A stretch of DNA of 63,613 bases, counting the filler, from Olpidium bornovanus S191 (lineage: Eukaryota; Fungi; Olpidiomycota): NCBI GenBank assembly GCA_017911155.1. It is 28 parts of 28 records of this genome, joined end to end, with 100 filler letters (N's around TTAATTAATTAA, not from the genome) between each part and the next. Parts side by side here need not be neighbours in the genome. Positions count along the whole stretch, not along the records: positions 37,026 to 38,245 come from JAEFCI010004315.1; 27 more parts are not named here. One strand, given 5' to 3'. Shown one piece after another: positions 1-63,613 of the stretch. Position 1 is the first letter of the stretch. The number at the start of each line of letters is the position of its first letter. Under the pieces are notes generated by a model. It did not search any database. It was not told the origin of the DNA and saw only the letters and a list, made by a program, of their open reading frames with translations. A program made the position numbers and the translations under genes.

Positions 1-1263
1 CGCGAGCCGAAGCGATTGCACGTTTTTGCGAGCTTTCTAATTCCTCGAAAAGACGTAAGCCGCCGTGCAGGACGCGCCGTCCTCCAAAACGGGATTACGT
101 GAATAAATTCTACTTGCCATGGCGTGGGCCAGCGTGGAATTCAGAGTGGCGCTGAGTGGAAGGTAAACCTGTTTCGTGATTTCCTGGTCCTGTTTGAAGG
201 CAAATAAACGTGCGAAGCAGCAATTAGAGCGGCTTGAAACGGATGATTGGGGGGAAAATGGCTCGTTAATGCGCCAAAAAGAATCGCACCATCTTTATTT
301 TCGCATCCCCAATCTTTTCTTGAACAATGGCGACTTTCTGGAGCGCAGCTCCTGATCAAGTATACCGTTACGTCAAAAGACCGTGCCCGTAGCTGCCCAG
401 CGGCCTGTCCGAAACATAACCCTGACGAAGTAGGCTTGCAATCTGAACAGAAATTACCGAACGGCTCCTGGTCTCCGAGGGCCACGGCACCTTCCTTACA
501 CGCCCGGCCCAACGCGTGCGCAAGCGTCTTCGCGACGCCGGGAGAGAGAGAGGCCGTGGGCGAAGGCTGATGCGAAGCGTCTCCGCCAGCGACATCTCTC
601 ATGGCCCCCGACGCGCCGGCGATGACCTTACCGCCGACGGAGCGCGAGAAGTCGGCTATCGTCTCCTGAAGGTGCGCGGGATAATCGTAGGACGGCGTCT
701 GGTGCGTCCTGGTGACTTTGAGCAGAGCTGTGTGGACGCGGACAAGCGCGTCTGTGTGCTGCATACAGCGTGGCGCAGTTTTCGCGAAAAAAGAGAGCAA
801 AACAAACGTGGTACGGCTCGCGAGGTGAGCACGGCAGTTTCGCAAACGCGGTTCAACCGCGTCCAGTGCCTCAAAAAAACGGGCTTTGCAGAGGTCCTCT
901 TGCCAGCAGGAGCACGGCCTTTTCCCTCCCAGCGTGGGCGGCCACTTCCCGTACCGTTCCTTGCCAAATGGCACCCCTTGCTGCCCCTCCTCTGTCCCTT
1001 CATTTCTCCCCTCCCCAAGACCGAGAAAGTTCGCGCATCCGAAACACGCCGTGCACGCCACCACGCCGACGCACCTTTTCCAGCTCAAGGTATTCATGGG
1101 GCAGCTCGGTGATGTCCTGGGCCACGCCGATCTTCTCCTCCCCCCACTGGCGCACGGTGGTGAGCTGCTTGGACACCTTCTGGGCCAGAGGGTTCAGCTT
1201 TTGCGAAAAGCCCTGGAGAGTGTCCTTGACCATTGCGCTGGCTGCCCCCTGGGTGGTGTCCAA
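1..1263 (-). CDS. GVP36: BAR-domain protein, Gvp36 family (3' end missing)
   Basis: Exons ~1233/1263-1075, 758-458, 351-290, 189-118, 36-1 splice in frame to EEKIGVAQDITELPHEYLELEK|HTDALVRVH..SYDYPAHLQETIADFSRSV..AKTLAHALGRA..|GAALQKVAIVQEKIGDAKIKM|DQEITKQVYLPLSATLNSTLAHAM|KARKNVQSLRL. This follows Gvp36 (DISQLPREYTELE, SYDYP, PKTL). Confidence 0.9.
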
Positions 1264-1642
1264 GGACGAGGAGTTCGGCCCGGGGGTTCCTTTTTCTCGG
1301 GGAAGGGCGGCCTTTCCTGCGCGCAGGCGGCGGCGGCGGCGGTTGGGAAGACGCGCGGTGCGTGTGGGGGGTGGGCCACCAACTGGCAGAGCGCGTGTGG
1401 CTTTTTTTTTTTTTTTTTTTTTTTAATCGTGTTTTTTTGCAGAGTGCCCATTAAAAACATCATTCGATCCTTTCATGTCTAGCAAGTACATCTTCCCCTC
1501 GACAGGGCTTTCTCTCGCCGTTGGAANNNNNNNNNNNNNNNNNNNNNNNNNNNNNNNNNNNNNNNNNNNNTTAATTAATTAANNNNNNNNNNNNNNNNNN
1601 NNNNNNNNNNNNNNNNNNNNNNNNNNCCGCCCCGGGGGGGGG

Positions 1643-1702
<60 letters not shown>

Positions 1703-1904
1703 AGAGGGGGGAAGAGGGGGCAGGGCGGCTGCTCGTGTTGCTATGATACCCCGGGGGGGAAAGGGGGGGCGTGGGGGGTGGGCGTGCGTGCGGCGATCTC
1801 ATTCCCGTGTTCGTCCCGTCGCACCCCGCCCCGCCCCGCCCCGCACACGTGTCGTAAAGTAAAAAAAGGAAGATAAAACGGAACCGCCGCTCTTCCTTGC
1901 TCTT

Positions 1905-2100
1905 CCTCTCTCTTCTCTCTCTCTCTCTCTCTCTCACTCTCTCTCTCCATCTCTCCCTCTCTCTCACCGTCTCTCTCTCTTCTCTTTCTCTTTTTTCTCC
2001 CACTTTTCTCTCTCAGTTTCTCTCTTCTTTCTCACAGTATCTCCGTCTCCCTGCTCGCCCTTCTTTCTCGCCCTCTCTCTGACGCACCCTCCGTCTCGTC
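1905..2100. repeat. (CT)n pyrimidine-rich microsatellite, downstream of a poly-G tract at ~1636-1700
   Basis: Visible directly in the sequence. Confidence 0.9.
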
Positions 2101-2259
2101 TCAGCGCGCCAACCCCCCGGCCCGCTTTCGACCGCCCTCGACCGCCCTCGCCCGCCGCCCGCCGGCCTTTTCCTGCGCAGGCGCAGAGCTCGGGCCCTCC
2201 CCCCCCCCCGCCTCTTCCCTTTTCCTCCCCATCGTTCCCGGCGCAGTCCAGCCTTGACA

Positions 2260-4041
2260 ATGGAGCTGGCAAAACGCCCGAAGCCGCCCGAGAGCTCGCG
2301 CGGCGAAAAGCACCTCCTCTCCGCGCATGAGCAGCACACGCCCGCGGGCCAACAGCAGCGCGAGCGCCGCTATGAGCACGACCTCCCGGAATCCGCCGGC
2401 GCCCCGCGCCGGATCAGGTCCACCGAGTTCCTTCGCCGGATGTCCTCGCCCCAGCCGGAACACCGGGCCCAGCCGCCGTCGTCCCTGCAGCGGCAGCTTG
2501 CGCCGTCGATCTCCGGCATGGCGACTGCGGAGGACGGCGGACCGCAGGCCGTCTGCCAGTCGGAATCCAGCCTCGCGCAGCAGCCGCAGCCTCCGGAGAG
2601 GGGCGCTGCGGGGGGGCCCCCGCCTGTGCGGCAGTCGCAGACGCTGCTCAGGAAAGGCCAGGCCGTCGCCGCCGCCGACCGGAAGCAGCTGCTGCCGCAG
2701 AAGCCCCTCCGGCCCTCCCCGCAGGCCCGCAGCGTCTTCGACGTCCGCGCCCAGCCGCACGGGCCGCCGTTGCCTGCGGCGGAGAGCGTGTACGCCCTCC
2801 ACGCGCTGCACGATTTCGACCGGGACCAGCGGGCTCAGAAGGGCGGCTTCGAGCCCGCCGCCGCCGGCTCCGCACTCGCCTCCGTCCCGGAGCTGGCGTC
2901 GAGCAGGGCGAACCTCCGCGAAAGCCTCCTCCAGGCGGAGAGCGCCGCCGCGCTCGAGGCTTTGAGGGAGTTTGAGCGCGAGACAGCTCCTCCGCCCGAC
3001 AAGGCGCCGCCGGCGGCGCCCCCGCTGCAGGTCTCCAGCGCGAACCTCCGGGAGAGGCTCCTCCAGGAAGAAATGGCGGAGGCTCTGCGTGCACGGCAAG
3101 AATCCTCCGAGGGAAGAGGAGGAGGAGGAGGAGGAGGCCCGGCCGTCGAGGCGGTCGACCGGGGACCGGATTTCCGTCACGTCGACCTTCTCGAGAGCCT
3201 GAAGCGCGCGGAAAGCCTCGCCGCGATGCAGGCGCTGCAGGCGTTCGAAGAAGAAGCGCGGCTCGCCGCCACCGAGAGCGTCGAACGCGCCGAAAGCCGC
3301 GCCGCGCTGCAGGCCCTGCAGGCCTTCGAATCGGAACAGCGGGCGCACCGGATCGAGGAGAAGCGGGATTTTTCCTCCCCCGTCGCCGGCCAGGATAATC
3401 TCATCGAGAGCCTCCGGCAAGCCGAAAGCGTCCTCGCTTTGCAGGCGCTGCGGGAATTCGACGACGAGCAGCAGGCGAAATCGGGCGCGGCCGCCGCCGC
3501 CGCCGCCGCCGCCGCGGCGGACGGCTCCTGCCAGGCGGACGGCGCTGTTCCGCCGCCGCAGTTGCCGGCGACGAGCCAAGCGGATTTCGCGGCAGGCCTC
3601 GGGCAGGCCGAAAGCGCCGCCGCCCTGCGAGCGCCTCAGGAATTCGAGCCTGCGGGGCAGGGCGGCGAACGGAACCAGGGGCCCGACGTCGCACGGCCCG
3701 CGCGGCGGCTTTCGGCCACCCGGTCGAACGAGAACGCCGAAGGCCTCAGGAAAGCGAGCAGCCTGGCGGCTTCTCAGGCGCTCCGCGAGTTCGAGGAGGA
3801 GCAGGCGAGCGGACGAAAAAGGGCCCGGGATCGGGTTTCGGAGCAGTGTCCCGCCGCCGCGAGTCCGGCGGCGAACATCCGGCGAGCCGAGAGCCTCGCC
3901 GCGCTCGAGGCCCTGCAGGAGTTTGAGCGAGAACAGCAGGCGCTCGAAGGAGAGCCGGCGGCTTCCCAGGCGCCCGGCGAGTTTGCGCAGGAGCAGGCGA
4001 CGGGCGAAAAGGTTAGGAATCATGTCTCGCGACAGCCCTCT

Positions 4042-4075
<34 letters not shown>

Positions 4076-4174
4076 CCACCGAGGCGAATCTGGCCGAAAA
4101 CATCCGGCAGGCCGAGAGTCTCGCCGCGCTCGACGCCCTGCAGGAGTTCGATCGCGAGCAGCAGGCACGGGCCC
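2260..4174 (+). CDS. Uncharacterised low-complexity protein (>630 aa, 3' truncated) with ~11 dispersed copies of a helical motif (NL.E.L.QAES.AAL.AL.EF..EQ)
   Basis: Open frame from ATG 2260 to the contig end. The motif is conserved at amino-acid level with synonymous variation, which supports this frame over the antisense 640-aa ORF. Confidence 0.8.
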
Positions 4175-4301
4175 NNNNNNNNNNNNNNNNNNNNNNNNNN
4201 NNNNNNNNNNNNNNNNNNTTAATTAATTAANNNNNNNNNNNNNNNNNNNNNNNNNNNNNNNNNNNNNNNNNNNNAAAAAAGCCCTTCCCCCCCCAAAGGG
4301 G

Positions 4302-4347
<46 letters not shown>

Positions 4348-4655
4348 CCGCCGCCCAGGCAAAAACGCCCCCCGCCCCACGCCGCCCCGGACGGCGCAAG
4401 GGCTTCCCCTCCTTCCGGCATTGACGCGGGCCCCGTCGCAACCAGCGCATCGTTTTCGCGGTCGTCCGCGGAGTTCTCTTGACCGTGCCTCCGACCCCCC
4501 CGTCCCCCGCGGCGGCAGGACCCCACCCTGCCGCTCTCCGCCGCCCGCCCGCGACATCCGTTTCTCTCCCTGCGGGCTCGAAAACGAGGGCCGCCGGAGA
4601 CGCGGGGGGCGACGCCTCCCGAACCCGAAAACCAGGTCGCGCGCCGCTAGGTCAC

Positions 4656-7600
4656 ATGTCAAAATCTCCGTGCGCCGGCAGCGCCGGGGGCACGCCGAGG
4701 GGACATCCCGCGCGGGGCTCCAGGGGGCGAGGGTTGACCACCCTCCACGCCTTCTTCCCGCCGTCGCCGTCCGCCTCGTCGTTAGCGAAGGCGCAGCCGT
4801 CGCCGCCAACGGTCTCGCCCTCCCAGCACCGGGAGCTGCAGCCGGAGAACGGCCGCGGAAGTACGACGCCGACCAGGTTGCCGCTCGTGCCGTCCAACGG
4901 CAACATCGGTGAGGAAACACGGGGCGTGGGGGGGTTTGGAAGCAGGCGCGCCGCGGCGACCCGAGCAAATTTCGATGATGCGGCTCCGCCCTGGCCTCCC
5001 GGAGCATTGTACCCGCCTCTCTACCCCCCCACTCAACGTTTCGCGACGCCCCAGTCTGCCTGGTGCGTTTTTACCCGAGGCGCAGGCGGCTGACGCCTGT
5101 TACGGTGTTCGGGGGCGATCTGGTTTCTCCACGTTCTTCTAGCATCGGGCACGCCCTTGGCAGAAACCGATCTCACGTCGGCTCAGCAGGGAACGCCAGG
5201 TACGAACTTCGACTTGAAGCTGCTTGGTTGGCTTCTTTGCACGAAGCCGGGGGAAAGCGCCGGCGCATAAAGGCTGCACAGGCGCGACGTGTTGCACCTC
5301 GGCCGGGCGAGCGGGTGCTGTCATAACATTGCTTATCCACGATCGCCCCCGCGCCGCGTATCGGGACTGCCCTCTATTCTTTGCGCACGCGTGCCGCGTA
5401 TCGGGATTGCCCTCGCGTCTGCTTGCGTCAGACGCGACAGCAGTGGCGGGAAGCGATGTACAGCCAGACAAGCAGCCTGCTTTGGACAAGTTACCAAACG
5501 GGAAAGAGCCTCCTGCAGCCTCGTGCTCTGACCCCGCAAAGCCCCAAAACGGTACCGCGGCGCCGAACCTGCCACCAAAAAGTTGTCTGCCTGTCAGCTG
5601 ACGCCCTTGTTTTTTTTAAGGCGCGCAGAAAGACATTGAAAATGTTGAAGCATTGCCGGAGCAGCGCTTGGTAGAATTCAGGAACAAAAGGCTTTACTTC
5701 CAGGAGACGAAGCTTCAGCTGGATAAACTCGCCTCGACGCTCACTGGTGGGTACACCTTGGTTCGCGCGAGAACCTTGTCTTGCGTGTGCGCCCGCAAAT
5801 CGCGATAATCAACGGCTGACGCCATTGTCTTCGCGCTCCGCCCAGAGATAATTGCGTTCCGCGAGTACTGTGACGCAAATGACGTTGATATTGCCCAGAT
5901 GACGGGGGTCCCAGACGCCCACCTGCCCCTCCTAGCCAAGCTGGTACAGGATAGGCAAGCTGTGTGCAGTCGCGCCGTGGCTGCCGGGGTTGCTCGACTT
6001 GCTGCTGACGCTTGTATTGCCTGGCATTGTTTCCGTCTGCCTGTTTTAGCGAGAAAGCATTGTCGGCACTTGCCAAAGAAATTAGGAGTAATCTCTGTCC
6101 TGACGGTCAGGCCGCAAAGGAAACTTCGGGAACCCGTAAGTTAGAGCCGAACAATTTGGCCAGTGCAGACTCCGGAAGCCAGGAGCCCGACACGCTCAAT
6201 TACGTCCTGCAGAAATCTCCTTGCAAGCCATCAAGCAGTCAATTGAGAAAATTGCTTCGCGGATGGACTATGGCGTCCCGCTGGCGGTAGTGGAGGAGAT
6301 GGAACCGGGTGCGGTAACAAGTGTTCCGCCGGTGCGTGCCTCCGCTTTGACTGCTTAAGCGGATGGAAATTCTATGCTTATTTGCCTGCCCAGTTCCTGA
6401 ATTTCATTTGTTAAATTGCGGGCCCCGTTCTCCAGTCTCTTTCTTTGTTCAGGTGGGAAGTCGCCGACCTCGGTCTGTTTGCGGATGAGAGTTTGAGGCA
6501 GGAGATTTTGCGCCGGCGGCGACGGCGGGAAATAGCCGCGAAACACGCTGCAGAGCTGTTTAAAGCCGCGGACGCAGAGACCAGGAAGGAGCTCCTCACC
6601 AAGGCAACGCGGGCAAAGAGAGGAGTGGAGCCCTCAGCGGAGAGTGCTAAGGTTGTCGAGATATTAACTGTTGTTCCCTGCGATTCCGGTCGATTAATGC
6701 GCGGGCGCCACCTCCTTGGCTTTGCAGAAACGGGCGAAAGAAGCGGAGGCCGCAGATAGCGCGAAGGTCGGTCTATGTAGAAGCTGTCGTTGTCGCCTGC
6801 TCTTCCGGTCGCTCAATGCGCAAGCGGGCATTTCCAGGCTTTGCAGAAACGGGCGAAAGAAGCGGATGCTGCGGAGCAAGCCGCGGAGAAGAGGCGGAAG
6901 GTAGAGGAGAAAAGCCGGAAAGCTCAAGAAAGAGCCGCGGAAAAGGAAAGGAGAGAGATGGAAAAGAGGGTCAAGGCGGAGGAAGAGGAGGCACGGAAAG
7001 CGGCCGAGGCCGAGAAAGCCATGCGGGTAGAGTGATTTTATGCGTCGTCGCCACCTAAGCGGTCCAGGAACAACGAAATAAGTTGTTAGGCCGTGCACGT
7101 AACTCTTGAATTTTTCAGGGACAACGAAGTATAGCGATGTTCCTGACGGCGACACCGAAGCAAGAGCAAAAGCCGGCGAAAGGTACACATGATTTGACGC
7201 ATATCCGCATGTTTGTGCGTGAGAACGCCGACTTAACTGGTCTCTTCACCTTTTTATGGAAACCCTACCGAACATAGTCAATGATCCAAAACTCATCCTC
7301 CTGTACGAGCGTTTCCAGCCGTTTCACGTCAAGGCGGATGCCGAACTCGCGCCTTACAACCGCTTCGAGCATGCGCTGCCGGAGGGGTTTGAGGATTTGT
7401 TTCTGGTAGCAAAGCCGGACGCGCGGGACGCCCGGCCTGCTGTGGCGCAAGAATGTTAGTGGCAGCACTTCCCCGAGCGATGCCACCTTGTTTTCGGAAT
7501 ATACTGTGCTGCGTCGGGTGTCGGCTAAGTTCGGCGCTCCCCACGCGCGATTCGTGCCTCCGCCTCACTGAAAATCAGGCGCTGAAGAGTTGCTGAAGGC

Positions 7601-8469
7601 GGACCTAGCGGAAATGAAGCGTCGGGGCGAGCGACATGGTCTCTGCAAGCTGGTCCGGACACGGGGACGGAAATTACACTGCCAGCCGGATTTGCGGCTT
7701 CTGGTTCAGGAGGGCGGGGTGGTGGACGCCAAAGTCCCGCGGTCGGACCTCGAGGCGCAGGGAATTTCCGTCAAACTCCTGCAGTTTACGGAGGATTACC
7801 GGCCGCCGTACTGGGGTAACTGGGTCTTTCCGGCGTCGCAAATAACTTTCTAGGGTCTTGTGTTGACGGGGGGCTCCCTCGTTCTCTGAAATCCATTTCG
7901 GGCCGCCCGCCAGGAACCTTTACCCGCGGTTCTTCAAAGCTGAACTTCCGGACTCCCTTCAGCAAGGACCCGAAGCTTTTCGACTACGAGTACGACAGCG
8001 AAGCTGAGTGGGAGGAGGACGATGAGGGCGAGGAGCTCATTAGCGAGGACGACGACGACGCCAGGTCGCAGGGTGAAGCCGCCCCATCGGGAGAGGTCGG
8101 GGACGAGGACGATGATTGGCTGGTGCCACACGGGTATCTGAGCGAGGATGAGGGGATTGAGAGCGATGACCCGACTCCCAAGGGCACGCCGGGCGGGTCG
8201 CCCAAGGGTGAGCGGAAGCTGTCGAATTCCACGAAATTGTGTTTTGCTTGCGTCAAGAGCTCTGCTGAGTATTTGGCTGGGGCCCCTGCCCATTGCACCC
8301 TCTCCCAGTCAAGCGCAAGGCAGCAGAACGCGACCGGCAGCAGGCCCGGCCGCGCTCGGCGCAAGTCGCGCCGCTTGCCCCGTTCGTCATCGGCCCGGTC
8401 CTCCTCGACAGCTGCGAAGCGCCGTCGCCAGATTCGTACCTGAACGCGCTCCGCTGGGAGATCCTTTGA
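4656..8469 (+). CDS. CAC1: Chromatin assembly factor 1 large subunit (Cac1/Rlf2/CHAF1A), multi-exon; 5' end tentative
   Basis: LLAKLVQDSEKALSALAKEI; RWEVADL; K/E/R-rich coiled coil (~6840-7030); PIP-like QRSIAMFL; YERFQPFHVK..LAPYNRF; KLLQFTEDYRPPYWG|T; KDPKLFDYEYDSEAEWEEDDEGE; DDDWLVPHGYLSEDEG. In-frame TGA at 8467-8469. Confidence 0.93.
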
Positions 8470-10137
8470 GTGAAAAAGCAAATCTTTTTATATATTTTTT
8501 TTCCCCGCAGTGCTCCATGAGCTCCTCTCGTCGGTGGTTTAACCCCATTGTCTCCCTGTCTTACCGTATTTGAGAACCGTCAAAAGTGATCATGTATATA
8601 TGAAGTCTACATTACCTCGGGGCAGATGGGAGTTTCTTTCCAAGCTACGCTACGGTCCATTTCATTTTCCCTTTTTCCCCCCCCCCCCCCCCCCCTCCCG
8701 CCCCCTTTCCCACTACTGCTTTCCAAGCTCCACGTCTACCTCGGTTTCCCCGCTGCGACATACTTTTGCTTCTTTCGCAGTCCGTTCCCCTTTTGACCGG
8801 CCAACGCGAAGTCACCTGTGCTGTCGTTCGGTCACTATCCCGGGTGGATCGATGGCGCAGGAAGAAAAAAAAAAACCTGGCGCACGGGCGTGAGCGGCGA
8901 CGGACATGACAAGTTGAATTCGGGTCGGGCTGATTGGAAGAGCGTTCGAGGAAGGATTCGGCGGTATTCGGCGGAATACACGGCTTGGCGTCACGACAGC
9001 CAAGCCGCGGGTGATATCTGAGCATATATTGATTAGTGGGAAATAAACAGTCATAGCCAATAAGGACCGTGTATTCCTTGACCCAATGGTGTACCATTAC
9101 TGAAACAAGTGCCGCAGGACGGAGGACATTAGTGACAGGATTGTAGGAGTCTTATGCGCACCAGAAATGGCAGCCTTGGTAAACCTTGGCAGCATTAGCC
9201 GTTGAATCATTGGAAATATGCTCGGCTAACAGCATACGTGCCCTTCCAGTTGGACTTCCTTCATTTTTTCAAGAGAACGACCTTTGGCCGAAGGGCATTA
9301 GAAGTCCATGTTACGCCCGCGCGCACCGTTTGGGTGAGACGAGGCAAGTGACGTTTCGAGCCAAGAATCAACAGGATGCAGAGTTTAGGCGTCCAGATTC
9401 TTGAGGGACAAATATAAATTTGACAATCCACCAATATTACGCCGTTGAGCGCATCCTCCTCGATGGAGAAAACTTTATATAGTCAACAGAAGCTCGTCTT
9501 TCACGTTCAGGCCAGCGAGCTCATGCAAGAAGCTCTTAACTGGAAACGGGCCGTGCTCCATGGGATCTCGGTGCCATAAATAAACACCAGCCGGTCCATC
9601 GATCCCATGGCAATCGGCAATCATCTCGCGTGGATGCGTGGAGTAGTGACGGCCGCCGAGGAGCTGAATAGTCACCTCGTAAATCATTCGCCTGAGACGC
9701 ACCACACCGCCGCTTTTTCTGCCGGGGGACTTGTGTTTGACGGATCCGTTTGCGGCGACAGTAGGAATGTTTGTGGATTGAAACGGCAGCCGGATTGTTA
9801 GATCGATCAGCATCCTGAGGAGAGTTGGATACCACAGCTGCGCGGGCCAAACCGGCTGCAATCAGCGTCACCGTCGTCGCCCGGCTGATGCTTTGTGTTT
9901 GCCACAACCGGGTGGCACGAGGAACCAGGCAGACAGACAAGCTGGCTGTCACGTGGGGGCGACAGTTGTAAAAAAAACAAGAGGGGGGACGGCTGTGAGT
10001 GAATGGCAAAGGGAGCGTTACCAAAGTTCTGCAGCAAAAAAAAACCGGTGTTAGAGGATAGAAATCCGACGCGTAGAGAGTACAGTTGCGAATGAAGTAA
10101 TTTGGCTTCAGCGCGTCTCCGGGCGAACGCTTCTCCC

Positions 10138-10169
<32 letters not shown>

Positions 10170-10337
10170 ACCCAAACCCCCCCCCCCCCCCCTCCCCCCT
10201 GCCGCCGTAACCCCCTTCGTCGAATCGCCCTGTTAATNNNNNNNNNNNNNNNNNNNNNNNNNNNNNNNNNNNNNNNNNNNNTTAATTAATTAANNNNNNN
10301 NNNNNNNNNNNNNNNNNNNNNNNNNNNNNNNNNNNNN

Positions 10338-10500
10338 GAGGTGATGGCCGCGTCCGAAACATGCAAGAAAATCACATGGTTCCGGTGTCGGGTAATAACT
10401 CGACCCGACGTGAGTTTGCAGGTTGCTGTTGAGGATAGCCCGAGGCTCTATCGCTGCCGGGCGGCAAGGGACTTCTCTGCTGTCGAACACGCGTGCCCTC
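10338..10500 (+). mobile_element. Highly degenerate Ty1/Copia RNase H fragment
   Basis: EVMAASETCKKITWFR resembles AEYMAASEACKEAIWLR. A frameshifted EDS.RGSIAA resembles EDNQGAIAL. Confidence 0.45.
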
Positions 10501-11459
10501 TGTAGGCCTTCGAAGGAGCCCTCGATCGTACGGGCGCCCAGCCGACGTTCTCGAACCCGAGGAGCGCGCCAACCCTCCACCGTAGAGGGTCACGGTCGCA
10601 CGGCGTCCGGACCAAAACGTTTGCTACCCGCTCGAAGAGTCCTTCGTTTTGTTTATTAATTTTCGGTGTGTGTGCGCCGGCGGGGTTTTACAACGAGAGA
10701 GAGGGGGGAGGGAACAAAAGGGCTCCGTTCGGGCGCCCCGGCCGCCAGGGCAAGAAATTGCCCGACAGCGGCCCCCACCAGACCCCCCCATCTTCTTGAC
10801 CAAGCCGTCCCGGCTGTCACGTGCTCGTTGCCCGGCAGTGCGAGGGCACCAAGACGAGAACATTGCCGCGTTGCCGCACCATCTCAGTCCCGGCCGAACG
10901 GCTCCCGGGTCGATCAAAGTAGCCAACTGTCACGACACCGGACGGAGCTATCCGGAGGTTGGCGGCCTCCTGCAACACGCCAAGGACAACCGGCAACGAT
11001 GGGCACCGATCTAGTGAAGACCCACTCGTTGATTCCCCTTGCTCACCTTGACTTGGATCCCAAGGCCGCCGGGTCCTAAAGTGGGTGCGTGAAAGACTGT
11101 TTGGACGACTTTAAAGGGATTTTGCCTGTTTATGCGCGCGACTTCTGCTTTCGGCTCCAGGGAAATGGGCCAGGTAGCCACCTAACTACCGTCTTGCAGG
11201 CCCTCGTCGTGCTTTTCGCACCGGCGTGGGATAGGTTCCCGTCCGACGGGGATCAGCCGCGGTCCTATCCACCTGCGTTGGTTTTCTCTGAGCAGCGGCC
11301 GCCCTCTCGGCCAACACGGAGGCTTACCCCGGGAGGACTCGCATGGCCATCTGGCCATTGCCAACGTACTCCACTAATTGTGGAGATCAGAGTCCACCGT
11401 CGTTCAGCTGCTCAGCGCTGCCTCTCGTCAGCGTTTCGGCGTATCGCCGACGTCCTGTC

Positions 11460-11888
11460 TCACGACTTCTTGCCGCGTCTCTGAGCACGATTTTGTAACG
11501 GCCCCCCCGCACTCTCAGGTGCTGCCGCCGGGCGCTTCCGGCTCCGGCGCCGCTTCTTAGCAGGGCATCCTTCCGCTGGGGCCTCCTCTCGAGGGCCGTC
11601 ATCCCCTAGCTTCCGGTATGCCGCTGGTCTATCCTGTACTGGGAAACTTCGCCAGTAGTCACACAGCACCGGGGGAAGCTTCTCCCCGGCTATACGATCA
11701 AAAGCTCGCTCTGCGAGTTCCAGGTCGTGTTCTTGACCCTCGTAAGGCGGGGCCCACTGTACTCGGTAGAGCAGCTGTCGCCCGAACCGGCGGTGCAACA
11801 ATATCCTATCGACCTCAAACGACTTGTTTGAGTCAGGTTCCTCCGGGGCTGAGCCTAAGTCAGCGCGTCTCGCGTGACTAGCCGGCAT
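11460..11888 (-). CDS. Small stand-alone chromodomain protein (142 aa) with a basic C-terminal tail
   Basis: FEVDRILLHRRFGRQLLYRVQWAPPYEGQEHD..LCDYW fits the chromodomain pattern. The tail carries KKRRRSRKR (NLS-like). Intronless, ATG at 11888. Confidence 0.75.
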   Translation of the reverse strand: MPASHARRADLGSAPEEPDSNKSFEVDRILLHRRFGRQLLYRVQWAPPYEGQEHDLELAERAFDRIAGEKLPPVLCDYWRSFPVQDRPAAYRKLGDDGPREEAPAEGCPAKKRRRSRKRPAAAPESAGGPLQNRAQRRGKKS

Positions 11889-12421
11889 GCCACCGGCTGG
11901 TTCGTCCGGTTTTTTTTTTTTTTTTTTTTTTTTTTTCATTTTTGCCTGGGCGCGCCACCCCCCTGTTTGATCAGCTCATTTTTTGCTCGACCGCAACCAA
12001 TCGCGAACGAGAGAGAATAATTTTCGCCTTCCAGTGAGACCCGGCGCCCTCTTCCCAGACCACGCGCCCTCTCCCAGACCCGGCGCCCCTCCCCCGCCCT
12101 CCTCCTCACCCCCCCACGCCGTCCCTCCCCGGGGCGAGGTTTAAAAGTAGCTCGCCTCTCCCCCCCGCCGGGGAGGTTTTTTTTCTTCCCAGCCCGAAGT
12201 TCGAGGTACGCGCCTTGTTAACTTACTGCTGCGCGTAGTTATAGTAAATGCTAACTTTCTCATCCTCTCCGCAGTGTTCCGTACGCGTTCCGAAAAAAAA
12301 AAAAAAAACAAAAAAATTCCCNNNNNNNNNNNNNNNNNNNNNNNNNNNNNNNNNNNNNNNNNNNNTTAATTAATTAANNNNNNNNNNNNNNNNNNNNNNN
12401 NNNNNNNNNNNNNNNNNNNNN

Positions 12422-13383
12422 CATGCACTGAGGTTTCGCGGAGATTCTCGACGCAAAATAAAGGAAAAAAATTCGGCTTTTTTGATTCACAACGATTTAC
12501 CGGCCGGTATCTCGAACTCGATCTCCGGGAAGACGAGGGCGCCGTCCCTGCTCTTTATGATTCTCCTACCCAGGTCGTGAGCGCTGTCGACGGTGAGCGT
12601 GGACGACACGACGTCGCGTTGCGGCTCGGGCCGACTTGCGCCGGCGCCGCTCCCGTCGGTTTCGTCTTCCATTACGGTCGCTTCGGCCCCCCGGTCACGC
12701 GGCGGCGGCTCCGCAATCGCGTCCATCGCCAGGATCTCGTTTGAGTAGTACCCGCAGCCGGGACATTCGAAATTCTCGACCCCCGCCTCCCGAGCATGGT
12801 ATGCCAGACGGATGGAGTAGAGGCGCCGGGCGCCCTTTGTTTTTTTTTTTTTTTTTTGGTTTTGCGGACGTTGTTGAGGCAGAGCAGAGGAGAAAGGGAG
12901 GAACGTTATGAAACAAGAAAGGTGTGCCCAGGAGCGCACGCGCGCGGAAGGGATCCAAGAAAGAGAGAGAGAGAAAAAAAAAAACGGTACGAACCCAATT
13001 TTCTCTCTCTCGCAAGGGGGGTTTTGGCTTACCGTGTCGAAGCACTTGAAACAGACCGCGTCTATCTGCGCCCGCGGCGCACCGGGCGCGACGCCGGCTC
13101 CCTCCTCGTCATCTTCCGCCCGGGCCTCCCCTTCCCCCGCGACTCGCGCTCCGGCCTCGACGCCGCCGCCGCCGCCGTCCTCCTGCGGCGGCCTTGGATG
13201 TGCCAGCATGGGTATGGAGATCACGGTGGTCCGCTGGTCGTGGCGCGCGGCCGCCGTCCGCTGCCTTTTGCTGTTGCCGCCGCCGCCGCTGCTTCCGCCA
13301 AATGAGGAGGAAGCGGAGGAGGCGCGAGGCCCGCCCTCGTCCATCTCGTTCGGCGAGTCATCATCAGGGAGGTGGCGTCCCAT
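12422..13383 (-). CDS. ZPR1: ZPR1-like zinc-finger protein, divergent (3' truncated)
   Basis: Exon 13383-13033 ends IDAVCFKCFDT. Exon 12834-12501 reads ENFECPGCGYYSNEI..STLTVDSAHDLGRRIIKSRDGALVFPEIEFEIPA, matching the ZPR1 C4 finger and A domain (LNRQVVKS..IPELDFEIP). Confidence 0.8.
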
Positions 13384-13904
13384 GGCCGGTGTTCTCGGTT
13401 CTGGATGCGTTTTTTTACGGCGGCGGTTCTGTCCGCTGGGCGGGGCACAGTAAAAAAAAAAAAAAAATGAATAAATAAATAAAAGCCACGACAAAACGTG
13501 ACACGCCCCCTTCCGCCCCCCCCTTTCGGGGCTCCTGCCAACTTGCTCGACTTGCCGCAGATCCAGCACGTCCCCCGAGCATACCATCGCATGCCCCAAC
13601 GCCAGCAACACGACCGACAGAACAAGGAAAAACTTTCAGCTTCTATGCTCCTCCATGTCGCCGTTTCAACCCTGCTAACCGCTTTGCCGCACCTTTCTTT
13701 TTTTTGGGGCACGTGGTGCAGGTCCGCAGACGCAGGAAGTTTCGTAGCCGAAAGCCAAAAAGACTGGAGATCATCCCTTGCATGCCCAAACACCCATGAT
13801 ATTGATGATCTTCTTTTTTTTGCATGCCCTGACACCAGAACACGATAGAACGAGAGCTTCTACGCTTCTCGACGTCGCCGGTTCAACCGCGCTAACCGCT
13901 TTGC

Positions 13905-14003
13905 TGTATCTTTTTTTCTGCGGCCTGCTGCACGTTTAAAGCTGTCTTTAACACTGTATCCTTTTTCTGCGGCCTGCTGCACGTTTAAAGCTGTCTTTAA
14001 CAC
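13905..14003. repeat. ~50-bp tandem duplication
   Basis: tgtatc(t/c)ttttt..ctgcggcctgctgcacgtttaaagctgtctttaacac occurs twice (13905-13954, 13955-14003). Confidence 0.9.
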
Positions 14004-14349
14004 TCTTTTAAGCCGTCAGCCCTTACCATGACTACAATTGCACGGTAAGCTCCAACTTTCAGGATGCGTGGTTGCTGCCGGTAGCGGTCTGCACTTTCTG
14101 AGAAGGCTACGCTGTGTCGTGTTTGGGAAGACAAGCACACGCTGCTCCTGATGCCCTTGGAGTGTTATACTGCAGCTGCGGAGCTTACGGCCCAGATGTG
14201 ACAATGCAGTGGCGTTTGATGCTGCAGCGGCCAATGTGACACTTGGAATGGAATGGACAGTTAAAGTCGTTGTCCGCAACCACAACCACCACAGTGAAGT
14301 TGACGTGTCCAAATGTCCAGACGCTCGCAGACTGTCGGGACAAAAAAAA

Positions 14350-14878
14350 CGTGGAATACTTTGGATCCCACGTGCGGCTCGCCACAATGACACCCCCAGA
14401 CCTGCCCTTCACTGCCTCGTTTCTGGCAAGATTCGCCGCATCGTCGTCAGAAACGCAATGGGGAGCGGCCAAAAGGGGACAGAAGTACCGCGTTGGTACC
14501 CTCGATCCCGGCATATACTTCGACGGAGCCTCAGGAGAGCGCCCGGCAGAAACGTGTTGCCACATCGTCATGCGAAGCCTAGCCCGCCGCAGGATCTGCT
14601 GCCGCCCTAGTGGTCGCAGTCGCTGACTGCAAGTGTCAACCCCGTTATTGTCACAGAGGCAACGGCCCTAAAAATTGATAACACCGGTGCCGCCGAGTTG
14701 GCGGCTGATGCTTTTTTTCCGTATGGACATCAAGTATCATAACATGAGGAAGTACGCAGCCGGGGGACCCATCAAGACCCGCCGTGTTGAGAGAGCCGAG
14801 AATCCGGCAGACATGTCTGCAACGCCTTTGCAAAGGGTCAAATTTGCCAAGTCTGCCAGGATGATTACGCTGCGAGAG
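14350..14878 (+). mobile_element. Degenerate Ty1/Copia RT C-terminus and RNase H, internally deleted
   Basis: TPPDLPFTASFLARFAASSSETQWGAAKRGQKYRVGTLDPGIYF; LKIDNTGAAELA; DIKYHNMRKY..ERAENPADMSATPLQRVKF. Confidence 0.85.
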
Positions 14879-15234
14879 ACGAACGAGAAGCCGCCCCAAG
14901 GGGAAAAGCCCGCAGGAAGATCAATTGGATAACGGGTAACCGTTGGGGCATACGGCGCGCGCTGGGGGGGGGGGAGCGTAGGAAACAAAGAGGGAAGAGG
15001 GGGCGTGGGCCCGAGCGCAGCACGCACCACAGGCTCTTCCCCTGTGAACGCCTGTGATCCCGCTAGGAAGTTCCCGCTGTAAACGCGGCCGGAAGTAAAC
15101 AGCGGGAGAAATGGTTTCTCCGCGGATCCCAGTCGCGAAGCCCTTCGGCTCTGCTTCCGTCTCCCGAGGCTTGGCTGCGGGTCGCGGTTGCGACACCCCC
15201 TTCCTCCTCCCCCGCCCCAGTTGTTTTTTTATTT

Positions 15235-15303
<69 letters not shown>

Positions 15304-15455
15304 CCNNNNNNNNNNNNNNNNNNNNNNNNNNNNNNNNNNNNNNNNNNNNTTAATTAATTAANNNNNNNNNNNNNNNNNNNNNNNNNNNNNNNNNNNNNNN
15401 NNNNNCATGGTCGCTGCCTGCTTAGCGGATGGCTTCTCCTTCGAATCGCCGCTAG

Positions 15456-16028
15456 CTACGCCCCGGCATTTCGCGTTTTCCGCGACTCCGTCGCGATATT
15501 TCATTTTATAGGAATGCAAAAACCGTGGGATTGGACCCGCCTGCACGACGGGAAAATTGTCTGCAAAGGCGATCATTACGTAACCGAGGTCGTCACGCGG
15601 TGGTGGAACATCTACGACACTTACATTTCGCATTGGGTAAGGGTCAACTTCGCGTCCGTTGGCGGCTGCTCCTTACCCCGTGCTTACAGATACCGCGTCG
15701 CCTTTTCCGCGGTAGACGAAAGAAAGCGAACCATTCTCAAAGAAGGTAATGCCGAGGACAACAGCTGTGCAATCCAGTCGGCTTAAATGGCTAGCTCAAA
15801 CGTCGTTTGTCGTTTGAAACTCGCGCGTCACAGGTGGCGCTAGGTTTGCCGGGAGAGCTTCCGCGCTTTTCTTCGCCTTCGACCCACCCCGTTCCGTCCT
15901 CCACCGTAACCCGTCCATCCGGCCTGGGAAATTACCGGGTCGATTGGAACGACGATGACACCGACGTCGAACCGGTGACCTTGCCGTCGTCTCTAACCGT
16001 GGCCGATGCGGATTCCACCAGTACCTAA
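15456..16028 (+). CDS. GLG: Glycogenin (GT8), C-terminal exons
   Basis: Exon 15456-15636 reads YAPAFRVFRDSVAIFHFIGMQKPWDW..VTRWWNIYD (glycogenin HFIG..KPW motif). The last exon contains NYRVDWN. The middle exon boundaries are uncertain. Confidence 0.85.
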
Positions 16029-17791
16029 TGGCCAGCGTCAAGACCCGAGCAACCCAGGCGCCGTCCGCCGTTAGGGCGTAGCGGCAGTCGTAAAGAGGCG
16101 GGGAGTGCGGAAGCGGAAAGAGGGGGGAGGGAGAAGGGGGGCGCCGGAGGTGGGATTTTTAAGCGTTGTCGCGGGCGTCTCGCTTTATCACCCAGCCATG
16201 TGTCCGAAGCGAAGACGAAGAATTACCCTGTTATTTATCGGTGATTGGCGCTCCGCGCGCCATCTTCTTTGTAGAATGACTTCTGACCGTGCAATCGACG
16301 TTTCCGCCTTCGTGCAGAAGTGAGTCATGCCGTTTGTAATTGTTGGGGTCGGTGAACAACTCCTGTCCCGCCTCATTATGTCGTTTGATTATGATTTGTG
16401 GAGGCGTTTGGTGGCATTGGCGAGCTGTGCTCTGGATGTCCTGAGGGCTCTGAGGTGACAACGGCTTAGCCAGAGTTTTGCCTACCTTGGCTGGTCAACG
16501 TCGGGCACGGTCTTGTCAAATTTGCCAATGAAGCGGCAGCAGTCGAAAAGTTCAAATGACTAGAGTTTAACTTTGATTATTTGCAAGTCCTTTAATAAAT
16601 TTCTTATATGTAATGTATTATTACGCATAATATGACCAGCGTATAAATTATCATATGTATAACCATCAGATTCAAACTGAAATACCTTCAACATAACTGT
16701 CAAGTGTAGAACGGTGAATTGTGGCTTGCACCTGTAACCGCTCAATTCCACGAATACACGAACACTAGACTTTAATCGTAGCGATGCAACAGCAGAGTTC
16801 CGCAGACGTCGCCGCAGGCGGACTTTACGCTTGCGACAACAAAAAAAAACTGTTCCCGAGCGTCTTCTCCAAGGTTTCACTTCACGCGCAGGCGCGGCCC
16901 CGGTTCGCCGACGAAAAAGGGGGCAGAATTTGCCCGCTCCGGCGGAGCTCGCCCGTCGCAAATTCTGTCGCCGCCGAACAGAAACAAGAGCCCCCCGGAT
17001 TTGGAAAAGAGAAGAATTTTTTTTTCTTGTTTGCCGATGCACAAAAAGGCTGCGCGCCAAGAAAAAAATGAAATAAATAAGTAAAACAATAAGAATAAAA
17101 AAGAAATAAAATAAAAGGGCGGCGCGGCGCGCGCAGGGCCCCCCGGGTTTATTCGCCCCGGGTTGCCGCTATCCCGCCTGTGACGTTGCTGCCCCGTCCC
17201 GCCAGTCGGGGGAAGGTGGAGGGGGGGGGGGGGGGAGGGGTTTTGGGGGGGGGGGGGGGAAGGAGGNNNNNNNNNNNNNNNNNNNNNNNNNNNNNNNNNN
17301 NNNNNNNNNNTTAATTAATTAANNNNNNNNNNNNNNNNNNNNNNNNNNNNNNNNNNNNNNNNNNNNAGAGGAAAAGGGGGAGTTGAGGAAAACTCGCGCG
17401 CGCGTGGCCAAATCTTCCCCACCGAGGCTTTGTGCATCCCGGGACTTTGCCTGCTCGCGGGGGAAGCCGCGCGTGCATCGGCGATGAGGGAGAAAGACCC
17501 TTTCCGGTGGAGAGGGACGTTAAAGAAGGACCGTAGGTTTTGCTCCGAACCCGCGCCAGAGACTGCTTCGCCGCCACGGCCTCGCGGGCGTGTGTGAAAA
17601 AAAAAAAAAAAACCGGGCGCGCCGCCCCTGCGCGGACCGCGGCTTTTTTTTCCCCCCGGGCGAAACCCGCCCGCGAGAGGGAAAGCCCGGCTGCGGGAAA
17701 TGAACAAAGAAAGAAAGGAATGCTTACGTGCAACGCCGCTCGCGACAACTCCTTCCCCTTTTCCCCCTTCCCCCCCGAACTCCGAGCCCAG

Positions 17792-18284
17792 TGGTGGAAA
17801 TGATGTACGGTTTCGGCGCCGTGAAGCACCCGGCTAACGACACGCTAGACTCGTGGAGGAACTAGCCGTTGATTACATTCAAAACCTGGTACAGAGCGCT
17901 TTGCAAGACGAACTCCCACCCTCCCACGCTGTATAAATCGTTTTTCTGGCGACGTTTTCTGCTTGCAGGGCACCGCGGAGGGGGAACGGGGTGGGGATTG
18001 GTCGGTCAAGTCAGTTTTGCAAAAGCCTGACTCCTCGGCGGTTCCTGTTCTCTACGGCTTCGGACCGCAGTACCTCGGAGGCCTCGAAGCTCGCCGAGCG
18101 TCGAAAGAACGTTACCGTGAACGCCAACGATTTTCGGCACGTTCTCCTGCGCGACCCGAAGAAGCTCGGCCGAGCAGAGTACCTGCTGCAGATGCAAGCC
18201 CGGCTCGATCACTTGAAGGACGGCTCTTCCGCCGCGTTGGAGAACATCGGGGAAGCGCGCAGCAAGAAAATGCTCGATCATTAA
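17792..18284 (+). CDS. TAF13: TFIID subunit TAF13-like histone-fold protein, with an apparent frameshift
   Basis: MMYGFG..DTL(D)-LVEELAVDYIQNL then TSEASKLAERR..VNANDFRHVLLRDPKKLGRAEYLLQMQ. A 1-nt deficit at ~17850 and an out-of-phase splice junction must be assumed. Confidence 0.75.
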
Positions 18285-18581
18285 ACGAGCGGCCTGGAAG
18301 TTGGGTAATAAAAAAGAAAGCCGCGCTGGAGGGAACGTCCCTGGCCAACAGGAAAGATGTCGCGGCCAAAAAAAAATTCAAGATACGCGCCCCGCGTTGT
18401 TTTGTGTTGCGTTTGTTGCAGCTTCGCCGCAGAAAGGGAAGCGCGAGCCCACATTCGACTGATTATGCCAATAAAACTGAAGAAGGCGCGTGAAGCCATC
18501 AAACGGGCGGCCCGAGCCGAAGTGAATGGTGAAGACTTTTCACTTCATCAAACTGCCCAAAACAAAATTGATCTCAGAATG

Positions 18582-19875
18582 CTAAGTTACGAAGGGCATC
18601 CCCTTTATTTTCTTCGCCATTCTGACAGCCCCAAACTTTTCCTGGCATTTCTTGGTTAAGTGGTTAAACAGCGACTCCCACACGTCCCTGTCGCTACCCC
18701 GTGTCAGCAGCATCAACTCCGCTTCTTTTTCACTCCTGTCCTCTTCGACCCCGGTGGCCTCCCTGAGCACGACCGCGAATTCGAACAGCGGCTTCCCCGC
18801 CAATGACGGCACCGCGCTTTTCTCCCACGCAGCGGCGACGCGGTCATGTTGCGCGTCCTTATCGCTTTTTTGCTTTCTTCGGTCCCGCGAGTCCAGGTCT
18901 TCTGGTGTGCCGTGCCCCTGAAAACCACCGCGGTTGGGGTAGTGGACACGTCGTCAAACACACGCAGCTCATTGAGCACCGACGCGACGAGACTCTCCAG
19001 CTGGTCCAGAGTGGTCGGATACTTCTTGCCAAGTGCAATGCGCGGCGGCAGAAGCTTTTGCATGCGAGACCCCAACCAGTTCCGATCCTTTGAAAAAGTC
19101 TAAAGCGAGAAAGACGAATTCGCCATATGCAATTTCAGTAACATTTTGGGCGACTGGAATGACCCTTCGCTAGCGAACGCCGCATTTCAGACGGTGACTG
19201 CTTGCAGTCGTCTTGTCATGACGCCGAAGTCACCACGGACCGGCCTTCTTCAACTCACCGCGAACGCCCTCTCGTCTCCAAAACTCCAAGCAACTCCCCA
19301 TCGTTTGGTGCGGCCGCCCGCCTGGAACTCGGTCAGGATGTAATTTGAAATCTGCCATTTGGCAAAACACAGGTAAGTACCGCCCGTGGTGGGGTTTCGA
19401 CAAGGCTGCCTTGCCCCGGTTACGGGAAAGGCGATCGGCCGGTCACGTACTTTCTGACGTTTCAGATCGCTCACGACGATGTCAAGGTTCCAGCGGTGTC
19501 CAACGAGCGAGGTGTACCAACTACAGCAGAGTCCGACGGAAAGCAACCAAGTGGGTGACCGTCGATTTCGTAACGAGATGTACATCTGCGACGAAGCGAC
19601 TGACCTTACCCGGTCGCCCAACTGCACGCTCTCCTCTATCATCGTCACGATAAACTTCGCTTCGCTCCTGGTGTAATCATTTCCCTCTCTGCTCCAGTGC
19701 ATACCTGCAAGTAAAAATTAGAAGACTGGACTAAACGACTGACGCCGGCCAGTTATAAATGATGGCAACCCGGTACGCAGTCCTCCTGCCACTCACTGAG
19801 GACAGGTCAAGGGCCTTTTGCTCGCGAGAAAGACATATTTCTTCAAAAGATCCATAAAACGGTGGATTGCACATG
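18582..19875 (-). CDS. METTL16: METTL16/RlmF-family m6A RNA methyltransferase (5' truncated, two apparent 1-nt deletions)
   Basis: MCNPPFYGSFEE (catalytic NPPF); EMITPG(G)EAKFIVTMIEESVQL; WYTSLVGHRWNL; ISNYILTEFQAGGRTKRWGVAWSF; C-terminal KTWTR..RRK and GSDRDVWESLFNHL. Confidence 0.9.
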
Positions 19876-20205
19876 NNNNNNNNNNNNNNNNNNNNNNNNN
19901 NNNNNNNNNNNNNNNNNNNTTAATTAATTAANNNNNNNNNNNNNNNNNNNNNNNNNNNNNNNNNNNNNNNNNNNNACTGCCTCTGGGCTACGACGTAAAA
20001 GGAACGCCAACCGAGCCAAAGTTTTTGACACCCGAATTCCACTGGTCGCTCGTCAAAAATGAGAACCGTGCCGACCCTCCCACACACACACCCCCCTCCC
20101 CCCCCCCCCCCCCCCGCCCCCCCGGGCTTTTTCCCCCCCGCAGAGTGACGGAACCCCCCCCCCCCCCCCCCCCCCCCTTCCCCCGGCCGAGCTGTTGCGA
20201 AGCGT

Positions 20206-21626
20206 CTAGGCATGGCGCCGAACTTTGTTGCCGCCGAGTAGAGTGACGGAATCCCAGCTGTTCCAGCGGTCGATTTTTACCAGCCCGCTCTTGCCGCCAA
20301 AGTTCTCGCTGCTGACGGCTCTGCTCCAACCGCCGCTTCCGGCCATTCCGCTCCCGGACCAGTCGTCGTCGTCCCCGGAGAGCCCCCCGCTCAACGGGGC
20401 CGTCCGGACCGAGATCTCCTCTTCGTCGTCCCCCAGGGCGAGCAGCTTGGTTATGTCGGCGACGGACGGGTTCGCGGCGTTCTCCTGCAAAGCCTCGCTC
20501 AGATCCGAGATCCACTTGTCGCGCGTCTCCTGGGCGTTCGTGAAGAACTGGTGGTCGAGCGTGAGTCCTCCAGCCGCCACAGTGGTTATGTGCAGGACGA
20601 AGGAGTATCGAAACATTTGTAACGACGCCTCTGTTTGCGGCGTATGGAAAGAGCGACGGGGTCACTTTCCGGGTGTTTTCCCGGCCGTCCCGTCGCAAAC
20701 AGCCAGACTAGTGAATGATTAGTTTGATTTTTTTTTTGTTTTATTCCGACTTTTACCTTTCGTCGGGGACGTTGATCGACTGTTGGGTGTGTCTGGAGAT
20801 ATCGCCGCGACCTCTCCTGTGCTCAGACTGCCATTTGTCATCGCGGCCCCTCCTAGTGGGATGTTGCAGACGCAGGAAAACTTTGTCGTGTGCGACTTGA
20901 GCTTCTTCCGATCGTAGTGTCGTTTCGTCACCAGCATCTGATCGTTGAAAAGGAACAGGTACGCTGCCAACGGCCTATCCGCGTTTGGGCCGATGTACAG
21001 GACCGGCCCCTCCCCCAGATATCTGCGATGCTCGGTGGCCTGGACATCGGCGGGAGGGAAGTTGGTGGGGGGGGTTTCGGTCAGCGTCGCAGCAGGGTTG
21101 TTGCGCATTCGCCAAACCGTCCTTCACCCCTCTCCCCTCCACCCCGTGCGCCGTTGGCCAGAACGGACGCTTAGGCCGGGGACCTGAACGCGTCTCACCA
21201 AAGGATACTGCAGCTTCAGCCTGCTGGTTAACTCGGCGATTCTCTCTCTGCTTTCGTTCAGCTGTTTTGCGCGATTTACCAGTTTGGCAGACTCATGTAT
21301 GCGGTGCAGTGCGGTTTTCAGATCCGCCATGTCGGGATGGTCCTCCCACGTATTCTTAACCAGCTCTTTGAGGAGGAGCTCGTACCGCGGTATCCTGTGG
21401 ACATCGAAGGCGTGCATATGCGCTTAGCATCTGGTCGCCCTTGCGGTGGAGCCCAATTCAAAATAAAAGAAATCGGATATGCCTGGCAGACCCCCCTTCT
21501 TCCCCTCCCGCCGCCGCCGCCCAAAATAAAAAAAACTTTGCGCAGATCAAACACAAACCGTTGCACTGGCACGATTAGAAAGGCGCTGATGTCCAATCGC
21601 TTGCAGAGTTTAAAGTTGCCGACGGT
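20206..21626 (-). CDS. DH-PH Rho guanine nucleotide exchange factor, C-terminal part
   Basis: LDISAFLIVPVQR|IPRYELLLKELVKNTWEDHPDMADLKTALHRI (end of DH). RRYLGEG..YLFLFNDQMLVTK and FFTNAQETRDKWISDL are PH motifs. Confidence 0.9.
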
Positions 21627-21962
21627 CTTTCAACCAACCGCGGTAAGCGGCATGCGCATGTCAGTGCCTCGGATTTTGACGGTTCCTGAGTGAACCGTTT
21701 GCGGAGGGCTCACATCTAAAAAGTTCTGAAAAGCAGAAACCTTTCTGCACTTTACTACCACCCGTTCGAATTGCAAANNNNNNNNNNNNNNNNNNNNNNN
21801 NNNNNNNNNNNNNNNNNNNNNTTAATTAATTAANNNNNNNNNNNNNNNNNNNNNNNNNNNNNNNNNNNNNNNNNNNNATTTTCTCCCCCTCCCCCCCCCC
21901 CCCCCCCCCCCCCCCCCCTTTCCCCCCCCCCCCCCCCCCCGGGAACCGAAAAGCGAAAGCAG

Positions 21963-21997
<35 letters not shown>

Positions 21998-22021
21998 GTG
22001 GGGGGTGGGGTGGGGATCGCA

Positions 22022-23208
22022 ATGGCCAGACCAGGCATGATCTCGGTGCTCGTCGGCGTGCTTTCGGTCGTGGTCTTTTTCGCAAACGGTGTCTCCCCCA
22101 ATCCCGCTGCCCAAGATCCTCCCCCCAACTTCAGGGTGGCCTTCTTTGGGGACAGCTGGACGGAGTCCGAGTCTCCGGAACTGTTCCGGATGCTGAAAGA
22201 GGAGGGAGCCGATATGATCGTCCACGCCGGGGACTTCACGTATTCTCCAGACAAAACCCTGATCTTCCGGGTCGTCGAGAACACGATGGGCCCCAACTTC
22301 CCGTTCGTGGCCGTGCTCGGCAACCACGACCTCGACGAACCCCACCGCGGGAACCAGCACAGCGCTGATCCGGTGTCCGGCTACCAGCCCCTGCTCCTTG
22401 AGCAGACCGCCAAGGCCAACGTGAAGTGCGACGAAGATCCCCGCGGTGGAGCCGGCGCGATGCAGGCGTGTTACCACCAAGGCCTCTTGGTGGTAAACCT
22501 ATCGTACAGGCTAAAGCTCGATTTTTGGAGAGGCATTAGCGCTACGGATTACGCCAAGTTTATTGACGACACGTTCGATGCAAATCCGAACGTGCGCTGG
22601 AGGTACGGCGCCGTCACGTCACCGCATCGTTTTGCGTGACGGCAAAAGACCCAGATCGCTCAAAGCGAATGCGTCCCAACCGCCTCCCCTCTTCCCACCC
22701 CCTCCTCCTCTCTTCCAGGATATGCAATATCCACAAGCCAGTCAAACACAAAAAAACGGACCTGGTGGTGGAAACCTGCAAGAAATGGGGGGCCATCATC
22801 GCCAACGGCCACTGGCACTCCTATCTCCGGATGCACTACGCGCGCCTTGACCCCGTCCAGAGCCAGGTCGACGGCGCCCTGAACGTTTATGAGCTCGGTC
22901 CCGGACAAAGCGTCCAGTGGGTGGCCGGACTTGGCGGGGCGGATCCGGATGTCTTACGGCGAAAGCGCATCGGGCCCAGCACGGTCGTCGCGTGGCCCAG
23001 GGATCCCTCAAACGATGCGGTTGCCGGCGCCGTCATCTGCGAGTTTAACCCGCACGGTCAGGCGCCTGACCAAGCCTTGTGCGCGTTCCGCGACATCCTC
23101 CGTCGCGAGATTGACACGTTCGCCCTCAGGTCTCTGACGCCTGCGGACTGGGTCAGGCGTCTTCAGGAGCAGACTACTGAATCCAGGGGGACGGATGCAG
23201 ACTACTAA
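22022..23208 (+). CDS. Secreted calcineurin-like metallophosphoesterase, two exons (22022-22602, 22719-23208)
   Basis: Hydrophobic N-terminal signal. Motifs VAFFGDS, IVHAGDFTY, VLGNHD, WRICNIHK, IANGHWHSYLR. One GT-AG intron. Confidence 0.9.
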
Positions 23209-24459
23209 ATCCGGGGAGACGGACGGGTCGAAAACGCAAGCCTTTGGGGCGCCGTTCGCCGGGTTTCAGCGTCGCGACATCCCCCCCCCCCTCCTCCCCG
23301 GCTTGCCACTCGTGCGGCATTTTCCCCGTCGTCGTTGTCGTCGAGAAGCTGGCCCGGACCCAGGCGGGCGGCAGTCGAGAATCCGCCATTTTTTTGTCTG
23401 TTTTAAGAAGTTTTTTATTAGAATGTCACAGTGTGACCGGGCGTGAATCTATCACCTTGAATTTGCCAGTTCAACTATTATTTTCGAAAAGCTCGTTCCA
23501 TTTAATAAATGCTCTTTTAGATGCACCTTCCTGCGCGAGTCCGGTCAGCGCACCTTGTCTTTACGATAAGTCTCTGTGTTTCGCGGGGGCGGGCTCCCTG
23601 CGGGGTCGGGTCATTTGTGGGGTGGAACCGGGGCCGGCCTGCGGCGGGGAGCTTGGTTTGGGGACCGGACAGCGTCCGCGCAGTGCGGTCCGGCGCGCCG
23701 AGCGCATAAAAATGCGCGAGCGTTGGAGGAGGGGGAGGGGGTGGGAAAGCCGCCCTCTCCTCTCTGCCAAACGCAACAAACGAAAGGCCCCCAAACGGCT
23801 ACGCGCCGCCTGCCGTTGAGCCCGACGCGCGCCTGCCCTGCCCCTGAGGACGAACCCATCCGTGAACTGTCCCGAAAGGCAGAAGGAAGGCGCCAGCCGC
23901 GACCCCGCCACCGCGAAAGAAGACCGCGCGCCGCTACGCAACACACTCCGATGAGCCCAACAGCCCGAAGCCCTCCAGTTCCGCGGGGAATCTGCAGCGA
24001 AGGCAAAAGAGCTACATCGTCTTGAAGTCATTCTCCACCAAAGGTGGGAAAAATCCACAGCCAGGTCACACCATGNNNNNNNNNNNNNNNNNNNNNNNNN
24101 NNNNNNNNNNNNNNNNNNNTTAATTAATTAANNNNNNNNNNNNNNNNNNNNNNNNNNNNNNNNNNNNNNNNNNNNGATGTATCCAGAATCCTTCCTTGGT
24201 GTCTTCGGCGAGTGCGACGTTTTCAGACTTGCATCTAGAAGTCGCCACAACTTCTTGGCGCTTGCTCCTGCTCCACCAGCCAGAAGGAACACATGTGTCA
24301 ACGGTGTGGGTACTTTTGCTGGACGCAGGTTACGGGCGCCAGCTGCGCTGTCGGTAATATTCACCCGTGGTACACCCGCAAGGACAATTACGAGTCACGC
24401 GACCTGTGGCCCCAGTAAAATAACCCCCAGCAATCCTGCACGTGAGCTCCGCCGTCAAA

Positions 24460-25088
24460 CCCTTCTCTCCTGCCTGCCGCAAGGACTTCGCGCGTGCCCA
24501 CAGCGCAACCATGGCGTGCGCTGCGCGGGCGCGGTGCTGTCAAATGCTTCCCTCTGTCCTCCCTCTCTGCCATCATTGCCGGCAAGGCGGAGACGCCTGC
24601 CGTTGACGGCGGGCATAAAAAGTCTATAACGCAAACACTTAAACAGCCTTCGAACACAGATTAAACCCAACGAACACGAACCGACCCGTACCCCTTCCAC
24701 TGTGACGTAGGACACTCGCAGTGGGAATAAGAAAGACTCGCAACTTGAATTGTCTGCAGTACAGTAACATGAAGTGACTGGGCACAAAGGGCTCGTGTAT
24801 TTCGGACAGTTCATATTACAAAGTTTCTTATTCACTGTGCGCGTTGTTTTATGTCACAGTGAACTAGCTACAGCTTACTGGGTTTGTGTTTTTTGTGTTC
24901 GTGCGGGTTCTGTGCTGCGGAGCACGCGCTATTTATGCTCGCCGCCGACGGCAGGCATCCCCGCCTTGCTGGAAACGGTGGCAGATGAGGAAGGGCGGAG
25001 GGAAGCGTTTGACAGCCCCCGCGCGTGATGCGCGGCATGGTTGCGCTGCGGCGCGCGGGGAGTCTTGCGGGGGCCAGGGGAGCAGGGG
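24460..25088. repeat. Long imperfect inverted repeat (~290-bp arms, ~50-bp spacer); foldback or MITE-like
   Basis: Left arm cagcgcaaccatgg..gctgtcaaatgcttccctc..gcaaggcgg..gcctgccgt..gcataaaaag..cactgtgac..gaataagaaa..gaattgtc aligns with the reverse complement of 24805-25088. Confidence 0.9.
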
Positions 25089-25789
25089 GCTAGTGTTTAT
25101 TGAGAAGCCAAACAATACATCAGATCCTTACCTGCATCCGCAATCTGTAGTATATTTTTAAACGACGTTGCCATGACGTGAGGCTCGCGCGGAACGAAAA
25201 AGAGCAGGTAGATTTTAAGAGGATAACAGGGCGTGACCCGAAAACCAGACACGGCAAGCGGCAGAAAAGCACGGTAAAAGCCCCGTAGTATGGAACACGA
25301 TCTCCGGAAGCGGACGAAATACTTTGTCGCACACGTTTCGCAGCCACCCCATGGTTAACCAATGCATAATAGAATTACCGGCACGCCAATTGTCACAGCC
25401 ACATACGCTATCGAAGCGGCAGCTACCGACACCGCAACGGACATCCAATTATGCCGATTTTTCTATCTCGTTCTAGCTTCCTAGAATCCCATTATATTCG
25501 CCATTCTGAACACGTTATAATGGCCAACCGCATTATATCCGTGGCGGATCGTCGCCATACCGTCCCATGATTGCCTTCGGCTGCGCCTTCGCGGCAACGG
25601 CACTTTGTCGGCACCATCGTTGCAACTAGGAGACAGTGCCGCCAGTCCATGTGTCTTCGTAATTTTCCAGTAGCCGGATGATCATGGGAAAAAGCGCAGA
25701 ACACGCATCGGATTTACTCCCGCGCCAGACTTTCTGTTATATTCATTTTTTAATACTGTGGGAAGCACACTGCTTCACGTTCGCCTTAC

Positions 25790-26114
25790 TCCGCCGGGGA
25801 GACCTATCTGGCGCAGTTTGTGGGATGGTTCCACCGCGGCTCCAGCCGGGGACATGATCGAAGGCATCCACTTTTGAAACCGGGTCATGAGCTTCCCGTT
25901 GCGGTCACCTGCGGCATTCACGGAATGCGTCATGCACAATCGTCTGTCAGCGAAACGGCGTCGGGGCTCGCGCGAGTAATGTCCCTGGCGGCGATCTGCC
26001 CCGCCGGAAAGCACCCACCCTTGTCTACCAAAAGCGGCGACCGCTTCGATTTTCGTTCTGGACCAACGTCTTCTGCGCCATCCCTGCGTCTCGACCCCCA
26101 GCTGCGTGAAATTC

Positions 26115-26149
<35 letters not shown>

Positions 26150-26218
26150 GATTTCCGAAACCCCCCCTATCCCACAGCCGGGGCTTCGCCAAAAATAAAA
26201 CCCTGTCGGGGAGAGGGT

Positions 26219-26253
<35 letters not shown>

Positions 26254-26557
26254 GGGGGGGGGGCGAGGGAAGACGGGGGCCAACTGATAAAAAGAAAGCC
26301 CCGCCCGTCTGTCTGCAAAGCAAAGGCTTTCCGGTTCGAGGTTTCCTTACGTGAAATTGCTCCGGACTGGAGGCGCGTCCTTTTGCCCCTCGCCCTTCCC
26401 GAGAGCAGGCTGCTCTCCGCGTTCGCAACGCGGTCGGCCCTCGTGGAGTTCGTACGCTTTCGCCAGTAAAGGTGAGATGTCGTCCTTCACCGGGTAATTT
26501 TGGAGAAGCTGGATGCACTGGGCGTAATCGGCTGCCAAAATTTCGTCGCGCAAGCAG
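25790..26557 (-). CDS. TBC-domain Rab GAP (TBC1D13-like), C-terminal exons
   Basis: Exon 26557-26351 reads CLRDEILAADYAQCIQLLQNYPVKDDISPLLAKAYEL, the typical end of a TBC domain. The downstream exon is less certain. Confidence 0.75.
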
Positions 26558-26575
26558 CTGATGATTCCACGTCAA

Positions 26576-26633
<58 letters not shown>

Positions 26634-26975
26634 AGCATCCACCCCCTGTTGCACCCGAGCAGGATAATTAGAGAGGGGGAGAAAAAAGAGGCCAGGCCCG
26701 CGGCNNNNNNNNNNNNNNNNNNNNNNNNNNNNNNNNNNNNNNNNNNNNTTAATTAATTAANNNNNNNNNNNNNNNNNNNNNNNNNNNNNNNNNNNNNNNN
26801 NNNNAAAAAAAAAAAAAAAAAAAAAAAAAAAAAGCAGAAGAAGAAGAAAAACGGGATCCATCGCCGACACCCGGCCCGTAACGAAAAGGCCGTAGTAGTA
26901 CCGGTGCAGACTCAAACGGGGGTGCACAGGTCTTGCATCGCCGCCGAGCCGGCCGGAGTCTAGTTTGAATGGAAC

Positions 26976-27330
26976 TCATTTGCTCAGGGAGGGCGTACAG
27001 TGGCACGGCCCGGTGACTTTAATGCGGAATGAATGGTTGGAGGAAGCCCGCTCCTTCCAGAAAATGACGAACTTCAGATATACTCGTGCAATCGCAAATC
27101 CGCCCAAGGTTGTGTCACCTTCTTTGGATCGTGTTTTTTTTCTTTTTTCTTTTTCATACCACCCGCACTTAAAGCCGACGAGAAGAATTTCAGACAAACC
27201 CAAAGGACGACGTTGCTTCAGAAAGAGTGAATCCAGCTGGTGCAAGGCTCGTGAGAACCCCCCTTCGACATCTTCTATATGTTCACGAATTAACCGTTGG
27301 ATTCCGGTCTCCTCATCAACAGTTACGGGG
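26976..27330 (-). CDS. Possible coding exons of an unidentified gene
   Basis: PVTVDEETGIQRLIREHIEDVEGGFSRALHQLDSLFLKQRRPLGLSEILLVGF is protein-like and followed by GTATG. Strand and frame are not firmly resolved. Confidence 0.3.
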
Positions 27331-28020
27331 CGCGCGCTTGGCAAATTGGTGTGCGGAGTTCCCCTGGCGGAGTAATGTTGTTGCGCCGACCGGCGCTGCA
27401 CCCGAAGAAAGAGCGCGGCGTGGCCCTGGAAGTTTCGGCGCGGGAAGTTCCGACAGAGGAGGGGGGGGAGAGGAGGGGGGAGGGGGAGGAGGCCAAGGTT
27501 CGAAAGCTACTGCTTTTCTTTGTCCAGAAATGCCGCTGGGGAGAGGTGTGCTGGGGGTAAGGGAGAGGTGTGCTGGGGGAGGGTGTTTTGCTGCAGGTTT
27601 CACAAAAGAGGCGCGCGCGCAGTGGGCGGTTTTCGGTCTTTGCGGCCTGGGCGGACGGAAGTTTCGGCGATATAAACCAGAGAACCAGCAAGCAGTTCAG
27701 ACCAAAAAAAAAAAAAAAAAAAAAAAAAAAAACATTCCGCACCCGGGCGCGCGCAAAGCCGGCCGCATCCTGACACGTGGTGAAGCCAAAAAGCTTTTTT
27801 GGCATGCCGAGCTTGGTGCGTGGTTTGGTCAATTTTTCCAAATGGGGATTATACCCCATCGATTACAGTGAACATCTGCGTGAAGGGTAAACCACCGGCG
27901 ACCGTGGAGAAGAGGGCGGCTTTCGGCCGCGTGAAAATAGGGTCGACGAATTTTTTTTTTCTCGGCAAAAACGGGGGATCTCGCGATAATCTGCAAAATG
28001 ACGGGCGGCCCGTTTCTTTT

Positions 28021-28067
<47 letters not shown>

Positions 28068-28139
28068 CTCTCTCTCTCTCTCTCTCTCTCTCCCCTCCGC
28101 ATCAGAAGAAAATGAGCGGCCTTGGCCCACGCGCTATCT

Positions 28140-29001
28140 TCAGACTATGGCCAGTGCGAGAGACGCCGGGTTTGCAAGCTGGCCACTCCGGATCTCGTAG
28201 GCCATCGTCACACCGTTGTAGTACACCATGCGCACGACGTGGTATGACAGCGTCGAGGAGTTCTCCCGGCCGTACCGGCCTGCTGAAGCAGGCGGGTGGT
28301 GGGAGGTCACAAACCATCCTACGCGGTTCAATTCAAGTGGCGCGGATTGTAGTTGCGCACAATCCTGCAAACGTCAATTTCGCAACTTCGAAAGCACGGG
28401 GCTTATCATGAAAAAAAAAATCAGGCAAACCTCTCACCGAGCAACGGCAGGGGCGGCGGATCACATAGCGGTAAGTAGCCTTCAATGTGCAGAATGAAGC
28501 CCTCCTTTCCGTCGCCTGACGGAGAAGGACGCATGTGACCGGATTTGTCGCATTGCCCGTTCCCGTCGTCGTACACTCTATGAGAGTCAACCCGCGTCCA
28601 TTGAAGCCGGTGAAAACGCCAGGGCTTGTCAGGCCCAAGCGTTTGCAAAGGGGCGGCCGACTTGGTCATGCCAACACGCAACGTTGCCGGGTCCACGGTG
28701 CTCACCTGATCATCCTCACGAGTGCGATGTAGCCTTTCTGGCTCCCGACCAACGCCAGAGAAAGCTCGGGTATCCAGTGCACCTGTGTCGGCGATGTCGT
28801 GAAAGGGAAGGTCCCGTGAGCATTGAGCGTCGTCACAGCGAACCTCACGCGAGCCCGCCCGGCCGCGCCGGCCCGCCCACCATGTTGAGCCTGTCAAAGT
28901 CCACGATCCGCCTCCGCTGCCTGGTATCCTGCCGGGCGACAACGTCCGTGATCTCCACAAGCCTTTCAAATTTTGCCGGCGGTGCCGCCTCGCCGTCCTC
29001 G
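28140..29001 (-). CDS. CRT10: CRT10-like WD40/beta-propeller protein, C-terminal exons
   Basis: IVDFDRLNM|VHWIPELSLALVGSQKGYIALVRM resembles FDRLNMIAQIPELG.VIVASQKG. Also YLPL..PLPLLG and a final VVRMVYYNGVTMAYEI. Confidence 0.75.
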
Positions 29002-29544
29002 NNNNNNNNNNNNNNNNNNNNNNNNNNNNNNNNNNNNNNNNNNNNTTAATTAATTAANNNNNNNNNNNNNNNNNNNNNNNNNNNNNNNNNNNNNNNNNNN
29101 NTAAGCAGACGTACGTAATACTTCCCCCGCTGACAAACGTTGACCGGCTCGATCGGGCCGCCTTTCTCGCCAGACAAGCTTTTCTGGCCCGCGCGTGACG
29201 CGCGTGGTGTTCCTGCGCATGATACGTCTCCTAATAACACACAGGCCGCCTGCTGGCAAAAAAAATAAATAAATAATAATTCAGAACCCCACGCCCTTCA
29301 GGAATGAAAAAGAAACCGGCATCGGCGTGGTGCACTTGACTATATGACCTGGCTATCAAGAGGACGTGCATCGTGGGGGGCCGCGCTTATCTATCAGATA
29401 TCTTGCCTCAAGTGTCGCGTGCCCCCTTCCGCCCCCACGGGGCCCCACACATTTCCCCCCCGGGGTGCGAGCACCCCTCCTCATCCCCCCCTTTTTCCCA
29501 GAAAATCCGAAGAAAGGAAAAAAAAAAATTTAAGCATTAAAAAT

Positions 29545-30281
29545 ATGGCCGCGGCCGACGTGGCCGCGCTGAAGTCGCTTGTGAGGGAGGCATTGCAGCA
29601 CAAGGGAGTGCTTGGAAGAGTCAAGGTGCGAAGTAGGAATGAGAAAATAGGAAGGGGGGAGGGGAGGTGAGGGGGGAGGTCGCGGATGGGGCCGGCATCC
29701 GCAACGTGCCCGTCGCCCCCTTCACCCCACCTCCCTTTCCACCTCCCTTCCCCTTGCGCGCGCACGTATTTTAAAGCGATCTGTCCCGTCCGGAGTTTGG
29801 TCTTTTGGACGTCCGGGAAGTTTTTGAGATTTGCGCCCCCCGGTTGACGCAATAACATCGCCGGCGGAAACCAAAACGCGAATCTTCTTATTTTTTTAAT
29901 TTTTTTAGGCCGAACTCAGGGCGAGCGTTTTCACGATCCTCCAAGAGCGCGAATTCAGCAAGAGCGGTGTGTACCCGCCCAACCACCTGCTCAGGGAGAT
30001 CCTGGACACCTGGCACGGTGTGTGTGTACGGCGCGCGCGTGTGCTTCTGTGATTTTTTTTTTTTGAAGTGGGGGAAAGGTTTGGACGAGGCGCGGCTGGC
30101 GCAAGGGACGTTTCTTTTTCTTTTTTTTTGCCGCCGCCGCCCCCGCCGTAACTGGACGGAAAATGAGTATTCTGACACAAAACTCCCGCCAGGGAGGCTC
30201 GCGATCGACCTGATCAGGGACTTTCTCGAATTCCTGCACCTCAACAGCACGCTGTCGGTGCTGATACAGGAGGCGTCGCTG
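29545..30281 (+). CDS. CEP43: Centrosomal protein CEP43/FGFR1OP family (FOP dimerisation/LisH N-terminus), 3' truncated
   Basis: Exons 29545-29625, 29909-30017, 30193-30281 give LKSLVREALQHKGVLGRVK|AELRASVFTILQE..LREILDTWHG|RLAIDLIRDFLEFLHLNSTLSVLIQEASL. Confidence 0.85.
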
Positions 30282-30381
30282 GTGTGTAGTGTTGGCGTTG
30301 AGGGAGTTCCGGTTCTTTTTTCCGCGTCCGGCTGACCCCTCCCCCCCCCCCCCCCCCCCCCCCTTTCCCCCCCCCCCCCCT

Positions 30382-30415
<34 letters not shown>

Positions 30416-30759
30416 ACCGCCGCGGCTCGTGGAGTAACACGAAGCTTCTACCAGTGTGGAGGACAGCTGGAGGATTCTCCAGACTAGCTTGTTTTTTTTT
30501 TTTTTTTTTTTTTTTTTTTCCCCCCCCCCCCCCCCCCCCGCCGCACCTTCGTTCCACCGCGGGGCCTTGTTCTTGAACAGAGTCACGCTGCCGTTGGAAN
30601 NNNNNNNNNNNNNNNNNNNNNNNNNNNNNNNNNNNNNNNNNNNTTAATTAATTAANNNNNNNNNNNNNNNNNNNNNNNNNNNNNNNNNNNNNNNNNNNNC
30701 ATGCACAGAAGGGAAGATATGCCATTAGCCTTCCCTCGTTTTGCTTTCCCCGCATTTTT

Positions 30760-30885
30760 CAGGCCATCCAAGATGGACACAATAACATAGGGCGAGTTTC
30801 AGTGCAGCTGAACACGGCAGATGTGCTTACCAAATCTCTGCTTAGACCTTGGTTCAAGGAATGTTGCCGCGAGCTAGGCATTATT
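30760..30885 (+). mobile_element. Ty1/Copia RNase H C-terminal remnant
   Basis: AIQDGHNNIGRVSVQLNTADVLTKSLLRPWFKECCRELGI resembles ADILTKPL..F...R..LG. Confidence 0.7.
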
Positions 30886-31152
30886 AATCTTACTGTCGCC
30901 ATCAAGCAAGCGGCGGAGGAAGCATCACAGATGCATTAATGCCTATTTTTCGATGAGACGTTGCCAGCCTCGAGAGATGCCAACGCGCGCTCGAGTCGCC
31001 GGTGAATGAACTGTTTGATAAAATTTATGAGACCCTTTCCTTATCTCATTTTCTTCTTTTCTCTGACCTACCTCGTTTTACCTACTTCTGTTACTTGGAA
31101 TCATTATCGTCACACCCAGAGTCTCGATTCATCCTTTGACTTGCCGGCACTA

Positions 31153-31272
31153 TTTATTCCCAATCCAATTCCCATATAAGTTACATAGTCCCGGCAAGAG
31201 GGCGTATCATGGTTTATTCCCAATCCAATTCCCATATAAGTTACATAGTCCCGGCAAGAGGGCGTATCATGG
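31153..31272. repeat. Perfect 60-bp tandem duplication
   Basis: 31153-31212 is identical to 31213-31272. Confidence 0.97.
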
Positions 31273-31279
31273 AGGATAA

Positions 31280-31486
31280 ATCAATCACGTGACCGCAGAT
31301 CTCACGCCAGTGATATTCCACCTTCCCTCTTCGTATTTTTTCCTGTAACTCACAAAATTCACACGATACAAGAGAAAAAACGCGATATTCCGGAGTCTGC
31401 AGCGCAACTGGCATGTTTGCGCGGGCGCTTCCTTCCATTGTTGGGGTTTGGACATTTTGGACGGGGAGTCTTACAGGTGGGCTCAT
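31280..31486 (-). mobile_element. Possible decayed Ty3/Gypsy (chromovirus) chromodomain
   Basis: PEYRV..EKIRRGKVEYHW resembles EYEVE.I...IRRGKVEYLV.W. Otherwise degenerate. Confidence 0.35.
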
Positions 31487-32548
31487 AACCTGTAGGATTT
31501 CCGTGTTTATTTGTGGGGGATAGGAAAGCTCTCGGGGCTCATGTATTCCGTGATTCTACCCGGTTTTATAGAGGAGTTCACGGGTAAAAATCGGCGGGCG
31601 AAGTTCTCTTCCCTCCCTGAATCCCTTTTTTTTTCGTGAAGGGGGAGACCGGGGGGCGCTGGGGGACGGTGCGCCGCGAAATCCCTTCGCCGCGCAGCGA
31701 AATCGACGCGGGAGAAGGCAACAACTACCGACGACGTTCGAAAGGGTTAAGAACGGAAAGCCTGCGTGCTACCCTGCTCTGAGATTGAGGCAACGATCAC
31801 CGGACGACGTTCAAAAGAGTTGAGAACGAAAAGCCGGCGTGCTCTGTGCTACCACGCTCTGAGATTAAAGATGTTGGAACACAAACAGAATACACGAAAA
31901 GTATTGCTCCTTAAACTATCCTCGCGAATCCCGCTGTTTCCAATGGCATTTATTACTAAGGCTCAATATTCAATACTACGGTATTCTATAAAGATAGTTA
32001 TCGAATTGAGCCTTGTTACCGTGTCCACGTAAAAAAAAAAAAAAAAAAAAAGTTTGAACTATTGCACTTGTCCATGACTTCGTATTCGACCACCTTTCGC
32101 GGGTGCTACTTCTGTGGAGCCCCGTCAACGTCGACGGCTTAATGGTATTTTTGATTTCGACCTCGCCAGCCTTCGCAAACCGTGAGAGCCAGGNNNNNNN
32201 NNNNNNNNNNNNNNNNNNNNNNNNNNNNNNNNNNNNNTTAATTAATTAANNNNNNNNNNNNNNNNNNNNNNNNNNNNNNNNNNNNNNNNNNNNAGTCGTG
32301 TGATCGGGCTAATTACGAAACGCCAAACCGGACGCTTAGTCGAGACATCTGGACGCAGTTTACAGGACAGTTATGAGGGCGCTTAATTCTCAAACCGCTC
32401 TCGAGCATCGCATGCCAACGCGCAACACATAGATAACATCTGCTATTTTATCATATTGCCCGCCCCTGATGGACATTAAGAATTTCGGTTGAGCAATTGT
32501 GCTGCTTAATAGAGCGTTTTATCTTAACCAAAATCAACGAAGAGGTAA

Positions 32549-32620
32549 TCCGAATTGGTCCAGTGGCTAGGATTTCCCGCTCTCACCGGGACGGCCGGGG
32601 TTCGATTCCCCGATTCGGAG
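32549..32620 (+). tRNA. tRNA-Glu(CTC)
   Basis: Cloverleaf TCCGAAT/ATTCGGA-G, anticodon arm TCCCG-CTCTCAC-CGGGA, T-loop TTCGATT, downstream T-run terminator. Confidence 0.97.
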
Positions 32621-33189
32621 TTAATTTTAACTTTTTTTTTGCCTGCACCGGAACGGTCGGAGGTTCGATTCCGCGATCTGAAAATTAATTTTAGATAGTA
32701 TTTTTTTTCGCGGTCACCAGGATGGTCGGGAAGGGGGTGGGGATGTGGTTCGAATTGAAGTTGGTGAGATTTCCTTTAGCCGCCGTCCTGGTTCTCGGGC
32801 GGAAACCCGCGGGGCCATCCGGGGCCGTTCGGCGTTGTGTTGCTGTCCCCTGCGGAGGCGCTGCCTTGGGAAATCTGCCGAGAATTGACGGGAACGGTCT
32901 AGCGGGGAAAACCCACGTTTGAACAAGCCAAAAAGTCTTGGACCTGGGTGGACCCCGCGCCCTCGCCACGAGGACCGCCGTTCACCTATCGCCGGGACCG
33001 CCTGTTGGCGACTAAGCCGCGAAAACGTTGGGCCGCAGCGGTCGAGCGACGCAGAACGCGGAGCGGCGCGTTTCAGGTATCCCGCGTCAAAACGCGACGC
33101 GCGGTTGATTTTCGTTCTCTTGTCCCCGGGCTGTTTTTTTTTTCCTTTTTTTTTCCGGCAAACGGGGTTGGTTTTGCTGTCTGCTCGCG

Positions 33190-33330
33190 AGACGAGGCCG
33201 ACGAAAAGAACATGGAGCTGGAAGACCTGCAGGCGGAGGCCGACCACGGCACCGCTGCCGTGCTGCGCGACATCTCCGAGGTCCTCAAAGATGCCGAGAG
33301 CTTCGTCGTCAACAAGGACATCGAGACCAG
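33190..33330 (+). CDS. Coding exon of an unidentified protein (truncated)
   Basis: DEADEKNMELEDLQAEADHGTAAVLRDISEVLKDAESFVVNKDIE follows a pyrimidine-rich intron end, with GC3-rich codons. Confidence 0.5.
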
Positions 33331-33430
33331 NNNNNNNNNNNNNNNNNNNNNNNNNNNNNNNNNNNNNNNNNNNNTTAATTAATTAANNNNNNNNNNNNNN
33401 NNNNNNNNNNNNNNNNNNNNNNNNNNNNNN

Positions 33431-33884
<454 letters not shown>

Positions 33885-35004
33885 TGATGATTAACATGCT
33901 GAACAAAAATGGCGACAAAACCATTTCGCATTATTGAATAGTAACAGATTGGTCATTATGCCTCATAGTCGTAGCTTGTCGGAATTTTCGCTAGACATAG
34001 CGCGAACCGAGCAGCGAAATAATCCAGCATTTTCGAACTGTGGCTGCTCGTTGGCCGAGTGCAGAGTACACGTGATGTCGAACATGGGCGACCGCGGCGG
34101 AGTCGCTTACCGCTCGCTCCGCAAAGCGGCGCAAACTGTGTCTTGCTGCACGCTAGGAGCTTCCCACTTCTTTAAAAAAAAAAAAAAAAAAAAAAAGAAA
34201 ACAACCTTCCGCCTCTTATCTAACTGGGAAAAATCTCGGTTTTGCGACCCTTGCAAAATCCCCTTTCGCTCACCCTGCACTCAGCCTTAAAGGAAGAAAA
34301 AACCATAATTGTAACTTAAAAAATTTGATACACTGATGTCGAGGCCACTTTTGGCGAGGCTGAGGCGAACTAAATCAGTGTATAGAATAAAGGGGGTAAA
34401 GGAGGTAAAGGGGGAAGAGGCGGAGCCGCAGACAGCTCGCACTACGCGCACCCTCATCCCCCTGTAGAATCGGCGTAGCATGGAATCGGCAATGTAATGT
34501 CGATGTAGTATAATCGGTGTAGCAAGGAAAATACTAGTGCAAGGGATACCTTCGGATTTTTTCGGTTTTTGCGCACGTAGAAAAGCTGAAAAAAAGATCG
34601 CTCATTGCTTGTTCATTTGTTGTTGTCCCTCGTTGATGCTCGTTGTTGCTCGTCATAACCCATCCCTCACACGCGCCATGCCGCCCCCTTTCACCCACGC
34701 ACGAGGGCGATGACGACGCGGCAGGACTCGCGAATTTTTACAATTGGAGCCTGCGGAGCAAGGTTTCGTCGTTCGCAAGCTCCAGGGCCTCCAATGCGCC
34801 TGGAGCCTCGAAAATTTTTATTGATAGATTCGCGATAATCCTTCATACGGAAAGGTCTCACACACTGTTTGCGGGCAAAAAGGGGTCACGCGACGGGGGA
34901 AGGCACACCACACAGTGCGAACGCATCACAATTATGTCTCCGGACACACCATGGTGGCCCCAAAAAAAAAAAAAATGAAACGAAAAAGAGCCCGCTTGCC
35001 AAAA

Positions 35005-35308
35005 GAAAAAGTTCGAATCGCGCAAATCCGGCCCCCACCCATCTGCGAATCACGCCTCCTGCACCACGACTCCGAGCTTACGAACCCCGTAAACTCCACA
35101 AATCTCCAAATCCCGCGAATTCTAAATTTGCAAATTCCATAAGTCTGCAAATCCCGCGAACCGCGTAAATCTTGCATATCCCGTGAATCATGCTTCGGCC
35201 CTGGCACTGGCTCCGGCTCCGGATCCGGCTCTACAAATCCTGCGGATCCTGCGAATCGGCGAACAACCGAATCTGCGAGTCCTGCGAATCCTGCGAATCT
35301 GCAAATCC
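35005..35308. repeat. Degenerate 9-bp minisatellite (CCTGCGAAT / GCAAATCC variants)
   Basis: Many cctgcgaat, gcgaatc and gcaaatcc units, densest at 35230-35308. Confidence 0.7.
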
Positions 35309-35408
35309 NNNNNNNNNNNNNNNNNNNNNNNNNNNNNNNNNNNNNNNNNNNNTTAATTAATTAANNNNNNNNNNNNNNNNNNNNNNNNNNNNNNNNNNNN
35401 NNNNNNNN

Positions 35409-36183
35409 CATGTTGGAGAAATAATCCTTATGGGCACTCAAGACTTTCGAGCTAAGGGTGGTTCGTGCGATGTCCAGGAGGTCCTTTCGGAACGCGATGG
35501 GGTCCTTTCCATTGTCTTTTGCCGATGCCTCCAGGGCTTTCAACGCGACTGCACTAGCAGCACGGTACCCTTCGACAATGACCTGCGGGTGAATCTTCTT
35601 GTTGACCAGTTGTTCCGCTTCCCGAAGCAGCTCGGCAGCCAGCACGCAGACGGACGTGGTGCCATCGCCGACTTCGTCGTCCTGTACTTTCGAGATATTG
35701 ACAAGAACCTTGGCGGCCGCGTTGTCGAGTGCGATGGACTTCAGAATCGTGGCGCCGTCGTTCGTCACCATAATCTCCCCAGTGCTAGAGGACTGCAGAA
35801 TTTTATCCTGGATGCGCAGCAAGATCGCTTTAATATCCGCAAGAAACCGGATCCCCGGTCAACAGTAAAATGCCTCACCATTCCCTTGGGTCCCAGCGTG
35901 CTCTTCACTAGGTCGCCTACGGCGATGGCACCAATGGTGCTTGTCTGGAGGCCAGAATAACACGCTTATTAGAACGCAGTGGCTACCGATTCGGTCACCT
36001 CCGCACAGAGAGCGCTAACCAGGCGGGCGTTCTCGCCACGTTCTTCCGTTGCCTCATGTTGGAAGATCTGTACTGGTGCGAGAGACTGCGAAAAACGACG
36101 AGCGCAAAAGTGGAGTTGCTTAGTCGCGCGAACGCAAAAGTTTTTCGCGCACAGGGCTCCTAAAGCCATAACTTGCGTACCAT
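35409..36183 (-). CDS. CCT2: T-complex protein 1 subunit beta (CCT2), 5' part
   Basis: ATG-only exon 36183-36181, then [22 protein letters not shown]|[22 protein letters not shown]|[46 protein letters not shown]. Confidence 0.97.
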
Positions 36184-37167
36184 GTTTCTCTATTCGGCCC
36201 TTGTGGACTGAACGCCCAAACCTGTGACGTACCGCAAGCAGAGGATTCAGACTAGCGAGTTCGACGAGCTCCGCCAGTTGGCCGTGCAATACGAGCGTGG
36301 AAAAAGCGCGCAGGAGGACGGCGCGTCCCAACCCCCCCGGGGCACGTCGTCACCATCCGTGTTTGCAGCAAATTTTCCATGGCGGTCCACGCACGTCGGA
36401 CACACCACCTTCACGTCGGTAAACGGCACTGCCGCTCATATATCCCTGCAGAGCACACATCCTCCACGCCGGTCCATATGCCGCGGCGAAACAACCTCCA
36501 ATCCGCACTGGAAGAGGCGGATTGCGCGAACGGCGGCAAAAAGAGGGCGGACGGCGAGAAGGAGGCGGCGGGGCGGAGGAGTGGGGGGGGAGGCGTCGCC
36601 AGCCACTTACCAGGGTTTGTTCTGCGTACGCCTTCTGGCAAGGATGGGGTGGTGCGTGTGCGTTTGGACGGCGTCTTGCGTGGTGTTGGGCGGTGGTTGC
36701 GCGGGCAAAAGGGGGGGGGGATGGGTTGGAAGTGGGGGGGGGGGTCGCAATTGCAACCGCAACCTAGCCCCGGGATTGCAACCCGCGGGGGACCTGTCTT
36801 CCCGCATGCAATATTACCTGTTAGGTTATCAACAGACTCTATCTATTTCTAGCCTGTTTATAGTGGGAACTTCCTACCGGGATCACAGGGCTTCACGGGG
36901 AGCGGGCGGGGGGGAAACTTGTGTCNNNNNNNNNNNNNNNNNNNNNNNNNNNNNNNNNNNNNNNNNNNNTTAATTAATTAANNNNNNNNNNNNNNNNNNN
37001 NNNNNNNNNNNNNNNNNNNNNNNNNAACCGACAGGGCCCTTCCAGCGGGCCGCTGGATTTCCTGTGCAGCGCAAAAACCGCACGCGCTCCGCAGTCTCGC
37101 GTCGGCGGCTCCTCAGACGCGCGGGATGGGGACGGCGGGCGGGCAGCGCGGAGATGTCCGCGAGGAT

Positions 37168-37174
37168 TATAAAA
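37168..37174 (+). promoter_or_regulatory. TATA box (TATAAAA) upstream of the GYK peptide gene
   Basis: Followed by a putative 5'UTR intron 37289-37399 (GTGAGT..CTAAT..CAG) and the ATG at 37453. Confidence 0.6.
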
Positions 37175-37452
37175 CGCGCACTGACTTTCCCCCGGCTTTC
37201 CAAAAGCCCCGCGCTTCCCGTCGGCAAAAACCTTCCTCCCCATCACCCGCCCCCCCTCCTTCTCCGGGGAGGCCCAACGCAAGCTAACGTGAGTGATGTC
37301 GCAATAGGCCGGCCCTGTTCGCCGGCGTTTTCCGTTCCTGCCGCAGTCGTTGCCCGCCGGACTTTTCTAATAGAGCGGATTTCCTTTCCGCGCACGCAGG
37401 AAACCTCGTGAGCTCCGCGCAAGCCCTCTTCCCCCCGGTGCTACCTGAAGCC

Positions 37453-37725
37453 ATGAAGTTCGCTCTTATTGCCGTCTTCGCCCTTCTTGCCCTCGCGCAG
37501 GTTGTGTCTGCGGAGCCCAGCCCAGATCCCGCCCCGGCTCCCGCCCCGGAACCCTGGAAGAAGGGCTACGGCGGTTACGGGATGAAGGGATACGGCGGCG
37601 GATACAGGAAGAAGGGATACGGCGGTTACGGGAAGAAGGGCTACGGCAAGGGCAAGGGCTACGGCAAAGGCTACGGAAAGGGCAAGGGCTACTACTGGAA
37701 GGGCAAGGGCAAAGGATACTACTGA
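37453..37725 (+). CDS. Secreted Gly/Lys/Tyr-rich precursor (90 aa): signal peptide, (X-Pro)7 pro-piece, 56-aa cationic mature peptide
   Basis: MKFALIAVFALLALAQVVSA-EPSPDPAPAPAPEP-WKKGYGGYG..KGKGYY*. AATAAA at 37746-37751. Confidence 0.9.
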   Translation: MKFALIAVFALLALAQVVSAEPSPDPAPAPAPEPWKKGYGGYGMKGYGGGYRKKGYGGYGKKGYGKGKGYGKGYGKGKGYYWKGKGKGYY

Positions 37726-38345
37726 GCTGCGCTTACGGACGAATGAATAAATTTTATCGAGAACATATGATAGTTTATCAAACCGAATAGCTCTGTTCGC
37801 CAGATTTCAAAATAAAATTGACCGACGCCGATAACCAGTTTTTTGCGCGACAACTCGGTCCGAGGCGGCGGGCGTGTGCCGGAGCGAGGCGCCCTACCCT
37901 CTCGTTTTTGCACGTGGCATGCGCCGCGCCTCCACCGCGCCTCCACCCCCGTCCGCGCCCAATCTTCCTTTTGGATTTGTTTGCGGTTTGTCCAAGCGGT
38001 GCGCGGCTACACACGGAGCCGGCGCCATCCGCCTTTCGGTGTTGCTTTGCGATCCAGCTGTACCAGCACGTTTGAAAACTTCTGTCAAGGGCCGTGGCGG
38101 TGGGGCCTTTAAGCTCCTCGGCGGCATGCAAAATATCGTTCACGTAGACAAAAGCAGCGGGACAGCTGCGGGATCTTCCGGCTCACGACCTAAGGGAGTG
38201 CATCCGGTGTTTATCTGGCAAAAAGAAAAGGCCGCGGCCGGCATCNNNNNNNNNNNNNNNNNNNNNNNNNNNNNNNNNNNNNNNNNNNNTTAATTAATTA
38301 ANNNNNNNNNNNNNNNNNNNNNNNNNNNNNNNNNNNNNNNNNNNN

Positions 38346-39215
38346 CATGATCGAGATCTCGTCCAGAGATATCTTGCCGTTCTGGTTGTTCAGCGCGAAC
38401 AGCGCCTTTATAAACCGGCGCGGCGGGCACGAGGGAGGGCGGGGGGAAGGAAATGGACGAGGAGGGAAATGGGTGCGAGCGGGAGCGTGTGTTCCCAGTC
38501 AGAACCGATCATTGGGGGGCAGGAGCGAGGCCATTTCTGCCGAAGACAAAAAAAAAAAAAAAAAAAAAAAGAAATTTATTTTTTCCCGGGGTGGAAAAAT
38601 ATCTTGGAGAATTCCGCGCCCGGAACACTTTGATGTTTGCACCTGGTTTACACGGGAAAAGGAGGGACGGCGGCGTAGGTAGGAACCTGCTGTCTGTCTT
38701 ACCTTGTAGTCCTTGATCTCCCTCGCGAGTTTCTGGAAATCCGTGTTGAAGAACGAGCCGCGGATGTGCGTACTTCACGGGTTTTTTTTTCCGGGAACGA
38801 ACATCGTTGAAGTCAGAGGAGGGCGTTCGCCGAATTCGATCTGCTGGGAAACGGAGGTGGGGAGGACCCACTCGATCATCGTCATTCTCTCCGCGAGCGA
38901 CGCGATGACGCAAAACTCCCGCTGGTCAACGCCACCCTTGTTGACGAGCTCGAACACCTCGATGATATAATTCACCTCGCTCTGGCTCAACTTCGCTTTG
39001 GGGTTCGTCGGGTCGCGGGAGATGCTGTGCAGCGAGTCCGCCAGCTCGTCGAGGCCGAGCCGCTCCTTGTTGGCGAACAGGTTATCCGTCAGCCGCTTGA
39101 GCCGCGACCGGTTCGACTCGTCGAGCAGCGTGTTGTCTTCCCAGATGTCCCTGAGCCCGATGTTTGCCGGCTTTTCCGCGGTAAACAATTTTTCTTTTGT
39201 CAGCGAGCCGCACAA
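38346..39215 (-). CDS. EF-hand-like protein, internal exons
   Basis: In-frame splicing gives LSQSEVNYIIEVFELVNKGGVDQREFCVIASLAERMTMI|DTHIRGSFFNTDFQKLAREIKDYK|ALFALNNQNGKISLDEISIM, with two EF-hand-like helix-loop-helix units. Confidence 0.65.
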
Positions 39216-39968
39216 ACGACACGGGCCTCCAAGGGGAATACGGAGTTCCGCCTCGTCACAACCGAGGTATGGCCGGATCGGCGATCGAAAGGACCCACCA
39301 ACACTTCGGGCACGGCTTCGCCGAAGTGTCGGTCGTCCATCAACGCCCGTACATGGNNNNNNNNNNNNNNNNNNNNNNNNNNNNNNNNNNNNNNNNNNNN
39401 TTAATTAATTAANNNNNNNNNNNNNNNNNNNNNNNNNNNNNNNNNNNNNNNNNNNNATGGAGTCGAAGTCGTATTTCAACAAGTTGCCGAGAGAGAGAAG
39501 GGAATCGAAACGGCGAATATCCTCCTCCCAAAACGCCGGGCGGATCCTGTTTTTGAAGCTGCACTGAGGTTCCATGGAGGTAAATGGAAGGATATTGAGG
39601 TCGTATACCTCGCCATTGAGGCAGAGCGTGCGGCAGCGACAGCCGCGCTTCAACCAAAGGGGACTAGAACTGCTGTTGGCAGTGTGCCAGCAGCATGGTA
39701 ACGCACTGCCGGAAGCAGCCTTCCTCCCCAGTGCCAGCCCTGTGCGTCCGGCGTGGTTTTCTTCCAGTGCACTCCTGGCTCGTGGCAGCCTACGTGCTGC
39801 CATACCAAGTTTTCGTGCTGGGGTAGCAGTGTGTCCACGTGGAAAATTTTCTGGGGTGTGATCATGCAGCGCGCGCAACTTACCCCGAGCCGGAACTTTC
39901 CCGGCCTCTTTAAAAAAATGGCTTTTCTTGGCCTCTTCATCCGAAGAGGAATAAAAAACAAAAGTATG

Positions 39969-40040
39969 CTCTCCGACCGGGAATCGAACCCGGGTCACCC
40001 GCGTGACAGGCGGGTATAATAACCACTATACGATCGAAGA
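39969..40040 (-). tRNA. tRNA-Asp(GTC)
   Basis: Reverse complement TCTTCGATCGTATAGTGGTTATTATACCCGCCTGTCACGCGGGTGACCCGGGTTCGATTCCCGGTCGGAGAG folds as a canonical cloverleaf. Confidence 0.96.
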
Positions 40041-41176
40041 TCGGACATATGTCACACAGGTGTTTCTAAACATTTCAGTGGAAAGGACCCACGGGCTGGC
40101 CGCTGCCCGTCTACCGACAACGCGGACGGCACCTGCTCCCGCTGAGGAGCTTCGCCCCGTACCCCGCCCGCGTTTCTCATACCACCCGATGCGGAATGCG
40201 GTGCCTTGAGCACCCGGGGCCTGAAAGAGCCCTTGCCAAGCGCTGTGCGCGCGTATCTTGAAGGGCATCTCTCGAGACGGCGTTCTCGGCCGCGGCGCGG
40301 CTCACGACTGCAGCGTCAGCGTGTAAGTGCTTCTGGCACCGAGCCGAGCAGACGTTGAACCTTTGGAGTCCTGATGACGCGTAAAGTTGCAATTCAAGCG
40401 CGCCCTCCCAGACGGCCGCCGCAGTAAGAAACCACGAGCCAAGGCCGAACCTCCCGGCGCGGCGGCGACAAGAATAAGAATAAGAGCGTGCGGAACACCG
40501 CCATCCTCAGCACTGCCCTCGTTTTCGACGGTAATGTCGCACTGGGTGATCTTGGGGGACTGGATCTCGAACATCGGTGACCAAGACCTGAAATTGAAAC
40601 GAGCCGGAAGGGAGCCAAACGTGCGTTGACAGCGTCCCACACGAGACTTCAGAGGTCGAGGAGAACCCGGCGAGGAATAGTGAAGCGCCGTTTCAAGATT
40701 TTGCCGAATCTATTGACCCGCGGGCGGCGGCGCTGACGGGAACTTGTCGGCAATCGTTTTGATCAACTACACTAAACCGAACCTCGCCTCCAGGGGTTTT
40801 CTTATCCCGGAAAAGGAGAAAGGAAGCTCGTGAAACACCTCCAAGCGGTGCTTCTTGGGCAACGGCCTCTGTCCCTGCGAAAGCCGGCTAAGTTCGTTAT
40901 TCCTGCCTTGAGCAGCGCAAGTTTGGACACATCAATGAATACATCAATGGTGTCTGAGGCGGAGCCGCCGACGTCCACAACTGCGAACGACGGAAGTGTC
41001 GGAACAAGCTTTTTTTTTTTCACGGACAACAATGATGCTTTTTTTGGAGAGTTCCTGTTGGCAGTAAGAAGGCATGNNNNNNNNNNNNNNNNNNNNNNNN
41101 NNNNNNNNNNNNNNNNNNNNTTAATTAATTAANNNNNNNNNNNNNNNNNNNNNNNNNNNNNNNNNNNNNNNNNNNN

Positions 41177-42787
41177 CATGCGAAACATTTAAGAAACAGC
41201 AGAAAAGCGCGTTCGAAAACTTTACAAAAACGGCGTCTCACCGCCGACCGCCGGTGCGGACTTTATTCTGCCGCGAAGATGCTGGCGAACTGGTGAACGA
41301 AACGCGCGCGAGGTCGCAGCAGTGCGCGTCGGCTTATTTTTGGTGCCTACCTGCGCCGTCGTGCTTCTCAGACTTTCAATCTGCCGCAGAAGCGCCTGCT
41401 CGTGTTTATTCCCGGCGAAGTCCTTTCCACTCACGGAATTTTTTCGCGCATATGACACGACAATTAGTCGGCCGTCTGCGCTGTGAAAGTACGCCAAATC
41501 GGGGGAAAAAGACGCAATGAAGTCCAACCTGCTCAGACGCGATCCTCATCTCTTCCAGCTGTTTAATCATTTCCATAACCTGCTGCTTTCCCTGGAGGAG
41601 CTGGGCGGTGTTCTGCTTGAGTTCCAACGACCGCTCCTCGGCAGCCAACGTCGGCGACACTCCGTAATGTTCACCTCTTGAGGTGTACGTTAATCAAAAC
41701 GCGCGCGAGCGTTACAGGCCGCGACAGGCTAATTCCGTCCCCTCTCAGAAAAATGTCCCCGCGTTGCAAACGCGCACCCTTCTTTGAGCTTGGCGGAAAG
41801 TAGGTTCAACTCGTCGTGCAGGTTTAGCTCCCAGGCTTTCAGTTTCTCGCGGTCCACCCTGACCGCTTCTAAAGCGTGCAAGAGCCCGTCTGCGCCGCCG
41901 ACATCGGGATCCGGCGAGCTCCGCGTCGCGCTGATTTCGGCGAGCAGCCTCGCTTCCTCCTCGGTCAGCTTTCGGATAGCCTTCATCGTTTGCAATAGAG
42001 CCCGTTCCTTCTGAGGGGGGGTTTTTTTTTGAAGATTGTCAATTCTGCCAAACGGCCAGGTCGAACCACCGCGGAGGAAAAAAGGCTTCCCGGAAGTGGT
42101 TGACGTACGCGGTACCGCGCGTGACGCGCCGACGCCTCCTCCTGGTTTCCGGCCGTCGTTTGCATATCAGCTATTTCCTGGAGGCGGCAAAAAAAAAAAT
42201 GTGGGACGCGCCCCAAGTCACAAAACGGGACTTGCTGCTCGCAAACCCGGGTGGAGAGGGGTGTGCGTGTGCGCGCGCATGTGTTCCCCGTCACGACTGG
42301 TCGCATTTTTGCGTTACCACCGCATCCGCGGGCTCGGGCTCGACGTCGACCTTCCGCCGTCTTTGGCGCAGACTTGCGTCGACCGAGAGCTGCCGAGTGG
42401 ACTTCCTAATCGCCGGACAAAACTGGGCGTGTTTTCGCGGCGGGAGAGGCCGGTGGAAGGAAATTTGCACGTCAGTTGACGATGTGGACAACGGCCCGCG
42501 AGTGCCCCGATTCGGACGCACGACTTCGAGCACGCACGACACCTTTTTCAAGTGGACGTCGCATTGCGCGGCAGTCGGGAATGACAAGCCGCACGGCCTT
42601 TTGTGTAGGAGGAACAATCGTCAGATCGACATTATGGGGTCCCTTTGAGTTTGCCACCCCCTCTTCCCTCTCCACGCCCAGAAGACGACGGTGGACGGCA
42701 AGTAGTTAACCGGCAACGGAACCCGCGCGCTGCGTACGCGCATTTGTTCCCCGACGAAGGGTTTTCCTGATTGCGGGCGTCTGCCGT
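41177..42787 (-). CDS. CCDC17-like protein: N-terminal C2HC finger plus coiled coil (3' truncated)
   Basis: Splicing gives MTADARNQENPSSGNKC(A)|PCGLSFPTAAQCDVHLKK|FCP, similar to the CCDC17 N-terminus [22 protein letters not shown]. Coiled-coil exons follow (AEERSLELKQNTAQLLQGKQQVMEMIKQLEE). Confidence 0.55.
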
Positions 42788-43136
42788 CATGTTTCGGGCC
42801 CGCGGTCGTCCGCGGCGCGTCGAACGCGAGGTTTCTGGAAAGGAGGGCGGAAGGAGTGAAAGGAAAAAACCAGGGGGGGAACAGCCTGAGGCGCCCCTGC
42901 CTCGAGGGGATTTTTTCCTTTGCGCGTTGCCACGGCGCCCCGCGAACGTCCTACGCAAATTCGGCACACTAACCGCGTCACCCTCCCCCAACGGAGCAGA
43001 CCCCCTCTGAGACGGGGCGGAGAGCGAGAGCGTGGAGCGGGGATGGCACGCGCAGGGGTTCGACGTGGGGAATAAGGAGTCTGGTCGGCCGAGCAGCGTT
43101 ATTCCGACAGCGGGCGTACCTGTTGCGCATCAAAAG

Positions 43137-43209
43137 TGGGCCGACCGAGGGTCCAACTCGGGACCGGGCCTTTCCAGGAGGGACGCTCTACCAACTGAGC
43201 TATCTGCCC
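43137..43209 (-). pseudogene. tRNA-like element (tRNA pseudogene or SINE head)
   Basis: Reverse complement GGGCAGATAGCTCAGTTGGTAGAGCG..CCGAGTTGGACCCTCGGTCGGCCCA followed by CTTTT. The D-arm/A-box is intact, the T-loop is TTGGACC and the anticodon stem is broken. Confidence 0.75.
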
Positions 43210-43596
43210 TATTCACCAGGTGTCTGGCTCGCCCTGCTAAGCATTCCAACAGTGCCCCCCCCCCCCCCCCCGCCCCGGAGTCGCGTCTCACTGTTGCTTT
43301 GCCCTCTGTCACCGCCTGCTCTCGCCCGCCTGTTGTTAGCGCCCCTCACTACTAAAGCGCTGCCGCGAACGCGGCTCTGCTATAACTCAGCTCAGACATT
43401 TTATCCGACGCCGCAGTCTTGAGACCCAGAACGGCGGTTCCCATTGCCCTCTGCACGTGAATGCAGGACTGGGGCCGCACGGCCCATGCGGGCCTCAGAC
43501 GCTGGTGGCGGACCGGCCTTCGGCGTCAACGCACCCGAATGAAAAGGCCAAGTGAAACGCGCAAGGGCAACGGAATGCACATGTTTTCATTTCTGT

Positions 43597-45139
43597 CTAC
43601 GTGCCGCATGGGGTCGTCGGTGCCCCGCATTGCGCCGCCACCGTCAATTCGAGAATCAAAACATCCGACGACTCCGTGTCGAAAAACCTGCACGCCGCCG
43701 GCCGTCGCGTTTCAACCTCCTTACACAGGACGCCTTTGGCATCCAGCGCCCGTAAAAACATCTCTTGGGTATCTCTATTGCGGACGGTGCTGGCCACCAG
43801 CGCCCTCCTCTCTTCCCATTGTTCTGATCTCCCCAGTCGCAGGGTGCGTGCGAGGACGTCTGCAAGCGCGCCGACGACGGTGGGGTCGTAGACCACGTCA
43901 GCGGCGATAACAACGTCAGCAGCCTCGGCGCTGCCACCCAGGTCGTCATCGGTGCAATCAAACCAGTCCAGCGCGGCGACGTCGACGGCCGGAAGATGAT
44001 CCGGCGGAGGAGCGGAGAGGAACCCGTTAATTTTGGCGTTTTCGCGAAGGCCGTGGATGACGGCCGGATGTACGTCCGTTAGCCGGACATTCTTGGCACC
44101 TGCGTACGAGCAAACGAACCCCGCAAGGCCCATTCCACTGCCAAGCTCCAGAACGCGCTTGCCCTTGACAACGAACGGGTTCAAGAGGATGTGTTCGGAC
44201 AAACGCAGGGCGGCTTTCCATCTGGAAAAAAAAGGTGCGGTCGTAACCAAAAGTTAGGATCCCCGCTCCCCGCCATTGTTGCAAACGGAGAGTGTGGATT
44301 CTGTTATCGACCGCTTCGTACGTAACGAGCCCGGTCGTTCCTCGTTCGACAGAAAGCTGGGATTCCTTCAAGACCATTGCGTCAACAGTTCGGGGTTTCC
44401 TTTCGGCCACGGGATAACCCCGGCCCGGGGCAGTCAGGCAATATGTCCGGTAGCACGGAGATAGCGGCGGTCCGCCTTCTTCTGGCCTACGCCGCCTTTG
44501 TTAGCGAATGAGAACACCCAGAAGGCACGGATGCTGCATCTGCAGAACCAAGCCCGTACATACCTCCTCGGAGTCTTGAGGAGCAGGTCAACGTACGTGG
44601 TCAGAAGCCGTTCGCTGACTTCCTTTCAAAGACAGACGGAGCAGAGAAGAGGCGGCCGGGTGGAAAAACGCAACTGCAATGAGCAGTCGGAACCGAAAAT
44701 AATTACGCCTGGGAAGGAAAGCGGACCTTCCTGGCAGTTGACGCGACTGCGAAAAACCGAAGCCAGTCAAATAAAAAAAGGAAATACCCACCACACCGGA
44801 CTCCTCAACCAGAGCGATGAACCGCTTGAGGAAGGCGAGCGTGTAATGCGGTGACAGCGGGAACATGACAGAAAGAGAGTGGAGCACGGTATGGTCCAAC
44901 AGGAGTTCCTGAAAGTTCAGAGCAGCGGTTTCCTCCGACACTTGGGCGCCCGTGTCGGTGGCGTCGCGTGCATTGTCCGGCGCACCTCGGCTCTCCAGCC
45001 CTCCGCCTCCACCCGCCGGCACGCCGACGCCTCCGGCGGACACCGGCAGCGCCGGCCAGTCGACCAGCCTGACCGGCCTCATCGCAACGTACTGCCGGAA
45101 CACATGCTCATACTCCGGCAGGACGTGACACGCCAGCAT
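43597..45139 (-). CDS. EFM3: eEF2 lysine methyltransferase (Efm3/EEF2KMT/FAM86)
   Basis: FAM86 N-domain (FRQYVAMRP..FQELLLDHTVLH..FPLSPHYTLAFLKRFI); RGTTGLVT|WKAALRL; VLELGSGMGLAG; LTDVHP; IAADVVYDP. Confidence 0.9.
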
Positions 45140-47900
45140 CGGGAGCGGCGCCTGGCGCAGCGTCCCGCGGAAGAGCGCCCCAACGGGAGGGGGGGGGGGG
45201 GGGGGGGGGGGGGCGGGGGGAGGCGGGGGGGGGGGGGGGGGGGGAAGAGCGCGGCGCGCCTTTCCTGTCCGGCGGAACATTTGGTGAAAAATTAGCGCCG
45301 ACGTGTCTGAAACACTGTCAAAAAATTTTTTCCAACAAACTTTAAATCTGTCAAAAAAAAAACCTGGTTGGGCTTCGTTCGACCCAGGCCACTTTTGGCC
45401 GCCACGGGAGTTTTTTTCTAGAGGAAAACGCCCCGCACGGTGCAAAAAGTGACTGGAGCGGATGTGAGGGGGAGGGCCACCCGCGTGAACGCGCGAAAAG
45501 GCGGACGCCGTTGGCGGGAGGGAGGGGACGCCGTGAGGGGCCGGCGTCGCGCGCGGCGCGTCCCGCGAAACACGCCTCCCTTGCCGACGCGGGGGGGGGG
45601 GGGGGGGGCCAAAGGGGGGGGGGGGGAGGGGGACGGAACCCGCGACCGCGCCTCCTTTTCTCCCTCTTCTCCCTCTTCCCCGCCAACCCGCCCGGGCGAG
45701 AGAGNNNNNNNNNNNNNNNNNNNNNNNNNNNNNNNNNNNNNNNNNNNNTTAATTAATTAANNNNNNNNNNNNNNNNNNNNNNNNNNNNNNNNNNNNNNNN
45801 NNNNCCGCACGTTTCAGCACAAACATATGTTCCACGACTACCATTTCTTTCGCGGCAAAAAGGGCCTGTTTCGCACGTTTCACCGTACAGGATAACGAGT
45901 TCAACTCGAATCGTGCAGAGCATGCGGAACGCGCCTGCCCGCTATGCTCCACTTTACACAGCGTCGCTGCGTGCGGTCTACCCGTGCCCCGCCCGCCCGT
46001 CCGCCCGCGCGCGTCGCGCCGTGCGACATAAAGCAAATTGTTAGTGGCTTCTCAAAGGTGGGAGGGGGAAGGGGGGGGGGTTGGCTTGTCCCCCGGAAGT
46101 CCAGGGGGAAACAGGTGAAAGAAGAAAAAAAATCGACCGCAACCAATGCCCACACCGTCCCCCGGAAAACGCGCGCCGGTGAGCACCACCGCGCGGGGTC
46201 ACCCAAGGACGCGCCGTTGGGTGCCGTTTGAACAGGGAGGTGAGCGACGATGATCTCGCGTAGCTCCGACTGTGGAGGCTGTCAACAGCTGGCGGTTGAC
46301 GGCGCGGCCCCTTTCTCAGCTTTGCTTCATAACAGCATTGACAAGTCCTTTTTCCGGTGTGCTAAGCTGCGGCCGACGAGAGTTTCCGCGGATCACCGTG
46401 GAGGGCCTAATTTTTCTTTTTTTTTCTTTTTTTCTTTTTTCACTGACGGGCTAGGTCTTTCGAGGTAACGCGGGCCAACCGCCGGCGGCATCGGGTACAC
46501 GGTTGAGAAAGAAAAGTGATGCTGAGAGGGGCAAGAGGCGGATTTTCTGACAGTATCGCGGCCATTCAATTTTTGCAACGCATCAGGGCGGCCTCGCCAC
46601 GCTTCTAGGACGACTTACCTAGAGGTGAATCTACCGTTGAGCATGACATGTACATCAGGCCAGATTGACGAATGGTGTGCGCCCCGAATGGCGCCCCGTG
46701 GCAAGTGGTTTCACACGGCGCGGCCAGATAAAAAAAAAATTGTTGGGTCGGTCTCTTTATCAGCATGCCCGAAATCGCTCCTATAACTTTAACTTGCGGG
46801 CACACGTGCAATCACAAACAGTGCATTATTGTTGAAGGTAAACTGTTTCACGGGACTGCTGCCTGCGCTCCAGAAACCGTCATCNNNNNNNNNNNNNNNN
46901 NNNNNNNNNNNNNNNNNNNNNNNNNNNNTTAATTAATTAANNNNNNNNNNNNNNNNNNNNNNNNNNNNNNNNNNNNNNNNNNNNAGGTCCATAAACTGCC
47001 TACGACTCCCTGACAGGGAGCCGTGACTGGCGACCTGAGCAGGTCGTGAAACTGCTTAAACCAGGACAACGGGACTCGCGGCGGCGGCGACACCAGGCCG
47101 TCGTCACAAGCACCGCCCAACGGCGGGCCCGGGCTGGACGGTCGAAGAGGACAAAATCTTCCGGCCCGGGCCGCCCCCCAACGAGACTGTGGAGGCCAGA
47201 GCCCAATGGCCCCTTTCCCCTGGGCTGCCTGGAGACATGAAGTACTTCAGGCATCAACCGCCCGGCGGCCCAGGGGGAGGAAGACAGCATGCCGCGCGAC
47301 AAGACTTTCCACGGACGGAAAGTACGGGGGGTATGCTGTGGCACGGCCCTCGTCCCGACCGAACCGTCGCCGTACGTCAAGGAGAACGCCACGGAAGGCG
47401 GCGGCGGGCGAAAGGGAGGAGGAGGCGGAGGCGGGACAAGGCGGCTCCTGAACCCGGGGCCCGACCAATAGAAGAGCCCCCCTCGAGGCCCGCCAATTGA
47501 AGGGCTTCCCCCTTGCCCCCCCTTCCCCCCAGCGCCACACGCGGGAACCTCCCGCCAACCATAACCCCCCCCCAACTGCCCCCGCACCCCACCGTACTTG
47601 AGAGCCCGGAACCCCGCGTGGTAACCGCGCGGGGAGAGACCAGACGCACCGCGTCGATAGACGCGACGTCGACGGACGGCTTCACCTTCCGCTCGACGTC
47701 GAAGGGCATAAATAGCGTCTTTTCCGCTCCAAAACTCGACGTACTCCCATAGAACTTTCTTGGCTTGCTCTTCGTTACTTTGAGTACTTTATCTTGAGAG
47801 TAATATCTCTCCGACCTGAATACCAACGCTTCTTTACCGCAACCTTCTTAACCAAGGACCTTACCGCGAGTCTTGAGCCTGACCCGATTCTCCACAGTAC

Positions 47901-48409
47901 ACCACGGCCCTGTTAATCGACAACGAGGGAGCGCGTGCACTCGTGCTGGACAACAGGAGCTCTGCCAGATCCAAGCACGTTGACATCAGGTACCACCACA
48001 TGAGGTACTGTGTGCAGGATGAGACCATCGACATCAGACGAGTCGATACGGGTGACAACGTTGCGGACACATTTACCAAACCGCTCCCACGACCAGCATT
48101 TGAGCATTTCCGTGAGCGCATGGGCATCATGCAGGTCAGCACAATGGGAGAGGACGGCAAGCGCTGAAAAGGTGCATTGAGGCAGAACGATGAGACGGGA
48201 TGGACTGTCTCCTATCTTTCCTATTATCCTCTCATACGATTACACGCACGGCAAGGGGGGGTGTTGAGATACGCCGACCTATGTAATACGTAGTTTCCGC
48301 CGCCGGTGTTCTCTCTCTCTTACGCAATACACGAGAACCCCTGAATGTTGCCCCCGCCCATATTACTAGCTTCCGCGTTTGTAAGGCTCCCTGCCTCCTA
48401 CCTCGAACA
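47901..48409 (+). mobile_element. 3' end of a Ty1/Copia element: RNase H end, PPT and a short putative 3' LTR
   Basis: LLIDNEGARALVLDNRSSARSKHVDIRYHHMR..DNVADTFTKPLPRPAFEHFRERMGI* (stop at 48167). PPT AAGGGGGGG at 48253-48261, then TGTTGAG..CTCGAACA (48262-48409). Confidence 0.85.
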
Positions 48410-48479
48410 CAAAACAAGGCGGTTTGGAGGGGGGCAGACCCAAAAGGGGCGGTCAACGGGACATAAAAATTTGAAATCG

Positions 48480-48775
48480 ATGAAGAACAGTGGCAAAGAA
48501 TGAGCAAGCTAATAACAAATTACCTGTGTAAACGTCCGTAGGTGGCTGCCAGCATTTTCAAACTTCCAAGGATGTTCACGAGGCTGCTCCACTTCCTCAA
48601 GCCACTGGTCGAGGACGTCTCGATCGGGCACCATCTCATCATCGTTGTTATCAATTTTAGTGTCAACGACTACCCCCAACTCTTCCTCTGGTTCCGGTTG
48701 ACGTTAATCACAAGGTTGGCACGCAATGGCTGCATTTTTTTGAAGTGCAGCTTTCTGCTTTTTGGGTCTTGGCAT
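48480..48775 (-). pseudogene. Possible decayed N-terminus of a fungal DNA-transposon ORF
   Basis: MPRPKKQKAALQKNAAIA..(TAA)..acidic tract..AGSHLRT-YTGN after a frameshift. A TATA-like ggtataaaaagg lies upstream. The resemblance is from memory only. Confidence 0.35.
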
Positions 48776-49550
48776 TTGAGTTTTGTTGGTGCTTGGTGCT
48801 GACTGAGTGAATTTTAGTTTTTTGTTATTTGTTTTGGGGTAAGGTGTGTGTGTTGATCGGTCAGTCCCGGCAATGTTTGGGGGTGAAAAAAAATTTCGTC
48901 TCGGGGGGACGGGGGGATGCCTTTTTATACCCATCGGGTCTGGGGGGGTGCCCCCCGCCCTCCCCCCCGTACCTCATATGTACCGGAAATTTTTTCGAAA
49001 CCAATTTGATACAATTTGTGAGTCTAGAGCAGCTGCACCCTATAGCCCGGTATCCCCCCTTAATGTGGTCCAAACCTACCTAAAAAAAAATACACTCCAG
49101 GTGTCAAAGGAGCTCATCGTGGTTATCACGCTGCGGCCGCCCCGTTTCTTCTCTACTGCTGTACGCTGCTTCCTGGTTACACCCCGTCCCCTTCGCCCGA
49201 GCTTCGCGAGCACGGAGAGAGAAAAGTCTGGGAAAACACCGCAGCTTGCAACTAAAAGATGCGCAAGGACACGGTCCAGAACCGCAACCGACCCAAGAGG
49301 CAAGGAAGAGATGCTCAAAGTATTGAAGTCGGCATGGGATGAGGTATTACGGGACGACCCCCCAAAGGCTGTCTTGTCGAGTCAAACGCCGGAGAGGACG
49401 CAGGCTGTGACGCGCCTAACGGTGGAAAACACCGGGCGGGAAATAATAACCTACGTCTTTCTACTCTGAACGCAACGTAGCAGGTAATAATTGTCCGGGA
49501 ACGGTGGTGTAGCTGTTGAGTTTTTTTTTTTTTTTTTTTTTTTAGCACTT

Positions 49551-49667
49551 TCAGCGTAAGTTTCGTGAACCGGCTTTGAGTCGGAACTGGTCGTAGAAAC
49601 TAATCATTTCCTGGGTTATCCGGCGGGGCAGGGCAGCAAGCGCGTTCTCGAAATGACGGCCAGAGAC
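49551..49667 (-). CDS. Last exon of a Cdc48-family AAA-ATPase (Afg2/SPATA5-like)
   Basis: cag|VSGRHFENALAALPRRITQEMISFYDQF..* is the typical C-terminal helix pattern of this family. Confidence 0.7.
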   Translation of the reverse strand, partial: VSGRHFENALAALPRRITQEMISFYDQFRLKAGSRNLR

Positions 49668-50092
49668 CTGGGTGAAATAATGACGAAAGTTAATTTGGTG
49701 TAGACGTTGGCCCAAAGCAAACCCCCCCCCCCCCCCCCCCCCCCCCCCCGCGGTGTGAGCCGGGCTGGGGGTCTGGCGCCGCGGCGGCGAAGTCNNNNNN
49801 NNNNNNNNNNNNNNNNNNNNNNNNNNNNNNNNNNNNNNTTAATTAATTAANNNNNNNNNNNNNNNNNNNNNNNNNNNNNNNNNNNNNNNNNNNNCATGCA
49901 TCGTCACAGTCGCCGTCGCCACGATTATTCGGCTTCACCGAGAGAACCGGTCGCATTGTCAAGAACGTCATTATCACCATCGATTTCCTCACTTGTCCCA
50001 CTCGTCCCGGTTCGCCGACGAGGACACACCTGGCCCTCGTCGATAGCACCGTCAGTCGTCGGATTGCTTAGCGGTTCACTTCGGTCGTCTAG

Positions 50093-50170
50093 TCCGCATT
50101 CCCCGGCTAGACAATAACACCCTGCAGTGTGTGCGTCTAATCCGCATTCCCCGGCTAGGCAACAACACCC

Positions 50171-50215
<45 letters not shown>
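50093..50215. repeat. ~45-bp direct repeat running into a (TG)n microsatellite
   Basis: tccgcattccccggctag.caa.aacaccctgcagtgtgtg occurs twice, then (TG)n. Confidence 0.85.
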
Positions 50216-50216
<1 letters not shown>

Positions 50217-50641
50217 CTGCAAGGTGGGGAAGGGGGGTGGGCAGGGTGGCGGAAGATGTCGCGCGAAGAAACGAGAACGCGCTTCGACGTGAGAACAGGC
50301 GACCACTGTGAATGTCATAATTGAGACAAGATCGTGGCGCAGAGGCGAAGAATGCAAACCGAGCATTCGCTCGTTGACCGCCCGCGATGCAAGCACCGGA
50401 GGACGGCGCTTCTTAGCTACTAAATTAGCGACGGGCGACAGCGCACAATCTACGACAAAAAAAGGGAAATTGGTCAAAAGTTGGGCCACGGCAAAAAAAG
50501 GGGGACGTGCGTCGACTAAATATGATAGTGAAAATGAAAGTTGGGCGTAGATCTCGTTATTGGATTGCAAGAGGCTTGGAGTCGTCTTCCCAATGCCGAT
50601 CCAGACGGCCACCTTCTGCTTGATAGAATGGAGGGAACTCT

Positions 50642-51395
50642 TCACTTGTCGGCGAAAAACCTGTTCACGGCCTTGATGCCCTCGGAAACGGCGTGGGTGG
50701 CGAGGTCTCCGGGCAGAATGAGGCGGACCTACGCATATAACAGAAACCCCCAGCGTGTAACAAAAAAAGAGATCGCCGGCGTTGGCACAGAAACATACTT
50801 TCGGAACCGACGAAATGATTCGGCCTCGTACCGCAGTCTGGATCTCTCGTCCTGTCATGGTGGCGCGATTATTGATTTGGCAAAGGTGTCCGGCCTCCGC
50901 CGCGATCAGGCCGAACATGTCTGTGAGGAACGGCAAGCGACAGTAAGCGGCCAGATAGCCAAAAGGCCGTACACGGCGAGATCCGAAGACCGGGGATACT
51001 TGTGACGTGGCGGAGCCAGGAGACGCGTTCGCAATACCTTTGACAAAACTATCCAAAACGTCCATGGAAGTCTGCGAGATTTTGAACGCGGGCAAGGCGA
51101 CCTTGAGGACGCGGTAGATGTACCTGTTGAATGTTTCCGGGTTCCTGCCGCGGCGCGTGGTCCTTTTGGCAACGCGCTTCTTCGCGGCAACGGACTTCCT
51201 CGCCGCGACGGACTTCCTGGCGGCAGCGGGCTTTTCGTTTTCCTTGGCGATCGAGAGCAGCAGCTGCCCCGATGCGGCGGCGGAATTGGGCCTGGTCGGC
51301 GAGCTCGACGCACGTTTCGCTTTGGCGGCGGGCGAGCGCATGCGCGGGCGGGCGGACGAGGCGCGGAGCGGCGGAGAAGCCCGCTCAGAGCTCAT
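50642..51395 (-). CDS. Divergent histone H2B variant (177 aa) with an ~85-aa N-terminal tail
   Basis: Exons 51395-51038, 50920-50832, 50728-50642 give ETFNRYIYRVLKVALPAFKISQTSMDVLDSFVK|DMFGLIAAEAGHLCQINNRATMTGREIQTA|VRLILPGDLATHAVSEGIKAVNRFFADK*. Confidence 0.95.
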
Positions 51396-51554
51396 GCTAG
51401 AGCGTTCCGGTGTTTTGCGGGCTTCTGTTCCGTCCCCGCGAAGCCTCCTAGCTCTCCCCTTTCTACCCGCGTCGTCTTCTTATTCTTTCTTTGGTAAGGG
51501 CTGTGAGGGCAGCGGACCAGGCGGCGGCCGCCCGCGCGCGCCCTCTTCGCTCTC

Positions 51555-51690
<136 letters not shown>

Positions 51691-51934
51691 GTCTGTCTGT
51701 GTGTCTTTTTCGCCCTCTCTGGCCCGCGCGCCGTTTGGGTGGAAAGGAGGGGGGAGAAAGAGGTCGTTCCTGGAGGGGGAAAGAGGGAAATTGGGAAGAG
51801 AGAAGGCGGCGTTCCTGGTTGCGAAACGCGAAGAGAGCAAAAACGTGCGCGGGGGGGAGGTCTGACGGCTGGAGAGGAAGGGCCCCCCAATTTCCGCTGC
51901 ATACCTAACCTCAACTACCACAGAAACGGATGTG

Positions 51935-52123
51935 CCACGCATCAACGTCGAGCCCCGCACTGTTCGTGAAGCTCGGTCATCGCCGCACGCATCTCAATTG
52001 GAAGAAGCAATGCAACGAGAGATTTCCTCTCTTCGCACAAACGACGTTTTCGAGCTCGTACCGCGCCCGCCGAACATCCGCCTCGTCGACGGAAAGTGGG
52101 TCTACAAATTGAAGCTACTCCCA
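51935..52123 (+). mobile_element. Ty1/Copia reverse transcriptase N-terminal fragment
   Basis: EPRTVREARSSPHASQLEEAMQREISSLRTNDVFELVPRPPNIRLVDGKWVYKLK. Confidence 0.9.
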
Positions 52124-52549
52124 NNNNNNNNNNNNNNNNNNNNNNNNNNNNNNNNNNNNNNNNNNNNTTAATTAATTAANNNNNNNNNNNNNNNNNNNNN
52201 NNNNNNNNNNNNNNNNNNNNNNNGGGGGGGGGGGGGGGGGGGCACGGGAGGGCACAAGCCCCCACTGCGCGACGGGCACTGTCGCAACCGTAACGGAGCC
52301 CCCGAAGAAAAAGACGCAGACGATTGGCGCAGCTGCAGCGCACGAGGCGTGATGGGAAGCAGAGTCGAAGGCGATCGTATCCACAAGGCTCCGCGAGGGA
52401 GCTGCCCTTCCGCCATCTACTTTTATTCTGCTTCGGTAGAGTGCTTCCTAGCGAATTACTCTAATTCCACCCATGGCCGCGCCGAAACGTGAAATCTTCC
52501 TTCTTCTCCCTTCCGGTCGCTGGAATTCCGGGCGGTTTGTCGTTTAACG

Positions 52550-53110
52550 ATTGCCACTGCCCCGGACGACACGCATCCCAAGCACGTTCCTGAAAAATCC
52601 GCGGCACACTGCCTTAGATGATGAAATTTGATATTACTTGTTTGGCCTTGTCGCAAGCCGTGAGCTCGGCAGTTCCATTATTGTCTACGCGGAGCGGCGT
52701 GGGATCTTTTACGACCCTGGGATCTATGACCTTGAAGACAAATTACGCCCACGCTGTCTCCTGTACAGCGGCAATTCCGGCGACGAACTCGGCGCCGCAC
52801 GACGCTGTTGCTACACGCTTCCGTCGGGCTTACCCAAAAGATTGGCCCGCCATCGTGAATTGCTACAAAACCCGTTGTCGATGCCCGAGTCTCTCAGCAT
52901 CCAGCCCAGTCCGGGCCGCAGAACATCGTGAAGCCCGCGCCATCCTTTTCTTCTCGCTGTCCGTTGTGTTCGCCGCAATCCGTTGTACTGGATTCCAAGA
53001 TGCGCAGATCCTCGGAGGTGGCGCGGCACTTGCTTCACCGCTGCCACAATGCCGCGTTGTCGGCTTCACGCAAAATCGTGCGAGGAATGACGCGGCGATA
53101 AGGCAACCCG
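52550..53110 (-). mobile_element. Degenerate Ty1/Copia RT end and RNase H, with stops and frameshifts
   Basis: ASFLARFCVKPTTRH; AAVKQVPRHLRGSAHLGIQY; DWAGC*ETRASTTGFV; VATASCGAEFVAG; LRVDNNGTAEL; NIKFHHLRQ. Confidence 0.9.
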
Positions 53111-53148
53111 GGTTGCCTCGTTTTCGGGCGGCGAGAAGCCCGAGCCCC

Positions 53149-53194
<46 letters not shown>

Positions 53195-53210
53195 CCCCCC
53201 CCCCCCCCCT

Positions 53211-53256
<46 letters not shown>

Positions 53257-55222
53257 ACCCCCCCCCCCCGCACNNNNNNNNNNNNNNNNNNNNNNNNNNN
53301 NNNNNNNNNNNNNNNNNTTAATTAATTAANNNNNNNNNNNNNNNNNNNNNNNNNNNNNNNNNNNNNNNNNNNNGACGGAGCTTCACCCGGCTTGACGTGA
53401 CGTGCGTTTCTTGTCGCGCGTTCCCGCTGGAAAAAAAAAAATATCCTTCAAATACGAGAACCATCCTTCTTCGTTCTGTTCGTCAATCGCCATGAGGACA
53501 GTTCTTTTTTATTTTTTATTTTTTTTTTTTTGACCACGATGCCTCTCAGCTGAGGCAGTGGAGCTTGCTGCAGGCCAGAGTGCGCGTGTTTTGAAGTTTG
53601 AGAATCTCAGAGTGCCCCTCGAGCAGAAGCGCATCAACGCTACGGCCGATCCGGCTGTTGCTGGCAACCATCCGCAGACATACGCCCGCGCGGTGAGCCG
53701 CCTGCAGGCGAGCTGCCTGCCACAGGCGACCGACGCCCGCGCGGGGGGGGGGGGGGGGGGGGGGGGGGGGTGGGGGGCTCATCGGCCAGTTCCGCGCCGC
53801 CTGGCCATCAAGTCTTTTGGCGTGGGAGTTGTTGGCAACGCCGGAGGTGCTTCGCAAGCTCCGTGTGGGACAGGTTGGCTAGAAGACAATCATTTTTCAT
53901 ATGGGGGAGCGGGAGAAAGGCGACCTGCGCACAATCCAATGCCGAGAAGTCCCTCGAGACCATATGGAAGTGGGCTAAATGTTGGCAAGTCTGGTGCTAC
54001 TAAGGGCTTGGCGGAAGCGCTGGCTCAGGGTTCCGGCAGGGGGTGACGCTTCAAAGCGCCAGAAATTTTACGTGGGCAAACGCGGAGGCCGAGGCTCTGC
54101 ACCCGCCCGACCCTAAGCACCAAAAGAAGCGAAGAAAACACAATAGTATGTGTCGAACTATATCGAACCAAGGTTCGTACACTATAGTAAGATATTTATG
54201 GCTAAAAGTATCCTAAAATACATACCATCAATATTTACCACTATAATAAATACCACCACCAATCTAGTGGTGGATACATAATACCACCTTCCTTTTTGTG
54301 GTTGTTTTTTGGCCTCAGTCAATGTGCAGGTGAAAAGGGCGCTGGCAGGCCCACATTTGTTTCAAACCCACTCCTCGTCCCGACCGATCTCGCCCGCACA
54401 ACTGTTTAAACACCGACAGCATCCTCGCGTCACGGATGCCGTCAACCTCGGTGGATAAGGAGAGCCGCATTTTTTGCGAAGCGTGGGTAGGAAGCCGCGA
54501 CCCGAAATGCCTGTGATCGAGCGGTTCAGCTTGTTCACCGAGGCGTGATGCAAACTACCAGCGTCACCGGCAATTTGCTGCACCGTCGGATTTGGGTGCT
54601 GTTCTCGGTTGGGGGCGTTTCCGGAAAAAAGGTTGGCCTCGGTCTGAGGGTTGAATTCAACACTCCCCGCCCAGGCTGCATCTCAAGAACTTCCCGGCCC
54701 GCCGAGTGGACTCGGATCGGAACGCTTTTGCCCTGCGCTGCACTTTTGGTACCCGCCCCGCAATGCAGGACGCCCAGGCCCCCCCCCCCCCGGGTAAATT
54801 GCCGACGTGCGCACGCCCCATCTGCTTTGGCCGCTTCGCTCCCCGACACCGTTTTTCGCCGTAAGAGTTTATATCTCCGCGCACATTCCCCGCTCAGGGG
54901 AAAAAAAAAGCAAAAAAAAAAATAATCGAAAAGTCGGGGGTCTTAGCCGCAACAGATATCGATTACCCCGACCGGTCCTCGATGCCCCAGAGGGGAGAGG
55001 TAAGGTCCCGCATGACCAACATAATGCGCATGGGATGCTATGCACTGTCTACGTGGCCTTGTCGAATCGGCGCGGCGCGGCGCCCGTTCCCTCTCCCCGT
55101 TTCGAGCCGGGGCACAGGATTGACCGTTCCGCCGGCCGCGATCGCGATCACGGGGGGCCCGTCCTTTCCTCGCGATCAGAAACGAACTCGGCGGGAAGGA
55201 GGGGCCCGGAGCCGCCGCGCGC

Positions 55223-56630
55223 TCACTGGTAAGACCTGGTCCCTGACGGCGAATGTCCGTAACCGCTCGGGCCCAGCAGCGGGCTGCCGTAAGCCGCGCC
55301 GTGGCCCGCCTGGCTGTAGCGGGGATCGCGGGCGCTTCCGGTAACGCTCCCCGGACGGCCGGGGCGGGCGTCCTGCGGCCCGTACTGCGGAGCGTAGAGC
55401 CCGCCGTACGCGTCGCCGACGCCGCGCGGCGCCGCCGCGCCCCCCGCGTACTCGCGTGGACTCACCAGGCGATTCGCGGGCGGCGACGAGGAAGGAGGGG
55501 CGGCGCCGCGGTCCAACAGGTAATCAGCCGGGGCGTCGCCCTCGCCCCGGAACTGAACCTGGTCCGCCTCGTTCCTCACGGCGAGAGCGGCCGGGGCGAC
55601 GCCGGGGCGCGGCCGGAAAGGCGACGACGGCGGAGAGTCTCCGTAAGCGAAAGGCGCGGCGGCGTACGAGGCGCGCGAAGCCGAGGCTGGCACCGGCGCA
55701 AAGGCTGTGATTTTTTTGCGGGGGGTGGGGAAGGTGTCAGGCGGCTCTCGGCGGGGGAGCGCTTCGGAGGCGCGCGGCGCACAAAGAAAAACGCGACAGT
55801 TTCGGTTGGAAAATAACAAAAAAAGAAAAAATAAACAAAAACTCACCCACGACGCGGGCAGTCGCGGCATTATGCGCACGGGGCAACGTCGAGCCGACGA
55901 CTTTCTCGGCCTGTTCGTCCTTCGGCTTGAGTCTGAACTCGGGCGACGGCTTGTACGGCACCGGCGGCAGCGCCGCGGTCCTCATGTGCCGCTCCCTGGC
56001 AGACTTCCAGCGGTGGACGAAGGCGAGCAGTACGACCAGGGCGGCGACCCCTCCCAGAACCACGCCGTAGATGGTGCTGCTGCTCATGCCGGACTTCGCG
56101 GGCGTTGACCCCGGCGGAGCACCGGCGCCGCCGACTGCGGCGGTGCCGGGGGCGGGGGACGCCGGAGAATCACTCGAAGCGGCGTCATCCTTGGGATTCG
56201 TCGGTGCGGGCGAGGTCTTGGGAGGAGGTGCATCCGCGCTCGGCGTCGAACCGGCCGGCACGGTCGGACTAGGCTGAGGGTTTGACGGCGAGGGCGAGGG
56301 CGAGGGCGGCGGCGGCGGCGGCGGCGGCGTTTGGGGCGTGGGCAGCGGCGGAGGCGGCGCTGCCGGAGCCGGGGCGTTTTTTGGTTCCTCAGGCGGGGCC
56401 GTCCCCGAGGCGGCGGGCAAGGCTAGCTCGATTTTGTCCTTGGACAAAAACGGCAGCAAGCCCCGCCGGGACATCGCCGGGGCGAGGGGCGACGGCAACC
56501 GGGCGGCGGCACCGGAGGCGAACGGCTGCGCGGCCAGCCGTTCCGCCGCGGCGGCGGGGGCGGGGACCCCGCCGACGCCGTTGACGGCGACGACGGCGCC
56601 GAGCAGCACGACCACCAGCTGACCGCGCAT
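55223..56630 (-). CDS. Single-pass type I membrane protein: Pro/Ser/Ala-rich ectodomain, Tyr/Pro-rich cytoplasmic tail (Mid2/Wsc-like architecture)
   Basis: Signal MRGQLVVVLLGAVVAVNG; TM IYGVVLGGVAALVVLLAFV followed by HRWK; GT-AG intron 55846-55705. Confidence 0.8.
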
Positions 56631-56999
56631 TATCGCGAAAGAGCGGGGGAGGGGGGGGGGAGGAGGAAAAGAACGAGCGCCTCTTCTTCTTTTCGCACTC
56701 TCTCTCTCACTCACTCGCTCTCGCTCTCGCTCTCTCTCTCTCTCTCCGACTCTCCGGGGGGGGGGGGGTGGGAATGTGGGAAGAGGCGCTTTCCCCTTTG
56801 GGCGGGCGGCGAAGGAGTCTAAGGAAAGAAAGCGTTTCGCGGCGCGCGGGGGGGGGGGGAGCGCCTGTGGCCCGCGTTTTCCGGCGCGTTTGCTTTTTAA
56901 GATGTTTTTTCTTTTCTCCCGGGGCGAAAACAACGCGGGGGGGGGGGCGCGGGGAGTGCGTGGCCCGCCGTCCAACTCTCCCGCGCCCCCCGCCGCTCT

Positions 57000-57054
<55 letters not shown>

Positions 57055-58628
57055 CCCCCCCCCCCTCCCCCCCCCCCCGANNNNNNNNNNNNNNNNNNNN
57101 NNNNNNNNNNNNNNNNNNNNNNNNTTAATTAATTAANNNNNNNNNNNNNNNNNNNNNNNNNNNNNNNNNNNNNNNNNNNNACATGGGCCCTCTAGGGGTT
57201 TCGAGCCGGGTACGGATGGTAGCGGCCTAAATTTTTAAATGTGTGCTCACGCCGGCCCGTTGTCGCCAATGAACAGGGATGCAGTGCAGTTGTGGAACCT
57301 GGGTTACCCCATCATTTGTTCTTCACCGGAACAAAGTGGATACTCTGCACTAGTAGCCTGGATGACGTGGCCTGCAATTGTCCAAAGTAAATATGAGTGC
57401 TCTTCTGCAGACAGGTATTGTGTGATGTATTCTGTTATAGAGCGCCTGCATCGACCACCCCGTTTTACTGCAAAATGACGGATCTTGATGTGCTCCTTAA
57501 ATCGCCTATTATTCTTTCAGGTGGCGGAGCGCAAGCAGCGCTCACATAAGGATGTCGGGTTTGCCGAGGTGCGTGATTGGAGACGTGGAAAATAGTAAAA
57601 ATTGGCACCTGAAAACAAGTGCAGATTGGCAAGCGAAGCAAAGTGACTGCAGATGTAGTGGAATGGTGGCTTTGGTGGATGGGTTCCTATGGGATTCGAG
57701 GGATGATAACCGACTGCAGGCCCCATCGAACCGTGCAAACCTTGCAAACCTGACTTCTGAGTTACGAGCCAAGCAAAGCTATAAATCAATTTGTATTCAG
57801 AATGCGGATCCCCGAAATTAGAAATACTAGGTTCCGTAAGGAAGGAAAATGCGCAAGATAGAACAGGGACGGACGACTTCGGAAGCACCCCGAGAGAGGC
57901 GCTGTATCTACGGAAAATGCAACTGACGGGCAGTGTTACGAAACGGCGACGATTTCACGATTAAGCAGTAATGGTCCTCTCAGAGGGCAGGCAGCAAGAA
58001 GAATGCAAGCAACGAACGCTAAGCCCGCCGTTCAGATTATTAACCCGGGAATCAGCGATTTTCCGTTCTTTCACTTGTACCCAGACGCAGCCAAGCAACA
58101 GAACCGAATAGACGGACCGCCAAAGCAGAAGCAGGCGAAGTTCCGCCAAAGCCGTCATCGGAGGAAAATTTGGATTGTAAATGTGCAAAGGACATTCTTG
58201 CAAGTATTGCCCACGACGGTGCCCTGTTGCGAGCCCGAGCAATGGAAGCAGCGGCGGGCGCATCCCAACTTCAGGGAACGCAATTCGGCATAAACAAGCT
58301 TGCCCCGGACAGCAGATGCTCCTTCCCCCCTTCCCCTCCCCCCACCCCCCACCGGCGCACCCAAGCAGGAACCCATCAGATGGCCAAAAGTGGTGCCCCT
58401 TTTTCGCCTTGCAGAGCGCTGCAAATGAAGAAGCGGGGGGTTGCGGGTGTTGTCGCACGTGCGCGTGGGTGGCGGTGGTTTGCCTCGTTATTCTGCGCAC
58501 CGCAGCCCACCGCGCGAGCGGATCCGGCGCGTAACAATATCAGGTCGCGCCGTCGCACACGGGCGAGCGCGCGTGGAAAGCAACTGCCCGCGTCGAAAAT
58601 CGCACCGGCGTTCGTTCGATCGGGCGCA

Positions 58629-59463
58629 ATGACCACTTTTGGTTTCGACGGCCCGCTGCGGTTCGTCCCGCGATCCAGCTTCCACGACGCCGCTCCTTGC
58701 GCGGCCGATCAGACTACGGCCCCGGCCGCGTTCGCGAACGCGGGCGGCCCGCGGCCCATAACCGCCCTGCGCCTACCTGCGGTCGGCCCGCCCCGCCTGG
58801 CAGCGGCCGGGCCGTGCGCCTCCGCCTCTTGGCCCGTCGCCGTCGTCTGCCGAGCCGCCGAATCCCTACCTGTGCTCGCGGCACAGGCGTTCGCTCACCT
58901 CCTTTCGACCCTCGTCCTCTCGGCCGTCCTCCTCTGGGCTTTCGCGGTCAGGTGCGCCCGCTATCTTTCGGAAAGGACCGGCGCGACGCCGACGGGCTCT
59001 GCCCGCTCCGGCATCAACTTCCCCGGTTGCGACGCGGCGAAGGCGGCGGCGGCGACGGCACTCCAGCAAAGGGTCGCAGGCGAACGCGCTGCGCCGGACG
59101 GCTTGCAGGCATCACTCGAAAACTTGCGGCGCGCCGAGGTGGTGTCGAGCTGCGCCCGGGATTATGCCCGCTACTGGAGTTTTGACTGGGAGGAACAACA
59201 CGTCTTGACCAAAGACGGGTTCTTCCTGGAGATGCAGCGAATAACCGCTAAGGGCGTCGATAAGCGCCAGTGTGAGTTGCAAAGCTGAATACCCGATGTA
59301 TTCAGAATTCGATCGTGCTGTCCTTCTCTTATGACTCTTAGCGACCGGTTCGGGCGCCTCGCGCGTTGCTTCCAACTCGCGGTAGTGAAAGGCCCGATCC
59401 TTTGCGTGCACGGGATGTTCCAGTCCAGTGGCGTCTTTGTCACCAACGAGGAGAAATCCATGG
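58629..59463 (+). CDS. Sterol esterase/lipase, AB-hydrolase lipase family (Yeh1/Yeh2/Tgl1-like), 5' part; start uncertain
   Basis: Hydrophobic segment, then DYARYWSFDWEEQHVLTKDGFFLEMQRI|..KGPILCVHGMFQSSGVFVTNEEKSM. Confidence 0.88.
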
Positions 59464-62009
59464 NNNNNNNNNNNNNNNNNNNNNNNNNNNNNNNNNNNNN
59501 NNNNNNNTTAATTAATTAANNNNNNNNNNNNNNNNNNNNNNNNNNNNNNNNNNNNNNNNNNNNATCTTTCCATTTTCGTGACGAACAAGCGTAAATCTGT
59601 GGCAATGGTCGGGCCCCTGCCATTGAACTCATTAATTTCGGCAAAGACCAACTTGAGAGAGTCTTATTGAGCAGCCCCTGCATGGGGTTTTGATTACTGT
59701 GGGTTCTTTGACGGCGTTCTTGGCGTCAAAAATGATTCTGTGCTTCTTGCAGAGCGGCACGCAATTCTTCTGCTTCATTCAGGCCGGCAGGAGGTTGTGC
59801 CTGGTGGGTGGGAGTCTCGGTGAATGGATCCCCAAGGCGCGGAGTTTGCGAGAAAATGACGCCATGTCCTCGTTCACTATCTGCCTTGTTTCCTGTGTTT
59901 TTGTCATGCTCATGGAAGGGCATGGTGCTGTTACGTTATATGTTTCGCTGTCGGTGCTTTTGACGGTGGCGTTGCTGCGGATCTAGACTGGTGAGACGGC
60001 GCTGGCGGGCGCAGCGAAGCGGCGAAGGTGCGTGGGCGAGCGGCGGCGGAGGCGGCGGCGGCGAGCGGCGGCGGCGAAGGGCAGCTGGTGCGAAAGCGAC
60101 GACGGCAAAGAGCGGCTGTTGCGAAGGCGGCGGCGCCGGAGCGGCCGCGGAGAGCGACAGCGGCGGAGGCGGCGGCGGAGCGTCGGTGTCAAAGGCGATG
60201 GCGAAGCGTCGGGCGAGACGGTGCCAAAAAAAAAAACAAATGAAATAAAAATAAAAAAGGCAAAGCGTTGACGGCGGCAGGCGCAGCGGGGCGCTGCAAA
60301 GCCTCGGACGGGGGCTGCGGGAAGCCGGCGCTGAGGGAAGCCGGCGGAGCCTCGGGTGGGGCTGCAAGAAGCCGGCGTTGCTGGGCAGGGACGGCGTCAG
60401 CTTCGGGTCCGAAACCAGCGACGACGGTGCCGAAGGCGAAGCTACGACGGCGGCGACGGCGGTCGGCGGCGGGAAGCCGTCAAAGTCCCGTTGGGCTCCC
60501 GTCAGAGTCCCCTTGGGCTCATACCCTGTTGGTTTTTGGAGAGTTTTTGGAGTGCGTACGGGACGCGTCATGTTCGGAGATTAAAATTAATTTTAAAAAA
60601 AAGGTACAAAACATTAAGGGGTTCCGATCAGCGCGATCCAACAGGCCCGGCTATTGACATATCTGTTTACCGACGGTACAAACTCAACTCGATTCCGATC
60701 AATTTAAATAAATTTGCGGCGGGGCCCACGTCAGGCGAAGATCTTACTGGGAAAGAGACAAGAGGGAAGGTATCACGGGAAAAATATGTCTTTTGGCGCG
60801 ACGCGGTGGCCGGGATACGGAACGGCTGGGTCGTCCTACCTTCATTGCCCGTCAGCACCTTCATAAACTGTTCCGCCAGGCGGCGATGCGCATTAACATG
60901 GTTATAAAGGAAATAAACGGGCGAACAGAATACGGGAAATACGAGTTGTATGTGTTATATGCGATATATGCGATATATGTGATGTAAGGGGTATACGGTG
61001 TTGGTAATCCCCGCAGATTCCCGCGCAGGGCCTAAGCGGAGAGAACGCCGAGCTCTGCGGCGGGCCGCGGGAGAGCCGCGGATTGCGGGCGTCGCGTCCA
61101 GGATCCACGCCTGCCAACTGCGGGGGGGCTGGGGCCGTGCCCGACTCTCGCCCTGGGAATCCGAGGGACCGACGACGGAGAATTCGGGTCCGGGAGGTGG
61201 CGCAGCTCGCGGTGGTCAAGAGATTCGGGGGCGCGCACGGGCCGCCCAGGGGATTCACCGCCGCAAAAACGGATCCAAGGGAGGGAACGGGGATTTAAAA
61301 ACGCCGGCGGACGAAAGGGACGGGACGTTGAGCGCGCGTGATTAATAGAATCCAGCATCCCCCACTTCGCCCCATCGCAACCGCGTCCTGGCTTGCCCTC
61401 GCCCCCCGCCGCGCCCTCAAGCCAAGTGGCTTGTGGACCTTCTCGCGTTTTGCGTAAGCTACCTTACCTTTTTCTAATATCTTACCTTGGACACGCAAGC
61501 AGACAAGTAAACTGGACGTGGGTGTGACGACTAAAGATTTACTGTGGCGATTTTAGAGTCTCCCGTCGTTGGAATTTTTGAGCCGACCGGAGCGTTAAGG
61601 AAAATCCGGATCCCAGGATTATTTTGTTTTCCCCGTTTCCCATACTTTTGGAAGGAAATCTGCCGGAACACCACGAGACACCTGTCGCGCCCGCACCCGC
61701 TCTGTCCGGGAGGGTCGTCGCTCTCGCGTTAACCCTCTCTAATCTCAAGATTCGGGTCGCGTCGGGGCATATATACCCGGCGCCCCGTTGTGCACGCGGT
61801 CGCCCTGCGTGACGCCGCGACAGTTTTCGGGCTCGGACGGGTTGGCTCTGGGTTCCCACGAGGCGCCGTGCGCGGGCACTCGTCCGCCGGCTCGTGGTGA
61901 AAGGACTCAAAGGCTGGCAACAAAAAAAAAGCAAACCCGCGTGCGATTGCGGCAGCACGCCGCGGCCCGCCCCGGGCCCTGTGTTCTCTTTTTTTGTGTC
62001 CCTTCTTTA

Positions 62010-62079
<70 letters not shown>

Positions 62080-62370
62080 CCCGCCCCCCCCCCCCGCCCC
62101 CCCCCGCGCCCCCCCCCCCCCGCCCCCCCCGGCCCCNNNNNNNNNNNNNNNNNNNNNNNNNNNNNNNNNNNNNNNNNNNNTTAATTAATTAANNNNNNNN
62201 NNNNNNNNNNNNNNNNNNNNNNNNNNNNNNNNNNNNATTTGTGAGAGAGGCCCGCCGACGTCCACTTGGCTGCTGAAGCCCGTAATTATCTTCCGTAATC
62301 TTTCGCGCAAACTCGCTGGCTGGCCATCGTCTGCCAGTAGGCGTTCCAAATCGCATGTTCTCCAGTAGCC

Positions 62371-62635
62371 GAATGATCCAGAGATCGCAAAATTGAGATG
62401 CCACCGTCGATATTCGTCAAAACGCGGAAATGTGTGTGTAGGCGTGGGGAGGAGGAAACGTGATACTGACGGAGGTTGCCCGTGTCTTGCGATTTTGCGG
62501 CTGAATGGTCCAGATTTCGCAAAATCGAGATGCCATCTTTGGTTTTCGCCAAAACGCGGAAATGCGTGTGTAGGTGTGGGGAGGAGGAAGCGAGGTACTG
62601 ACGGAGGTTTCCCGTGTGCTTGCAGTTTTGCTGCT
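62371..62635. repeat. 132-bp imperfect direct repeat, two copies
   Basis: gaatg.tccaga..tcgcaaaat.gagatgcc..caaaacgcggaaatg.gtgtgtagg.gtggggaggaggaa..tactgacggaggtt.cccgtgt at 62371 and 62503. Confidence 0.9.
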
Positions 62636-63613
62636 GACGAACGCGGGCAAATCCACGTTCACTGCCGCGAGAATCTAAAGGAGGATGTTTTCGCAACGGG
62701 ATTTTGTGAATATCGGAGCCTGCACCATTTGGAAAACGAAGGAGGTAACATTTTTGTGCCACGTATTATCCGGCCTCGCACTCTATATCTTGCGGTACAC
62801 CCACGGGCGTGCCTGATACACGCTTTAACGCGAGAAACAACCCGCCTGGGACCCCTTATCCCACGAGAACCTGGTCGCCCCCCTGTTGGTCGCCTGTTTG
62901 CAACAGTTCGCTCGCGCGGCTCTGCGTCATGCCTCATTTATTTTTTGACCGTAGCGGGAGGGAGCAAGACCCAGCCCGCCGTCGCTGGGTAGCACAGCAA
63001 TCGGGGAGTCCCCCTTCCCGGTCCGGTCTGCGGGGTTGTTCTGTACAGTACTTTGTACTGCTGGCTTGGGCAATTTGAGATAGCAGTATAGAGTACTACA
63101 TATTTGTTCACTTATACTATATATAATAGTGCTATATTTATAAATTATATTATAATTGCAAAAGGATCGCTCCGCCCACGCTTAAGCCGACCGGGCTTTT
63201 TGTTGCAGCGTCGGACAGCTGGGCGAGGATGGTTGGTCAGCCGCAACCGAGATTTGAGAGGGTGGTCGGCAACGCGAAGTCGGTTTCGGATGAGTCGGTC
63301 GCGCGGAGTCGGAACTGGGGCAATCCTCCATCTGCCGCTCTCGTTCTCGGTCGGTCCTTCCTGCAAAAAATGATCACGTAAGGTTTTTTTTTTCTTTTCT
63401 TTTTCTTTTTCTTCCGTTTTTTTTTTTTTCTAAATTTTGCAAAAACCGATGCGAGAGAGAGAGAGAACACAGACATCCGCGCTCGAGGCCGGCGGCAACA
63501 CCCGATCTCGTTAAGCTCCCCTCGCTGTCTGATCCGCAGCGCAGGAGAACACCATAACAAAACGTCAAAAAAGCGCACTCGCGTTCCTCGAGCGGCCCGG
63601 CCACATTCTCATG

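Follow-up and report, generated by a model that had tools for sequence, protein, structure and literature searches.

The window, ie the whole stretch of DNA analysed (63,613 nucleotides), is made up of parts of 28 records of the Olpidium bornovanus S191 assembly. One part, positions 37026-38245, contains a short plus-strand reading frame whose predicted product is a secreted precursor of a peptide dominated by glycine, lysine and tyrosine. A sequence-only reading had proposed that this is a complete gene, that the peptide is activated by a dipeptidyl peptidase, and that it might be a zoospore adhesive, a wall cross-linker or an antimicrobial. The questions raised by the locus are therefore whether the gene is real and transcribed, how its product would be matured, and which kind of function fits it best.

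Gene structure and splicing

The open reading frame runs from the ATG at 37453 to the TGA at 37723-37725 on the plus strand, as do all the features given below, and encodes 90 amino acids. The TATA box at 37168, the intronless reading frame (37453-37725) and the poly(A) signal at 37746 were all located where they had been proposed. The G+C content is 60.5% across the piece 37026-38245, and codon use in the reading frame is strongly biased (TAC 13/13, AAG 14/16, GGC 15/24, GC3 0.77).

Four public runs were aligned to the piece, and the Logan contigs of two of them, X1 and X4, were informative. The kind of these runs was only guessed (X1 'RNA?', X4 'DNA?'); neither is recorded as RNA. In both, position 37288 is joined directly to 37400, with 111 nt bounded by GT and AG skipped (two contigs in X1, depth 1018; one contig in X4, depth 327). 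This joint confirms the 5'UTR intron, which had previously been putative, and fixes the strand. The intron (37289-37399) has a GTGAGT donor and a CTAAT branch-like site approximately 28 nt ahead of the CAG acceptor, and depth is zero from 37313 to 37394.

Exon 1 (37200-37288, 5' end approximate) is non-coding and contains no ATG. Its coverage extends from the bin 37190-37230, about 25-60 nt downstream of the TATA box (TATAAAA, 37168-37174), to the joint at 37288. Exon 2 (37400-37782, 3' end approximate), at whose upstream border contigs start at 37400 or 37401, holds the rest of the 5'UTR (37400-37452), the entire coding sequence and the 3'UTR. With the coding sequence confined to exon 2, the searches described below all refer to one exon. 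The poly(A) signal AATAAA (37746-37751) lies 21 nt past the stop codon, and the X4 contigs stop about 30 nt later, at 37782. The only ATG upstream of the reading frame is at 37296, inside the intron, and when the two UTR pieces were joined with a local script the spliced 5'UTR was free of ATG. Since the intron takes the upstream ATG with it, the spliced RNA has its first AUG at the start of the reading frame.

In X1 and X4 the contigs cover the exons and leave uncovered both the intron and the region upstream of about 37190. Spliced, exon-only coverage of this kind is the pattern of an mRNA of approximately 470 nt and not of genomic DNA, the kinds of the runs being guessed. The contig joint and the exon-only coverage together uphold the proposal of a complete, spliced and transcribed gene for a secreted pre-pro-peptide.

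No convincing open reading frame was found on either strand in the flanks, 37026-37452 and 37726-38245. A second AATAAA is present at 37811-37816, 65 nt past the first, and an 11-nt direct repeat (CCGCGCCTCCA, x2.2) at 37924-37947 in the downstream flank. A 957-nt contig of X1 (depth 49) matches 37693-38190 at about 94% identity with six non-triplet indels, including a 13-nt insertion, and continues for 446 nt past 38190 in sequence unlike the window. Near 38190 the minus strand reads CCTTAG|G, which may be a 3' splice site belonging to a convergent gene.

A transcribed gene family

Single contigs 99-100% identical to the window have a word depth of about 2,000 (records 2, 4 and 6), compared to 49 for the contig of the downstream flank, and the gene is apparently abundantly transcribed. 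Over the repeat-coding part the summed depth is about 42,000, a figure that pools variants and so is no measure of expression. Contigs of 90-99% identity are numerous, 72 in X1 and 18 in X4. Within the coding sequence the indels of these variants all preserve the frame (+3, -3, and 21 nt in place of a 90-nt stretch), and those in the flank are of 1, 2, 1, 1, 13 and 1 nt. Several of the coding substitutions are synonymous, and the stop codon is kept, TGA being replaced by TAA (37724 G>A). In-frame indels, synonymous changes and a preserved stop indicate that the coding sequence is under constraint in a family of several copies (or several strains). The gene is thus a member of a transcribed multigene family, the variants also allowing for a source of several strains.

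Some variants carry a different signal-peptide sequence on the same pro-piece; their loose ends read ...AIAVIAQVAC-A|EPSP. In the variant signal, AQVAC-A|EP, an A-x-A cut site is retained and the dipeptides stay in register.

The predicted pre-pro-peptide

The translation falls into three parts, each of which agrees exactly with the earlier description: a 20-residue signal, seven X-Pro dipeptides, and a 56-residue mature peptide of the composition G24 K15 Y13 W2 R1 M1 with no acidic residue. The signal peptide (37453-37512), MKFALIAVFALLALAQVVSA, was read from its sequence features, which are an initial MK, a hydrophobic core of 13 residues, and V-S-A at positions -3 to -1 of the predicted cut. 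The pro-piece (37513-37554) has a net charge of -3, and its 14 residues are strictly X-Pro seven times over, in the order EP SP DP AP AP AP EP. The run fills the exact span between the cut after VSA and W35, and the dipeptide that follows is W-K. At least five in-register X-Pro dipeptides were obtained in only 6 of 200,000 shuffles of the protein, which argues that the actual run of seven is not a matter of chance. The DNA of the pro-piece contains a 12-nt tandem repeat at 37527-37549.

The predicted mature peptide (37555-37722) has a mass of 6.1 kDa, a pI of 10.1, a net charge of about +16 and a GRAVY of -1.6. Glycine makes up 43% of it, lysine 27%, tyrosine 23% and arginine 2%; there are no aliphatic hydrophobic residues, and it ends in KGYY. 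KGY and GYG each occur eight times, GYGGYG twice and KK three times, in units of KKGYGGYG and GKGY. The underlying DNA is correspondingly repetitive, with a 24-nt unit encoding KKGYGGYG present 3.7 times at 37556-37647 and repeats of 12, 18 and 21 nt at 37636-37710. In a single-sequence AF2 model, the signal forms a helix over residues 3-18 with a pLDDT of about 80 and the mature part scores 45-59. That the model is confident solely on the signal helix is consistent with a disordered mature 56-mer.

Relatives in the databases

No Pfam family matched the protein even at E<=10, the plant GRP family (PF07172) included, and Rfam gave no match on either strand. A feature search of the ESM Atlas returned no usable match, an exact look-up showed the protein to be absent from the assembly collection, and no protein within 50% identity was found in large collections that include many sequenced animals and plants. 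A scan for bacterial promoters and terminators, which is irrelevant to this gene, found nothing beyond chance.

The sole matches in a word-index search were an orphan protein from a JGI metagenome (P0001) and a mite protein sharing GKGYGKGYG. P0001, encoded on a 930-nt contig of JGI sample 3300071325, has 144 residues, with a signal, the dipeptides AP MP EP and then a part rich in G, K, Y and F; a word search found no relative of it. In the JGI metagenomes a protein-guided scan gave 599 pattern stretches, of which tblastn confirmed none. A search with a DNA pattern for GYGKGKGYG yielded 27 loci, and at none of them did a signal and X-Pro run stand on a small peptide. The metagenome contexts of this motif (L025, L006, L018 and L021) are unrelated to the window gene; among them are C-terminal tails, both those of RRM (PABPN-like) proteins and those of bacterial proteins resembling chain-length-determinant/tyrosine-kinase proteins, both judged from translations.

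When 1.84 billion representatives were searched exhaustively with HMMER, 12 proteins were returned at E<=1e-3, the best at 5e-7 and none below 1e-7. In ten of the twelve, a signal is followed by 3-11 in-register X-Pro/X-Ala dipeptides and then by a peptide of 35-53 residues rich in glycine, aromatic and basic residues. The named matches are 'neuropeptide-like protein 31' of Penaeus indicus and proteins of Armadillidium, Darwinula and Halocaridina, with the fungus Coemansia as the one exception to a crustacean list. An isopod protein with the same three-part layout (P0006) is filed at NCBI as UNVERIFIED_CONTAM, Armadillidium vulgare, and its true source is uncertain. The contigs that carry the weak matches were of no use for taxonomic placement. 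The matches are all rich in Arg/His (arginine 6-22%), with lysine at 0% except for 12% in P0013, and most of them end in glycine. Among the weak matches, about 12% lysine after the X-Pro run is found in P0001 and the shrimp protein P0013 alone.

When the protein is aligned with these matches the architecture is common to them and just four columns are invariant, with E values of 5e-7 to 1e-3 obtained on low-complexity sequence. This shows a likeness to the crustacean peptides that is weak and, as far as alignment can tell, compositional, ie one of analogy and not homology. The specific family appears to be lineage-restricted and unannotated, whereas the three-part design itself, as judged from sequence layout, is recurrent and of a kind already visible. 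It had been claimed that no such system was known in zoosporic fungi; for fungi none was found here either, and it is in crustaceans, 'neuropeptide-like protein 31' among them, that the layout recurs.

Comparison with known precursors

Four groups of known precursors resemble parts of the gene; one of them, the DOPA wet-adhesive and eggshell proteins, is taken up with the possible functions below. The first comprises the Gly/Tyr-rich peptides NLP-29, NLP-31 and the caenacins of C. elegans, shrimp NLP-31, the armadillidins and AfRgly1, which are likewise made as small secreted precursors from multigene families. Here too a signal stands on a precursor of fewer than 150 residues, and the mature part is cationic, disordered as predicted, Gly/Tyr-dominated and carries GYGGYG; in the crustacean matches, moreover, the signal is separated from the mature part by an in-register X-Pro/X-Ala run, as in the window. 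The basic residues of the NLP-29/31 group are Arg/His, the charge is moderate and most members end in glycine, whereas the window peptide is 27% lysine, has a charge of +16 on 56 residues and ends in YY. Their C-terminal glycine is taken here as a signal for amidation. The likeness to this group is compositional (best E 5e-7), and the base composition and intron of the window gene seem unlike those of arthropods.

The second group is that of precursors trimmed by dipeptidyl aminopeptidases. In promelittin and in alpha-factor, which is processed by Ste13, an even-numbered X-Pro/X-Ala run directly precedes the mature N-terminus. The same is found in the window, where the pro-piece is purely X-Pro, in register from the predicted cut to the predicted mature N-terminus, and W-K ends the run. 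The dipeptides of alpha-factor and of the fungal Kex2-processed repeat proteins (KEPs) follow a Kex2 cut, whereas here they directly follow the signal peptide, an arrangement of which the classical example is promelittin. The mature peptides of promelittin and alpha-factor are unrelated to that of the window.

The third group is fungal. Like the window gene, the KEPs (PMC6339444) and the Gly/Tyr family of Coemansia found here combine, in small secreted precursors, an acidic, proline-rich pro-piece with a product rich in glycine and tyrosine. The Coemansia family (P0008 and P0016-P0019) is unnamed, consists of secreted proteins of 78-90 residues, and has a signal followed by an EP/KP/QP-rich pro-piece that ends in KR. 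Its product begins W-S-G-Y-G..W-G-C-G-C-P, continues with (GYG/GVG)n and ends in YY, resembling neutral Gly/Tyr peptides released by Kex2. P0008 was considered as a relative and ruled out on its KR-ended pro-piece, neutral product, CGC motif, Val/Ile and Cys; the window peptide differs from that family in having no KR or RR site and in being polycationic.

Proposed maturation and possible function

The reading we put first is that of a polycationic peptide that is antimicrobial or binds polyanions, and that is trimmed by a dipeptidyl aminopeptidase. Taken as a whole this reading is tentative, and it is placed ahead of a cross-linking material; its steps differ in how firmly they can be held. 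Signal peptidase would very probably cut after Ala20, a site favoured because no other sets the next fourteen residues in X-Pro register. An enzyme of the Ste13/DPP-IV type would then strip the seven dipeptides pairwise and halt at Trp-Lys. Such trimming is reasonably probable, and the proposal of a dipeptidyl peptidase-activated precursor is strengthened by the ten of twelve best matches in which an in-register X-Pro/X-Ala run lies between signal and peptide. STE13 removes XA and XP dipeptides, and a survey of 250 fungi found KEX1, KEX2 and STE13 in nearly all of them (PMC6339444). A disordered Gly/Lys/Tyr peptide of 56 residues and charge +16 would thus be released extracellularly. There it might act as a host-defence-type polycation on anionic surfaces, either microbial membranes and walls or the polyanions of a host wall, an action we regard as possible though somewhat short of an even chance.

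A host-defence polycation is put first for three reasons: the matches that share the architecture are of the NLP-31/armadillidin type, members of that class are active, and antimicrobial effectors are known from plant-associated fungi. Antimicrobial activity has been measured for synthetic or native members of the class, namely NLP-31 (PMC2453101), armadillidin H (PMC5031766) and AfRgly1 of Artemia (PMC12387859), and plant-associated fungi secrete antimicrobial effectors (PMC8670511, PMC9438471). Counting against an antimicrobial are the use of lysine in place of Arg/His, the YY end, a charge density far above that of NLP-type peptides, and a Gly/Lys/Tyr composition that cross-linkable adhesives have as well. 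Of the three functions originally suggested, the antimicrobial type is the one favoured by architecture, whereas the adhesive and the cross-linker have composition as their sole basis.

The alternative that survives best, rather doubtful as it is, takes the gene for a structural or adhesive precursor. Its tyrosine would be oxidised (DOPA, dityrosine, quinone-lysine) and the product would harden the wall of a cyst, sporangium or resting spore, or glue the cell, in convergence with Pc-1 of the sandcastle worm, Mfp-5 of mussels and the eggshell proteins of trematodes; the pro-piece would keep the precursor soluble or inert until release. In the points that bear on this alternative the mature peptide departs from the NLP-31/armadillidin analogues, being based on lysine and not on Arg/His, with a far higher charge density and no C-terminal glycine; quinone cross-linking uses Lys, not Arg. 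Abundant transcripts and a multigene family suit a bulk material. The proportions of glycine, lysine and tyrosine, the presence of KGY and GYG in eight copies each and the short tandem repeats match the basic, repetitive DOPA cement proteins, and Pc-1, Mfp-5 and the trematode eggshell precursors are all Gly/Lys/Tyr-dominated (PMC4275877). GYGGYG has been reported from a liver-fluke eggshell protein, which resembles the mature peptide in this respect (PMC4014650). Against this, Pc-1, Mfp-5 and the eggshell precursors are larger than the window peptide, which at 56 residues is short for an adhesive precursor; no sequence relationship to them was found, and no homology to any adhesive appeared among the word-index or HMMER matches. 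The matches that share the layout include proteins named for the antimicrobial type, and we know of no characterised adhesive or eggshell protein that carries an X-Pro pro-piece.

In its boldest form the same proposal would have a eukaryote other than an animal, perhaps a zoosporic parasite of roots, produce a family of latent Lys/Tyr/Gly 'glue' or wall-hardening peptides in bulk. Such peptides would be masked by X-Pro dipeptides, armed by a DPP, and cross-linked through DOPA/dityrosine and lysine at encystment or spore-wall formation, in convergence with Pc-1 and Mfp-5. We consider this fuller version unlikely. By analogy with the known peptides, the function would be that of either an antimicrobial type or a cross-linking material.

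It is improbable that the gene comes from something other than a zoosporic fungus, either as an NLP-31-type gene of an animal (crustacean, mite or nematode-like) or as a glycine-rich wall protein of a plant or alga, in which case AP and SP would be hydroxyproline glycosylation sites and would not be removed. The named matches are crustacean bar one, and the mite protein shares GKGYGKGYG; among the Logan matches, P0010 has a weak match to the Pfam GRP family. Zero reads of the gene were present in two large raw RNA runs that share the species label, a result rated as 'no test', which would fit a label that is the host's and not that of the source organism. The 60.5% G+C, a C-rich 5'UTR and the 111-nt GTGAGT...CTAAT...CAG intron speak against an animal source, these features being unusual for arthropods and in keeping with fungi and many protists. 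Neither the failure of the window protein to match Pfam GRP at E 10 nor the absence of a protein within 50% identity from collections rich in sequenced animals and plants is what a plant or animal origin would lead one to expect.

Very improbable is a Kex2-type multi-peptide precursor, in which cuts after WKK, RKK and KK would free short signal peptides of the GYGGYG type: KEPs are known in early-diverging fungi, KK is a minor KEX2 site (PMC6339444) and the three KK sites stand at the 8-residue spacing of KKGYGGYG x3.7, but KEPs are recognised by at least three near-identical peptides at KR or RR, rarely KK, and have XA/XP dipeptides after each KEX2 site, whereas this precursor lacks KR and RR, has a single run abutting the signal and no dibasic site in its C-terminal 28 residues, and would yield very short, nearly featureless units.

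Implications

Although public protein sets apparently lack the gene, transcripts of its family seem to rank with the most abundant of the organism in several independent public runs. If the organism is the root-infecting zoosporic parasite, the family would be a leading unannotated candidate for an effector of antimicrobial or surface-binding type, or for wall or adhesive material. The design of a signal, an X-Pro/X-Ala run and a cationic Gly/Tyr peptide, otherwise mostly crustacean, is extended here to a lysine-based form, and the occurrence of that form in a lineage that probably differs greatly would argue that the design arose more than once.

Follow-up and report, generated by a model that had tools for sequence, protein, structure and literature searches.

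Background

The histone H2B variants that have been well studied are those of plants, mammals, echinoderms and a few protists, and to our knowledge H2B is the least diversified and the least studied of the core histones. Canonical H2A and H2B genes are usually paired head to head. Exchange of lysine for arginine at the residue corresponding to K120 of human H2B and K123 of yeast H2B gives the classic non-ubiquitinatable H2B mutant, and the effects of H2B mono-ubiquitination (H2Bub) on the methylation of H3K4 and H3K79 are established from yeast genetics. The H2B of sea-urchin sperm possesses SPKK-type repeats in its tail, which are thought to bind linker DNA under the control of phosphorylation. 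ARKS-type mimics outside of H3 are also documented, and both H1.4 K26 and the automethylation of G9a represent such ARKS/ARKT mimics of H3. The plant H2B.S histones, together with Arabidopsis H2B.8, are fast-evolving, lineage-restricted forms that are tied to the compact, quiet chromatin of sperm and of the dry seed (PMC7410336, PMC9668745). Loss of the ubiquitin-acceptor lysine recurs in H2B variants, and has been observed in Arabidopsis H2B.8 (PMC7410336) and in human H2B.N (PMC11742582). A full-text search of the literature recovered no paper describing an H2B variant in fungi.

Here we analyze an H2B gene from Olpidium bornovanus S191. All positions are those of the window, i.e. the whole stretch of 63,613 nucleotides of DNA that was analyzed. 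The piece at 49895..52123 (JAEFCI010007777.1, GC 0.58) contains a single clear gene, the H2B gene, which lies on the minus strand. The reading that we favor, with moderate confidence, is that of a solitary gene, transcribed and containing introns, which encodes an H2B variant restricted to its lineage, and whose product would be nucleosomal, would not be mono-ubiquitinated at the canonical site and would carry a longer, basic and phosphorylatable tail.

Results and discussion

Structure of the gene

The coding region extends from the ATG at 51395 to the end of the TGA at 50642 (minus strand), which is exactly the span of the original prediction (50642..51395), and it consists of three exons, separated by introns of 117 and 103 nt, that together specify a product of 177 aa. 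Exon 1 (51038..51395, minus strand), which is delineated by translation, splice sites, matches to H2B chains in the PDB and the transcript contig described below, encodes aa 1-119 along with the first base of the Asp120 codon, and covers the 86-aa tail followed by α1, loop L1 and the beginning of α2 of the histone fold. Intron 1 (50921..51037, minus strand; 117 nt, GTATTG...CACAG) is in phase 1 and splits a single codon, the GAC of Asp120. Exon 2 (50832..50920, minus strand) supplies the remainder of Asp120 and aa 121-149, which correspond to the remaining part of α2, L2 and the beginning of α3. Intron 2 (50729..50831, minus strand; 103 nt, GTACGA...GCGTAG) is in phase 0 and is followed by exon 3 (50642..50728, minus strand), which encodes aa 150-177 and the TGA stop, and contains the end of α3 and the H2B-specific αC helix. 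Without splicing, the frame continues into non-histone sequence after ...DSFVK, and it is the two GT..AG introns that restore the H2B. An in-frame stop precedes the ATG at 51395, with no other start codon between the two. The frame is intact, and the GC content at third codon positions (GC3) of exon 1 is 0.81 versus a GC of 0.49-0.60 in the introns. The strings on which the prediction had been based were all found in the product, namely the start of the fold (ETFNRYIYRVLK...), the C-terminal AVNRF, KENEKP at aa 51-56, AARKSVAARKSVAAKK at aa 58-73 and the SP sites. The existence of the gene and its identity as an H2B are far beyond chance.

Evidence for transcription and splicing

Expression and splicing of the gene are borne out by a 1030-nt Logan contig (run X2, k-mer depth 28.7), which aligns with no mismatch and skips exactly the 103- and 117-nt introns, the cut at intron 2 being placed at +2. 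The gaps in the alignment have CT..AC ends on the plus strand, equivalent to GT..AG on the minus strand, and hence transcription proceeds from the minus strand, and splicing follows the model. The contig starts at 50340 and delimits a 3' UTR of about 300 nt (50340..50641, minus strand). On the other side, positions 479-991 of the 1030-nt record define a 5' UTR of at least 155 nt (51396..51550, minus strand), beyond which the contig continues for 39 nt into a (CT)n / (AG)n microsatellite. There is no upstream ATG between 51520 and 51396. Searches with Rfam gave no match to the histone 3' stem-loop or to any other family. A small hairpin at 50373..50360 (minus strand, CGAGC GAAT GCTCG), situated just ahead of the 3' end of the contig (by roughly 20-30 nt), was considered as a histone stem-loop and rejected in the absence of such a match; we treat it as a chance occurrence.

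Among public sequencing runs the stretch was detected in 14 runs from 5 studies, all under one organism label, with word shares of 0.47-0.72 and none near 1.0. With the 220 bases of the introns spliced out, an mRNA is expected to share about 0.75 of the words, and the 14 runs are therefore most simply understood as transcriptome assemblies. This presence of transcript-like contigs across 14 runs and 5 studies does not suggest that expression is confined to a rare stage. From three runs of raw RNA reads labeled as that species (X21, X23 and X24, of about 10 million reads each), 0 reads were obtained, a result to be read with the proviso that the presence of the source organism in them is not shown and that the label is possibly that of a host.

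Genomic neighborhood

Within the piece, no H2A gene was found in the 730 nt upstream or the 750 nt downstream of the H2B gene. Upstream of the gene there is a (CT)n microsatellite (51550-51698) of about 75 units with few interruptions, which reads as (AG)n on the coding strand, within the 5' UTR or promoter. Also upstream is an ORF on the plus strand (51932-52123, ...LEEAMQREISSLRTNDVFELVPRPPNIRLVDGKWVYKLK) that is cut by the right edge of the piece. We take this ORF to resemble the N-terminal part of the Ty1/copia reverse transcriptase (...KWVYKLK), and there is no integrase upstream of it, so it would be a 5'-truncated fragment; it had no Pfam match at E <=1. Downstream, about 130 nt past the end of the transcript contig, two copies of a 48-nt direct repeat, 93% alike, are followed by (GT)20 (50086-50215).

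The histone fold and the position of the ubiquitinated lysine

In phmmer searches against the PDB the exons recovered colinear matches, and all the named ones were H2B chains except for one chain deposited as H4 (6kw3_T). The region of exon 1 spanning aa 50-118 aligns with residues 14-81 of yeast H2B.1 as its best full-length match (E ~2e-6). Exon 2 matches residues ~40-67 of H2B in fold-only chains (α2-L2-α3), with an E of 5e-4 for the single-copy chains, and exon 3 (VRLILPGDLATHAVSEGIKAVNRF) aligns with α3-αC of canonical H2B (E ~1e-6; 1.4e-6). When the exon pieces were scanned singly with Pfam, the Histone model PF00125 gave 13.0 and 15.4 bits for exons 1 and 2, respectively, the gathering cut-off being 26.4, and exon 3 had no match. 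Over the fold, 48 of 90 residues (~53%) are identical to a canonical H2B and about 47% of the positions differ. The colinear matches and this level of identity agree with the earlier description of the protein as a heavily substituted H2B.

Conservation is uneven along the fold. The first half of the fold, comprising α1, L1 and the first half of α2, is heavily changed; α3 and αC are nearly intact, with 17 of the 24 aligned residues of exon 3 identical to canonical H2B, and the H2B-specific αC helix (HAVSEGIKAVNRF) aligns with its canonical equivalent without gaps. The acidic patch is kept in the exon 3 alignment, where Asp157 corresponds to human E105 and Glu165 to human E113. The DNA contacts of L2, R86 and T88 in human numbering, are likewise retained, and a basic segment, KKRVAKRTTRRGR, precedes the fold. 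The end of α2 that faces H4 is altered (R79H, H82Q and Y83I in human numbering), as is loop L1; these three exchanges would predict a weaker docking onto H4. Judging from the sequence, the three-helix fold, αC, the acidic patch, the L2 contacts and the basic pre-fold segment would together provide the features needed for pairing with H2A and for seating in the nucleosome. Weak hints of a fungal affinity come from the yeast-like alignment of the tail, the RLIL shared with yeast H2B and the finding that the full-length matches to exon 1 in the PDB are led by yeast H2Bs.

The distribution of these changes bears upon the possibility that the locus is a transcribed but decaying paralogue, an orphan duplicate beside transposon debris, in which the motifs and substitutions reflect neutral drift with no dedicated role in chromatin. 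A solitary gene lying between microsatellites and a copia-like fragment, with a highly diverged α1, L1 and start of α2, would fit such a history, as would the weak statistics of the tail motifs and the failure to find a conserved orthologue among 1.84 billion representative proteins and in metagenome scans (both described below). However, a frame of 177 codons has stayed intact over three exons, both introns are precisely spliced and GC3 is strongly biased. Furthermore, α3-αC is nearly unchanged, the residues of the acidic patch and of the DNA contacts are retained, and the differences between the first two units of the tail repeat are all synonymous. Decay of this kind appears to us unlikely, and we continue with the reading of the gene as coding for an H2B variant.

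At the C-terminus, KAVNRF aligns gap-free with the canonical KAVTKY in the phmmer alignments to PDB chains. This places Arg172 (codon AGG, 50660..50662, minus strand) where human and yeast H2B have the lysine that is ubiquitinated (K120 and K123, respectively), and upholds the claim that the acceptor is missing from its canonical position. Two other lysines of this region, Lys168 (equivalent to K116) and Lys177 (equivalent to K125), remain. An engineered H2B K120R chain (9e3d) is among the best PDB matches of exon 3. The divergent H2Bs recovered in our searches also lack the lysine, with Asn in a protein of avocado (P0001), Arg in one of the star-nosed mole (P0003) and Ile in P0005.

Searches for relatives

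With phmmer, we searched 1.84 billion representative proteins exhaustively and obtained no orthologue. The search produced 9 matches at E <=0.001, the best with an E of 1e-6, and these are ordinary or other divergent H2Bs from avocado, the star-nosed mole, lupin and metagenomes, apart from P0006, a protein of 941 aa with 13% identity over the fold. In terms of fold identity, none of the relatives recovered by phmmer is closer to the Olpidium protein than canonical H2B is. A word search with exon 1 against 5.8 billion protein clusters returned 244 candidates, none of them significant, and the variant protein itself is absent from that collection; nor did the 439-aa read-through ORF have an exact record. 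A feature search of the ESM Atlas retrieved only generic H2B clusters, with scores <=0.85. Scans of metagenomes with peptides of exon 1 gave no match, and a degenerate EGIKAVNRF pattern gave 3, all of them chance occurrences in unrelated ORFs. Exon 1 also had no match among contigs of bacteria and archaea only, which is uninformative for a eukaryotic gene. Given that the variant protein is absent from the collections, its lineage may be unsampled, so the missing relatives are weaker evidence than they appear. Sequencing runs labeled as belonging to three further organisms have 7-24% of the DNA words in common with the stretch (0.24, 0.21 and 0.07), and may hold orthologues.

One candidate orthologue, P0005, was noted for its similar AKKTTRKGR and YRIYITRVLK strings and was rejected, as it is 37% identical over the fold and is encoded on an intron-less, gene-dense contig resembling those of giant viruses. 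This contig (ENA ERZ27313603 k141_260007, 58.6 kb; region 9597-10471) has densely packed intron-less ORFs that include a DNA ligase and a protein kinase, and carries a gene for a 106-aa H2A-like protein head to head with that of P0005, itself a divergent H2B-like protein of 156 aa. It has the appearance of a giant-virus contig carrying histone genes of its own. As a separate observation, the star-nosed mole protein P0003 (Condylura cristata XP_012582516.1) and the avocado protein P0001 (Persea americana KAJ8642933.1) are H2B models with internal duplications, in which there are 2-4 repeated half-folds. These duplications are probably artefacts of gene modeling or assembly over tandem genes for H2B variants.

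The paucity of relatives raises the question of whether the gene might be the only, canonical, H2B of Olpidium, in a lineage with fast-evolving histones, where the exchange of Lys for Arg reflects a lost H2B ubiquitination pathway rather than the function of a variant. The 2.2-kb piece shows no canonical H2B, missing close relatives are to be expected of an organism seemingly unsampled in the protein collections, and many RNA runs gave assemblies of the gene, which would be expected of a housekeeping histone. Against this, the gene has no H2A neighbor within the piece, although canonical H2A and H2B genes normally stand head to head, and the k-mer depth, at 28.7, is modest by the standard of a bulk histone mRNA. 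At 53%, the fold identity is much lower than the range seen among canonical H2Bs of different kingdoms, with P0004 and P0009 appearing much more alike over the fold by eye. Moreover, a Ser/Arg/Pro-rich extension and a recent repeat expansion, both found in the tail, are typical of variants. We accordingly regard a sole canonical H2B as improbable, and retain the interpretation of a lineage-restricted variant.

The N-terminal tail

The tail (aa 1-86; 51138..51395, minus strand) is composed of 19 Ala, 14 Ser, 14 Arg, 9 Lys and 8 Pro among its residues and has a net charge of +20, in accordance with the long H2B tail that had been predicted. Its first 49 residues form an additional Ser/Arg/Pro/Ala-rich extension that contains SP sites (aa 7, 21 and 32) as well as several sites of the RxS type, whereas aa 50-86 align with the ordinary tail of yeast H2B (AKENEKPAAARKS...) in the PDB comparison. 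Tandem Repeats Finder detected an array of 3.7 copies of an 18-nt unit in the latter part (51168..51233, minus strand; 79% matches), which codes for the hexapeptides AARKSV, AARKSV, AAKKRV and AKRTTR. Both ARKS motifs of the tail (aa 59-62 and 65-68, within AARKS at aa 58-62 and 64-68) fall inside this array and thus effectively represent one duplication event. The AARKS is identical to residues 24-28 of H3. Units 1 and 2 of the array differ at 3 positions, all of them third-codon and synonymous, which hints weakly at the peptide being under constraint. A candidate KEN box, the KENEKP at aa 51-56 (51228..51245, minus strand; KEN at aa 51-53), is aligned with KAEKKP of yeast. The alignment of KENEKPA with KAEKKPA, a motif of the ordinary fungal H2B tail, means that the KEN may be a drifted form of a standard tail element. 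The tail can be described as an ordinary fungal-type tail in which the 18-nt unit was amplified, and which is preceded by the 49-aa Ser/Arg/Pro/Ala-rich extension.

To assess the significance of the motifs, the tail was shuffled 200,000 times. One or more ARKS were present in 5.5% of the shuffles, a KEN in 1.1% and three or more SP in 12%. Two or more ARKS were present in 0.13%, a figure to be read in light of both copies stemming from one tandem duplication. Taken singly, and having been chosen post hoc, the short ARKS and KEN motifs do not go far beyond chance and constitute weak evidence; the ARKS arises from a repeat within a tail rich in Ala, Arg, Lys and Ser.

The original prediction had gone further for these motifs. 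It envisaged that the two AARKS cassettes are methylated and phosphorylated in the manner of H3K27/S28 or H3K9/S10 and read by chromodomains, that the KEN box drives turnover through APC/C-Cdh1 and that the histone is stage-specific. This model is a special case of the H2B variant favored above. It draws on the identity of AARKS to H3 residues 24-28, on its presence in two copies that differ only synonymously, on the low frequencies of two ARKS and of KEN in the shuffles, and on the documented existence of ARKS-type mimics outside of H3. The extended form KENxxP is that of functional KEN boxes, and KENEKP fits it. On the other hand, both ARKS derive from a single duplication in an array of 3.7 copies, in which the units that follow are AAKKRV and AKRTTR, 5.5% of the shuffled tails contain an ARKS and the motifs were selected after the fact. 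In addition, KENEKPA has a counterpart in the standard fungal tail, and no orthologues were found in our searches that could show conservation of the motifs. We hold the model to be very doubtful in this full form, and would take H3 mimicry and KEN-driven turnover as motif-level leads only.

A possible function for the variant

On the favored reading, the variant would replace canonical H2B in a subset of nucleosomes, and these nucleosomes would be devoid of the H2B mono-ubiquitin of the Bre1/Rad6 type. The methylation of H3K4 and H3K79 that depends on H2Bub would then be lost in the chromatin containing the variant. The +20 tail could add binding to linker DNA, and its SP and RxS sites could allow this to be controlled by phosphorylation. 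By analogy with H2B.8, the combined outcome might favor compact, transcriptionally quiet chromatin (PMC9668745).

A bolder proposal joins both ends of the protein: a natural K123R-type H2B variant of what is probably an early-diverging fungus would block the H2Bub pathway and at the same time display marks of heterochromatin on its AARKS cassettes, possibly in a dormant or motile spore stage. We consider this proposal a long shot. If true, such a variant with modified AARKS would be the first dedicated class of H2B variants to be described in fungi. Leaving this aside, the gene of the favored reading is of interest as one that is expressed, has no detectable orthologue in the collections searched and combines a long basic tail with what appears to be a naturally non-ubiquitinatable C-terminus. 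It would offer a natural test of the role of H2B ubiquitination.

Comparison with known H2B systems

The engineered yeast htb1-K123R and human H2B K120R alleles have the same exchange of Lys for Arg at the same aligned residue. The Olpidium gene differs from them in being natural, in having about 40 further substitutions in the fold and in its different tail. Like the Olpidium variant, the H2B of sea-urchin sperm has a lengthened and very basic N-terminal tail with Ser-Pro sites; however, Olpidium has only 3 SP sites, none of which is a true SPKK/SPRK repeat, and its repeat is AARKSV instead. The ARKS/ARKT mimics of H3 in other proteins resemble the Olpidium tail in that A-R-K-S belongs to a segment of a chromatin protein that is both basic and disordered, but in Olpidium the motif is part of a repeat array and could be compositional.

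Among the variants proper, the plant H2B.S and Arabidopsis H2B.8 are likewise highly divergent H2Bs with an extended, disordered N-terminal tail (PMC7410336, PMC9668745). The mono-ubiquitinated lysine is replaced in both systems, by Asn in H2B.8 (PMC7410336) and by Arg in the Olpidium variant. The origins are nevertheless independent. The 86-aa tail lacks KVVxETV, the motif conserved in the tail of H2B.S, which forms a clade of angiosperms (PMC7410336). No closer affinity was seen to the H2B.S-like protein of avocado, P0001, either, with 48% fold identity to the Olpidium variant as against 53% for canonical H2B. Among the germline H2B variants of mammals, H2B.W has a long N-terminal tail and H2B.N is without K120, each thereby sharing a feature with the Olpidium variant (PMC11514470, PMC11742582). 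The genes for H2B.W and H2B.N are solitary and have introns, as does that of Olpidium, and are confined to mammals. The star-nosed mole protein P0003, apart from the Arg at the K120 position, has LDSFVKDMF, RAT.T and LPGD in common with the Olpidium variant; its identity of 52% is the same as that to canonical H2B, and the common substitutions are therefore best read as convergence. In the Olpidium variant, the design known from plant H2B.8 and from the mammalian H2B.W and H2B.N would have arisen independently once more. By analogy with these systems, the recurrence of the design suggests that it may be a general way of making quiet or compact chromatin.
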